A stretch of DNA of 62,661 nt, filler included, from Asterionella formosa (Eukaryota), in assembly GCA_002256025.1 (NCBI GenBank). It is 15 parts of 15 records of this genome, joined end to end, with 100 filler letters (N's around TTAATTAATTAA, not from the genome) between each part and the next. Parts side by side here need not be neighbours in the genome. Positions count along the whole stretch, not along the records: positions 1 to 21,943 come from NKIB01002908.1; 14 more parts are not named here. One strand, given 5' to 3'. A program made the translations under genes and the position numbers. Shown here in pieces: positions 1 to 62,661 of the stretch. The notes below the pieces were generated by a model. The model did not search any database and was not told where the DNA came from. It saw nothing but the letters and a program-made list of their open reading frames with translations. Within the stretch, counting starts at the first letter, position 1, and every line of letters starts with the position of its first letter.

Positions 1-1390
1 TGTATCATCTCAGAAATATGATACAAAAATGGCGATTTGGTTTTTTGTGGTGATCACCAACGTTTCTTTTGGTCTGATCACTGGTGTATCATGGGCGTAT
101 CACTGATACTCTTATCATTCTGTCATTGGTCATCATTGGTGTATCATCTCCGAAATATGATACAAAAATGGCGGTTTGGTTTTTTAAATAACTACTATCA
201 TTACCAAATTGCATACAGGAACAACAAAAAGTCAGGAATTCATGATGACTTTTTTAACTTTGTTGGAAGCCGACCTCATATATATTAGCTAATACTATTT
301 ATGGTTGTACCAATTTCCTCACCTTCTCAATTTTGCTGTTCCATTGCTTCCAAAATCATCATTCCGTGAAAGTAGTGATAGTGCCAAATCTTTGTCCTTA
401 TCATCGAAGACTGTTGGCTCGAAGAAAGGAAAATTTTCATCTACTTCATCCAATCATTACCATCATTCCTCTTCTATGGTACAAATAGCAAATGAATTAG
501 AGTGTTTTGAATGAGTCAATGCAGTGAAACTTCAAGTACTTCAGTCTTCAGCAGCACCAAGACGCGAAAAAGAGATCCTAGATGTTCTGGATCTCTATAA
601 AAGTCGTCTCAAGAATGCTCGGAAGGATTTGGAAGAGTTGGAAAATCATGGGTATGACTCCGAAAATTGATGTAGTTCAGGCTTGATTAGAAATTAAGAT
701 ATGCAAGAGAAAGCGGGATCACTATTTTCATCTACTTTCAGAAGGTGAAACATCAGATTGAATCCAAGAACTACTAATGAATAAATTATTTATTTGTCTT
801 GCTACATTAAATTTATTTCAAGTAATTCTTTCCTTCTCTTCACTATATTGACAGGAGGTCGTTGCAAGCCTAAGGTTTGCAATCTGGTGGTAAGAATCAC
901 ATCTCACATCACAGAGCTTCCAGGCAATATACACAATGGTTCCACAGTCAGTAAGTAGTTTGGAAGAGTGATGCTGCCGTTTACAGCGTCGCCTTTGTAG
1001 GTTGGATGAGTGCTCTTGTTCCTCTGCTTCCTTAGCTAAAAGAAGAAAACCAGATCACTGCTGTCATCATTATTATCATCAAGTAACTTAAAAGGCGGTG
1101 GCACGAGCCATGCAATTGTGTTTTTTTATGATATAGTATAATTATATTTTATGCTGCTGCTTGATATCAAGACCATCAAAATATTCTGGAGGGATATACA
1201 CATGATCTTTGCCAGCCTGTTGCCATTGACAATCCATGTTACTCCATGATACAATGTGATCACAAATGTGATACAGTGTCACTTTTGGAATGAATGAAAT
1301 ACAGTTCAAATCAAGTTACCGTTGCTGACACATTTTCAAAAAAATTTCAAATTTCGTGATGCACGAAGAAAATGATAAGAACGACCCTAA
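1..1390. mobile_element. Degenerate non-autonomous PIF/Harbinger-like DNA transposon (left end just outside window)
   Basis: Right end aatgataagaacgaccc (1371-1387; reverse complement GGGTCGTTCTTATCATT) is followed by TAA, the typical Harbinger target site. The TGATAC-rich subterminal region 1-185 is tandemly duplicated and matches the reverse complement of 50225-50365. Interior has only decayed ORF pieces. Confidence 0.5.
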
Positions 1391-2755
1391 ATAAGCTAAA
1401 ACTTTGTTGTACTGGTAGCTAGAATTATTTTGTTCTGGCAGCTACAATGGGGTACCCAATTTAGTTTCATGATGCATGATGCATGNNNNNNNNNNNNNNN
1501 NNNNNNNNNNNNNNNNNNNNNNNNNNNNNNNNNNNNNNNNNNNNNNNNNNNNNNNNNNNNNNNNNNNNNNNNNNNNNNNNNNNNNNNNNNNNNNNNNNNN
1601 NNNNNNNNNNNNNNNNNNNNNNNNNNNNNNNNNNNNNNNNNNNNNNNNNNNNNNNNNNNNNNNNNNNNNNNNNNNNNNNNNNNNNNNNNNNNNNNNNNNN
1701 NNNNNNNNNNNNNNNNNNNNNNNNNNNNNNNNNNNNNNNNNNNNNNNNNNNNNNNNNNNNNNNNNNNNNNNNNNNNNNNNNNNNNNNNNNNNNNNNNNNN
1801 NNNNNNNNNNNNNNNNNNNNNNNNNNNNNNNNNNNNNNNNNNNNNNNNNNNNNNNNNNNNNNNNNGACCAGATACACATGAACAGTACTACGACAGGCGA
1901 TTAACCGGTCCCTGATGCTGGCGTACTATCGTAGGTAACAGCCGTCGCTCAGCGATATAAATGCTCTAGCTTTGTTCTGATGGCCCCGATGGCCTGGTAC
2001 CAGGTACCGATGCCTGTACTACACGAGTCATAGTACTTGGTACTTACTCCCTGGTAAAGACATAGATAGATACATACAAGCATACAATACATACCGGTAT
2101 ATACTGTAGCTGCGTTCTGGCGTACGTACCAGGAACCACCACTCCTTATGGACTATATATATACCGGTACATAAAGTAGTCTGCAGTACCTGGTACCTGG
2201 TACTGGTACCAGGGTACCATGGTACCGGTATTCTCACATTGGCAGCATGCATGACCCATCGGCTCAGTCACGCAGCGGAGCCGCAGGAATGAAACGATGG
2301 ATCCCATGATTATTTATTACCACGAATGACCCTCACCAACTATGGTAGGGTTGTGTCGGTTCTTGGTACTCCTACCATGGTACAAGGTACCTACCAGTAT
2401 GCCAGGGATGTAAAAAGAACAACAACAATCATGTCTGTGCAGGATTTAAGCAAAAGCGTTTACATATGAGTTGGTACCTGGTACCAAACAGGAGAAGTAC
2501 GGATATGTACCTGGTACCTGGTACCATGGTACCACCGGTATTGCCAATGGACATGGGACCTGTACTTATGTAGGTACCTGGTACCAGGTACCTGCCAGCG
2601 ATCACCTACGCACAGTCATTGTAAAATCGGGAACAAAATCGAAGGCAACATCCCTGCCAGCATTCTCAATTTATAGTCTACCACCGGTATCTCTCCTCCT
2701 CATCACAATCCCGTATCGATTATTGAATACCGGTACCTGGCCCCTCCCAAGAACC

Positions 2756-4039
2756 ATGTCCCCTCTGCCATCATACATCCCATTTCAACAAAACCTGACA
2801 GGTATGATTCATAAAGTGAAGTTTCACTCCGAAGCTCAAACAAATGCCATCCCGATGCTCCAGTCTCATCAATCGAAATGTGAAGCAGATTGTCAGCGTT
2901 CAATGGTACCAATAATCGCAGCTTCAGGCTCCGACGAAAACCGTTTGCCAAGCTTTCCTCGTATGCTATTGGATATCATTGCGCAGCACCCAGAGCAGAT
3001 GCAAAAGCTTCTTTTGCCCTCTGCTCCGGCTTTAAACACACCCTCTCAAGATGCTGTTGCCCAAACAAGTAGCAAAGCCGACTTTCTCGCTTTCACAGCT
3101 GTCTTAAGTGCCATAGTCTTGATTGATCACTACAAGGACCATCAACCACGGGTTTTCATTGAAGGCGATGGAACTTTCGCTAGAAACAGAGGCAACAGTC
3201 AAAACGGCCATTTCGATGACGCTTCCGTTGATGATTGTCGCTCTTCCCTCGAACACGACGATTCTTTCCATTCGCACGAGAGAAATGTCAGAGAATCATC
3301 GTATCGTCGTGCTGCCTCATTTACTAGAGGTGGCTCCGTACGACGCTTCAACTCAGTCCGATCATTCGATTCCTACGACAATCAGGACTTTGACTTTGGC
3401 GCTGTCATCAAAATCGCATGCCTCGAGGATCAGGTCGATGACATGGAAGAAGAAATCCTTGAGTTGCGAGAGGAAATAAAGAAACATAAATACAGAACTC
3501 ACCACTTGGTAAACGAACTGAATCTTCACAAGTCCGTCATTTTCGACCTCGAAGACGTCTACGCCGAGTTGAAGGTAGACCTTGCTGCTGCTCAGAGCGC
3601 TCTTGACGATCAAGTTATTGCTACACAGGAAGTCCTTTGTAAAAGAGATTTGCAGATGCTTGAAGTATCTTTGGAGATTAATAGCCTCGCAAAGGAGAAG
3701 AACGCCATGGCTAAGCAAGCTACTAGGATGCAAAAGATGATCACTAGGCTCGAACAGAGCATTGACAACAAGGACCAACGGTACAAGAAATTGGTTGAGG
3801 AACTTGAACAGGCGAGGGACGAATCTCGTGCACTCACGCAACAACTAGATTATTTTTTACAACAGCAAGTCCACCAAGAAGGCGAGGAGCAAGCATACCC
3901 CCAAAAAGATGCACCCTCCCCCAGGAATGGACTCATGCTCCGTTGGAATCGCCCAGGTGTCATTGTAGACAATCTCAAAGGTTTACGGCGTCGAATGAAT
4001 AGGACAGAGATGTTTCAGTCGCAAGTAGCAGAACAATGA
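2756..4039 (+). CDS. Hypothetical protein with long C-terminal coiled coil
   Basis: Long ORF with a heptad-rich E/K/L/Q region (LEDQVDDMEEEILELREEIKK...). First ATG is at 2756; the upstream part of the 2471 ORF is GGTACC repeat sequence. Confidence 0.7.
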   Translation: MSPLPSYIPFQQNLTGMIHKVKFHSEAQTNAIPMLQSHQSKCEADCQRSMVPIIAASGSDENRLPSFPRMLLDIIAQHPEQMQKLLLPSAPALNTPSQDAVAQTSSKADFLAFTAVLSAIVLIDHYKDHQPRVFIEGDGTFARNRGNSQNGHFDDASVDDCRSSLEHDDSFHSHERNVRESSYRRAASFTRGGSVRRFNSVRSFDSYDNQDFDFGAVIKIACLEDQVDDMEEEILELREEIKKHKYRTHHLVNELNLHKSVIFDLEDVYAELKVDLAAAQSALDDQVIATQEVLCKRDLQMLEVSLEINSLAKEKNAMAKQATRMQKMITRLEQSIDNKDQRYKKLVEELEQARDESRALTQQLDYFLQQQVHQEGEEQAYPQKDAPSPRNGLMLRWNRPGVIVDNLKGLRRRMNRTEMFQSQVAEQ

Positions 4040-4136
4040 ATGAATCGTCACGAGAGGTCATATCAGTATACAATACTTTATTAAATATGCATTTATTTGC
4101 AGTTACCAACCGAGCGCATTCAAAATGTTTCTCTGG

Positions 4137-6882
4137 TCAATTTGATATTACTCCCATTCTAACAAAAACCGATTGATTACGCTCATTAAACTGGATGATC
4201 CCGTTGTCTTCCATTTGGTTCAACGCGTCAATAATGTCGGCTTGTTCTACTGCGTTGTTTAGGATTTCAGAAAGTTGTGAACTAATGTCCCTGACAGCCA
4301 TGCGAGTGCCTCTGCGGGCCGCAAAAAGCTCCTTCAAACCATTTTCAATAGCTTCTTCTAAATCGCGATCTGCTCGACTTCGACCAGTTGTGATCATGTC
4401 CATATCAATTCGTCCTGTTCGAGGATCGGTGGCTGCAGCTTGGGTCGCCACGCGCATCAAACGAACTGCCTCTTTTGCATCACTTGCAGCTACGACGTCG
4501 CTATATCTCATCTTGGCCAGTGCTTCGCTCAATCGAATCAATGATTCCAGCTGACGAGGAGTGGCGGAAATTGTGCGTGTTCCATTACCGCTAGTATTGC
4601 CCATTTTTCGCATTTCCAAGTAGGAATCGATCAGTGTTTTCGTAGCGTCTTCGCTGAGCTCGGGATGGATATGATCACGGGCATACTCAACATAATCTCG
4701 CAATACATCTTGGTCCAATGGAGGATTAATGACATTTGGTATTTCATAATATAATCCGACTAAATGCTGAGCCAGTCGACGATCATGGTCTTGGTTAGGC
4801 GAATCCAATATAAGATAGATGAGATCAAATCGACTGAGCAAGGTGGGAGGAAGCTTTATGTTCTCTACCACGCTCATATTGGGATTGTAACGAGACTCTG
4901 TAGGGTTGGCAGATGCCAGAATGGAAGTTCGGGCGTTCAAAGAGGCAATGATGCCGGCCTTGGCAATCGATACGGTTTGTTGTTCCATGGCTTCGTGCAA
5001 GACCGATCGCGTAGTGTCTGAACAGAATGTACGGAGTGTAAGATTAACATCATGTGTCTTTGACATCAACACAATGTGCAGCACAGTTCATACCTGACAT
5101 TTTATCAAATTCATCGATGCAGCAAATTCCCAAATCACTCAATACTAAGGCTCCACTCTCCAATACTAATTCTCGCGTCTCTGGATCGCGAACTACAGAT
5201 GCTGTCAAACCCACAGCTGACGATCCTTTACCAGACGTATAAACTCCACGAGAACTCAACTTGTTAACATAGCTCAAGAGCTGGGATTTCGAAGTCCCGG
5301 GATCTCCACACAACAAAATATTGATGTCACCACGCTTATTTAACTTTGTTGCCCCTTCATCTTGTTCCAACTCGGGTTCATCCCCGTCACTTGCCCAGCT
5401 ATCATCGTCGTCTCTATCACGCTTTCTCGCGGCCGTTCCCTTTTTCACTCGAACATGATTTCCTCCAAACATCATTGCTAAAACACCCTTTTTGACATCA
5501 TCTAATTCCCAAATGGATGGAGCAAGTGACTGCATAAGTTTGGAGTAAATCTGAGAGTCTTTGGACAATTCAATCAGCTGCTGAATTCGCTCAGGTGTAA
5601 ATCTTGTTTGCATGCTAGTCCTCGATTCATTCGTCGCTTCCTTGCTGCCTTCCATTCCAGTGACACGTCGAAAGTGAATGACATCAATGTATGTTTTGTA
5701 CACAGATTTCAATTTCGAAATCTTGGGATTCACTCTACGGGGTTGTGCTCTCAGGACTCCTGTTACTTCCACTCGATCTCCTGGCTTGACAGAATCCACC
5801 AAGTCATCGAAGCAAAACGTCACGACACTGGCCGGTGTTTGACCCGCAGGTACTTCATCGGGTGTTTCCTGCAGTCGGACCAATTGCTTGTCCGCGAATA
5901 TGCATCGGTTGTGCGTGATGGAATAGGAATCCCGACAGTTGCATTGTGGACAAGCGTGTGGTTCTTGAATACGGCCGCGGTCAATCCTAACTTGAACGTC
6001 ATGACCACAAATGCAGCACTGAAAATGCGCCACTTTCAGGTCCGGAATAATTGGAGACGAGCGGACAATCATGCCTCTGACAGATAGGAGAGAGTCCATT
6101 TTGATAGGGTCGAGGGATCGCATGTGCGAAAGCGCTTTGAGATTAAAGGGGCGCGCTTGAACGCGAGGAACAAATTGGTCAGGACCAGCCATGCGTTCAA
6201 GCTGGCGCTTGATGAGGACATCAATCAGAGGGACTAGTTCCATGGGATAGGCGACCAGCTGTTGATAGAATTTTTGGCAGTCTTGAGAGTGGTAAAAAAG
6301 ATGCATAGTATCAATATCAAGAGACGACGTCCTCTCATCGTCGTCAGAAACAACTCCTCCATTGTTTAAGATATCTTGAAGTTTATTCAAGTAAAGGGGT
6401 TCTTTGTTCTGTTGTGCCGAATCGATACTGTCCAAGTCGTCGTCGTCGTCGTCGTCACCTGGTGCACGGTTGGCTCGTTCGGCTTGTTCGAGACTAACGA
6501 AAGTAAGCAGGAAATCTTCAAAGGCAGCTGCTGCCGAAGGAACATGAACATCCGTTCCTCGAATCAATGAAACAGAATCTTCTGGAAGCAGAGGCTCTTG
6601 CGCCTCGGGAGGTATGTCTACATCGTCGTATTCGTTGGCATCGTCCATATCTGGCAACTGCGACAATGGTGTCAGAGGAGTTTCTGGTTCGTCCCGATTA
6701 GTAGCGGCCATTGGTGTTGATGGAACTACAGAATCATCTGGCGATGCCGGCATTGAAGGAGTACTTGGAGCCAAGCGACCAGAAGCACTCATGCTGCTCC
6801 GTTCTGGAGCTGACCTAGCAGGCGTTGACACATTGCGAGGAGGAGGCATTGTTTCTTCTTCACTGTCGCTTGGGTCTTCCAT
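4137..6882 (-). CDS. MCM4: DNA replication licensing factor MCM4 (2 exons: 6882-5094, 5017-4137)
   Basis: S/P-rich N-terminus, C4 zinc finger, LQETPDEVPAGQTP, Walker A GDPGTSKSQ, IDEFDKM, arginine finger SRFD, ATPRQLESLIR. GT-AG intron 5093-5018 restores DKMS-DTTRSVLHEAMEQQ. Confidence 0.95.
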
Positions 6883-7100
6883 GGTGGATCGAAGGAAAGG
6901 CTAGGTTGAATGAGAGCTATGCTGTGTTCGATTGAAAAATAGGGTGATGGTATCGAAAGGATGAGGGACCTATCAAGGCAATGATCATTATCACTTCGTG
7001 ATCTTCTTAGCTACTGGTATGTGTAATGGACATCGCGGTACCAGTAGTTAGCGAAAACAAAAAGGTAAACTTGATACCGGTACCTAGCCAGCTGACAAAT

Positions 7101-7110
7101 TTTGGCGCGC
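7101..7110 (+). promoter_or_regulatory. Candidate E2F site (TTTGGCGC) in the MCM4/SAS10 divergent promoter
   Basis: Exact TTTSSCGC match about 220 bp upstream of the MCM4 ATG; MCM genes are established E2F targets in animals and plants. Confidence 0.45.
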
Positions 7111-7513
7111 ACTTGTTTGGAACGGAAACGTTGTGACTTATACCAGCTGACAAATGAGCATCTGTAGGCCAACCATTTTTTCCTCGATTATTATGATTGT
7201 AAAATATAGAAAGGAGGAAGTATACTGGTAGCTACGTACCGTAGTGTCCAACATACATGAAATGTCATGTGTTTTTATCAGTATATACACTAATATCTCG
7301 AATACCGTAGTCTACCGGTATTCTTGTTAATTCTACGGTGCATTATTAGATGAAGGGAAATGAGTACGGTACCGTACCAGGTACGGTATATTGTCAATAG
7401 CAAGAAAGTGACCATCAAAACCTAAACAAAGCAGCAGCTATTCACCTATTCATTGATCTGCCATCAAGAAGGTTACACCCAACCTCCAACACTACTCATA
7501 TATTTGCATTGCA

Positions 7514-9628
7514 ATGGGGAAGAAACGTAATTCTGCAAAAACGGGTGACCAAGCCCTCTATAAAAACCGGGAGACTCTTGGCTCAAAGGGAAGGAAACCC
7601 AACGAGGATGACAATGCCATGTTCAATGAAGTTGACCGTTTTCACAACGAAAGGGAAGAAGCACAGTTTCTAAAACTAGACCGAGATGCAAATGACAGCG
7701 AAAGTGAAGATGATGGCATTACAAGGACAGAAAATGTCTTGGATCTTGGTTTGGCGGACAGTAGCAGTGACGACGAGGACGACAAGAGTTCTGAGAACGA
7801 CGACAACGACCATGAAGATGGTGAGGAGGATTCGGAAGAAGGTAACATATCTTCAGACAGTAACGAAGATGAAGATGATGATCAAAAACGAGAAGATGTT
7901 CGAAATTGGGGGAAGAAAAAGTCTGCCTATTATCACGGGGACACAGCAGATTTGGAAATTGGCCAAGAAGAGGATGATGCCTATCTCGAGGAGGAAGCTG
8001 CAAAAGAGGTACTAGCTGCAAGATATGCACAAATGGAGGAAGACGATTTTGTCTTATCAGATGACGACAATGAAGTCAAGGATGAATTGGCGACAACTGA
8101 ATCGGATCTGTTGTCAGCCAGGCGCGACGTAACCAAACTGTCTCGATCCGAGAAGAAAAAATTGCTGCAATCACACCATCCAGAACTTCTACCAATGATG
8201 ACACATTTTTCGAAAGTCCTTCAAGAATATGAAAGTCGTACAAGGGTCGTGGCCAAGGTCTTGTTGGAAGACGAAGAGGGGGCATCAGAGGTAAGTTTGG
8301 ATTGATTTCGTGTGGCCAGTTGAGTGCACCCATATGATAGTCCATGCCGAGGCACAATGTGTTTCTGAGGTTTTGGAAGAAAGCGGTGCAAAAATTAGAA
8401 TTTTGAAGCCAGTGTAATCCTACGAAAAGGAAATGTTATACCGTGACCTTATTTCGCTTGTTTGGCCTTCAACACTCACACAAAAGTTCTCTCCAAGGCT
8501 GTTGGAGCGACTCCCACAGGACTCAATTACTTGGTTACCAAGTGCATGCTGCAATCATCCACCGCATTGAATGTGGCAATGTATTTGCTGCTTAAGATGG
8601 ACCAAAAGAAGGATGATTTCTTAGGAGACGACGATGAAGGTCCTTCCACTCAATCTCATCCTGTTATGGCGAGGCTGCAGCAATGGAATAGCATCGCCCA
8701 CAAGCTAGAAGACCGGGTTGAGAGTAAAGTAGACACCTTGTCAGACCAAATATCCAACTTGATCAAGGCATCAGTTCTAATGAAATCAGAAGGTGACGAT
8801 GATGACGAAAGTGAATCTCATTCTGAGGATGACGAGGATCACGACGAGACTACGCCAATAGGTGACGACGAGGAGGTTGGGTCTGACACGGTCGCTTCTG
8901 AAGTGGACGATGAGAATGACACCAAGGTGGCCAAGTCTGTCCTAAATGAAGCCCGATTCGGACTCCGACAGCAAGAAATTGTATCTGCTAGTAGCACTCG
9001 TACTCGGAGAGCTGCGCCGTCGGACTTTGGCGATGAAGAAACGGAGGAATCTCGGTCAAAGAAGGCATCTCAGTCACTATCAAAGACTGTCAACTCTCTG
9101 GAACAAAAATCTGCTACTAAGAAGCGCAAGAATGACAAATCTAACAGTGAAATTCTAGACGATCCTAATTTGGACGATGAATCTCGCTTGCAAGCAGGCT
9201 TCGACATGATGGATGCGGAACTTGGACCAGAAGAAGCAGACGAAGACGACAGAGAGATCGACGACGAGCTCAACGATGATGACGGTGATACTGATTTCTA
9301 TGAGCACATTAAAACGAAATCAAAATCTAAGAAAGCGTTCAAGAAATCCCTCTACGAAGTTGCTCCTAAGTACCCTCGTCTGGAGGCCGAAGTGAAAGGT
9401 GAACGCGCCGTTGGTAACCAGATTCTTAAGAATCGTGGACTCGTTCCTCATAAGGCCAAGATCAATCGCAATCCTCGCGTCAAGAAGCGAGAGCAATACC
9501 GTAAGGCCCTTATTCGCCGCAAGGGTAGTGTTCGTGAGGTGCGCACTGATGAGGGCCACAAGTACGGCGGAGAAGAGACGGGTATCAAGAGCGGCCTTAG
9601 TAGGTCTCGGAAATTGGGCGTCAAATAG
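7514..9628 (+). CDS. SAS10: U3 snoRNP / SSU processome protein Sas10/Utp3 (2 exons: 7514-8290, 8498-9628)
   Basis: WGKKKSAYY motif, HPELLPM, HPVMARL, and C-terminal Sas10 domain ILKNRGLVPHKAKINRNPRVKKREQY...YGGEETGIK. Phase-0 intron GTAAGT...AAG at 8291-8497. Confidence 0.92.
8323..8477 (+). ncRNA. Intronic box H/ACA snoRNA candidate (copy 1)
   Basis: Two hairpins (tgcacc/ggtgca; gaagcca/tggccttc), H box AAATTA 8392-8397, ACA 8472-8474. Pockets lie 14 and 15 nt from the boxes. A paralog at 10935-11088 shows compensatory changes. Confidence 0.75.
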
Positions 9629-10934
9629 AAATCAGCTAAAGAATAGTGGACTATTATTGTCAGCATGGCACTCCTCTGTCATTCTAAGAAAAATCGGGAG
9701 TAGGACACGAGCATTAGTATTATTCATTAGATGGTTGCTTTTCAGTCTTAGTGTTCTTGACCTTGAATTTCCGTGATTCAATGGAGTGAACCATCTTGTA
9801 TCATAGAGTGGGTTAAGCGTGATATATGGAGTCCATTTGGGGTCCACGTGTGCGACCCTAGGGATTCACAAGTTATGATTACTTTACTTATTCCAAAATC
9901 ATTTTACAATATTACAAAGACAAGATATTCTGTTACAGCGTGTGCTGCTATTGATACAAAATTTTAGTGAAAATATTTTAAACTGGAGTTGTTAGATATT
10001 AGCTGTGGATGAAAAGTATTGTGTAAGGTAGGATTATACGTATGAGAAGATGTTGATATATTGTTAGTCTGCTATGAACATGAGATTGGATCATGAAGTC
10101 TTGTACTAGTCTGTTGTGACAGAGTGAGGATGAAACGAGATTTAGGTAGAAATAATGTCGAAAAGGGGTGATATCGTTTGAGGAACGAGGCGAGCGAAGG
10201 TTAAAGTGAAGTCTTCAGAGGCTTCATCATGATCGTTCACATAAAATGAGTTGAGAAAGAGTTACGTGGGATTGTCAGCGTCTCTTGGCTGGCGATAATC
10301 GTGATGACATATGTACCAATACTAGGGATGAAGATTGGGAAAAACGCGAAGTTGTCGTGTCTGTGCATTGTCTGTTACCGGTACGTATGTTACCTCATAA
10401 TGCACAGGATTTATGCGTGCCAGTTTTACCATCTGCCAGGCATTCGACGTGGAAGTTACAACATGCGCTACCGGTACCTGGTTACCACAGTCAAGTTGAG
10501 GTATATGAGAACTTTAGCTGTGTTTTCCTTATAGTACGAGCCGACTTTTGCTGAAACTTCCTGGTACTGGTACCAGGTACCGGTACTCTAACAGGTACAC
10601 TACCAGGTGCGTACCTGGTAGCAGGTACCCATGATTGCAGGAGCAACACAACCAACAGCCGAAGCAAACAACTCATGAAGTGCCGACTTTATTTTCTCTC
10701 GCCGAGCACCGTAAATGGCAGCGTATTGGCTTCCCAGATATGTGTTGAATAGATAGTGAGAAAGCGAGAGGAATGAAATCGATTGCCACCGTTCTTATTA
10801 AACCGGTACCAACGAAATGATTCTTGAAGCAAGGATTGGCTATGAGGCAGCCAATTGAAGGGGAAGAGTTTTGACCAAGGCTATGGAAGCAAAGTTTCCC
10901 GAGGTGCGTTTTGGCTGGATTGCGCAACAAGTAA

Positions 10935-11088
10935 AGTGCATCCATATGATAGTCCATACCGAGTCACAACGTGTTTCTGAGGTTTTGGAAGAAAGCGATG
11001 CAAAAATTTAACTTATGGAGCCATTATAATCCTACGAAATCGACCTAATATGCCGTGGCCCTTTTCGCTTGTTTGGCCTCCAACACTC
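10935..11088 (+). ncRNA. Box H/ACA snoRNA candidate (copy 2)
   Basis: Diverged paralog of 8323-8477 with stems tgcatc/gatgca and ggagcca/tggcctcc, ACA at 11083-11085. The H box is imperfect (AAATTTA). Confidence 0.65.
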
Positions 11089-11333
11089 ACTCGCTGTTTA
11101 ATTCCGAATTGAAGAATTTCGTCAGGCTGTCAGATTTCCAAATTTTAGTGAGGCATCAAGTGTTAAAAATCGGGAAAGGGGGATGACGATGACTAGTGTG
11201 AAATTCTGATTACTAGAAAGATCCCAGGAAGTTTCCTTATCACTACTATGACAACAGGCAATCTCGTACAATGTTTTGTCGGTGATTTCAAAATGGTCTA
11301 TAAAGTGATTTGATACGTCGAGCAGCACTTAAA

Positions 11334-12728
11334 CTAAGCAACTTCCACCAAATCAGTCTTGTTCATGTCATCAATTGTCATGACACCCCCTCGTGCAACA
11401 TAGGCCTTGTACTCTGCCATGCGCCGTTCTAAAAGTGGCGTTCTCCCATTCTCAACTTGATCCTTCATTTGAATGCCCCAGTAGGGAACCTGCGGTGATA
11501 CTGGCCACAAGCGCCTCATATCAATATGTAATCTCATTGCTGTCAATAACAACGGCGAGATATTTTCGTACGATTCTGTTCCATCAGGAAACTTGTTGTC
11601 TACCAAGCTATCGTGACCACCAATGCGCCCTTTCTTTCCAACTCGTCGATAGTTCTTGTTGGGCAAGTGCAGCACACTAAGCGCGCCAAACTGTTCCATC
11701 GGAATAAGCTGCTGCACATGGCAGTGTTTTGTGCCGTACAGTTGCTGTGAACTCATCCAAACCCGTTGTGTACCTTCCAATGGTTGGGAGGGCCGCTTCT
11801 TCATACCGGGTCGATTCTTCACCTTGTCAAACTCACAACCAGGACGATCCTTCCAGGCTTTTAGTAAATCTCTTGTGGCCAGAAACATTCCTTGATGATG
11901 ATTTGTCATATGGACATGTGTCCTGTGAAAGGCATCTTGGGGTACGGCATCAACTGATTTTGGAATTGGTGGATGCCAGGAATGCTCCCAGTACACTCTT
12001 GTAACATTTTGTGTAGCTTGCCTTGTTTTGTCATCAATCACAATATTACTTGGAAACGAGTATTCGTACCTAACAACACCAACATTGAAATCTGATGCCT
12101 TGTCATTGCCTACTACAGATTTGACCCGTTCCGTCTCCATCAGATAGGCTGCAACCGTCTTGGGACTGACTCTTATATCATCTTCCGTATAAATAAAAAG
12201 GTCGTATTCATCAATATGTTCATAAAAGAGTTTTCTATGAAAGTCCACGAGATGCAACTGCACATTTGGAGACACCAAGATGACGGTCACAGTGAATCCT
12301 GCTCGGGGGGATCGATTGTTGCATTGTAGACGCGAGTTCAGCAAGTCTATCAGAGTGACTGGATACGCGATGGTAGCATGGATGTACACATCCACTTTAG
12401 CCCCAGCTGCACATAGATCCAGGTATGCGTCCAGCACTTCCTCCAAATGTGGTAACTGACTGAAATCATAGGCGGCAACGTCAACTAGAATCCTTGTGCC
12501 ATCAAGTATTGACGCAGCCGAATCCTTGTCCGACGTTCTTACTGTTGTGTATTCCATCATATTCCTCATACACGGCACAACACCAGAAGCAACCTTAATA
12601 TTAACAATAACCACTCCACTCAAAACAGCCCCAAGAATGAACGACACCAAAATGGAAACCACGGACGATTGTGATTTTGTGCCATGGCGGCTTCGTCGTG
12701 GTAACATACTGGGAGGCGGCGATGACAT
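11334..12728 (-). CDS. Type II membrane protein, putative glycosyltransferase
   Basis: 464-aa ORF with one N-terminal TM helix and a DxD-like motif in YDLFIYTEDDI; function is inferred. Confidence 0.7.
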   Translation of the reverse strand: MSSPPPSMLPRRSRHGTKSQSSVVSILVSFILGAVLSGVVIVNIKVASGVVPCMRNMMEYTTVRTSDKDSAASILDGTRILVDVAAYDFSQLPHLEEVLDAYLDLCAAGAKVDVYIHATIAYPVTLIDLLNSRLQCNNRSPRAGFTVTVILVSPNVQLHLVDFHRKLFYEHIDEYDLFIYTEDDIRVSPKTVAAYLMETERVKSVVGNDKASDFNVGVVRYEYSFPSNIVIDDKTRQATQNVTRVYWEHSWHPPIPKSVDAVPQDAFHRTHVHMTNHHQGMFLATRDLLKAWKDRPGCEFDKVKNRPGMKKRPSQPLEGTQRVWMSSQQLYGTKHCHVQQLIPMEQFGALSVLHLPNKNYRRVGKKGRIGGHDSLVDNKFPDGTESYENISPLLLTAMRLHIDMRRLWPVSPQVPYWGIQMKDQVENGRTPLLERRMAEYKAYVARGGVMTIDDMNKTDLVEVA

Positions 12729-13175
12729 TGGTGCGAACAGACTTTCTATTCAACAAAGGCGTCACGGTGTGTCTGAATGAAGAATGGAATGCACCGGCGG
12801 CCGTCACGAAGCCTATCATATCATCTACCAGTGGGTACCCCAAACGCCATTTTGTGGCATTGTCCTATTGTATGGGTTTTGGCTAAAAGACTCATAATTC
12901 CTGATATAAATGTATGTTCATAATGTTGTGTGTTATTATTTACTCTGTGTTGAGGTCAAAAATAATCGTATATTTATGTATATATATTATGTTTGTACCG
13001 TATGTAGCATAATTATCACTTTATTTTTGGATTATTTAGAAGAAAAAAACTCCTCACTGAAAAAATAGATACATTGCTTCGTTTCTAAAACATTCAATCA
13101 TACAAATGGAATCACCACACAATTGAATTTGACTTGGAAATACAATGGATGCAAGAATCTTATAACTGCAGCATT

Positions 13176-14258
13176 TTAGCCCATTGAAAGAAGTTGAACC
13201 GAAAAAATCAAAGTCGAATTGGGAGGAATGACAGCACCACTGCCTTTCTCACCATAACCAAGTTCAGGGGGGATCGTAATTTCTCGCTCCCCACCAACCT
13301 TCATGCCATCCATTCCCTTCTCCAATCCTCTCACCACTTGGGCAGTCCCTTGCCGAAAAACAAGTGGATTTGCCTTGCTCTTATTTCTGTCAAATACCTT
13401 GCCATCAAGAAACCTACCTTCGTACAGAATGCTCAGCTTGCGGCCAGCCTTGACCACAGCTCCCGTGCCAATAACAAAGTCTCGGACCAAAACACCACCT
13501 TTTAGACGTCTCTCTTTTGTAATGGAAGGTACGTGTTTTGGCTTCGACGCACCTTCTTGGACCTGTAACTTTTCGTGTTTATTGAGAATGGCAACCGCAT
13601 CTTCTAGCTCCTTTGCCTTTTGCTTGGCGAGTTTTCGTCGTTGTTTCTTATTTAACTGTTCAGGAGCCTTTTCCTCTAATTCCTCTACTTCCTTCTCGAT
13701 TAATGTCTTAATGGAGGTTTCAGTTTGAAAGGTTTCTTCGCTTTTTTTGCTCAGCTTGCGCTTTTTACTGCTGGATGGCTCCGCGAGTTTCTGCTTTTCC
13801 TCCTCGTCAACAGATTCTTCAACGTGTACAACAGGAGTAGTGAGATTTTCCAATGGTTCCGCTGCCTTAGTGGCGTCAGTATTCTCAGGAATAACAATAG
13901 TATTGGATGAGACGCTCCCAAAGACATTGATTTGTCCACCGTTGGTACAAAGACGAAACACCTTCGGGCCACTGCATGTTAAACCTAGACCAGTCACAAT
14001 TGGAATCTCCTTGCTTAGTGGGCATAGCGTAATTATGTTACCTCCAAGTTCAAGATACTTAAGACTGCAACTGCAGCCAAGTTCCTGCAAGACAGCAGTG
14101 GTAATGGTCAATGTTGCGCCAGCGGAAACGGAAACAATGCAGTATTCCTGCTGCACTGGTAGCGAGAAGATGGAACCTACTTCTGATTGGAAGTCACCTC
14201 TCGATGATTCAACGAGAACACCAGCAGATTCCGGTATGGTTTTATCCTTTGAAGTCAT
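13176..14258 (-). CDS. Nucleoplasmin-type FKBP peptidyl-prolyl isomerase (Fpr3/Fpr4/FKBP53-like)
   Basis: C-terminal FKBP domain (YEGRFLDGKVFD, VVRGLEKGMDGMKVGGEREITIPPELGYG, IPPNSTLIF), charged K/E linker and a beta-rich N-terminal domain. Confidence 0.88.
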   Translation of the reverse strand: MTSKDKTIPESAGVLVESSRGDFQSEVGSIFSLPVQQEYCIVSVSAGATLTITTAVLQELGCSCSLKYLELGGNIITLCPLSKEIPIVTGLGLTCSGPKVFRLCTNGGQINVFGSVSSNTIVIPENTDATKAAEPLENLTTPVVHVEESVDEEEKQKLAEPSSSKKRKLSKKSEETFQTETSIKTLIEKEVEELEEKAPEQLNKKQRRKLAKQKAKELEDAVAILNKHEKLQVQEGASKPKHVPSITKERRLKGGVLVRDFVIGTGAVVKAGRKLSILYEGRFLDGKVFDRNKSKANPLVFRQGTAQVVRGLEKGMDGMKVGGEREITIPPELGYGEKGSGAVIPPNSTLIFSVQLLSMG

Positions 14259-15097
14259 GATGGTGAAAAGTGGACAATTAAATGTGACGAGGACACTGAT
14301 GCAGCTCCTGTCGCATGGATGTAATAGTTTCTGAACTACAAAAGTGAGTGATTTCCTTCTTTTCTGTCATGTAAACCTGCCGGTAAACTGTTTGTATATC
14401 GGTATTATAGTGGTAACCAGGTACCAGGTTCGGAAAAGGACCTGGTACCAGGTACCGGTACTCTCATACCGGTATTCGATGCCAAAATTCATATTCCAAT
14501 TCCTCATGTCGTGTCGTGATTTCATCCATCATCAGCGACCAGCAGCAATCAGAAAGGAGGCATCTAGATTGGGTGGCGGAGGAACATTCATACTTTAACC
14601 CGAACCCCATTCCATTTTTATTGGCTTCTTTTTCTTGCTGTCACCGAGTACCAGGGTACCGGTTTACGCTATGTACGACAGTGCCTGGTACCGGTAATCA
14701 TTTATGTCCACATCGTCGCGTCACCATATTTACCACAACTTGTGCTCTATGTTACGGTAAATTTGCTAAATAAACAATTTAATACGGGATAAAGACAGCT
14801 AAATCGTTAGCCTCAGCAAATTTACCGCAACTTGCTGTTACCAGGTACCAGGTACCAGGACCTTGTAATCAGTACGGTACGGTATGTTACTCCAGAGGAG
14901 TCAATGAAATATGAGACCATGTCTCGTTTTTGTGGCGATTAGCTATCGGGTATTTATATACCCTTAGTGGAGGGAACTTACAAGATTTGGCGATGACGAT
15001 CTCTACCTGTATTCTGCTTTGGTGGTCATTTTGTTGCTGATCGTAATCTTGCTGCAAATTATCTACCGGTATCATTTTCGACAACAAAGAACCAACC

Positions 15098-15648
15098 ATG
15101 GTGGATGTTTATGTTCCAAGTCAGCAGCAACAGCAAATACAGTCCGGAGTTGAGCCTGAAATTTTGGTTGTTTCTGGACAGGTCGTTAATCAAACACCAA
15201 TCGTCGTGGTTGGACAAGACATTACGCCTATTTATGGTGCGAATAGTGTGCAACAACAAACGGCAACTAAGTCAGATCTACAACAGCAAACATCAAATCA
15301 AAATCAGCAGCCGCAGCAAAATGGAAACAACCAGGATCATCAGCAGTCCAGTAGTACCCAGAGCGAGCAGCAAACGGGCCAAAAATCCTCTACTGGTTAC
15401 AGCATGGACATGGCAGGTAAAACGTAAAGGCTTACTCTTGTGCACGAATCAACGCGCTAGCCCTCCGAATTTTCCTAACATTGCATTCAATTACAGGAAT
15501 CACATCCATGATGAATGATGTTACCAAGACAGTGAACGGATATTCTACGAACCAAAAGACCATGCAAACTAGCTTTTCACAGATGAAGAAATCTGTCCAA
15601 ACGCTATTGTCGAGTGTAAAGCAAATCTTTGGTTTGTGCGGCAAATAG
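15098..15648 (+). CDS. Hypothetical Q-rich protein (2 exons: 15098-15416, 15497-15648; 156 aa)
   Basis: Q/N/S-rich ORF. A GT-AG intron at 15417-15496 joins in frame to ...GITSMMNDVTK...QIFGLCGK*. Confidence 0.6.
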
Positions 15649-16890
15649 ATGAATTCGACTTCGTTCCATTTCAACGGGCAAGATACATGTGGCAGTGTCT
15701 CGACTCTGGAATGTTGGTTGTAATGTGTGCTTCGTTGATGTATTAGCCCTTCAATCTTCCTTATGACTACTGGTATCAACGACAGTCGTCGTTGTAATTC
15801 TTGCAGCTGTATATCTATACTAGGAGGGAACTTGTTGCTTGTGGTCCTCTATTTGCGANNNNNNNNNNNNNNNNNNNNNNNNNNNNNNNNNNNNNNNNNN
15901 NNNNNNNNNNNNNNNNNNNNNNNNNNNNNNNNNNNNNNNNNNNNNNNNNNNNNNNNNNNNNNNNNNNNNNNNNNNNNNNNNNNNNNNNNNNNNNNNNNNN
16001 NNNNNNNNNNNNNNNNNNNNNNNNNNNNNNNNNNNNNNNNNNNNNNNNNNNNNNNNNNNNNNNNNNNNNNNNNNNNNNNNNNNNNNNNNNNNNNNNNNNN
16101 NNNNNNNNNNNNNNNNNNNNNNNNNNNNNNNNNNNNNNNNNNNNNNNNNNNNNNNNNNNNNNNNNNNNNNNNNNNNNNNNNNNNNNNNNNNNNNNNNNNN
16201 NNNNNNNNNNNNNNNNNNNNNNNNNNNNNNNNNNNNNNNNNNNNNNNNNNNNNNNNNNNNNNNNNNNNNNNNNNNNNNNNNNNNNNNNNNNNNNNNNNNN
16301 NNNNNNNNNNNNNNNNNNNNNNNNNNNNNNNNNNNNNNNNNNAAATTAGCAATGATGAGCGATCAGGAAAAATGGACACTGACGTCACGTGTGGACAGAG
16401 AAAGCTTCTTACCGACACACGATCGTCAGTTGTGTCGTAAATTGATTACCGGTACTACCCTGGTACGTGCCAGTGTCCGCTCCAGCACCGACCACCATTG
16501 CATCATGGCTGACACATCGTCGTCCGTTTTGGCATCTTCCACTCGTCTGCGATGTATTTATGTGTGTGTGTTTATCAACGATATCATACATGGTTTTGCT
16601 TATTGACCACGAAACAGAGCCGACGGTGATGCCTACCGGTCGTACCATACTAATAGAAGAAGACAAACTAACCAAAATTTTCCCTTACAACTCACATAAC
16701 ACATTACATCTGTTATCCTCCAGAGTGATCAATGCTACCAGTATTTTCTAGAGAATTTAGAATACGTGGTTGAAGGAACAGCAAGTTCATTGGCATTCTC
16801 GGATAGTAGGTTTCACTGAAATACAATAGCAGTCATATTTTCCGGTTGTCTATACTCGCCTTCAGAATTCTTACAGTTTACTTCCCAAAA

Positions 16891-18185
16891 ATGGCATGCC
16901 GTAGCTACATCAAACACAACGGGAGGTATACGCTCGCGATCATACTGTCCTTCTTTATGTTTTCGGGCCACGAAGTAGCAAATGCGTTCACATCCAAACA
17001 AGATTTGTGGTCAAGGAGGCGGACAGGGGCCAGCGGTGGGCTCTCGATGAAAGCATCCTCTCCCCCTCCCTTCCCGGTGAGAATTGCTGTTGTCGGCGGA
17101 GGAAACTTTGGCCTGGCTTTGGCATCAGTTTGTGCGCGAAAGGGCATCCCGACTACTTTACTGGTACGGACAGAAGCAGTGGCGGACTCCATTAACAACA
17201 AACACATCCATCCTCGGTACATGTCAGATATTGTCCTGCCGACGAAAATTAGAGCTACAACATCTGCTCAAAGTGCCCTTGCTGATTCAACGTATATCAT
17301 TCACGCAGTGCCGGTACAATACAGTCGAGATTTCTTGAATTCTGTCAAAGAATTTTTCCCACCTGGTGTACCGGTCCTCAGCGCGTCCAAGGGCATTGAG
17401 ACCTCGAGCCTGGGATTCATGGCGGATATTCTGAAAGAATGTCTCGGCGAAGATCGCCCGTATGCCTTTCTTTCTGGGCCATCCTTTGCCAGGGAAATCT
17501 GTCAAGGCGTTGCCACTGCTGTCGTTGTTGCTTCGGAAGAACTCATGCTGGCTCGTGACTTGGCGACCCTGTTATCGGATGACACATTTAAGGTATACAC
17601 TTCCAAAGATGTTGTGGGAGTCGAAATTGGAGGAGCTGTTAAGAATGTAATTGCTCTTGCAGCTGGTATGTGTGAAGGTCTTGGTCTTGGAACCAACGCC
17701 ATGAGTGGCTTAGTAACTCGAGGTTGTGGTGAAATGCGACGACTTGGACTGACGTTTGGTGCTAAACCAAGCACACTTGCTGGACTATCAGGTGCGTAGT
17801 GTCACAATTGATTTTCGGACCGGACGGCTAGGATTGTTGTCATTTCCTCACATTATATACTATTGTAGGTGTCGGTGATACATTTGGCACATGTTTCGGG
17901 CCGCTTTCTCGAAATCGAAAGTTTGGTTTTCGTCTAGGACAGGGTGAAACAATGGCTGAAATTTTGGCATCGACAACGGAAGTTGCCGAAGGAGTTGATA
18001 CGTCCATTGCTCTCGTGAATCTTATCAAGGCTGAATGCAAAGGCTACCGACTAGATCTGAAATACCCTATACTGTTTGGGGTTGCCAGTATCCTGGAAGG
18101 AAACCAAACTCCAGAGCAAGGCTTGAAAGCACTGATGAATATGCCGATGCAAATGGAGAACTTTGATGAGCGCGATTATATATAA
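16891..18185 (+). CDS. gpsA: Glycerol-3-phosphate dehydrogenase [NAD(P)+], GpsA-type, likely plastid-targeted (exons 16891-17791, 17869-18185)
   Basis: GGGNFG Rossmann motif, SKGIE, LSGPSFA, GAVKNVIALAAG, GLSGVGDTFGTC...SRN after splicing intron 17792-17868, and AEGV. Signal peptide ends ANA-F. Confidence 0.93.
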
Positions 18186-18289
18186 TGCGCTCACCACAAA
18201 AAACGGTGAACAAAAAAGCTGACAATCGGCTCCTATTAGTTTGCGCTATAATTACGTATATATATACAACCTTCATGTCCATAGCCTGG

Positions 18290-18817
18290 CTAATAGCTAC
18301 TGTAGGTATAGGCTACTGGCGGCCATTTGGGCGGGTCGTACCCTTTCCCTCCAATCGGTGAGCAGCGAAGGATCCGCCATGCGATCAGTACCGATCCCTT
18401 GGCAGTTCCAAACTCTTGAATAGCTTGAACTCCATATTGAGAACATGTTGGAACGAATCTGCAGGCTGGAGGCAGCAATGGTGAAATCCATCCCTTGTAG
18501 AATCCAATGGCTCCAATCATTGCATTCGACATTTTGCCTTCACCTGTACTAGTGCCTTTGTCGTCGCCGGACTCGTTATCTTCTACAGCTTTCATAAAAT
18601 TTGAAAGCAAGTTTGGATTCATTTTGTTGATTGTTTGCTGTGTCAGTATAATGCACAAGGGCAAAAACGATGAGATTATGGGGTTCTTGTATCCTCGTGA
18701 TGGATGGAGTTTATTGCCAACACCAAAGTGCATTGGTAATGAAATGATGCAAGATTGGCATGCCCCGTGGACATTTCCAATGCAAAAGAGAATCGCGAGT
18801 AAGAAATAATGCTTCAT
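18290..18817 (-). CDS. yidD: YidD-like membrane protein insertion efficiency factor
   Basis: ISPLLPPACRFVPTCSQY...WRILRCSPIGGKGYDP signature with an N-terminal signal peptide; possible in-frame intron 18763-18638. Confidence 0.85.
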   Translation of the reverse strand: MKHYFLLAILFCIGNVHGACQSCIISLPMHFGVGNKLHPSRGYKNPIISSFLPLCIILTQQTINKMNPNLLSNFMKAVEDNESGDDKGTSTGEGKMSNAMIGAIGFYKGWISPLLPPACRFVPTCSQYGVQAIQEFGTAKGSVLIAWRILRCSPIGGKGYDPPKWPPVAYTYSSY

Positions 18818-19392
18818 TTTAACAGATCGGCGGCGAGTGAAGGAACAAGGATGATCTGCTGAGCGATGGGCGGTACATCTACTAGTATGATTGTTCTTTC
18901 ATCTTGCTTTACTCGTCAAAATATCGGTATTCATACTCCAGGTAACACCGTATATTTTACTGGATGCCTCAGATACCTGGTACCGGTAGGTACCAGGTAC
19001 CTGGTACCAGAACCAGTAGAATACCTGGTACTCATTCGTCATACTTTGGTGATGGTACCTGTACCATGATACCAGGTACTAGGTGGTTTTGGTATCATAT
19101 CTCATACCGGTTTTCATTTTCTCGCCCATGATGATGCCTAGCAAATGAATTACCGGTAGTTTTAGCTATGGATTGAATAGTCGTATTCAAAACAGCGGGC
19201 AGAAATAATGGCCACCAAGCCAGGAATTAGTTTTTTCGTGATAATCCGTATTATTTTTTTTATACCGGGAAAAATACATGCAGGATCAAGACTTAATTTT
19301 CCCTTCTTTCAACACCATTGTGTTTGTATCCTCTCCTCTACCTTCGTTGTTGCTCATCTTGCAGGAAATTCGCAGAGCTTTTTGGCACTAGA

Positions 19393-20266
19393 ATGAGTCA
19401 TGGAGCTGGCTACACGGGAGGAAGAACGCGAATGGTGCGTTTGTTCAGACTATGGCCGGCGTTGGAAGCTTGGCGATGAATTATTCCTCTGCCAGCCCAA
19501 TCTATTCATCGAACAAACACAAACAAGAACTCATACTTGTACCTTTTGTTCTAATTTACAGAAAACAAAAGTCATTCTCAACGTGTATGACCTATCTCCA
19601 GCCAATAATATGCTGTATGCCATTGGATTTGGCCTACACCACAGTGGAGTTGAAATTATGGGCGACGAGTATTCCTTCGCGTCGGGGGCTGGCATTTTTC
19701 AGTCCATTCCCAAGGATGCACCGGGGGCACAATTTCGTGAATCCATCGAGTTGGGTCACTTTGACGGAGGGACTCAAGAACTTAAGACTGCCATTTCAGA
19801 AGTACGAAACGACTTTGGCCCCGACGATTACAACTTGGTGCGCAAAAATTGCAACCACTTTGCCAATGCTCTCACGTGGGCTTTGCTGGGACGCAGTATC
19901 CCAGCACATGTGAATCGGCTCGCGGACATTGGTGTTTGTTGTTCGTGTTTGTTACCCAAGCAACTATTGGAGCATGCTCCTGTGGGTGATACAACTGAAG
20001 CCAATAGTTCTAGTGGTTTCACAAGGTTTGGTGGGCCATCATCGAATAAGGTTACTCCTGCTTTTTCTGGAACTGGGTCCAAACTGGGTTCGTCTGGTGA
20101 TACTCAATCAGGACCACTTGGTGCCATATTTGGGACATCTGGATTAGGAAGCAGTAAGAGCACTGGTGACGATCTTGTGGATCGACGAGAAAGGGCTCGG
20201 AAAGCTGCAATGGCTAGACTGGAACGAAATCAAAAAGATGGTGGAGGCGGAAATACTAGTTCTTAG
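19393..20266 (+). CDS. DeSI/PPPDE peptidase (desumoylating isopeptidase family); exons 19393-19434, 19562-20266
   Basis: VILNVYDL, GLHHSGVE, YNLVRKNCNHF catalytic His/Cys motifs and VNRLA. Phase-0 intron GTGCGT...TACAG at 19435-19561. Confidence 0.9.
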
Positions 20267-20309
20267 ACAGGAGGGTGTAATGTAATATGAAACTGTACAC
20301 ACAGGGTTT

Positions 20310-21305
20310 CTAAGTTTTTTGCTTTTTGGATGGTGGCTTCCCCGGATCTTCGTGCCGGCGCTCCTCCAGCTCTGCTAGCTTCTCACCTACTCCCATGAGC
20401 AGTGTCGAGATGAAGCAAATATCTTCTTTTTCCGATTCCAAATTGATACCTTTGGCTGCAATCTTGCCCATAAGGAAAACTGTCTCTTGCAAACAGTCTC
20501 TAGCTTTGTCGTAATAGCCTTGCGCGTAAAACTCGCGCTCTATGGCTTTTACTAAAACTGTTTTCGTTTCTGTTGTAACAACATCTTGATCTTCGACACA
20601 GCATAAGAGAGAGTCTGCAATCAGCACGTTGGCTTCGACCACTTGTCGACTTGCTTTCAAATGTGCCAATGACAAGTCATTAGTATCAAATGCTTTCAAA
20701 TCTGCTTCTCGATAGGGCAACGCTCGTGTATAGGCATCTACGGCATCCCCATGTCGTTGCAGTGCCAATAAAACATCAGCAATACCAATTAATATTCGAG
20801 GTTGTTGTTCAGAGATCCAAGGGTTCGTTGCATTGGCTTCTATATATTGGTTCATAGTACTCCACGCATTCTCCATCATTTCATAAGCCAGGTGAAGGTC
20901 GTCATCTTCGTCATCTAGTGATTGCTGTTCTTGCTGTTGTTGGTCAGTTTCATCGTTGATGCCCTGATCAACGATGGATTCGTCGTCATTTTTCGTAGCT
21001 GGTTTCTTGTTGTTGTCATTATTTTTTTCCATGCCGTTGTTGGCACGTTCTTCTGCCGCATTGGCTGCTGCTAATTTTGGGTCTTGTTCTTCTTGTGTGG
21101 TGTTAATAGCCCGAAAGAGCGCATTGCCGTACTCATAATAACATGAAGCAGCCTCAAGACTTTCTGGACCATATTTGTTGATGCTTTCTTCTAAAAGTGT
21201 TGCAAATATATCAATGGCACCTTCGGCTGATCGGCCTGTTTGAACAAGAGTTCGTCCGGCCAGAAAGCGAGGGTCTTTCGTAATGATGGGAGGTTGTTGT
21301 GTCAT
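20310..21305 (-). CDS. NASP/Sim3-like TPR histone chaperone
   Basis: YYEYGNALF TPR interrupted by an acidic stretch, DDLHLAYEMMENA (SHNi-TPR-like), and a C-terminal NLS PPSKKQK. Confidence 0.8.
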   Translation of the reverse strand: MTQQPPIITKDPRFLAGRTLVQTGRSAEGAIDIFATLLEESINKYGPESLEAASCYYEYGNALFRAINTTQEEQDPKLAAANAAEERANNGMEKNNDNNKKPATKNDDESIVDQGINDETDQQQQEQQSLDDEDDDLHLAYEMMENAWSTMNQYIEANATNPWISEQQPRILIGIADVLLALQRHGDAVDAYTRALPYREADLKAFDTNDLSLAHLKASRQVVEANVLIADSLLCCVEDQDVVTTETKTVLVKAIEREFYAQGYYDKARDCLQETVFLMGKIAAKGINLESEKEDICFISTLLMGVGEKLAELEERRHEDPGKPPSKKQKT

Positions 21306-21719
21306 GTTCTTAGATATCGTTGTCCAAACCAAAAAAAGAAAGCAATATTGTGAAGATAACAAGCAGCAATCGAAACAGGCAGTACCTGGTACTCCTACCA
21401 GTTACCAGGTCGTACCTGGGTGGGTACCTGGTACCAGGTACCGACACATAAAGTACCGGCCGGTATGCCAGTATCTTAGTACTCCGGTTTGCGGATATCA
21501 CTGCTTCATGACACAGTCTACCGGCGTATCATTTTCTCTTGATTCCGGTATCTATTACGTATCGCCTGTGATTCATGATACAAGCAGGGACCAGCATCAT
21601 TGGCTCTCGATACATTATACTCACCATTCATCATAGATTAATTAAATTTTGAAATTATGGAGTAAATTTCATAGCGTATGCTTTTGTTAAAGAACATGAC
21701 ATTTTTGGAGGTTGTGAAG

Positions 21720-21872
21720 TCATACTTGGCCCCCAGAGGGACTTAGACCTCCATGTTGTCTGCCTCATCACCCAGAACCCTAAGGACTGCATGAACAAAG
21801 CAGGTGGAGAATATGGGAGTTGAATCCACCACATCAGGAGGTGTGCTTACCACTGACCCATTGCTTCCCCTA
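21720..21872 (-). other. tRNA-like/SINE-like degenerate sequence
   Basis: Minus strand begins GGGGAAGCAATGGGTCAGTGGTAAGCAC...GGATTCAACTCCCA, with A-box- and B-box-like motifs but no complete cloverleaf. Confidence 0.3.
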
Positions 21873-22043
21873 CATCATTTATTCAAACATATTTATTCAA
21901 ATCTATGCTATATCCCATAGCTATAGCTACCTGGTACCAAGGTNNNNNNNNNNNNNNNNNNNNNNNNNNNNNNNNNNNNNNNNNNNNTTAATTAATTAAN
22001 NNNNNNNNNNNNNNNNNNNNNNNNNNNNNNNNNNNNNNNNNNN

Positions 22044-22168
22044 GGTGAAAGCTCCGTTTAGCGATATACATTTACGTTTTACTCGTAAGAAGTCAATGTT
22101 TGACTACTCTGACTTAATATTATTTTTTTAACCCTACCTCGAGCTAGGGGTTCAAATGCAGGAACCTT
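22044..22168 (+). repeat. Partial copy of the MITE at 31518-31774
   Basis: ggtgaaagctccgtttagcgat...aaatgcaggaacctt aligns with 31522-31645; the left side is cut by a gap. Confidence 0.8.
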
Positions 22169-22614
22169 AAAGAAATTAAAAAGATACAATGCAAAAGTGA
22201 ACACCATCAGGTACAGATACCGGTATGTCGGTACCAGGTACCTGGTACCAAGATGACATGGTGATACCAGTGTTGGTACCAGGTGCCTTGTTATGTATAC
22301 CGTTGTGTGGGTTCTTTTGCATGCGATGCCTCGGCCTCGCTCCTGCCCAAAATGGCAAATTCGAGTCATTGCGCTCATTTTCGTGAGGACAAAAAACGAC
22401 TGCATAAATATATATACCAGTATAAAATATGGGTATTACTGTATATATATTTTTTATGTAGTACGTAGATACAAAGGTTTCCACAGGTAGGATCGCGATA
22501 CTGACTACCGGTATAATCATCAACTATTGCTCGTTTGGTCTCACTTAGGATCATTAATTACTCTCGACCTGCTGCTCAAAATCGCCTGTATGAAATCAAA
22601 AGTGCCCATCCAAG

Positions 22615-24870
22615 ATGGCAAGGTATCCACAATCCCAAGATCCCTCACAGCGAACCTTGACTGAGTACCTACAGCATGATTACGATCAAGAGCAGGACCA
22701 GCAGCAGACCGAGCAATCATCTCGTGGAAATGTTTCAAGTCGATCCCCCGCGCACATGATGGATCAGGATGATTCAAAATTGGAAACAATTGAGGATGAA
22801 TTTGACCTAGTGTCTCTGGGATCCAATACAGAATTGGAGTCGACTCGCCAGTCAAGATCACCAAGAATCATTTTATCGCTTCTGATTGGAACAGTTATTC
22901 TCACATCATCTATGGCGGTTTTCGTTCCTTTTTTTGTATCAAAGTACAGAGAAAAAAGTATGATGGGCGATTCCTCCGTTTTGGACCCATTCTCGGCATT
23001 ACGAGATGCAGTCTCTATCAACGATGCTGAGTGGGGCGTTGTTGCTTCTGATCATCCGATCTGCTCTCGTATGGGTTTAGACACACTGAGGAAAGGGGGA
23101 AACGCGGTGGATGCAGCTGTGGTCACTGCTCTGTGTCTAGGAGTTGCCAATCCAGCATCGTCTGGAATTGGCGGAGGAGCATTTATCCTCATAAGTATCA
23201 ACGAATCGGTCGACAAATCCAAGAATAATTCCACCGAGCCAGCTTACATTGACGCTAGAGACCCCCAATTTAAGCAACCGGTTCCGGGAAAGATTTTGGA
23301 AGTAATTGATTGCCGAGAAACAGCTCCCCTCGCCGCAAGTGAAGACATGTTTGTAGGACTCCCCGAAGACACATCGACCGTCGGAGGGTTGGCGATTGCA
23401 ATTCCAGGTGAATTGCGAGGACTGGAATTAGCTCATGCAAGATGGGGTAAGTTACCTTGGAAAGATCTTGTGGCGCCAGCCCAGAAGTTGGCCATAGATG
23501 GTGCGCCAGTCTTCAACTATTTGGCAAAAGCTATTCAAGAACACACTTCAGAACGATGGAAGTTCCCCAATCTCAAAAAGCTGTTAACAAAGAACAACGA
23601 TGGGGTCACAAAATTAGAGGTAGGGGATTTGTTGAAGAACGAAGCACTAGCCTCAACCCTAAATGCTATCATGACAAACGGAGTGGATGCTCTCTACAAT
23701 GGAGATCAAACTCCTGGCTTCATTGAAGATATTCAAAGTGCGGGTGGCATCATTACAGCGAACGATCTAATGCATTACAAGCCAACTATTAGAGATCCTC
23801 TGGTTGGGAGGAATGTTGGTGGCTATGCCTTAGTTGGAGTACCGCCTCCCAGCTCAGGAGGAGCAGCAGTGATTGGTGCAGCTCGATTTTTGTCTGGATA
23901 CAAGAGGAATGAGAAAAATTCACCCTACGAACATCGGCTGGTCGAAGCAATGAAACATGCCTTTGCCATTCGCATGTCACTCAGTGATCCAGGGTTCCCT
24001 TCGAAGACTAATGTAAGCCAAGTTGTTCAAGATTTGGTGTATAATGATTACATGGAAACCTTGAGACAAACAACAAAAGATGACGACGTACTGCCACTTT
24101 CACAGTACGGCGGAGCAAAATGGGCTCAACTTAATGATTCGCAAGGTCAGGGCAATGCAATGGATGCAAATGAAGGCGACCGCAGAAAGCGACGACTCCG
24201 GATCCGCGATTATCAGAATCCCAACTTTGGTTACTTGGAAGACCATGGTACAACTCATCTCAGTGTGGTTGACAGAGAGTATAACGCAGTTTCTATTACA
24301 TCATCAGTCAATACATATTTTGGATCTGGGATTGTTGCATCCCATACTGGCATACTGTTGAATTCTCAAATGGACGATTTTTCGACGCCTGGCCGGCCAA
24401 ACTTCTTTGGGCTTGAACCATCGGAGGCGAATTACATTGCGCCAAGGAAGAAACCCTTGAGTAGCATGTCACCAATGCTCATCTTTGCAGATGATGGAAA
24501 TCCCACATTAGGTGAACTGGCCATGGCCCTTGGTGCTTCGGGTGGACCTAAGATTATCACTGCTGTTCTTCAAACTTTCATGAACTACGCTGTGAAGAAG
24601 ATGCCCCTCTTTGAGGCCATGGCCAACCCTCGGCTTCACGATCAACTCCTTTATCATGAAAAATCTGTGGTTTTATTTGAAGAAACTATGATAGGCAAAG
24701 CTCTGATTAAAGTTTCTGAAGATGCTCGAGAAGAATTGGCAAATACTGGTCATAGTTTACTTGCCATTGGTTACACTGGAGCTGTCCAAGCGATTGCCCT
24801 TGACCATGTGACATATAGAATGGACGCTGTCTCAGACATTCGGAAAGGAGGCAAGCCTGCGGGATACTAG
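22615..24870 (+). CDS. GGT: Gamma-glutamyltranspeptidase / glutathione hydrolase
   Basis: GGNAVDAA, SGIGGG, IDCRETAP, PPPSSGG, catalytic HGTTHLSVVD, NSQMDDF, PLSSMSP, GASGG; N-terminal TM anchor. Confidence 0.95.
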   Translation: MARYPQSQDPSQRTLTEYLQHDYDQEQDQQQTEQSSRGNVSSRSPAHMMDQDDSKLETIEDEFDLVSLGSNTELESTRQSRSPRIILSLLIGTVILTSSMAVFVPFFVSKYREKSMMGDSSVLDPFSALRDAVSINDAEWGVVASDHPICSRMGLDTLRKGGNAVDAAVVTALCLGVANPASSGIGGGAFILISINESVDKSKNNSTEPAYIDARDPQFKQPVPGKILEVIDCRETAPLAASEDMFVGLPEDTSTVGGLAIAIPGELRGLELAHARWGKLPWKDLVAPAQKLAIDGAPVFNYLAKAIQEHTSERWKFPNLKKLLTKNNDGVTKLEVGDLLKNEALASTLNAIMTNGVDALYNGDQTPGFIEDIQSAGGIITANDLMHYKPTIRDPLVGRNVGGYALVGVPPPSSGGAAVIGAARFLSGYKRNEKNSPYEHRLVEAMKHAFAIRMSLSDPGFPSKTNVSQVVQDLVYNDYMETLRQTTKDDDVLPLSQYGGAKWAQLNDSQGQGNAMDANEGDRRKRRLRIRDYQNPNFGYLEDHGTTHLSVVDREYNAVSITSSVNTYFGSGIVASHTGILLNSQMDDFSTPGRPNFFGLEPSEANYIAPRKKPLSSMSPMLIFADDGNPTLGELAMALGASGGPKIITAVLQTFMNYAVKKMPLFEAMANPRLHDQLLYHEKSVVLFEETMIGKALIKVSEDAREELANTGHSLLAIGYTGAVQAIALDHVTYRMDAVSDIRKGGKPAGY

Positions 24871-25333
24871 CAAGCCTGAACTGACGATATCAATTGTTCT
24901 ATTTTCTCTTCGTTGATCTTGTTTGATGGTGCAGATTAGAGTTGGAATAGCATTCCGCAATGCTTATACTGCTTGCTTGGTTTTGGTGCAATATAGTCGA
25001 CCATGTTTATGCATCATCAATTAGCAGTGATTGCGTCCAAATCAAAGACATGCTTCCAAAACAAAGCATTATTTGATCAAATGGAACTAAATTGATATAG
25101 CACTGTACATTGGCATTTTCGTCGTTTACTGCTTGGTGGGTGTTTGCGTCGTCATTGGGGTTTTCTTGAAGATGAGATGTCAGTTTTAAATGGGACCCAT
25201 AAGTCGAATACTGACATGTAGTAATAAGAATGTAAAGATTTATCAAAATGTCTTTTGCCCCTGTGAGATTATAGCAGGTTTCCCCGAAACGATGCTTATT
25301 TCCATTAATGACAGTGTCCATACCAGAATATTT

Positions 25334-26110
25334 TCAAACTATTATAGTATCAGCCATCGATCGTGGTGGTGCCAAGCATAGATCAATACGAAGTGCAATT
25401 TTTTGTGTAGATTCCGAATTGACGGGATCGCCTGAATGCTGCCAAGAGTGTGGAAAAATGAGCACTGTGTTTCTGGTTGGTGCAATGTGTTCCAGCGGAA
25501 CCAGGTGATATTTGGAGCTTGGATTTCCATCAGTTTTTACCTTGTGGTACAAAGTAGTTTCCCCACCTTTATCACAGGTAGATAAGTAAATCATCATGGT
25601 GGCCACACTACGCTCGCCTGTTCCAGGATGCACATTGGAACCGTCGGAATGTATCGCCATATTCCCTCCCTTCGAGTATTCCAAGAAACGAAACCAAGGA
25701 AGTGATTGAAAATGTTTACCCTTGCTTCCCAACAAATTCCACCTTTCCAAATTAGCATCGATGAGGCGACCTACCCAACCATCTTCCTTGTGCATTGATT
25801 TGGTACTAGCATCATCCGAAGTAACTGCACCACTGTTGCAGTACACATGTTTTTCAGAAATGAACCTCCGTGGGCACGTTGGACGTGACAAGTCCAATGG
25901 AATCCTACTACGCAAGTATTCCAACGCCAACAAATCCGTTTCTGACATGGCGTGTTCAATATGATAGGCGCACATCGTCACGGCCCAAGGAGAATTGTAG
26001 CTCTGGTGGTCTGTGACACCTTCGTCTTGTTGTTGCTCCTCCAAGGAGCGATAGATCCGCCTTACGTTACATTTGTATTCGCCGATTTCCGTGACGAATG
26101 ACTCTTTCAT
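25334..26110 (-). CDS. 2OG-Fe(II) oxygenase (prolyl-hydroxylase-like); 5' end uncertain
   Basis: RFLEY, HSD, TMMIYL, GGET, FPHSWQHSG and KIALR, giving the HxD...H triad. Confidence 0.8.
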   Translation of the reverse strand: MKESFVTEIGEYKCNVRRIYRSLEEQQQDEGVTDHQSYNSPWAVTMCAYHIEHAMSETDLLALEYLRSRIPLDLSRPTCPRRFISEKHVYCNSGAVTSDDASTKSMHKEDGWVGRLIDANLERWNLLGSKGKHFQSLPWFRFLEYSKGGNMAIHSDGSNVHPGTGERSVATMMIYLSTCDKGGETTLYHKVKTDGNPSSKYHLVPLEHIAPTRNTVLIFPHSWQHSGDPVNSESTQKIALRIDLCLAPPRSMADTIIV

Positions 26111-26833
26111 CTTGTCCTCGTTCTGTGTCACTCCATCAGCAATAAACGCTGACAAACAACGAATTGATACTCAATTATAGTAGACTGCACTCCAGTTCAC
26201 TTTGTCGTCCGCAATCCCGAACACAAGCAAATAGGTTTTCTCCATTAAATACTGAAGAGTCTTTAGACTAGTCTACCGTGATCTAAGTATAAATGTATAT
26301 GAATATAGCAGAAAAAATAATTAGTAGGACAGTAGCAACTAAATAAGGCAGTAGGAAATCATACAAGACCTAAGTAGTGAATGTGAATTGGGACGAGCGA
26401 CAATGAAACCGAAAGCCATTCTTATGTACAGATCGTCTTGGAATAATGATGATGATTCTACGAAGTATCTTTCCCCGCATACAGAACTTACGATAGAATA
26501 TTGATTACATATAGCACGCGCCGAGAGCGAAGGACCGAAAACGACGGTTCTTACTATGATAAGGTCAGGACCGGTATATCTGTGATAAATGAAGAATAGT
26601 TGAAGTGCTGTTGCTTCGCATCAAAATCACCCTGACGTAGAGAGGCAAATGTAACATCCGAAATGAGGTGTTTCCTGATGCATCATGTTTCTCCAAGTAG
26701 TATCATTCCAGCATACAACCGGTAGTTGCTATCATTGTGATTCAATCTTGTATTGATTAGTTCCTCACTTGACTTTTAATTCCTCGGCCACTCTCGACGA
26801 AAACTAATTTCACTGAAGGCATCAAGCAAGGAA

Positions 26834-27894
26834 ATGAAGGTGTCAACATGGGTTTCAGGAGTTGTTGCTTCTCTGCTACTTTCAACATGCCCCTACGTCG
26901 ATGCGTTCACACCATCGATTGGTCCATTAACTTTGAAAAATAAGGTAGCCATGTCATTGACGGACGAAGACTGCGGGTGTGGTGAAGCAATGATCATTTT
27001 CTCGGGAAAGCCATCCGAAAGGGCCCGAGCCATTAATCCCAGACTCGCCATTCGTATGAATTCAATCTACTCCGTGTATGGCCAAGCGATCAACATGGAT
27101 GACCTAATTGGTCCACCTAATAGTAGTTCCATGGGAACATCCGTTGTCGTCTTCTTGCGATCGCTTGGGTGACCCCTATGTCAGGAATTGATTCTGGCTT
27201 ACTCAAAAGTTAGAAGCAATCTCCTGGCTGAAGGCGTTACTCTAGTCATGGTTTCTATTGGTAAGCATGAGATTGGACAGAAGTTGGTAGAGCATCTGGA
27301 CCTCAACAATGGAGATGAATTTTTATTTGTCGGTAAGTACAGCAGCGATGGCGTTTTCGATTTTTGAATGTGATCTGCGCTGGCAAACAAGCGGCGTAGC
27401 ACTGACCCTTCACATTGCAACTTTAGACCCCGACAACTCGCTGTACGACGCTTTGGATCTCAACCGAGGCATAAAGGAAACATTTTTTTCTCCAAGCACA
27501 CCACTCTCGTTTTTAGACCGGTTCACCAGGAAGGATGGTATGAGTAATCTTGTGGAAGTATTGTCCAAGTGGAACAAGGGTGAGTTTTGTATTTGCATAA
27601 ATGATCCTTTCACTCCGCCTTTTCATTAACATGTTTTTCTTCTAGCTTTCTATATTCCGCCTAAACAATCTCAAGGCTTTAACCAAGGAGGAACATTTAT
27701 TTTCAAAGGGGAGAAGACTATCTTTGCACACTACGATGGTAAGTGTGCTGTATTCTTGTGGTTAGCAATTGTCAGCAGCCTGTTTTCTTGTTTCTTATTG
27801 ACAAACGACTTCAGAGTCTACAGGCGCCCATGCCAAGGTAGAGGACGTGGTTGCTCTGGCAATCATGACATCTGCTACTTCAATCACTGTTTAG
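26834..27894 (+). CDS. Peroxiredoxin-like (AhpC/TSA-2, SelU/PRXL2-like) selenoprotein with UxxC; exons 26834-27332, 27427-27579, 27646-27738, 27815-27894 (274 aa, Sec113)
   Basis: VVVFLRSLG-TGA-PLCQE continues open through LVMVSIG, FVDPDNSLYDAL and NQGGTFIF..IFAHYD across three canonical GT-AG introns. SECIS-like hairpin in the 3' UTR. Confidence 0.88.
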
Positions 27895-27934
27895 TTGAAG
27901 TGTCTGTGTCGGGAAAATGTAGAGGATATCCACT

Positions 27935-27990
27935 GACACCGAGAATGACGCTCCAGGGAGAGAAATCCTTTGAGCTGAACTTTGGCGTTC
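27935..27990 (+). promoter_or_regulatory. SECIS element candidate
   Basis: ATGAC (27945) / TGAA (27976) non-Watson-Crick core, upper helix gctccaggga/tcctttgagc, A-rich loop GAGAAA, lower helix acaccgag/tttggcgt. The core lies about 50 nt after the stop codon. Confidence 0.7.
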
Positions 27991-29224
27991 CATCGGTTCC
28001 ACACATAGGCATGGTAATACAGTTGAAATGTATCTACCTTCTCGGAGTTGCAATGAACTAAACTTATAGCTAATAGGTGTCAATTTCTATAATTTGTTAC
28101 TAAAGTTCAAATATATGTGCCTTCTCGGAGTTACAATGGACTAAATGTAAGTTAATAAATGTCTATGTTCATTTTTTGAGATGACACAGTTACGCATTAG
28201 ATGACATATATTTAGTTTCAAATTTGCCCATGATGATAAGCATACTTGAAAATTCATCCATCATAGACTTGATGTTCTCACTTCAGCACAGGAAAATTGC
28301 ATTGTTTGTCATAACCTCATCAATTTAACCATTGTTTTCGATCATCCTTTCTTATCCTTTAATGCGTTTGCTGCGTCACCAAAGGAGGAAACATACGATG
28401 AAGCAATTAATTTCCAAAATCTCATCTACTTATGATCACGAGATTGTTCATCATATTCAATACGAACACGATATTTTGGGAATTAATGCGTCATTAAACG
28501 ATAGAAATTCTTTGATTTTCATGGAGTTACAATAATGGCAGATACCTTCAATGGTTACTACCTGGCTCATCTCAAAGTTTGAGTTTTCAACTCAAGAATG
28601 GTCGATGATTTATTGAAAGTAGTAAAGGGAAAATGGTCTGGCTATTATTGTTAACCAGAAACCGTCTTTAACAGTGTGATATTCTCAGTGGCAATACCGG
28701 ATAATAAAGGTTAAAATATAAAACGTAAACTAAAATTATGATATAAACTGTGAAAAATGGAAATGATCTCCAATGGTCAATCCATTCCTCTCTTCATGTA
28801 GGGTGATACTAATTCCATTCGTAAATAGTGCATACGTAATCCCCAAATTGACGTGGTATGCAAACATATTCCTTTTTCTCAAATTCTCAAGATTGGAACA
28901 AATCCAGTTGTTCTGATCTTCCTCTATATATAGTAAACCCCTAATACTCACCTTCATGCCATTATACGTGAGATTTTCAAGTGTGTGGGATGATCCTTTA
29001 TTTATTGATGGGCTCGATCTTGTCTTCTAAGGCGTTGTTTCTGTGCGGCATCCAACAACCTTTTCAGGAATACTGTCATCGCATCATACTTAAGTAGGTT
29101 GTTGTATTTATGCCATGAAATGTTGGTAGTCAGTACATACTTGGGAGTACTTTGATTGCTGATATATAATAAATTGTTTCCTCTGGTACATAAGTTGCGG
29201 TGCTGAATATAATGTAACCTGATG

Positions 29225-31110
29225 GTTGCCCCTTGAACGCATAGGACTGCGTGAATGTTATGGGTTCTGAAACAATAATTCCTTTATCAAGGGGTGAAAT
29301 TTCGCGCCAGGCAATGGTTTCATTAATACATCGGCATAATTGTGTTCACTCTTGATGTGGTTGAACTTTATAATCCTGCCTGCTATGGCCTCCCTCACTC
29401 GATGGTATGCTATGGCATTATGTTTCTTTTTAGGTCCACTCAAGGGAATTGTGGTGTTCAAAATAACGCTTTGGTTGTCACCTAACATCCAAGCTGGTCC
29501 ATCGATCTTCACTCCAAGCATTTGTAGGTTATATCGAACTTCGAAAATCAGTTCAGCTGCAATTCTAGCCGCCACTAGTTCAGAACCATATGTGGACGAT
29601 TCCACCGTCTTCTGTGGTCTTGAAAGCCATTTGATGGGCGTGTCATTGAAAAAGATGAATATCCCAGCCAGTGATGGATCTCCTTGTGACCTGATCATGT
29701 GCATGATCTGCATCCATGTAACATGTAACCCGTACAGTTCTTCCTCGTGGTGGGGGCATATTTGGGGGTATTTCTTCCTCTGCATCAGGATATAACTCAC
29801 TCCAATCTTCATTGATTGCATTGTCAAATTCACTCCAATCAATATAGTTTGGTTCCATTGTTATGTGTCCTTTAGGGAATTTTTTCACATATCCTAAGAT
29901 TCTTTGCATGGCAACGTATGTCCTTTGCGTGGTGCCAAAGAGTATTGTGACATTACCTGGGTGGTATAATTAATGTCAAATCTTCCCAATGTTATCACCC
30001 AATTACAACTTCCAACCATCCCTCGATATTTTGAAGCATCTCTAGCATCGACCAAAGGTGTATCATCAAGCTCAGGATGGTAAGAGTCATGCATTGGTGT
30101 TGAAGGTTTTGATTTCATTTCCAAACAATATTCTCCATTTTTCCAATCATGTTGTTAGTAATATAGGTTCTGGCAGACATTGCGTATTTTATGCCAATCT
30201 TGTTCCATGCATCACTTAAATACTCAATATTCCCAACCAAGTAATACTCTGCTGCTCCTATTCCCTTTAATGTGTTATCTTTTTGGATTTCCTTGATAAC
30301 TGCTAGTGGATCTTTGGAAAACGCCAAAATATCATCCACATATGTAGCGATGTATTCATAATGATCTCCACAGTCTTTGAGATATAGGTCAGTATCTGCA
30401 TATGATGGTCGATACCCCATGATAACAAGTATGGCTGATAAATGTTCATGGAATCTTGCTGAGCTACTACGTAAACCATATAGCCCCTTCTCAATTATGA
30501 GGTTTTCTCCCTTGTTTTTACATATAAGAAGGTATTCCCAATATCAGCAGCACAAATGTCTAGGTGGTTTATGGCAGCAAGTAGGAATCCCATACGAACA
30601 GTGTCCATCCCGACAACTCCTGAGTATATGTCTTCTTTGGGTGGATCGGTTCGATGTCCTCCTGCAACTAGCCTTGCTTTCCTCCTTGGATCAAATTTGA
30701 CGTCGAATATTATCTGGTATGGGATTCATTTGTACCCTGCTGGTAATTCATGTTCTGACACCTCTCGAAACATATGGTATTCATTGCTCTGTTTCAATTT
30801 CATGTCAATGGCGGTCCTCCATAAGTTATCATGATTCATCTCATCTAGATGTAATGCATGTTTTACTGATGAAGGGACTTCCACTCCAAACTAATATATT
30901 GGTTCATCATGAGTTGCTTTCATGATTTGTATTATTGCATGCAAGCTTGTGTTGGTTCAAGGTATTCTTTCACCCATATCCATTCATCTAGATGGCATAA
31001 CCGTTTTTGTAGCTATTGCATATTTTGTCAACACCATAGGTTCCTGTAACCTCATCGATTCCATTGTAACCCATCCAGTGTCTCCATTCAACCATTGTAT
31101 ATTTATTTTA
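29225..31110 (-). mobile_element. Degenerate Ty1/copia LTR retrotransposon (RT-RNase H, frameshifted)
   Basis: LYGLRSS, YIATYVDDIL, KYRGMVGSCNW, YMDADHA..TRRSITG, VESSTYGSE, GDNQSV and NYADVLMKPL spread over several frames; purine-rich aagggg near 29230. Confidence 0.9.
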
Positions 31111-33250
31111 CGACTGAATATTGCATCACAAGACTACCATTCCAATGATGACGTTTTGGTGCTAAGTGGTTCTGATTCCGATGATTCGGAGACCGTGGTA
31201 GAAAAGGCCGATTTGGTCGAATTTTTGGACAATGATAGCTCAACGTTGGCTGGGTCTGAAGCCGATTTAGATACATAGGTAACCTTCAAATAGCATCAGT
31301 ATATAACTTCTGGAGAAACTGCAGAAAGGAACTTCGGTTTTTTTACTCTGCCAAATAAAGTGATTTCCCCCGAAAATTCCAGTCTTTATAGCATAGTTAA
31401 AAAACCGAAGTTCCTTTCTTCAGTTTCTCGCCAGATCCTATATCCTGACGATATATGACTTTGACCTGTGCCCCTACTTTTGTCAATGACTGTAGCTAAG
31501 CATATGGAAAGGGTGTATATTGGTGAAAGCTCCGTTTAGCGATACACATTTATGTTTTACTCGTAAGAAGTGTGTGTTGAGTACTCTGACTCAATATTAT
31601 ATTTTTAACCCTACCTCTAAACTAGGGTTGAAATGCAGGAACCTTGAGGTTGCGGCCCCGCAGGAACAAATTGCGAGGTCCGTTCTTTCCCAAAATAATT
31701 ATATGATGTACCTTAATCCACACATTACGTACAAGTACATAAAATAGTTAAAGGAAAAATAGCTTTCACCAATACGACCACTTTGCACATGCTTAGATAC
31801 AGTCATGGGTCAACTTAGCGGTATGTTCTATCTTCGGATATGGTAAGGACCCCATTTCTGGAGAGAAGTGGCAGTTATGTATCATAGATTGGTAACTACC
31901 GCAATAATAGTCAAAAAAATGGGCTACGAAGCTTTTAAAAAATCTACGACACATAACTGCCACTTCTCTCCAGAAGGTAACTCCTGACGTTATAGGGTAC
32001 ACGGCTATCTATTGTAATCGTCATGAAACCCCGTAGATGTAGAGCATACCTATTCCAAAAAGTCGACCCGATCGGCTTTTTCAACAGTCGCCAAAATATT
32101 GGAATCGGAATTAGTACATGCAATAACATTCTCGTATACTTAGAGTCTTGCGTAGGTAGCTATGTTTTGCTGAATAATTCTCTGTCCGAAAAGTCTCCAG
32201 GGTAAGTTCCTGCGTCATTACACATATTCTGATAGGTTGAATTGAATTTACTCACCTGCTCCAGATCGGCTGGAGTATCCCGGTCTTGTAAAATTACACC
32301 TGCCATACTTGAGCCACATGTATTAGATGCTCTTTGTACCAGTGCTTTGTAGGTAAAACAAGTACTACCGGTAGTTTCATCATTAATCAAGATTATGTAC
32401 TACCGGTATCAGGTACCCTGGTACACTGTTACTCCGGTATTTGTTTATATACCAGTATGTGCCTTTGAATGTAGAGTTATATGCCTTTTGGGGGTACCAG
32501 TAATATTAAATCTACAGACAGCAACTAAGATTCAATATAAACGGATAAAAAAGTCATGAGAATAGATTTAGTTATACTCCTGATTTATATAGTATGTGTT
32601 TTGGCGTGGAACAAAATTATGTCTACAGTCAGCAACGAAGATATATTATAAACGTTTAAATATCATTTTCGTTTGTTTAAAATGGAACTACATCTATCTG
32701 GCGCCAACTCCTATTTAATTCAAATATTCAAATGGACACTCGAATCATGGGAACTCATAGCAGCAAACTCCCTGTTCCATGCCGATTATACAACCCTAGC
32801 GACGTTTTCTCCAAACTAGGGTTAAGCCGAGGGCCACAACCTTAAATACAGTCTTCGTCGGACAAAGTAGGGGTGTAGGTCCACTCTATATATACCGTCA
32901 GGACATAGGATCTGGCGAGAAACTGCAGAAAGAAACTTTGGTTTTTTTCTATGCTAAAAAGACTGGAAAATTCGGGGGAAATCTGTTTATTTGGTATAGT
33001 AAAAAAACCGAAGTTCCTTTCTGCAGTTTCTCGCCGGAAGATATATACTGATGCTATTTGAAAGTTACCTTTGTATTGAAATCGCTTTTAGACCCAGCCG
33101 ACGTTGAGCTACTGTAGTCCAAAAATTCGACAAAATCGGCCTTTTCTACGGTCTCCAAAAAGTCGGAATCAGAATCACTATTGTCCGAAACGTCATCAAT
33201 GGAATGGTAGTCTTGTGCTCAAATTTTTAGTCATAAAATCTGCTGTACAA
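31100..33250. mobile_element. Foldback/MULE-like element with ~330-360 bp inverted arms (about 31127-31457 and 32889-33217)
   Basis: The arms are diverged reverse complements of each other, and each contains an internal ~30-bp inverted repeat. No TSD found. Confidence 0.7.
31518..31774. mobile_element. MITE with TA-flanked TIRs (Tc1/mariner-like)
   Basis: ta|ttggtgaaagct ... agctttcaccaa|ta perfect 14-bp inverted termini; second partial copy at 22044. Confidence 0.7.
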
Positions 33251-35110
33251 AAATTTCCATTGTAAGGGCCCACTGCATTATTCATATTCTGATTGGTTAT
33301 ACTTACATCCGTTCGAATAGCCCGGTTTGTGAGGTTTTCCAATCCCACGCCCGCCACAGAGGATAAACATGCAACATTTTCTTGTGTTGGCCGATGCTTC
33401 CGTTACCTGGTACCCGTAAACCGGTATCCGTATGGAGTAGGAATACTGAGTACCGGACAGACCTACCGGTACCAGGGTACCAGGTAGCTGATCATTATTG
33501 GTCATAGTACCAGGTAGTGTACGCTTGCCAGTACATTACTATGGGTAGTATAGCAACAAACTTAAACATTCTTGTGCACTGTTGATTGTTGTGTGTTTAG
33601 CTAAATGGAGCTGCCTTCTTACATTGAAAATCACTTGAGTGATGGTGTACATGATTGAAGCACAGCTGATGACCGAAAACAGAGCATACATAGTTAATAA
33701 CAATCACATAATTACATGCACCATATCAAAGCATAATCATGCTTGTTGTTTCGCGTCCTTTGACTCAAATGACTCAATTATATTCCCGTTGTTATGGAAA
33801 TGGCAGATTCTTCAACCCATGAGGCCTCGTTTTGCAATCTCTCCATTGGAAGTACTCCACAACAAGCCCTGCTATTGATGGGGAGAAGCGCGCCAATTGG
33901 TTCTGGTCAGGACGACCAACAATTGAAATGCGCGTACGGCTTTTTGAACAACAAGCGATTTTCCGTGTTGACTTTTTAGTCGCGGAAAATGTCGAAAAAT
34001 TCCTTGATACACGGGGTTGGGCAATCTATAGTCATTTACCATGATGTCAAGATTGCCGCCAAGCAATGCTTTTCTTGTACTAATGCACTTAGCTACATTT
34101 AAACTACAAGTTCGTATCATAAGCTACATAAATACTCAGCTAGAGAGATTCAATAGTGCTGGAGCAGTGTGGCAATCACTCTTGCTCAGAATGGAATGAT
34201 CAGGGTTGCTTGTTGCTTTGGTGGGCAGAGGAATGACTGTGGCGGAAATACTGCTACTGGTGTCAGGCTACTACAGGGATGTGAATGGCTGCAGCAACCA
34301 GACCGTTTACGCTACCGGTACATAACAATGGAGGTCTAAATTGGGTTCAGCTTTTTTTCTTCTTCTTTGGGTCTTCGATTGTGTGGTGATGGAAAGTCAA
34401 TGTTGCCTGGTGTGTAAGTACTACAATGATTCACAATGCATACGTCTCCATTGGAACTCTTATTTTTTATTTCATTTCTAACCCAAAACAATTTTTTCTA
34501 TTTCTCATTTGATGCTACTTATTACATCGCATTTCATACTTTGGTTGCTCCAAACATCATGTTCAATTTTCGTTGATGTTGCATGTTACAATCATTCTCG
34601 TGTGTTTTACGCTTGTTGTACCATCTCTATGCAAATTACCGTTATTTTGGTTGTCATGCTAAAATCGGCAATTTTATTGCCGAAAAATTCGATGTGCCCC
34701 ATATTGCCCTTAAATAAAAATTACTTAAGAAATTACTTAGAGACTAAAAATTACTTAGAAGTACCCGAATGGCAAGACGATAGCTGGAGGGGGGGAATTG
34801 CTGTCAAAACATTCTCTGCATGATGCTCCGGAGTAGCTACGTAGATACCTGACCTTAAAATCAATAGACCGGTATGTATACATACATACCGGTAAGGCAC
34901 CGTCATTCTTAGTCTTTCATCATCATCATGCTTTGGCCATTCACAGAGTGCCTATGATAGTCGTGCATGTTGGAATTGTGGGTCCAACAGGGGGACAAAT
35001 ATCCATCATGTACGCGCATGAATACCCATGATATATAATTTTTCATCCAAATCTCAAGTCTAGTTTTATTTGCGACATAGTTTATAGGTTTACGATTTAT
35101 TCGTTAAACC

Positions 35111-36334
35111 ATGTTGTCTTCAACAATGATTCAACAATCTCGGCGCGCACAGCGATGCCTGAGCACACAGTCGCCAAAGATTAGTGGAGGATTAATGGAC
35201 ATCTTCTCGAACCTCCGATGGAAAGCTGCCAATGCGTTGACGGAATCGTTATCAAAAGAGGAACGCACCATCCTACTCAAAAAGCTAGATGCTGTCGATG
35301 AGACTGCTGCTCATGATAAGAACGATAAAGATATTTTTGATATCAAATCTACAATTGGAGAGGCTATAGCGGCAGCCAGAGTTGAAGAGTCGCAGAAACT
35401 TCAAGCTAGATGGGAAAAGGAAAAAGACGATCTCATGGCAGCAGCAGAAGTTGCGGCAAGGGCTAGAATCGAGAGCGACATTCTCATTCAAGAACGCAGG
35501 CTTAAATTAGAGCGGTGGAAAAAGGAAGTTGAAGCTGAGAAACGCACCGAAGAAGGCCAGTTGTTGCCTAGTAGAGACTCGACAGTATCGAAGTCGGTCG
35601 CAGAACATGCACTGCTGGGTGATCCAATAGCCGACTTGGGTTACAAGCGAATTCATCTTGCATCTGCGAAGACGTTGTCGACGATTCCGGTTTGGAAGGA
35701 ACAGCGCATTTATCGACATGATCGGGCCAAGGCGATGGCAAAGGACAAGACCAAGACACCACATCTTGGAATGCCGGGAATCATTGTTCTCCACGAAGAT
35801 TCCGAAGGCAAACTCTCCATCCTGGACGGTCAACATCGCGTTGGCTGCATGGCTCTGTTGAATATTCAGGAAAAAGAAGGGTTCGATTTGAATAGAATTC
35901 TAGTAGAAGTATATTCATCAGAGGTGACTGACCATGCCGAAGAAATCTTTACCGAGATCAATAAAGCCGAGCCAATCAAGTTGGTTGATATGCCCGGTGT
36001 TGCATCAAAAGGGGACCGAAAAATTATCACGGATGCTGCTGCCAATCTGCAAGCTCAATACTCTGAGATGTTCAAGCCTTCGCAGTCTTGTCGACCTCCA
36101 CACTTGAATATTGACAATTTTCGTGATGCCTTGTTTGCCGCTGAAGTTATCAAAAAGCACAATTTAAAATCTTCCAAAGCATTGACTGACTGGATCGCTG
36201 CTCGAAACGAAGAATTACGCATCAAGTTCCAAGATGAAGAAGTCGCTCGAACAGTTCCTCTGAAGGCTCTAGAAAAGGCGAAGCAGTTTGAGTTTTACCT
36301 CGGCATGGGCGACTCCCTATGGCTTTACAGCTGA
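35111..36334 (+). CDS. DGQHR-motif ParB/Srx-like domain protein with coiled coil and probable mitochondrial presequence
   Basis: QRIY...PGIIVL...LSILDGQHR...EEIFTEINKAEP...RPPHLNID. N-terminus is R/S-rich and acid-free (MLSSTMIQQSRRAQRCLST). Confidence 0.8.
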   Translation: MLSSTMIQQSRRAQRCLSTQSPKISGGLMDIFSNLRWKAANALTESLSKEERTILLKKLDAVDETAAHDKNDKDIFDIKSTIGEAIAAARVEESQKLQARWEKEKDDLMAAAEVAARARIESDILIQERRLKLERWKKEVEAEKRTEEGQLLPSRDSTVSKSVAEHALLGDPIADLGYKRIHLASAKTLSTIPVWKEQRIYRHDRAKAMAKDKTKTPHLGMPGIIVLHEDSEGKLSILDGQHRVGCMALLNIQEKEGFDLNRILVEVYSSEVTDHAEEIFTEINKAEPIKLVDMPGVASKGDRKIITDAAANLQAQYSEMFKPSQSCRPPHLNIDNFRDALFAAEVIKKHNLKSSKALTDWIAARNEELRIKFQDEEVARTVPLKALEKAKQFEFYLGMGDSLWLYS

Positions 36335-36371
36335 TGAGCCGTTTACAGGATAACATGAACGTGTTCCTAGA

Positions 36372-37400
36372 TTAATAAGCCCATGAATGTGGTACCATTC
36401 TTAAAAGCTCTAGACTCACAGACTCGTTATTAGAAAACTCCGAAATCATGTTGACAAACTGTCTCATCGTCAATGTTATATCTAGCAGTCTTGCTCTCCC
36501 AGCTGTATTCAATGGTAAATAATGATAAATTTCCCTCCTATCGACGTTATGGATACTCCCTCGATTCGTCACGGTCATCATTAATGGCAATTTGTATTGA
36601 AGAATTGAGCAGAAGTCCAACTCTGTCAACGAGTCATTATTCTCGAGAACTTTCACAATGGCTAGCTGTTTTCCCTGTGTCACAACTGCGGTCTGCATTG
36701 TCAGACGAAGATTTATTGATTGAATTTTTTTGTTCCGTATTAGCATATCTTCAAAGGCAGTGGACACTTCCTGATCAAAGTACTTGAAAAGGTTGAAAAG
36801 GTTCAAAGTCAATCGTTTTGTCAACATGTTGATCGCCATGGCCTTGAAAAACCTCATAATCCTTCCTTCTTCAAATGTACCTTGGAAACATCCATAGAAT
36901 CAAAAGAATACATGGCTATCAGTCTTGTCATATCTGCTCCAAGAATGCAGTTTGTAGAAACCGGGTTCAGGTCCAAATCCCGCAGTTGCCAACGGGCCAA
37001 TAGAGTGGCGATGATCTCGTAGTCGAGCTCATCTTGTCGCATGGCCAAGTCCAATGGGGTAAAGTGATCCTTGTTCTCAATAAGTAGTGCTTCTGGAAAT
37101 AATTCAATAAGATAGTTAACATACAATAGAGAGGGAGGCAATCCATGGGAAGATTCCTGTATGGTTCAAATGCAACCTGCTGGGGAGTGAACTGGTGCAA
37201 CTCTTTGTCTTCTTGTTGGTTGATTGTAGAAATGGTCTTTGGTGTTCCTTATTGCTGCTGAGGAGGATGGTGCTGGTGGCTGCATGGTGGTTATTAGCTC
37301 AGCTATTCATTGGTTTGTTTGGTTTCTTGTTGCAGGAGTTGGAGGATGAATATGGATATTACTCAAGAACAAACCAGAATGAGCAGCTTTTAGACTTTTG
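36372..37400 (-). pseudogene. Frameshifted ankyrin/LRR(RNI)-like gene remnant
   Basis: Fragments LIELFPEALL..TPLDLAM and VLENNDSLTELD..IYHYLPLNTAGRARLL..LLRMVPHSW lie in different frames. Confidence 0.5.
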
Positions 37401-38408
37401 GATGAATAGGAAATGTAAATAGTGATAGGCCTTGTTGGAACCCCATCATCAGCATCCAAATTGCGTGCATGGCAACAAAATCCTTCCACTGTCATCATGG
37501 GTTTTTGCTATCTGGTTTAGAAGCAAAAAATCTTAAATTATCACATTCAGCACAAGAGTGGATACCATGGCGCTTCGAATAGGCCTCTGGTATAGTAGAA
37601 GAGTAGAAATTTCCCAATTCTTCTCTGAAATGGTCGCCCGTTTGCATCTGCCATGGTGGGTTGTTGTTGCTTCATCATTTCATCATGATGATGATTACAA
37701 ATTTTCACTATTTCTATTCAAAAATGAAAAATACATCACGGTTTTGTCAATTTACATAGGATTTTACTATTGCCTGTTTTTTCGACAGTGACGCATGCAA
37801 TTCGATTGCTCAGAGCAGCCGATTTCTTACGAACTTCCTAAATCTACCGGTGACTATCGTAATTTCCTGTCAATGATTTTTGTTATTGGAATTAGGCACC
37901 CAGAAAGTGCTAACGGTACCAGTACCAGCTAGTCGTTGATTTGAACGAGATTTACAAAAGTCCACAAAGCATCCGCATTCTATTTGTACATGTCAAGTGC
38001 TCGATGTGAAGAGGAGCTCGTATTTTTTCGTGGACATTATTAGCACACAATGTGAACATGCCATAGTAAGATAATGGTACCAGGTACTACCGTTACTGAC
38101 TTTAACTAATAAAAGTAAGTAATAATGAATTGAATACAGGACATACTGTATGTTCATTTGTAACGGTCGTCCGGCAAAAATTAGCCTGCTATGAATTTTT
38201 GGTAGTTTTCGCGGTGGTTGCTGTTTGCTTTTGAGGAGCAAAATGAACATTTGGTTCTTGTTTGAAAAATCGAAAGGAATTTTTTGAACTCTGCTGGCAT
38301 TGCTTCAATTGACAGCTGACGATCGAAGAGAGAGAGAAAGAGAGTAATTGCACAATTGTTAGTAACACTCAATTCTCGTTAAGAAGCAATCGCCTTTCAG
38401 AAGACCAG

Positions 38409-39986
38409 ATGGAACTTGTGCCAAGGGAACAACCGAGCAATGACCCCACCGTGCCTGAAAGCAACAGCAACGGTGGCTCGCACAAGTTTGGGGACGAGAC
38501 AGAGAGATCCGAGAGCACCGAAGAGCTAGTACACCATGTCGCTGCGCGGTCCTCTACAAGCACCCATGTGAGGACAATGGGAATGATGCAGTTGGCTATT
38601 ATTACGTTTTACAACGTTTCGGGGGGGCCGTTTGGAATGGAACCCACAGTGCGTGCTGGAGGCGCGTTCTACTCTATCCTAGGTTTTATCATCGCTCCCT
38701 TCATCTGGTCACTACCAGAAGCTTTGATGACTGCCGAGCTCGGTTCTGCCTTCCCAGAAGCGGCGGGAGGAGTTGCTTGGGTTGAAGAAGCCTTCGGACA
38801 AGGTTTCGGCTGGATGTGTGGTGCAATGGGTTGGATGGCCGGAGCAACGGATAACGCTATTTATCCTGTGCTATTTCTAGATTATGTGGTGGAACTTTTC
38901 CCGAGAGAAGGAAATATCGACCCAACCATACGCTTCATAGCACTTTCCACAACCTGTATTTTTATGGCTTACGTTAATTGGCGTGGTCTAGCGGTGGTCG
39001 GTGACATGTCTCTCACGATTTGTGCTATGTCCATGATGCCCTTCGTCATCTTTTGCATTCTTGGCGCTGGAAAAGTCGATTCAAGCAAGTGGATGGTGGG
39101 ACCGGAGCCATCTGAGAGCTCCACCACTGTCGAGGCCAATGGGATCATTCCGCTTGTTTCCATTGGAGGGATTGTGATTAGGCCATATCTGAACAATATG
39201 TTTTGGAATCTCAACTCGTTTGATGCAGCAGGATCGTTTGCCGGTGAAGTGCGAGATGCTGGTCGCCTCTTTCCCAGAGGCATGTTCATTGCTGTCGGGA
39301 TGGTGGGTTGTTGCTATATCTTCCCCCTGCTGGTCGCGCTTGGAACCACAGATGCGAAGCAACACGAGTGGGAAGATGGCTTCTTAACATCAGTTGTATC
39401 GCATACCATCGGACCTTGGTTGGGTGCTTGGATTGTGTTTGCAGCTGGTATTAGCAATATTGCCCTCTTTCAAGCGGAAATGTCTGCCGAAGCTTTTATC
39501 CTCATGGGAATGTCTGAAAGAGGCTACTTACCCAAGATCTTTTCAATCCGCAGTCAACACGGGACACCAACTTACGGCATTATCCTTGGCACTTGTGTCA
39601 TTCTTGCCTTGAGTACTGCAGATCTCAGTTCCTTGATTGAGATGCTCAATTTCAACTATTCCCTGGCGTTGCTCATTGAGTATGCTGCCTTTGTCAAATT
39701 GCGCATCGCAAAACCAAACTTGCATCGACCCTATCGCATTCCAGTAAACACTGTTGGCTGTATCATTCTTTTGATTCCATGTGTGATTTTAACCATTTTT
39801 ATCATGGCATTAGGCAGCTACAGAACTCATCTCTACAGTTTCAGCAGTGTGGTATTGGCAGCATCCATTTATTTGGTAAGAAAGCGGAGAAACTTGATTC
39901 CAAACGATTACGGCCCTGTTCAGCAAGCACCTGAAGAAATCGTTGGTATGAATGTTTCTACTGGAGGCGAGATACAACTTGTATAA
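38409..39986 (+). CDS. APC-superfamily polyamine/amino acid transporter (PUT/RMV1-like)
   Basis: VSGGPFGME, PEALMTAELG, DNAIYP, FWNLNSFD, RPYRIP; about 12 TM segments. Confidence 0.92.
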   Translation: MELVPREQPSNDPTVPESNSNGGSHKFGDETERSESTEELVHHVAARSSTSTHVRTMGMMQLAIITFYNVSGGPFGMEPTVRAGGAFYSILGFIIAPFIWSLPEALMTAELGSAFPEAAGGVAWVEEAFGQGFGWMCGAMGWMAGATDNAIYPVLFLDYVVELFPREGNIDPTIRFIALSTTCIFMAYVNWRGLAVVGDMSLTICAMSMMPFVIFCILGAGKVDSSKWMVGPEPSESSTTVEANGIIPLVSIGGIVIRPYLNNMFWNLNSFDAAGSFAGEVRDAGRLFPRGMFIAVGMVGCCYIFPLLVALGTTDAKQHEWEDGFLTSVVSHTIGPWLGAWIVFAAGISNIALFQAEMSAEAFILMGMSERGYLPKIFSIRSQHGTPTYGIILGTCVILALSTADLSSLIEMLNFNYSLALLIEYAAFVKLRIAKPNLHRPYRIPVNTVGCIILLIPCVILTIFIMALGSYRTHLYSFSSVVLAASIYLVRKRRNLIPNDYGPVQQAPEEIVGMNVSTGGEIQLV

Positions 39987-41099
39987 TTCCCGCTTTGTCG
40001 TAACTAGGTAAAACGGCCTTGTCTATCACAAAATGTATGCACCTGCCGCCAAAGTCATAGAGCCCTGCATCTGGTTGGACTGTTCAGCAGGCTAGAGTTT
40101 ACGCAGATGGGGAAAAGACTTCACCTACTTGTACTCCTTATTAGTCTAATTGTAAGACACCTTAGGTGAGTATGACACTCGTCATGGCGACCATAGCATT
40201 GTAAAATACAGGAATAGGCAGCAGACAAGTATAGTGGCTATATTCGGTCAACCTGCAGGCAGTTCTGATTTCTGATCATCTATTATGCTCGCTCGTTCTC
40301 GTCATATAGCGGTAGAACAGAGTGTTCTACATTACATGGTACATGGTACATGGTACATTTATAGTTCTGGCTATACTCCCGCTGTCCAATAACAGTTGCA
40401 TCAATAATTTTATTTCTCCGGGGCCATGTTGATTCATAAGATTTTCTCCGGCTTGATTGCCTTATTGTGCGGCTTGCCCTAAGCATGTATATAATACATA
40501 GAGAAAGATTAAAATTGACAGCTACACTTCAAAAGAACAATTTAGTGCTTTTTCGATTTTCACTTTTGCCCAGCATCTCGAGCAAAATGCAGAGACGCAT
40601 GAGGACCCATTTTCTTCGAACCATCTATGCTCTACATACATATAAAGTATGATATAACAGTAGAACAACGGAAACTTGTTTCCATTAGACCATGGATTGC
40701 GCAACCGTGAAAGTGACAATGTTGGGAAGAAGAAAATGATGGAATGCTAGTTTCTTTGAGGATTGGAATGGTTAGCTAAAAATCTGGGTTTTTGGTCCAT
40801 GTAAATGTAACAACCGAAAAAAGTATCATATGGAACAATATTTGTATTATAATATGATAGTGATGCATTTTATTTGGTTTCCCGCAAATATTTGAGTGCC
40901 AGCTGATATAAAACAGCATTCTGTAATATGTTGTGCACACAATAAAAATATTTATATTAAATTGGTTTCAATTAATTTATGTAGAGAGTAATATTTTAAT
41001 TACAAAAACAGAGTTTATGTTTTATTTAACTAATAGAAAACGCATTTTTTCGAGTAAGCCGACCCTCTCATAGAAAAATGGTGCTTGGCACTTGGGGTT

Positions 41100-42160
41100 T
41101 GGAAAATCAATGCAACTGTTATTGGACTGAGGGAATACCAGGTAGACAAGTCGCAAACTTCTTGGCCATACCATCCAACCTTCCCTGGTGGTAGCTGGTG
41201 GGTTTTCCAGTGAATGTGAACACTCGATTCCCTCCTCCAGGTCCTCTTCCAGGGAGTCAGCCAGTGGCTGCCAGTAGTTAATACTAGCCACGGTTACCTT
41301 GAGCTCCTTCTCCTCCATCACAATCTGCCGGTACAGTGACGCTGGCTGTGGTGGGACAATCCCCACATTTGGGATTCTGGTAAGCCCAGGTAGGTCCACA
41401 ACAACTGGGAAGTGGTCTGACATGTCCCATGTGTCAAGGACCCTGGCAGGAGGGACAGCCGCCACTGTGTTACCACAATATGTGATGAAATCAATGGCAG
41501 GCAGGTGTTCGCTGTCCCTCCTGCTGGCTTTGGCAAGTGGAGCCCCCCTCCCCCCCCCCAGATGGGTAACACCCAAAAGGGAACAAGCTGCCATGGTCCC
41601 ATCTGAATCTGCAACTCCATCATGATCTTCATATTGAAGTCTCCCATCATCATAATGGGGTCTTCTGGAAACTCCCGATGCAGAGCGTCCAAGGCTCAGG
41701 GCAAAGCCCTAAGCACTTGAATGCGATCTACCTGGCATGGGACATATATCGTTCCCACAAGAATAGGCCTCAAGAGGTTGGCTCCATAAACTCTCGCAAA
41801 AGTCCAACACGGTGTGGCCTTACCAACTGGGGTACAGTTGAATTTGCTCGACACCAGCAGAGCCACACCTCGCTGCAACACTGTCAGGTCCCCCATTGCG
41901 GTTAGGCAATGGTAGCCTGGCAAGCGAAGCTGCCAATCTGTTGATTGGTTCAGTGTCTCCTGCACCGCCATACTACTAACATCACACAGGGTTTGTTGCA
42001 ACAAGAACTGAAGATCGGTCTTCTTCCACCACTGCAGCCCATTGATGTTAAGGGTTCCCACCACCAGTGGTGCCCCACACCCATCTGGTGGTGTCGCGTG
42101 CATTGGGGATCCCACCAATGCAGCCAACAGCCTCAGGCTGTTGGCTGCATTCATAGGTTA
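41100..42160 (-). mobile_element. Non-LTR retrotransposon APE endonuclease remnant
   Basis: GTLNINGL, VQET, GVALL, MGDFN, IDFI and SDHFPV split over three frames. Confidence 0.8.
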
Positions 42161-44129
42161 CTGGTACCTGGTACCTGGTACCTGGTACCAAGGTACCAAG
42201 AAATAGTTGAACGGAGCAGGTGTGCTTTTTGTTGTTGTTGTAGCTTGTCTAGCAAATGAATTACGGACATACTGTTGCTATGTAATCTTTGCAGGAGTAT
42301 GGTGAAGGTATTTCAAGGACAAGAAAGAAGCCAGTGTGGTGCATCACTGTTGCAATTTCGCACAATGACACCTGTTCAAGAGTGACAGTTGTTCCATTTT
42401 GAATTTATGGCTTCTATTGTTTGTTCTTGCATTGTCCATACAGACATCATACCATAATGCCTGCCTTCTCTTCAAGACTATCCATTCTGAAAAAATAACA
42501 GCCTTGATTGCATGTTGCGATTTGTTTCCCATTTAGTGTGAAATGGTGGAATAAGTGAACTTCATTATTTGATAGAATTTTTAAATTAGTTGAAAAACCT
42601 ACAGAAAATCGGTTGAATGAACTTCAGAAAATGACGTAAACAAATCTTAAATTTCGTGAACGAAATTGTAAATTACATGAACAAATTTAAAATTACCTGA
42701 AGTATCTAAAATAAGTACGTAAAGGTGATCACATAATATAGTGATGATCAGGAATGCATGCATGCTACTTTGATCAAGTAATTAACTTGTGTAGGAGTAC
42801 TCCATATACTTTATACTTGCCAAGTATAGCTTTTCAGCTTACATTAGTACATATTGCCAAATATGTATATGAAACATACATTTCTTCCTCCTTGTTTTAG
42901 CTCTGATGATGTGATTGTTGAATCATGTAGCACAATATTTTATGATACAAGTACAACCAGACTTCCAATATATTTAAACAATCCTCTTCTTGATCATGTG
43001 TTTATTGTATATGTAGTGTAAGCCACTGTTGTATATCTACTTACAATAAAACCACTAGGTACCGGTACCAGGGGCACCTTGTACCAGTAGTCTAGTCTAC
43101 CAGGTATACCGGTACCTTCTGTCAAGAATATTAGCTCGAGTCACGAGGATTGTGGACTCGATTGTAATCCAACGAGTCGAATCTTGCATTGCCACGTCAA
43201 TCAGCAATCTAACGAGATCAAAGATTAAAGATTTCTATGGAAGTGTTAAGTAGAAAATCGAAGAGATTCTTAGAACAACTTTGTGGGACGAAGCAAAGAT
43301 GCATGGAAGAAAACATTTACCGGTAGTTTAGCTTATAAATTTAGATTATCAACTGAGAAAACAGTGTCATAATTGACAGGAAGGCTAGAAGCAGAGCAGA
43401 GAAAAAAGTAAGTGGCACTAGGTAGTACTACTATCACGTAAGAGTTTACGTAACCAGGCCCAGCCTGTGGGAGGTACCAGGTACTGGTACCCTGGTACCC
43501 TGGTACCACTTAAAAACTGTAAGCCACCGCTACGGCGACTTTTGAACTGTAAGCCACCGCTAAACGGAGTAAACGCACGGTTTGAACTTAGTTTACAAGA
43601 TACGCTATTTATTGTCACGAACGAGTTGTTCAGATTTATATAGCGAGTAAATACTTCCGTACTTGTATTGTTGCATTGTGTACATTGTTAATTAGGTATT
43701 ATCGCCCAAAGGTTGCTGTCGACGTGAAATTGCGAAAATTGGATATTTTCACGTTTACTCGATTGAGCAAGCATCACCTTTTATATACGTATTCAGGTAT
43801 GAGAATATTCCTCCTCTGGAAAACTAATTTAGTATCCTCTAAAATTTATTTAATATGACTACGACGGCATTGCGCTTTCGCTCGTGCGCCATAATAAAGA
43901 GATAATTTCATTAATGGAAAACGTCAAATAGGAATTCCTGGTGCGCCCGAATTATGAGTACAAAAATTAAATGCAAACACACANNNNNNNNNNNNNNNNN
44001 NNNNNNNNNNNNNNNNNNNNNNNNNNNTTAATTAATTAANNNNNNNNNNNNNNNNNNNNNNNNNNNNNNNNNNNNNNNNNNNNATGTATTCTTCTACGCA
44101 ATCACACTCAACATCCACTCATACTTGAT

Positions 44130-45002
44130 TTACACCGATACCCCACGTTCGGCTCCATAGGCCCCTGCACTCATCCACCACATGTAAAATTCTTCATAAC
44201 CAACCTTTTCATCAAAATTTCGATCCAATGCCAGAAATGCAGCAGCAATTTCATTTTTTGTCATGTCTAATCCAGAATCCTTGGCAAACTCGGTTAATTC
44301 CTTCACATCCAAAAATGAGTCTCCATTTGTGTCAAACTTGCTCCATTTTGCCTTTAAATCCTTTTCTTCTTTAACGCTGAATTTCAGTAGTCGCAATTGC
44401 CTAGCTGTCGAAATACCTACACTAATGGCTGTAATACCCACAAAGCACATCCAACCACCGACGGCCCAATCCAGCATATTCCAGTTTGAAATCTGGAGAC
44501 TACCAACGAAAAAGTAAAGGGCTCCTCGCCCCCATGTGAATTCAAGAAATTTGGCGTAGTAGCGAACTCCCGACTGAAGGCGGCTATTGCATTGACGGGG
44601 TCCTTCTAATATAGTGATGACAATACCGAAAAATGTGCCTGGAGTATATCGCCAGCCGATTATTTGGAGGCACATGTATATAATCCATTAGTACCTTGCT
44701 CCTCACATGGTAAAGCCTCCTTCGTGACCAAGCACGATTTAGTTTCTGTGACACGTACCATAAATCGCAATTAGCGATCCGCTAAAATTGAACGAAAAGA
44801 AGCGATCCAGAATTGCTAGACAGTTACTGACAATCATGGCAAGACCTCCTATAAAGGCCATGATGCGATACGACATGGGACCTTCCATGCGGGCCTTTTT
44901 AATCTTGTCGGCCGATTGATTGACAAAGGCGATTCCGGCTGTTGCCCCAGCTGAGGCCATGGAGGGGTCGAGGAGGGGCGTGGATTCTGTAGTAGTAGAC
45001 AT
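44130..45002 (-). CDS. COPI-associated (Tvp15-like) membrane protein with C-terminal EF-hand pair; exons 45002-44759, 44638-44130
   Basis: KFLEFTWGRGALYFFVG motif, EF loops DTNGDSFLDVKE and DRNFDEKVGYEE, GT-AG intron 44758-44639. Confidence 0.85.
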
Positions 45003-45559
45003 CGTAGCTAAGCTATCAATTCGTTCAATGCAATTGTATCTGGGGTAATAATATAAATATAATAGGAATTAGATACCGTTGTTTCAGATCGGTAAAATGG
45101 CGCACGGATGCAAATGCCAGAAAATCTCCGGTGGGATAGAGAATGAACATGGATACGTTGTATTCATCCTGTAGCCTTGTGAACATAATTAGCCTGTGGT
45201 ATACCGGTACTGGGGTATCAATAAACCATAACCCTAAATATTATTTATTTCCCACCTTGCCTAAAAGAATGCCAATCACGATGGAACTCCCGCACTGTTC
45301 GCACTACATGTTATGGCTTTCACTTTTCTCGTCACATGAAAGAGCACTTCTCGTGAGTACCTGTAGATACTGGACGCGCTTCGAAATCGCTAGTTGATGA
45401 GTTTCTTGCCAAGACTCAGGANNNNNNNNNNNNNNNNNNNNNNNNNNNNNNNNNNNNNNNNNNNNTTAATTAATTAANNNNNNNNNNNNNNNNNNNNNNN
45501 NNNNNNNNNNNNNNNNNNNNNGAAAATTGGTCTCCACTCTAATTTCAGTCTATCCAGGA

Positions 45560-46550
45560 GCTTCTTGTCAGGGAATAGTGACGGTGGATCAAGAAGGCGA
45601 AATGGTCTGACAATGCCTGGTTGTCCATTTAGCCATAGACTCCACCCTAACACGGAGAATCTTTTCAGGAAACTGCCAACCCCTTGCTACCTGCCAAAAC
45701 TTTCCATCATAGTAGTACAAAGTATGATCTATCCCCTTCTGTTGACCTTGTTGATGTTCTTGTTCAGGGAGGGTCGAGTTACCTGATCATTTGTTATTGC
45801 ACCTTGTTGAAGCTGATCACAAAGCACCTGTTCAAGCTGTTTGTGATGCTATTTCAACCGATTGTTTAGAAAATCGATTGTAATGACACCACCACAGATG
45901 TCATGCTCTTCAATTGCTTGAACTACAGAAGCTTTGATTTCCTCTGTCTGATGCATCATCATTGATATTATCAGAGTGACTTTTAGAAGAATCTCACTCA
46001 ATTTTTGTGAGTGATCAATATGTGGTGGTATCCGTGTGGCTTGGGGCATGTTGTCAGTTCTATCAAGTGTCACAAATTTTTGCAAGCGCTGAAGGAGGCC
46101 AGGATATTGCAATAGTGGAATTGCTGAAAATGGGTGGTTTGGTTATTTCTCAATTACATGTTTAACAAAGGCACCCATGTGATAAACAACTGAGAGTGAC
46201 ATTGATCCCATTGTACTTTAAGTCTTCTGTGTTTGTGTGTTGGAAAAAATTTGGGTTTCTTGCATGCTCTTGAGAAATTGAAATAATTCCACCTGCTGCA
46301 GTATACTGAGGGTATTGATCTTTCAACCATTGAATTATTACCTTCAATCTGTTGCGGTGTTCCTGTTTTGTTTTCAGCTTTTGCCTGTTATCTTCTGTCT
46401 CTTGAATTTGACCCAGCAGTGCTCATCATGGACATCAATATTGCCCCCTATGATTACAACAGGTTCATCTGTCCCTTTAGAACAAAATGCAGGATGTCCA
46501 CGGCCTCCAGGCATTCTTGATGTCAAAAGCACAAGTTGTTGTGAAGAATA
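45560..46550 (-). pseudogene. Decayed transposon-like ORF (possibly Crypton-associated)
   Basis: Broken fragments ATRIPPHI, YDGKFWQV..WQFP and RPFRLL; the family assignment is weak recall only. Confidence 0.3.
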
Positions 46551-46958
46551 AGTTGTTGTGGTATGGTGATTGTGACTTTCCTATTTGTATGAGTGATGAA
46601 GGAGTCAGAAATATAATTTACAGTGGTGACTACAGTACATAACACCCCTACATGCCTCTACCTCCTGCACGGTACCAGGTGAGCACCCCTTTTACCAGGT
46701 ACCGGAGTACAGGTATGTTACCTGGAAACCAGGTACCAGGGTTTAGGGGAGTTGGCACTGATACATTTGTACCTATACCAGCATACCGGTACCAGGTACC
46801 CTGGTACAGTACTAGTTGATCGAGTCGGGAATTGAAAACGGCCGCTGGCTGGTGGTGTNNNNNNNNNNNNNNNNNNNNNNNNNNNNNNNNNNNNNNNNNN
46901 NNTTAATTAATTAANNNNNNNNNNNNNNNNNNNNNNNNNNNNNNNNNNNNNNNNNNNN

Positions 46959-48032
46959 GACAATGTCGCCTTGAAAGTCGTCCAGTCTTTCCATAGGTGC
47001 GTGTCCGAACCAGTAAAGCAAGAGGCCAGGGCCAAATCTATGGACGTAAGATTCAGCTTGAGATTGGATTGTGTCCTTGTGGGTTGCTTCATCACCAAAG
47101 AGAGCCTTGGAGTCAATCCAACATACAACCTTCCAGTCACTCCCACCATTTGAATTTGCAACTTTGACACCTACTGGTATGGAGAGCAAAATGTCTGGTG
47201 TGCGAGATGCCCCACGTTGGCGTAGCTGTTCTTCCGTTTCGAATGGAATACCCATCGCTTGTAAGCACTGTTCTAGTATAATTTCATATTCAATTCCAAC
47301 TCGGCTTCGTTCTGCATCATGAGTAGGCCCATACATGGGATCGCGTTTGATGACATCCAATACCTCAGCTGCCAATCGAGTTACAGGGGACATGGTGTTG
47401 GAGTAGTGATTGCACAAGGTGTCCACCCCCGTATGACCAGGTATACTCTCTACTTGCTCGGATTCCTGATATGCTTCCAACACAGCACTGTTGTGACCAA
47501 GTTTCCCCATAGGATCTCTCATGGCATCAGTTAGCCCTTTTCGGCCTCGAAAGTTTGTTATCTCCTCGACAATTGCTCTTGCGAAAAGATAGGGTGGGTA
47601 CCTATTGCATTGTGCCAAGCTCATAATGGATTCACCTTGAGTGTACCTTTCAGCGTGCCGCTTCGATTGAGATTTCACTCGGTAAGCCGTATTTTTGACG
47701 TGGTTCAGATGTAAGTTCCGAAGCAGTGACTGGATGGACTGTTCAGGTGTGTGTGTGTCATCTATCGTTTGTGAGTTTGGCGGATGGAAATGAGTTGCAG
47801 AGCAACACAGAAAAGCGGTTTGGCGACAACGTCTACGTACCTCGTAGGGATAGCCAAAGTCTAAAGTCGCTGCATGTACAGCATCGTGAAATAAACAAGT
47901 ATCATAAAGAAAGTCTTTGTTTCCACTGATAGATTCGCGACACCAATAAACTAGCGCATTGTACCTTTCCATTTCCGATGAGCAGTGCGCTGTTCTGTCA
48001 GAACCCGCAGTGTTTCGGACTTTGCAATTCAT
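46959..48032 (-). CDS. CDIN1/C15orf41-like TPD-domain PD-(D/E)xK nuclease-fold protein (3' end in gap)
   Basis: GIEYEIILEQ, FETEEQLR, RTPDILL, WIDSKALFGD, SYVHRFGPGLLLYWFG. Confidence 0.88.
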
Positions 48033-48399
48033 CGCCTGTGTAGATTGATCAGATCCTCAACAGCATACCAGTATACTACTTTCTAGATCTAACAGCCAAC
48101 AGGTATTTGGTATTGATGTGGAGCAACTCAGTACCAGGTAGTCGTGATGAGGTTGGTGGCCGCGATCATAGGAATGGATGAATTTGCAAACTCCGCTACT
48201 AGGTACCGGTCGTACTTATTATTGACAACGGGTGCTCTGTCGTATGGACTCCGGAGTATCTGTTGTTACCAGTACCATGCCATCATCATCACGACNNNNN
48301 NNNNNNNNNNNNNNNNNNNNNNNNNNNNNNNNNNNNNNNTTAATTAATTAANNNNNNNNNNNNNNNNNNNNNNNNNNNNNNNNNNNNNNNNNNNNGCAG

Positions 48400-49150
48400 C
48401 TACCCTAAATCACACAATAAAGTTTGAGTGTTGTAATTCCGCCATGTCTGTCATTTTTAGCCCTTCAAATTTCCGAGTTGACCCAAGAATTTTGGCTGTG
48501 TTGGTTCCTCTTTACTTTGGTCTATAATTTTCCCTCTGAATTTAATTCTTCCTGAATTTCGAGATCGCATGGCATGCATTCTTCTTTTGGAGTTATGCCT
48601 GGAGACGGCCATTCCTACTCCTCATCAATATCAAAATTAAATATTGTGGGACGGCTGGATATACTTTGAAATGTATGTATTTCAAAGCCTTCTGTGCTTG
48701 TTATGCTCAGGTTGGTTGGGCCATTTCATTTGTGATCTTCTATTTAAATTCCTTTGACATTCAAGTATAAAGGGATAAATTTTCGACCCATCTGCTGTAG
48801 CGATGTCTGCCACTGAGGAAAGCTATAAATACATGCGACATGCGTTGATATGTAGCAATCGATAATGACAAACTCCCTTGGATGCCAGGTAACTATGATC
48901 ATTAAGTCGTTCTCGCATTCTTGTAGGTGTCCAAGCAATACTTGTCTCCACTTGGAGGTTGCGAGCGCCTAAAATATCTTTTTTTCTTGTCATCCATGTA
49001 ATTGTAAGATATGGAATATTAATTGCTGGATACATGAGAAGACTTTCCTCTCTCTCTGATTCTAGTTGTAGGGGCCGTAGGGAAATATCCATCATTTTTA
49101 CAACTGCGTCATCTGCATATTTATGACAGAGGGATAGCCGTAACATAATA
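48400..49150 (-). mobile_element. Non-LTR retrotransposon remnant (region downstream of RT)
   Basis: INACRMYL*LSSVADIATADG motif with an internal stop. Confidence 0.55.
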
Positions 49151-50159
49151 TAAGATTTAATTTCAATTTTTCCGCCATCACATTGTCCTCTGCTCAGTTA
49201 AAAGATGTTTAAATTTAAAGTACGTTAAAGCTAACTACTGATCGCGCTTGTGACCATAGTATATGCTTGGAAAGAATTTGTACCGGTTATTAATTGCCAT
49301 TTCCCTTGTTATTGCCTTAAGTGAATTTGTTTTTCATTTGTATTTGTGGAACCATTTTACTCTGCTATCACTCCGTCCTTTTCTGGAGTTATTTTCATTG
49401 CCCTCGTTGTTGTTCCCTTTACCTTTCCGTTGCCATTTGTAATTGTGGCATTATTTAACTCCTTCGAGCACCATCACTTGTGCAGCTGTTGTGCGTCATT
49501 GCCCTCGTTGTTACCTTCATCTTTCTGTTGTCCTTTAAAATTTGTAATCATTCAACTCTGCCAACCCCACCTCCTCTACTCCAGCTGTTGTCATTTTCCT
49601 CATTCCCCCCTTGCCTTTCTGTTGAAAATTGCAATTAAGGCATCATTTAACTCTGTCTTCACCTACTCCCATCCTGCAGTTTTTGGTAGTAGCATCACTG
49701 TGTCTTGGCCATCCAACTTGGATTTTGAATCNNNNNNNNNNNNNNNNNNNNNNNNNNNNNNNNNNNNNNNNNNNNTTAATTAATTAANNNNNNNNNNNNN
49801 NNNNNNNNNNNNNNNNNNNNNNNNNNNNNNNGTTGGATCAGCAGTAGACAACTCAACAATATCTTCGACGTCCTCATCAGCTACAACGCATTGCTTCTCT
49901 TCCGAATCAATGCGAATAGAGGCAGCATCAGAAGTTTCAGCCGTACCCACTACTTTGCAGCTCATTGCGCCAATTAATCGAGATATAGTCGATGTTGGAA
50001 GATTGGTATAGAGATGAGCGGACTACTGATTCTTGTATGACTCACGAAGCTGAAAGGTAATGTAGACAGAGTACCGTAGTATATATATAACAAAAAATAG
50101 TCGGCGCAATATTTAATAGTGTTGTGCTTGCGTATTTACAGTTATTTTATCAGTGGCAA

Positions 50160-50372
50160 CGGACGTGATACACAGTGATCAACGGCTTGATCAGTGATAC
50201 AGCATTGGTCAGGGGTCCAAAAACTGTATCAGTGATACACCCATGATACACCGGTGATCAGACCAAAAAAACCGTTGGTGATACACAAAAAAAAACCAAA
50301 CCGCCATTTTTGTATCATATTTCGGTGATGATACACCAATGACAACAAATAACAGAATGATAAGAACGGCCC
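50160..50372 (-). mobile_element. Terminal fragment of the Harbinger-like family seen at 1-1390
   Basis: Reverse complement starts GGGCCGTTCTTATCATT and then aligns with window positions 1-185. Confidence 0.65.
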
Positions 50373-51276
50373 ATAGCATCAGAGGACGGCAACCAGCACA
50401 GCATCAGAGGAATAAAATACTGGTATGTGTATATACTGTGCGACTGACTCAACAAGACGACTTTGTCCAAAAAGATAAAATGCGATGTTCCTCATCATCA
50501 GACATCTACCGGACACTTACGCTGATTTTCGTAGAAATGTTGGGACAGTTGGTTTTTCAGCCGAAGTCTGAACTTCCGTTCATTCCAAGTTCATAATTTA
50601 ATTCGGTATATCTAGTACTTCTACGTTATTGACGAAATTCTACCAAAGTAGTATTTTTCTGTAGGGCTCCGGTAGTGTTTTACTCTGGACAGGTCAATGC
50701 TGTCCGGTATTCCTCCCTTGCTTGACCGTGGTGAAAATATGGTATAGAGAAAGGCAAAAATTCTACCCAGTGGTACTGGGGGTAGAATTTTTTTTCACAT
50801 TTTGGTAGAATATTCTACCAACGGACCGATGGAACCCTGCAGTATGCCATGGTATTGTCCAAGAAATTCTACCAGGGGTACCTGGTACCTCGTACTGGAG
50901 TACCGGTAGTTGCACCAGTACCAGGTACCAGGGTTCCTAGAGTACTGCTACTGGTACCTGGTACCAGGGTACCCTGTTACCAGGCATGTGTAGCTGGTGA
51001 GTACTTTTGGGCTCGACTCGTACCTGTACCTGTGTACCTGGTGCACTGGCTGTGTTGTGTTATGTTGAGGGATTATACTACTGGTAAAACATCATAAATT
51101 AAAATAAACTTAAACATCAGTACAATTAAACATCAGCATGGCAACAAGCAATGTTGACCAGGAGAGTAAATGAACTNNNNNNNNNNNNNNNNNNNNNNNN
51201 NNNNNNNNNNNNNNNNNNNNTTAATTAATTAANNNNNNNNNNNNNNNNNNNNNNNNNNNNNNNNNNNNNNNNNNNN

Positions 51277-52612
51277 CTTGCACAGCAGGCCCTGTTCAAC
51301 ACTCTCTTGTAACCGGCGTGACGGCTTGTGTCGTTGTGACCAACGCACTCCTGAAGAGGCGGACTCCTGTGACGCAAGGAGTGGGAGTCCTGCCCCGGTT
51401 TCCTCCAGAATCACCTCAGAAGTATCCAGGAGAGCCTCATGTGGGACCCCATCCTCATTTACGACTGGAATAACCAGGGGTGGCGGTCCCTGTGGGGAGA
51501 GGAGGAGAGGGGGCGGGAAAATCTCTTGACTTAAACTGTCCACGACGACCGGCTTGGTGCGCCCTCGTGATCCTTTGGCTCCGGACGACTTCTCGGAGAA
51601 ATGCGTGGCGGAGAGCCAGCCAATCTCATATACGTCCTCCTTGGTTCCCACGGTTTCGAAGAAGTCATCGAACGCAACATGAAATTGCGGTGACACCAGC
51701 CCCGTCGATATGTTTAACACTAGAGCAACGGACCGGGCATGCTGTGGGGACTGCCCTAGATACAAGCCTACCCTCGCTCTCTTAAACCATTTAGGTATGT
51801 GTTTCCCGGCAGCCAGCTCGTTAGTCAGAACGTACGTAGGGCACCCAAAAGGGCGAAATGACCCCAACTTAGGGGACACGTCAGTCCGGGAAAACACGCT
51901 TGCGGCGGACCTTCCGTCCACACGACGCGGAGCGCTAATAAGTGCATCATTAGCCGCACGCAGTGCATATGGCCACAGGCAATTTGACATGACTCATGGC
52001 CATCGGGCAGTGGCGTGCAATAACGCAGTACGCGCCAAGTCCTGTAAGTCCCTAATTTGTTTCTCTGCCACACCATTTTGAAAATGTGCGTTGACACCAC
52101 AATACGAAATTCTCTGGCGCTGCTCGGAAATGTCTTGCAAGAACAGCGTGTCCGCAAATCTACCGTTGTCAGCATGGTAGTGCATCACCTTCACGCCGTG
52201 TGACTCGCAGTATCGCTCGAAGGCCCTTTTTGCCTTCACGGTGTCATCCGAGGTCAGCGATCGCTGCAAGTGGACAAATGAAAGGCGGCTGAAATGGTCA
52301 ACAAAGATCGTTGCGGCCATATATCGCTGAGTGGTGGGAACTCCTTTGAGTTGCCCAATCAGCCCTGGTGTAGGGGACTGCATCTGGTCCACGGAGACGC
52401 ACTGCCCAGGGAAAGTCGCCGTTCCGCCCCCCACCTTGCTTGGTGGTGCTTTTGACCTCCACGCCCTTCGAGTCGCCTTTCCATACATGCAGGCAGCGCA
52501 TTTGGGAATGCGGGCCTGCAAGAGTCTCTTGGGAAGAAATCCGGTAGCAGCCATGCTCCGCAGTTGGCTGAAGGGCAGATGGCCAAGCCGGTAGTGGAGA
52601 CGAAGCAATTCC
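51277..52612 (-). mobile_element. Ty1/copia GAG-pre-integrase + integrase fragment with premature stop
   Basis: LHYRLGH..CAAC, VSVDQ, HADNG, QNGVAE, WPYA, FGCP; CGA>TGA at 51994-51996; bounded by gaps. Confidence 0.92.
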
Positions 52613-52712
52613 NNNNNNNNNNNNNNNNNNNNNNNNNNNNNNNNNNNNNNNNNNNNTTAATTAATTAANNNNNNNNNNNNNNNNNNNNNNNNNNNNNNNN
52701 NNNNNNNNNNNN

Positions 52713-54048
52713 GGAATTGCTTCGTCTCCACTACCGGCTTGGCCATCTGCCCTTCAGCCAACTGCGGAGCATGGCTGCTACCGGATTTCTTCCCAAGAGA
52801 CTCTTGCAGGCCCGCATTCCCAAATGCGCTGCCTGCATGTATGGAAAGGCGACTCGAAGGGCGTGGAGGTCAAAAGCACCACCAAGCAAGGTGGGGGGCG
52901 GAACGGCGACTTTCCCTGGGCAGTGCGTCTCCGTGGACCAGATGCAGTCCCCTACACCAGGGCTGATTGGGCAACTCAAAGGAGTTCCCACCACTCAGCG
53001 ATATATGGCCGCAACGATCTTTGTTGACCATTTCAGCCGCCTTTCATTTGTCCACTTGCAGCGATCGCTGACCTCGGATGACACCGTGAAGGCAAAAAGG
53101 GCCTTCGAGCGATACTGCGAGTCACACGGCGTGAAGGTGATGCACTACCATGCTGACAACGGTCGATTTGCGGACACGCTGTTCTTGCAGGACATTGCCG
53201 AGCAGCGCCAGAGAATTTCGTATTGTGGTGTCAACGCACATTTTCAAAATGGTGTGGCAGAGAAACGAATTAGGGACTTACAGGACTTGGCGCGTACTGC
53301 GTTATTGCACGCCACTGCCCGATGGCCACGAGTCATGTCAAATTGTCTGTGGCCATATGCACTGCGTGCGGCTAATGATGCACTTATTAGCGCTCCGCGT
53401 CGTGTGGACGGAAGGTCCGCCGCAAGCGTGTTTTCCCGGACTGATGTGTCCCCTAAGTTGGGGTCATTTCGCCCTTTTGGGTGCCCTACGTACGTTCTGA
53501 CTAACGAGCTGGCTGCCGGGAAACACATACCTAAATGGTTTAAGAGAGCGAGGGTAGGCTTGTATCTAGGGCAGTCCCCACAGCATGCCCGGTCCGTTGC
53601 TCTAGTGTTAAACATATCGACGGGGCTGGTGTCACCGCAATTTCATGTTGCGTTCGATGACCTCTTCGAAACCGTGGGAACCAAGGAGGATGTATATGAG
53701 ATTGGCTGGCTCTCCGCCACGCATTTCTCCGAGAAGTCGTCCGGAGCCAAAGGATCACGAGGGCGCACCAAGCCGGTCGTCGTGGACAGTTTAAGTCAAG
53801 AGATTTTCCCGCCCCATCTCCTCCTCTCCCCACAGGGACCGCCACCCCTGGTTATTCCAGTCGTAAATGAGGATGGGGTCCCACATGAGGCTCTCCTGGA
53901 TGCTTCTGAGGTGATGCTGGAGGAAACCGGGGCAGGACTCCCACTCCTTGCGTCACAGGAGTCCGCCTCTTCAGGAGTGCGTTGGTCACAACGACACAAG
54001 CCGTCACGCCGGTTACAAGAGAGTGTTGAACAGGGCCTGCTGTGCAAG
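52713..54048 (+). mobile_element. Ty1/copia GAG-pre-integrase + integrase fragment (open frame)
   Basis: Same HHCC and D,D,E motifs; near-identical inverted copy of 51277-52612; bounded by gaps. Confidence 0.92.
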
Positions 54049-54148
54049 NNNNNNNNNNNNNNNNNNNNNNNNNNNNNNNNNNNNNNNNNNNNTTAATTAA
54101 TTAANNNNNNNNNNNNNNNNNNNNNNNNNNNNNNNNNNNNNNNNNNNN

Positions 54149-54304
54149 TGGAACAGTTACACGAAAGACAGTAGAGTTCCCACTCACACTTACAGCACCA
54201 GGACGAGAGGTAGCAGTCGTGATACTGCCATCATCAGATTGGATCGTAGAAGCGGAATTGGAAACTTCTTTACTCCTGTTGCGTTTGATGAAACTTGACA
54301 ACAT
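54149..54304 (-). CDS. 5' fragment of a protein-coding gene truncated by a gap
   Basis: ATG at 54304, open to the gap (..PGAVSVSGNSTVFRVTVP); microsatellite-rich upstream region. Confidence 0.5.
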
Positions 54305-54384
54305 TTGTTTCGTTTCGTTTCGTTCTTTCCTTTTGATCTTACTAGTTACTACTGACTAGTACTACTGACAATTACTACGGATGG

Positions 54385-54525
54385 ATAGATGAATGAATGA
54401 ATGAATGGATGAATGGATGAATGGATGGAGAACAAATGTTTGGTTGTTGTTGTTGTTGTTGTTGTTTGTTCTACAACGTCCTTTTTCCATTTTATATTTA
54501 TACTGCTGCTGCTGCTGCTGCTGCT
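54385..54525. repeat. Microsatellite cluster (TGAA/TGGA)n, (TTG)n, (CTG)n
   Basis: Directly visible in the sequence. Confidence 0.9.
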
Positions 54526-57023
54526 TGTACTTGCTGCTATGTACCTTGCTGATATGTACTTGACTTGCTTGCACACTTTTTTTTCTTTTTTTCCCCTGTC
54601 TGAGGAGGGAAGGAGGACGAGAGAAAGATTCATGTTCCATTCATGCATGTCGTGGAAATCTGTACCAGAGGTACATATATTGTAGAACCACTGTATCACG
54701 GTACCAGTAGTTGTATCTACCAATCTACTTACTAAAAGCAAGTACCCAAGTACGTAATATGATACCGTAGATGAATACCGCTTCACCGGTAGTTACCAGG
54801 TAGTCTACTGTACATCATCAATATATATATTTATATATAGAATGTACGCAGGATACAGTACTTGGAAGTATATGTATATGAATTTGTATATGCCGTAGAA
54901 TATCACGTTTTTTAAATACATGCCTGAGACGAAGTGGACTTTATGTAGAACCTACCTATCTACTACTAGACCTACTAGTCTACCTTTAAGTACATACCGG
55001 AATCATAATTCCGGTAGCTACAGTTGTGTGGTATCATCCACAGGTTCATACATACATACATATATACATACATACCGGTAGATACCCCGGTATATACTAA
55101 TATATATGATACCTATGTTGTTATGTAAACAGTACTCCATCATAGAACTGGTACCAGGTAGGTACCTGGTAGTACCCCTGCTCCGGGCAGAAGATCGTCG
55201 AGGTGTGTGTGTCATCAACAAAATGCGAGTCATGATTCATATTCAAAAAAAGCAACAGCAAGGGAGGGGAGCAGGACGGATGCATACTACTACATACCGG
55301 TAAGATTAATATACTACGTAGACTACGGTTGGTATACCCGGGTATACGACATACTGCCGGTAGGTACACACAACCACGAACGTTTAGTGTTTTATCCACC
55401 ACACACACTCCTCCTCCGACACGACATTATATCTTACTACATATCGTACTATGTAACGTAGTAGTTGTTTACGACTGGGGGCGNNNNNNNNNNNNNNNNN
55501 NNNNNNNNNNNNNNNNNNNNNNNNNNNTTAATTAATTAANNNNNNNNNNNNNNNNNNNNNNNNNNNNNNNNNNNNNNNNNNNNCGGTTTACTTGAAGACA
55601 ACATCAGCATATATCTATAGTGGAAAGATTTGTAGAAATCATCATCGCATTGCTTGATCTATTTATAAGTCGTAATGCAGGTCATAATTTCTTTTTCCTT
55701 GCGTGGTTGTTATGGAGTACGGTACAGTAGTTCGAAAATGTGGCCAATATGTTGAAGCTGAGTACATTTTATCTAGAACATCATCTATACCTGTGACTCA
55801 GTATACATACCGGTAGTCTAAATAAGGTATATATCAGAAAGCGATGTCCCAACGACAACTAACAATGCGGGTCCATTCAACCGAACAATGATGTCATACA
55901 TACAATATCTACAGGTATGTTCAAACTTAAATAAAGAACTTGCTTCCAATAATGTATATGGGGCTACCGGTTGTCGAACCCACTCTCTATACCTATTTTG
56001 AAGGATATATGTAATCTTTATCGTCACACTATGTATACACTGTAACAATGCTGTTGTTGTCGATGATTGAATCAACAATCTTATGTTTTGTATGCCGGTA
56101 TAATAATCAACATCTGGAATGTTCGAAAAGTCCATGAATGAATACCGGTATACCCATCAGCAATTACTGGGTACATACATTACGGTGAAGCTATGATGCT
56201 GCTAAGAATAGAATGACAATGTTCTGTAATTTTATCCGGAACACATTGTCGTCAAAGTCACCTTTGACTACCGGTAGTCTACCGGGACTTTTCCCAAACA
56301 GGGTTGAAAAAGAGAAAACTATTCGTAAATTCAACTGCCCATTGGCATTTGCACCACAATTGCACCACCGATTGCACCACTATTACTTAGAGAAACCAAA
56401 ATTGCACCATCAGACTACCCATATATAAAATCCGTGCTACGGCCTGCACCACCGTAGTGATATTTTCTACATAGGATCACGATCAGATTCATATAAGATA
56501 TGTATTTTGTAGTAGCCAACGGCCGTAGGCTACCCGGTACATACATGTAATGGGACATACCGGTACTAATAAAGTATTGCAAGCATTTTGTATCATATAT
56601 ATAGGTTACTACCGGTAATGAATTTTTAACTAAGGCACTCCTTGCTGATGTCATATTGTCGCTGCACCACATTGCACCAACATAGACCTACTGGTACTTG
56701 TGTACATACCTTGTCACCAGGTACCAGGTAGTCTACCGGTACTACCGGTATACTCGGCATAAGGTACGGGTATACTATCTTAGGGTACCAGGTACCAGGG
56801 TACCTGGTACTGGTATGGTACCCAGGTACCGGTACCTGGTCTACCAAGTAATTTAGGGTACCTGCACTTGTACCTGGTAACCAGGTAGAATAGTACCTGC
56901 AAGTTGAGATCATTTTGGTTAATNNNNNNNNNNNNNNNNNNNNNNNNNNNNNNNNNNNNNNNNNNNNTTAATTAATTAANNNNNNNNNNNNNNNNNNNNN
57001 NNNNNNNNNNNNNNNNNNNNNNN

Positions 57024-58338
57024 CAAAACCGATTTAACATGAATGATTTAACTCCCCAGGTGAAACAGGCCATATTGCATGATGGAAAACTGATTGATGT
57101 TGTATGTTTTGATTTCATGGCTCAGGTTAAGAATCTCTTGACAAATGACACACTAATGTCACCACAAAATGTGTCATTTGATTTCGTCAATCCGTGTAAA
57201 GCACCACAACCCACCAGTGTCAGATCCGAATTTCACACTGGTACCTGGTGGATAGATGCCCATGAATATTTATGTTCTCAGCCAAATGACTTCCTTGTTC
57301 CACTAATGTTCTTTATTGACAAGACACACACGGTTGAAAAAGGAAAGTACACAATGGAGCCTGTCCTAATGTCACTTGGTATTTTTACTACCAATGTAAG
57401 AAATAAGGTCAATGCATGGCGGCCAATCGGATTGATCCCAAAGCTGACCTCATCAAGTCTATCTGAAATCCAGTCCCTAACCCCTGATCAAAAGGAATTC
57501 GATTATCACGCTGTCCTTGGTGTGATTCTTGAGGGGGTCAAGAATGTCCAACAAGCTGGTGGATTCAAACACATTTTCAATTTCGGAGGCAATCAATTTA
57601 CACTTAATGTGAAAGTTCCGGTTGGTCTAATTCTCGGTGATGCTGAAGGTTTAGATGGACAATGCGGACGAAAGAAAACATATCTAAAGACTGCCAGAAT
57701 GTGTCGTGAATGTGATTGTCCGTTTGATCAAACGGACAATCCATCTCATGAATGCAGTCCTGTAGGTCAGATTGATTACGAGGAACTATTAATCCGGGGC
57801 ATAAAAGATTTATTGGATAAGGTGAGCCAAAGATTCATCTATCCCTTTTGGTATCAGTTGTGTTTTGGTGGCGATCCTCTTGGTGTTAATGGGCACGTTC
57901 CTCCTGAAAAACTCCATTCCATTCAAGAAGGAATAATGGATCACCTCATGGAGCTATATTCTTATATGATCGGGCGTCCCAAAACAGTAAAGGGTAATTC
58001 CAATCGAAAACTGTTTGACCAGTTGTTCAACAAAATATCTAAACTCTTCCTTCACCAGAGTGACCGAGACCTTCCTCGTTGTTCCTTCAATTTCGGTTTT
58101 CATGGTTGCAAAACGAAAATAACTGCTAACGAAAGAATCGGAGTGATGCTTATTGCCTGTGTTGTCATGGCATGTGATGCTGGAATCAAAATCTGCCGAG
58201 AAGAAAGTGGTATGACCAATCAAGAAATTCAAAACTTTCAAGGTCTATTCGAAGGGATGCTCTGCTACAATGCCTGGTTTAGTAAAGAGAGTTTTGATGT
58301 GGGAAATTTACCACAGGAACACCAAAGCGTTGTCAACT
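57024..58338 (+). mobile_element. Plavaka-type transposase fragment (open frame, both ends in gaps)
   Basis: EFHTGTWW, PLMFFIDKTH, EPV.MSLG, WRPIGLIP, LILGDAEG, CRECDCP, PEKLHSIQEG. Confidence 0.8.
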
Positions 58339-58619
58339 ATTTTACTAAGCTGGTAAAANNNNNNNNNNNNNNNNNNNNNNNNNNNNNNNNNNNNNNNNNN
58401 NNTTAATTAATTAANNNNNNNNNNNNNNNNNNNNNNNNNNNNNNNNNNNNNNNNNNNNAGCACTCTATGCTTTCTTGTATCCTGTAAGGACACGTCAGGG
58501 ACCAAATAGGCTGTAGATATAACAACGATGTATCCGTGATCGATTGTAATCGTTCCTAAAAGTTTTAATAGAATTATGGGTTTTTACTGTTGGTGTAGAT
58601 TGTTTTCGAATTCTCTGGT

Positions 58620-59117
58620 ACCATATTCTTTCTTGATTCATTCGATTCAATATGTAGTAGGTAATTTATACCGGGATTTTCTTTCCTAAAATATTTTCTC
58701 CAACACCCGTAACCTCGGCGCAATGTTATCCTTGGAGGGCAACCACCAAGATGAATACAAAAAAAATACAGCGCCATGAGGTTCTCTTTGCCTACCAAAC
58801 AATGCTCCAACCAGCAATGAAATACTCTTTGTGCTCCTCAGCCTTCACCTTTCAACAGTGTCAACAAATAGACAGATCTTATATGCCCACTCTGTTAACG
58901 CGCATGGGTTTTAAGAAAATGACTAAATGATTTCTGTTCTACGGCCCGCCAAACCTGGGCACTTTTGGTTTCACTGACACATACACCGACCAAGGAATCG
59001 CACAACTTCAAATGTTCTTGGGGCAACTCCGCCATGACAACGAGCTCGCTCAGCTTGTGCATGATGTCCTACTTGAAAAACTGCAACTTCACATGGGTGT
59101 TTCCGAAAAAACCTTTC
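58620..59117 (+). mobile_element. Non-LTR RT C-terminal remnant
   Basis: RNLG, KYSL..., LLTRMGF and FYGPPNLGTFGFTDTYTDQGIAQLQMFLGQLR, with stops/frameshifts. Confidence 0.6.
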
Positions 59118-59793
59118 TGAGGGAAACCAGCAAATATTCAAACGAATAAATGCAGTTTGACAATAACCAAAGTAAGACGCAAATCAATAACAGATTAGTC
59201 TAGTTTCAATTATATGTTTCATAATCATTGGGCATCGTCTGCAAAAACGCGCTAGCCTGTCTAACATGCACCAAACAGCAGCAAGACGAGCGAGAAGACC
59301 CTCATCATTCAGATATACCTGAATGTGGACTGAACACATCGCTCAAAAATCCTTATTATTCCAATAGAAGAATCGCTACAACGCAGCATGACTCGCCATC
59401 AACCAACTGCCAAAAGAGACCCAACCACATCCGCTTGGACCCAATCCGGCAGCAAGTTACAAATCGAATCGTCAATGCAAAAATGAAGGGGGGACCCGGA
59501 AACCCATCAGACATTTTAATACCACAGCCTCACCATCACACGTACGTCAAACATTGGAATACCCAATGGCACTGCACCCCTGGCACCAGGGAGCAAGGGC
59601 ACATGAGAAATGCATAATTCTCACACTCCCTTATTCGAGCAGGCAACTTGCGCCCAAATCAAGAACACCTGTACTACCAGCCTTGCAAAGCTTTGCAATG
59701 ACGCAGGAAAGCCGCCAACGGGAGCGGCTTGGTGAACATGTCAGCCACTTGATGCTGCGTATCGACATGCTCTATAAATATGAGCTTCCTTCG
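59118..59793 (-). mobile_element. 3' end of a copia element: RNase H C-terminus (59793-59674), PPT and 3' LTR (59625-59118)
   Basis: QVADMFTKPLPLAAFLRHCKALQGW*, then AAGGGAG followed by TGTGAG..., ending ...TTTCCCTCA. The LTR 3' boundary is inferred. Confidence 0.75.
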
Positions 59794-59893
59794 NNNNNNN
59801 NNNNNNNNNNNNNNNNNNNNNNNNNNNNNNNNNNNNNTTAATTAATTAANNNNNNNNNNNNNNNNNNNNNNNNNNNNNNNNNNNNNNNNNNNN

Positions 59894-60087
59894 GACATTC
59901 TCCAACTTGCTTTTCAACTCCGGGCAGGCCCTAATGACGAGAAGAATGTTATTTCCTGTTTTGATATAATACTTTAATGATTAACAAGCATAAAGTGCAA
60001 TAAGGGACCTACCGACTCGTCCTGTGCAGTAGCGAGAACCAAGAGCAATGCCAATGCTGCGCCGATGAACGGGTTTCCAATTCTCAT
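59894..60087 (-). CDS. 5' fragment of a secreted protein truncated by a gap
   Basis: Signal peptide MRIGNPFIGAALALLLVLATA-QDES followed by a plausible GTAGGT...ACAG intron. Confidence 0.45.
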
Positions 60088-60192
60088 ATTTTTGCTTTCT
60101 CGGTTATTTACATCGATATATTTTTTGCTGTTTCGTTGTTGTTAGTGCGAAGTGCGAATGCATCGATTTATAAGGAGGAATAAAATGTACCA

Positions 60193-61107
60193 GTATGTTG
60201 TTCCGATTTATCACCTGGTACCCGGTACCTGGTACCATACATGGATCTGCCGATGCCGGAAAATTTCATGGGCCTGAAGATATAAATTTAGTGTCATGCA
60301 CTACATTTTCTGCCGTTCATGGCCTGTCTATGGTGTTACGCGACATAAATTTATTGAAACCTATAATACCTGTAGTTGTGTGATCCCGTGTGTTAAACGG
60401 GACATCCTGGCGTGCCGGGATATACGTACCGGTGCCGCGTTACCATATGAGATTCGTTGAAACTCACAAAAGTCATCCTACGAACACCATTCTCATTTAC
60501 CGATACTCGTTTTGGCTAATGGCAGAAGTACCGCTGAGTATTTTGAAAGGGAGCTTACAAGTTTATATGTATTGACAGTAAGTACCGATGACCTTTTCGA
60601 TCCTGTCATACGCCAATCGTACAAATTCTGCACTGTACACTGGACAGGTACCTACATCACGATTGTCCGCGGACATATGCAATCGACAAGGATACTTAAC
60701 GCTATCACTACGGTACTCCCGTTTCTAAAAGCTGTACCTTGTACTTTTTCTCGTTACTGGAATCAGGTTTTGGATCGTGCAGCGACAGCTAATACCCCGA
60801 TAGTCATTGGGAGCCCCGCAGCGTCATCCTTGACATAAATTTGTTATTGGCCAACTCTACAAACGGTGCCGGTACGTACGTACCGATACTTAAAAGCCAG
60901 GATGACCAGTTTAACACACGGAATCACACAAGTACAGGTGTCGTAGGTTTCAATAAATTTATGTCGCGTAACACCATAGACAGGCCATGAATGGCAGAAA
61001 ATGTAGTACATGACACTAAATTTATATCTTCAGGCCCATGAAATTTTCCGGCACCGGCAGATCCATGTATGGTACCGGGTACCAGGTGATAAATCGGAAC
61101 AACATAC
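60193..61107. mobile_element. Non-autonomous element with ~215-bp terminal inverted repeats (MULE-like)
   Basis: 60193-60411 is the near-perfect reverse complement of 60896-61107; no TSD seen. Confidence 0.75.
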
Positions 61108-61227
61108 ACCTACCCTGCCACCAACCACTACACCTACCCTAGCACCAACCACCACACCTACCCGCTCACTAACCACCACACCTAGCTACCCGTTCACCAA
61201 CCACTACTCCTACCCGCTCACTAACCA
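61108..61227 (+). repeat. 24-bp minisatellite (could encode PTLPPTTT-type repeats)
   Basis: cctaccctgccaccaaccactaca-like units running into a gap. Confidence 0.75.
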
Positions 61228-61446
61228 NNNNNNNNNNNNNNNNNNNNNNNNNNNNNNNNNNNNNNNNNNNNTTAATTAATTAANNNNNNNNNNNNNNNNN
61301 NNNNNNNNNNNNNNNNNNNNNNNNNNNGTAGTAGTAGTAGTTGATGTTGTAGACACATTGTTTAGTCATTGTTGATTGTAGAGATTACAATAGCCTGCCA
61401 GATTAGAAATAAAGCACCGTTGGTACTCGTTGAGCATCGTTTAGCA

Positions 61447-61985
61447 TTGCATGTCTCCGTAGTGAATCGAAATTGAGATGTGCCACAATGGCCTTCTCCG
61501 TTTCGGAGCAGCTACAAATAGTCTACAGCAATAACTCGAGCAATTACAATATAGAAAAAAAGGAAAGGATGCTGAGTAGCTGACAATAAGGAATTGAATC
61601 CGTTATTTCGTTAAGAAACAGCTGTTGCATATATTATCCTTGCATATCGCCGTAATGAGTCAAAATTGAGATGTGCCGCAATGGCCTTCTCCGTTTCGGA
61701 GCAGCTACAAATAGTCTACGGCGATAACTCTAGCAGTTACAATGTAGAAAAAGAAGCAGAGGAGGAGCAGCTGTCAACGATCGAATTCGTAAATTCGTTT
61801 TGAAACAGCTGCTGCACATTTTAACATTCAATGCATGTTGCCGTATTGCTTCGAAATTGAGATTTGCTGCAATGGCATCCTTCTTTTTGGAGCAGCTACA
61901 AATACTCGAAAGAGCGATAACTCTAGCAAGTACAATATAGAAAAAGAAGGAAAGAATGAGTTGCTGTCAACAATTGAATTAGTAA
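61447..61985. repeat. Three diverged tandem ~192-bp units
   Basis: Units start near 61447, 61640 and 61831 and share aaattgagat..caatggc..ggagcagctacaaata..ataactc..acaat.tagaaaaa. Confidence 0.85.
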
Positions 61986-62070
61986 ATCAGTAATATTAGT
62001 AATAATTTTGGTTCCTAGTTCATTTGCCCTTTGACAATAGTCAATTCGTCAAAACTGAAACTCATTTTCA

Positions 62071-62514
62071 CTAAACTGGAGTGAAGTTCAATTGTCTTGC
62101 AACTTCTTTCATTGACCATTTGAAATACTCATATTCACTCCTAGTTTCATTTGCCACCTTGATTCTTTCATCTGTCGTCTCCACTGATTCTTCGTCTAAT
62201 TTGCTTTTCTTGAACATGTAAAAGTCCCTGTGCAACTTTGCGTAGATCTTCTTCTTAGCCACTTTGTATTTACTCTCGCCCTTTGCTGCGACCTCCTCGA
62301 ATGTTTTAATGTAGCTCTCGTCATTCATCATCCCTTCTTTAATTTCATCTCCAAAAAGGTCTGGGGGTGCAATGTTCTGATCAATACAAGCCTTATAAAT
62401 TTCACTCTTTTTCTTCATCCGAAGCTCCACATACATCCTTTTCTTCATCTCTTGGAAGTACCAATCTGTGGCACCCTTGACTTTGTCTGGGGGAAAGTGA
62501 ATAATCACGTTCAA
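62071..62514 (-). other. K/E-rich ORF of unknown function, 5' end unclear (possibly TE-associated or a pseudogene)
   Basis: 147 open codons with protein-like composition; in-frame stop upstream and no clear ATG start. Confidence 0.35.
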
Positions 62515-62661
62515 ACTCTTTGTACTCTTTGAACTCTTTGCACTCTTAGTACTACCAGTTGTTATCGTTGAAGTTCTTCCTGAAATAACTTGTGGAGTCT
62601 ATCCACTGCTGGAAGATGCCGGAGTTGTGCTTACTGAAAGAGAAATGGCCACTAGATCATT

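Follow-up and report, generated by a model that had tools for sequence, protein, structure and literature searches.

What is the element that lies in the only intron of the SAS10/UTP3 gene of the diatom Asterionella formosa, and which RNA would it act on? A preliminary description of this window (the whole stretch of DNA that was analysed, 62,661 nt, filler included) proposed that the intron houses an unannotated box H/ACA snoRNA, a paralog of which lies near position 10935, and that its two pockets fit domain V in the rRNA of the large ribosomal subunit (LSU). We argue that the spliced intron very probably contains a conserved two-hairpin H/ACA gene, whose product is likely released from the intron and is a predicted guide for two pseudouridylations in domain V.

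The identification of the host is well supported. The open frame read across the two exons (Table 1) codes for 636 amino acids; the second exon gives a Pfam Sas10 match (E 4e-25) and a weak match to Sas10_Utp3, and the named relatives of the protein that it encodes are diatom proteins (from Amphora, Mayamaea and Nitzschia). The intron is the sole one of the gene, and RNA contigs skip exactly its 207 nt in three of four runs. Cover inside the intron is likewise absent in three of the four runs, which is expected for a spliced mRNA. In run X6 the whole stretch is covered and unspliced, so that the cover of the intron in this run is no sign of expression.

Table 1. Features of the SAS10/UTP3 locus (copy A) and of the paralogous locus (copy B); positions are those of the window, except those given for the rRNA-containing locus L008.
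Feature	Position	Strand	Remarks
SAS10/UTP3 coding exon 1	7514..8290	+	open frame, splice donor, spliced RNA contigs
Host intron, 207 nt, GT..AG, phase 0	8291..8497	+	skipped in 3 of 4 runs; junction shared by related diatom SAS10 genes
SAS10/UTP3 coding exon 2 (Sas10 C-terminal domain)	8498..9628	+	frame, Pfam, named relatives
Copy A, H/ACA snoRNA gene	8324..8477	+	predicted ends: just before the first stem; ACA+3
5' hairpin	8325..8390	+	lower stem 8325-8330/8385-8390; upper stem 8341-8377; conserved U 8366
Pocket 1, 5' guide strand ATGATAG	8334..8340	+	complementary to L008:694-700; exact in 24 of 25 aligned sequences
Pocket 1, 3' guide strand AGA	8378..8380	+	complementary to L008:689-691; exact in 24 of 25
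H box AAATTA	8392..8397	+	14 nt from where the 3' guide strand of pocket 1 begins
3' hairpin	8405..8470	+	lower stem about 8405-8411/8463-8470; upper stem 8423-8456; invariant loop U 8444
Pocket 2, 5' guide strand GTAATCCTA	8414..8422	+	complementary to L008:724-732; core ATCCTA exact in 25 of 25
Pocket 2, 3' guide strand CTTG	8457..8460	+	complementary to L008:718-721; exact in 25 of 25
ACA box	8472..8474	+	15 nt from where the 3' guide strand of pocket 2 begins
Copy B intron, 211 nt, GT..AG	10904..11114	+	skipped in 2 of 4 runs; contig starts near 10641
Copy B snoRNA gene	10936..11088	+	variant H box AAATTTA 11004-11010; ACA 11083-11085

Both copies lie in the sense orientation within a spliced intron. 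The rules of the H/ACA class, as laid out in PMC7038934 and PMC5207380, give guides of 9–16 nt, and copy A resembles known intron-encoded guides in the succession of hairpin, hinge, hairpin and tail, in its H and ACA boxes, in its bipartite guides (10 and 13 nt here), in a target U that lies 14 or 15 nt from the box, and in a U above the pocket. Its H box is a canonical ANANNA. The boxes and the 14/15-nt spacing that had been described at first are thus present, but the fold claimed from the single sequence does not stand out from shuffled controls (z-score −0.85; 35 of 200 shuffles fold as well), and pocket 2 is closed in the minimum-energy fold. Since the single-sequence fold is at chance level, the structure of copy A rests on the comparative evidence presented below.

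The element had been called unannotated, and indeed Rfam gives no match in the window at the gathering threshold. With E values up to 10, the only matches are to two weak box C/D families (E 3.3 and 6.9; 18.8 and 11.1 bits, where the cut-offs are 70 and 75). One may ask, on the basis of these matches and of a CTGA in hairpin 1 of copy A, whether the RNA is of the box C/D type or a composite C/D-H/ACA RNA, with ATGATAG as a variant of box C and CTGA as box D. This is hard to believe: among 26 copies, the upper stem of hairpin 1 contains CTGA in just 9, the complementarity of ATGATAG to rRNA is perfect, its place is in an internal loop, 14 nt above an H box, and the terminal ACA is conserved. 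Judged from its sequence, the element is a box H/ACA snoRNA without a counterpart among the Rfam families, and thus founds a new family in a well-known class.

The paralog (10935–11090, 85% identical to copy A) is present as announced, and its pockets are the same; the first account of it has to be corrected in two respects, since its hinge carries the variant ANANNNA with no canonical ANANNA box, and since it is itself intronic. Inside the element, the two sequences agree in 132 of 155 columns; for the remainder of the introns the figures are 19 of 33 and 11 of 26, and for the exon flanks identity is down to about half. Both compensatory swaps that had been reported are seen in the alignment of the two copies: a C-G pair is replaced by U-A in lower stem 1, and an A-U pair by G-C in lower stem 2. 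When the genome is searched at the DNA level (E up to 1, very common words being skipped), two matches alone are returned, copies A and B, which disposes of the concern that the element is a high-copy dispersed repeat.

The host transcript of copy B is likely non-coding, because there is no ATG frame longer than 74 amino acids on the spliced + strand between 10641 and 12700. This host (10641–11600, + strand) runs head-on into a gene of 464 amino acids on the minus strand (11334–12728). Self-comparison of the window reveals palindromic, GGTACC-rich short repeats in the intergenic DNA at 10470–10631 and at many other places (for example 2507–2592, 21419–21442, 42163–42189 and 55148–55172). We considered the idea that the flanks of copy B are a decayed duplicate of SAS10 exons and rejected it: 68 of 1,000 shuffles score as high for the upstream flank and 141 of 1,000 for the downstream flank, and tblastn gives no convincing match to SAS10. 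The likeness of the flanks being at chance level, copying of the whole intron and an old, decayed gene fragment are both compatible with the flank data as the origin of copy B.

To compare the element between species, relatives were chosen by the host protein rather than by the RNA: an alignment of 46 exon-2 proteins served as the query for SAS10 loci in metagenomes, and the best 80 of the 116 confirmed loci were taken. Among these best 80, a whole intron is found at the same junction in 35 and a partial one in 4, while 27 read through the junction intronless and 14 stop short of it. The intronless loci are mostly contigs of about 2 kb, which are probably transcripts; five long ones look genomic. 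Long contigs are found for L068, L080 and L082 (L083 and L084 are alike), which have a divergent SAS10, an intronless junction and no match to the covariance model described below; these rows have long branches in the tree and possibly lie outside the diatoms.

The element is present in 32 of the 35 whole introns (24 distinct sequences) and absent from three (L013, L049 and L050). The position in the SAS10/UTP3 intron and the H/ACA anatomy both hold against the best 80 of the 116 related loci. We aligned 25 distinct copies (alignment A3), leaving aside that of L065, whose hinge is 134 nt long. The consensus fold given by RNAalifold comprises lower stem 1 and the two upper stems, with both pockets open; it contains no helix for lower stem 2, which is seen, with its compensatory swap, in the pair of copies A and B. 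Changes on both sides occur in 16 of the 20 consensus pairs. Under the consensus structure, 91.2% of 500 cells can pair, compared to 76.4% in shuffled alignments (none of 500 as high) and to 33–48% when the structure is slid along the alignment, although the derivation of the structure from this same alignment gives it an advantage over the slid controls.

In these 25 copies the guide columns are 99–100% conserved, as against 60–67% for the adjacent columns of the stems. The four guide strands are exact in 24, 24, 25 and 25 of the 25, a conservation that is conditional, since the 26 distinct copies were chosen by their guide motifs. In all 26, the distance from pocket 1 to the H box is 13–15 nt; that from pocket 2 to the ACA is 15 nt in 17 copies, 14 nt in 8 and 18 nt in one. 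The terminal box is ACA in 25 of 26 and ATA in the last. The hinge box is ANANNA in 14 of 26 and ANANNNA in 12, copy B being among the latter. A conserved U is found 11–13 nt above pocket 1 (24 of 25 copies) and 11–17 nt above pocket 2 (25 of 25); PMC5207380 places the U bound by Nhp2 near the same distance above the pocket. We also note that the loop of hairpin 2 ends in a conserved motif (CCAT in 8, CCGT in 5, TCAT in 5 and CTAT in 3 of 25 copies) with an invariant U, and that 22 of 26 copies have a TGA in hairpin 1, 7–11 nt above the pocket and often opposite AGA/GA.

A covariance model run over the window and the 80 loci gives 37 matches, all but one of them (L053) in a SAS10 intron or in copy B. 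It finds the elements of L065 and L063, both outside its training set, and has no match in the three pocket-less introns (L013, L049 and L050). Carriers of the element are found in all parts of a tree of 44 SAS10 rows, including beside the named proteins from Amphora and Mayamaea. The putative snoRNA is conserved across diatoms in the same SAS10 intron. The folding z-score of −0.85 would be in line with a functionless chance structure or a dispersed repeat, but the genome holds two copies only, and the orthologous position, the covariation and the near-fixed guides across divergent diatoms refute such an origin, to which we give practically no credit.

Some loci depart from this pattern. In L013 (756–899), the closest relative (80% protein identity), both lower stems and the ACA are kept and all four guide strands are lost; this would reflect either decay or retargeting. 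Free-register scans for a new target of this intron gave only the matches that are expected when many registers are tried, and none was accepted. L049 (1956–2177) and the near-identical L050 have independently lost the element from an intron of 222 nt; the sister row L063 retains the element. The 44-row tree, which has an arbitrary root and long branches that are unsure, calls for two separate changes to account for the pocket-less introns. L023 combines a mismatch in pocket 1 with the ACA spacing of 18 nt, and L038 has a mismatch in pocket 1.

L065 (4356–5000) contains, at the SAS10 junction, two back-to-back intron-like units of 367 and 278 nt in which AG is directly followed by GT. Each has a copy of the element; the second keeps hairpin 1 and is without the guides of pocket 2 (52.8 bits). 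From its sequence this pair looks like a tandem duplication of a whole intron with no exon in between. The one match of the model outside SAS10 introns and copy B, L053:2131–2197, is a partial copy (39.7 bits) resembling hairpin 1, with altered guides; it lies 3' of the SAS10 stop, where a spliced contig ends.

Which RNA would the two pockets recognize? Every U in the nuclear rRNA pieces of this genome was scored, 1,000 U in total and 1,252 after the addition of 5.8S rRNA, the stretch downstream of it and both strands of U2; parts of the 5' ends of the LSU and SSU rRNAs and U1, U4, U5 and U6 are outside the scope of the scan. A first search for the LSU rRNA had given, besides the plastid operon, a nuclear piece that was incomplete; the nuclear domain V (L008) was found by pattern and confirmed as eukaryotic LSU by Rfam. 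Another nuclear LSU fragment, L005:1–1422, is joined at its 5' side to a sequence that by eye looks like the 3' end of an LTR retroelement, which is either an insertion into rDNA or an assembly chimera.

Among the 1,252 U, the best site for pocket 1 is U692 of L008 (7+3 = 10 pairs; H box at 14 nt) and the best for pocket 2 is U722 (9+4 = 13 pairs; ACA at 15 nt). The scores are 10 and 12, and those of the runners-up 6 and 7.5, respectively. In each case the target U and the next base are left unpaired in the pocket. The two sites are 30 nt apart, both in domain V, as had been proposed. The fit of pocket 1 is borne out on the organism's own rRNA; that of pocket 2 is as well, with a pairing longer than the one first proposed, because the rRNA of this organism has an A, which pairs with the pocket, where the Rfam consensus has a u. 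Random target sets, which were tried with copy A only, reach the observed score in 18 of 1,000 cases for pocket 1, in 5 of 1,000 for pocket 2 and never in 1,000 for both. The homologues were scored against the rRNA of this genome and not against that of each species.

It may be argued that the element is a genuine H/ACA RNA, one or both pockets of which act on another RNA (an snRNA or a stretch of rRNA outside the scan), the fit to domain V being incidental. The pockets are indeed short, the score of pocket 1 alone was matched by 18 of the 1,000 random sets, and the scan covered not every stretch of rRNA and snRNA. It also speaks against our own reading that just 3 of the 10 pairs of pocket 1 are on the 3' side. 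However, the two best sites are 30 nt from each other within a single conserved region, no random set matched both scores, and pocket 2 follows a base that is specific to the rRNA of this organism. Neither U2 (both strands) nor 5.8S gave a close target for either pocket. We therefore regard another target as very improbable and keep domain V as the predicted one. As for the features of scaRNAs, U2 being the snRNA that was scanned, there is no good U2 site and, by eye, no conserved UGAG (CAB box) in the loops of the alignment.

The segments that would be bound, L008:689–700 and 718–732, flank one stem-loop, and in the Rfam structure U722 pairs with A699, which lies under the guide of pocket 1. 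The helices at the target sites are, we assume, H90, H91 and the A-loop. Setting U692 equal to Arabidopsis position 2873 puts the listed bases C2869, U2870, A2901, G2907, U2911, G2912 and U2913 on the right letters; because the modified bases of Table S2 of PMC8351944 match in this way, the predicted targets equal Arabidopsis U2873 and U2903, or yeast 2883 and 2913 according to the offset of +10 of the same table. Neither is listed there as a pseudouridine for human, yeast or Arabidopsis. In this table, Arabidopsis U2873 is a site of 2'-O-methylation (guided by snoR64) that has no counterpart in human or yeast, and 2903 is absent. Pseudouridines are reported in H90–H92 of Trypanosoma and Babesia in PMC4855143 and PMC13542104, and their positions may include one of the two sites. 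A literature search by position name for equivalent pseudouridines in other protists returned nothing relevant.

The known RNAs that come closest differ from the element. U65/SNORA65/snR34 (snR34 is listed beside SNORA65 in Table S4 of PMC7671301) is an H/ACA guide that binds the same strand of rRNA; its target, Arabidopsis U2870, yeast U2880 and human U4427 (PMC8351944 Table S2), lies three bases upstream of target 1. Unlike it, the element is in a register that leaves U692 unpaired rather than U689, has a different second target and has no Rfam match, and we conclude that U65/snR34, with its target three bases upstream, is a different RNA. Arabidopsis snoR64 aims at 25S U2873, the equivalent of target 1, but is listed under 2'-O-methylation and thus belongs to the box C/D class (PMC8351944 Table S2); no homology with it is claimed. 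More generally, the element is set apart from known H/ACA guides by the lack of an Rfam family and by the 7-nt variant of the H box in about half of its copies.

The SAS10/Utp3 gene of Ostreococcus tauri also hosts snoRNAs in its introns: according to Table S3 of PMC7671301, these are Ot-HAsno17, an orphan H/ACA RNA of 146 nt, and Ot-CDsno16. Ot-HAsno17 shares with our element the host gene family, the class of RNA and the size, but its printed sequence, inspected by eye, does not contain both guide motifs in the order needed, and in that paper it is reported in Ostreococcus species only. Orthology is thus not supported: the host is shared, and the guides differ by eye. Our searches of the literature on snoRNAs of diatoms and stramenopiles found no description of this RNA, and no diatom snoRNA catalogue or pseudouridine map; in the accessible text of a paper on the small RNAs of Phaeodactylum (PMC4247016), snoRNAs are mentioned in passing only.

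The mechanism that we propose is that of the class. The debranched intron would be trimmed by exonucleases to an RNA of about 150 nt, each hairpin of which would bind dyskerin, Nop10, Nhp2 and Gar1; one gene with a DKCLD domain (dyskerin/Cbf5) is found in the genome. Hairpin 1 would hold U692 unpaired for isomerisation, and hairpin 2 would do the same with U722. Copy B would be a recent duplicate, freed from its own intron and directed at the same predicted targets.

A different role is conceivable, in which the snoRNP is mainly, or also, a folding chaperone of rRNA: the two hairpins would attach simultaneously to one pre-rRNA, flanking the 17-nt tip of the helix that lies between the two sites, and keep the base of this helix and the A-loop helix open during the assembly of the 60S subunit. 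The position of the two bound segments around one stem-loop is consistent with this role, as are the location of A699, the partner of U722, under the guide of pocket 1, the fact that the two pockets are kept together in one RNA in 32 loci, and the precedent of yeast snR37, for which PMC13015370 reports a modifying and a scaffolding role. On the contrary, canonical pockets and spacing account for all the conservation that is seen, the alignment has no further conserved antisense element outside the pockets, and the losses in two lineages speak against an essential role. We consider the chaperone improbable, and guided pseudouridylation remains our preferred reading.

A bolder proposal, which we put forward as speculative and rather unlikely as a whole, is that diatoms pseudouridylate two sites on either side of helix 91 that are unmodified in human and yeast, one of which is 2'-O-methylated in plants; a single double-guide snoRNP would clamp both feet of the helix simultaneously and so time the folding of the A-loop in 60S assembly, and the guide would change hosts by duplication of whole introns (as copy B and L065 may illustrate), after which the SAS10 copy could lose its pockets.

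The snoRNAs and the rRNA modifications of diatoms are close to uncharted in the literature that was searched. The 26 distinct sequences described here make up a family that is ready for Rfam, and the frequency of the ANANNNA hinge suggests that about half of the diatom copies would escape standard H/ACA finders. The family comes with two precisely predicted sites beside the peptidyl-transferase centre, one of which carries a methylation instead in Arabidopsis.
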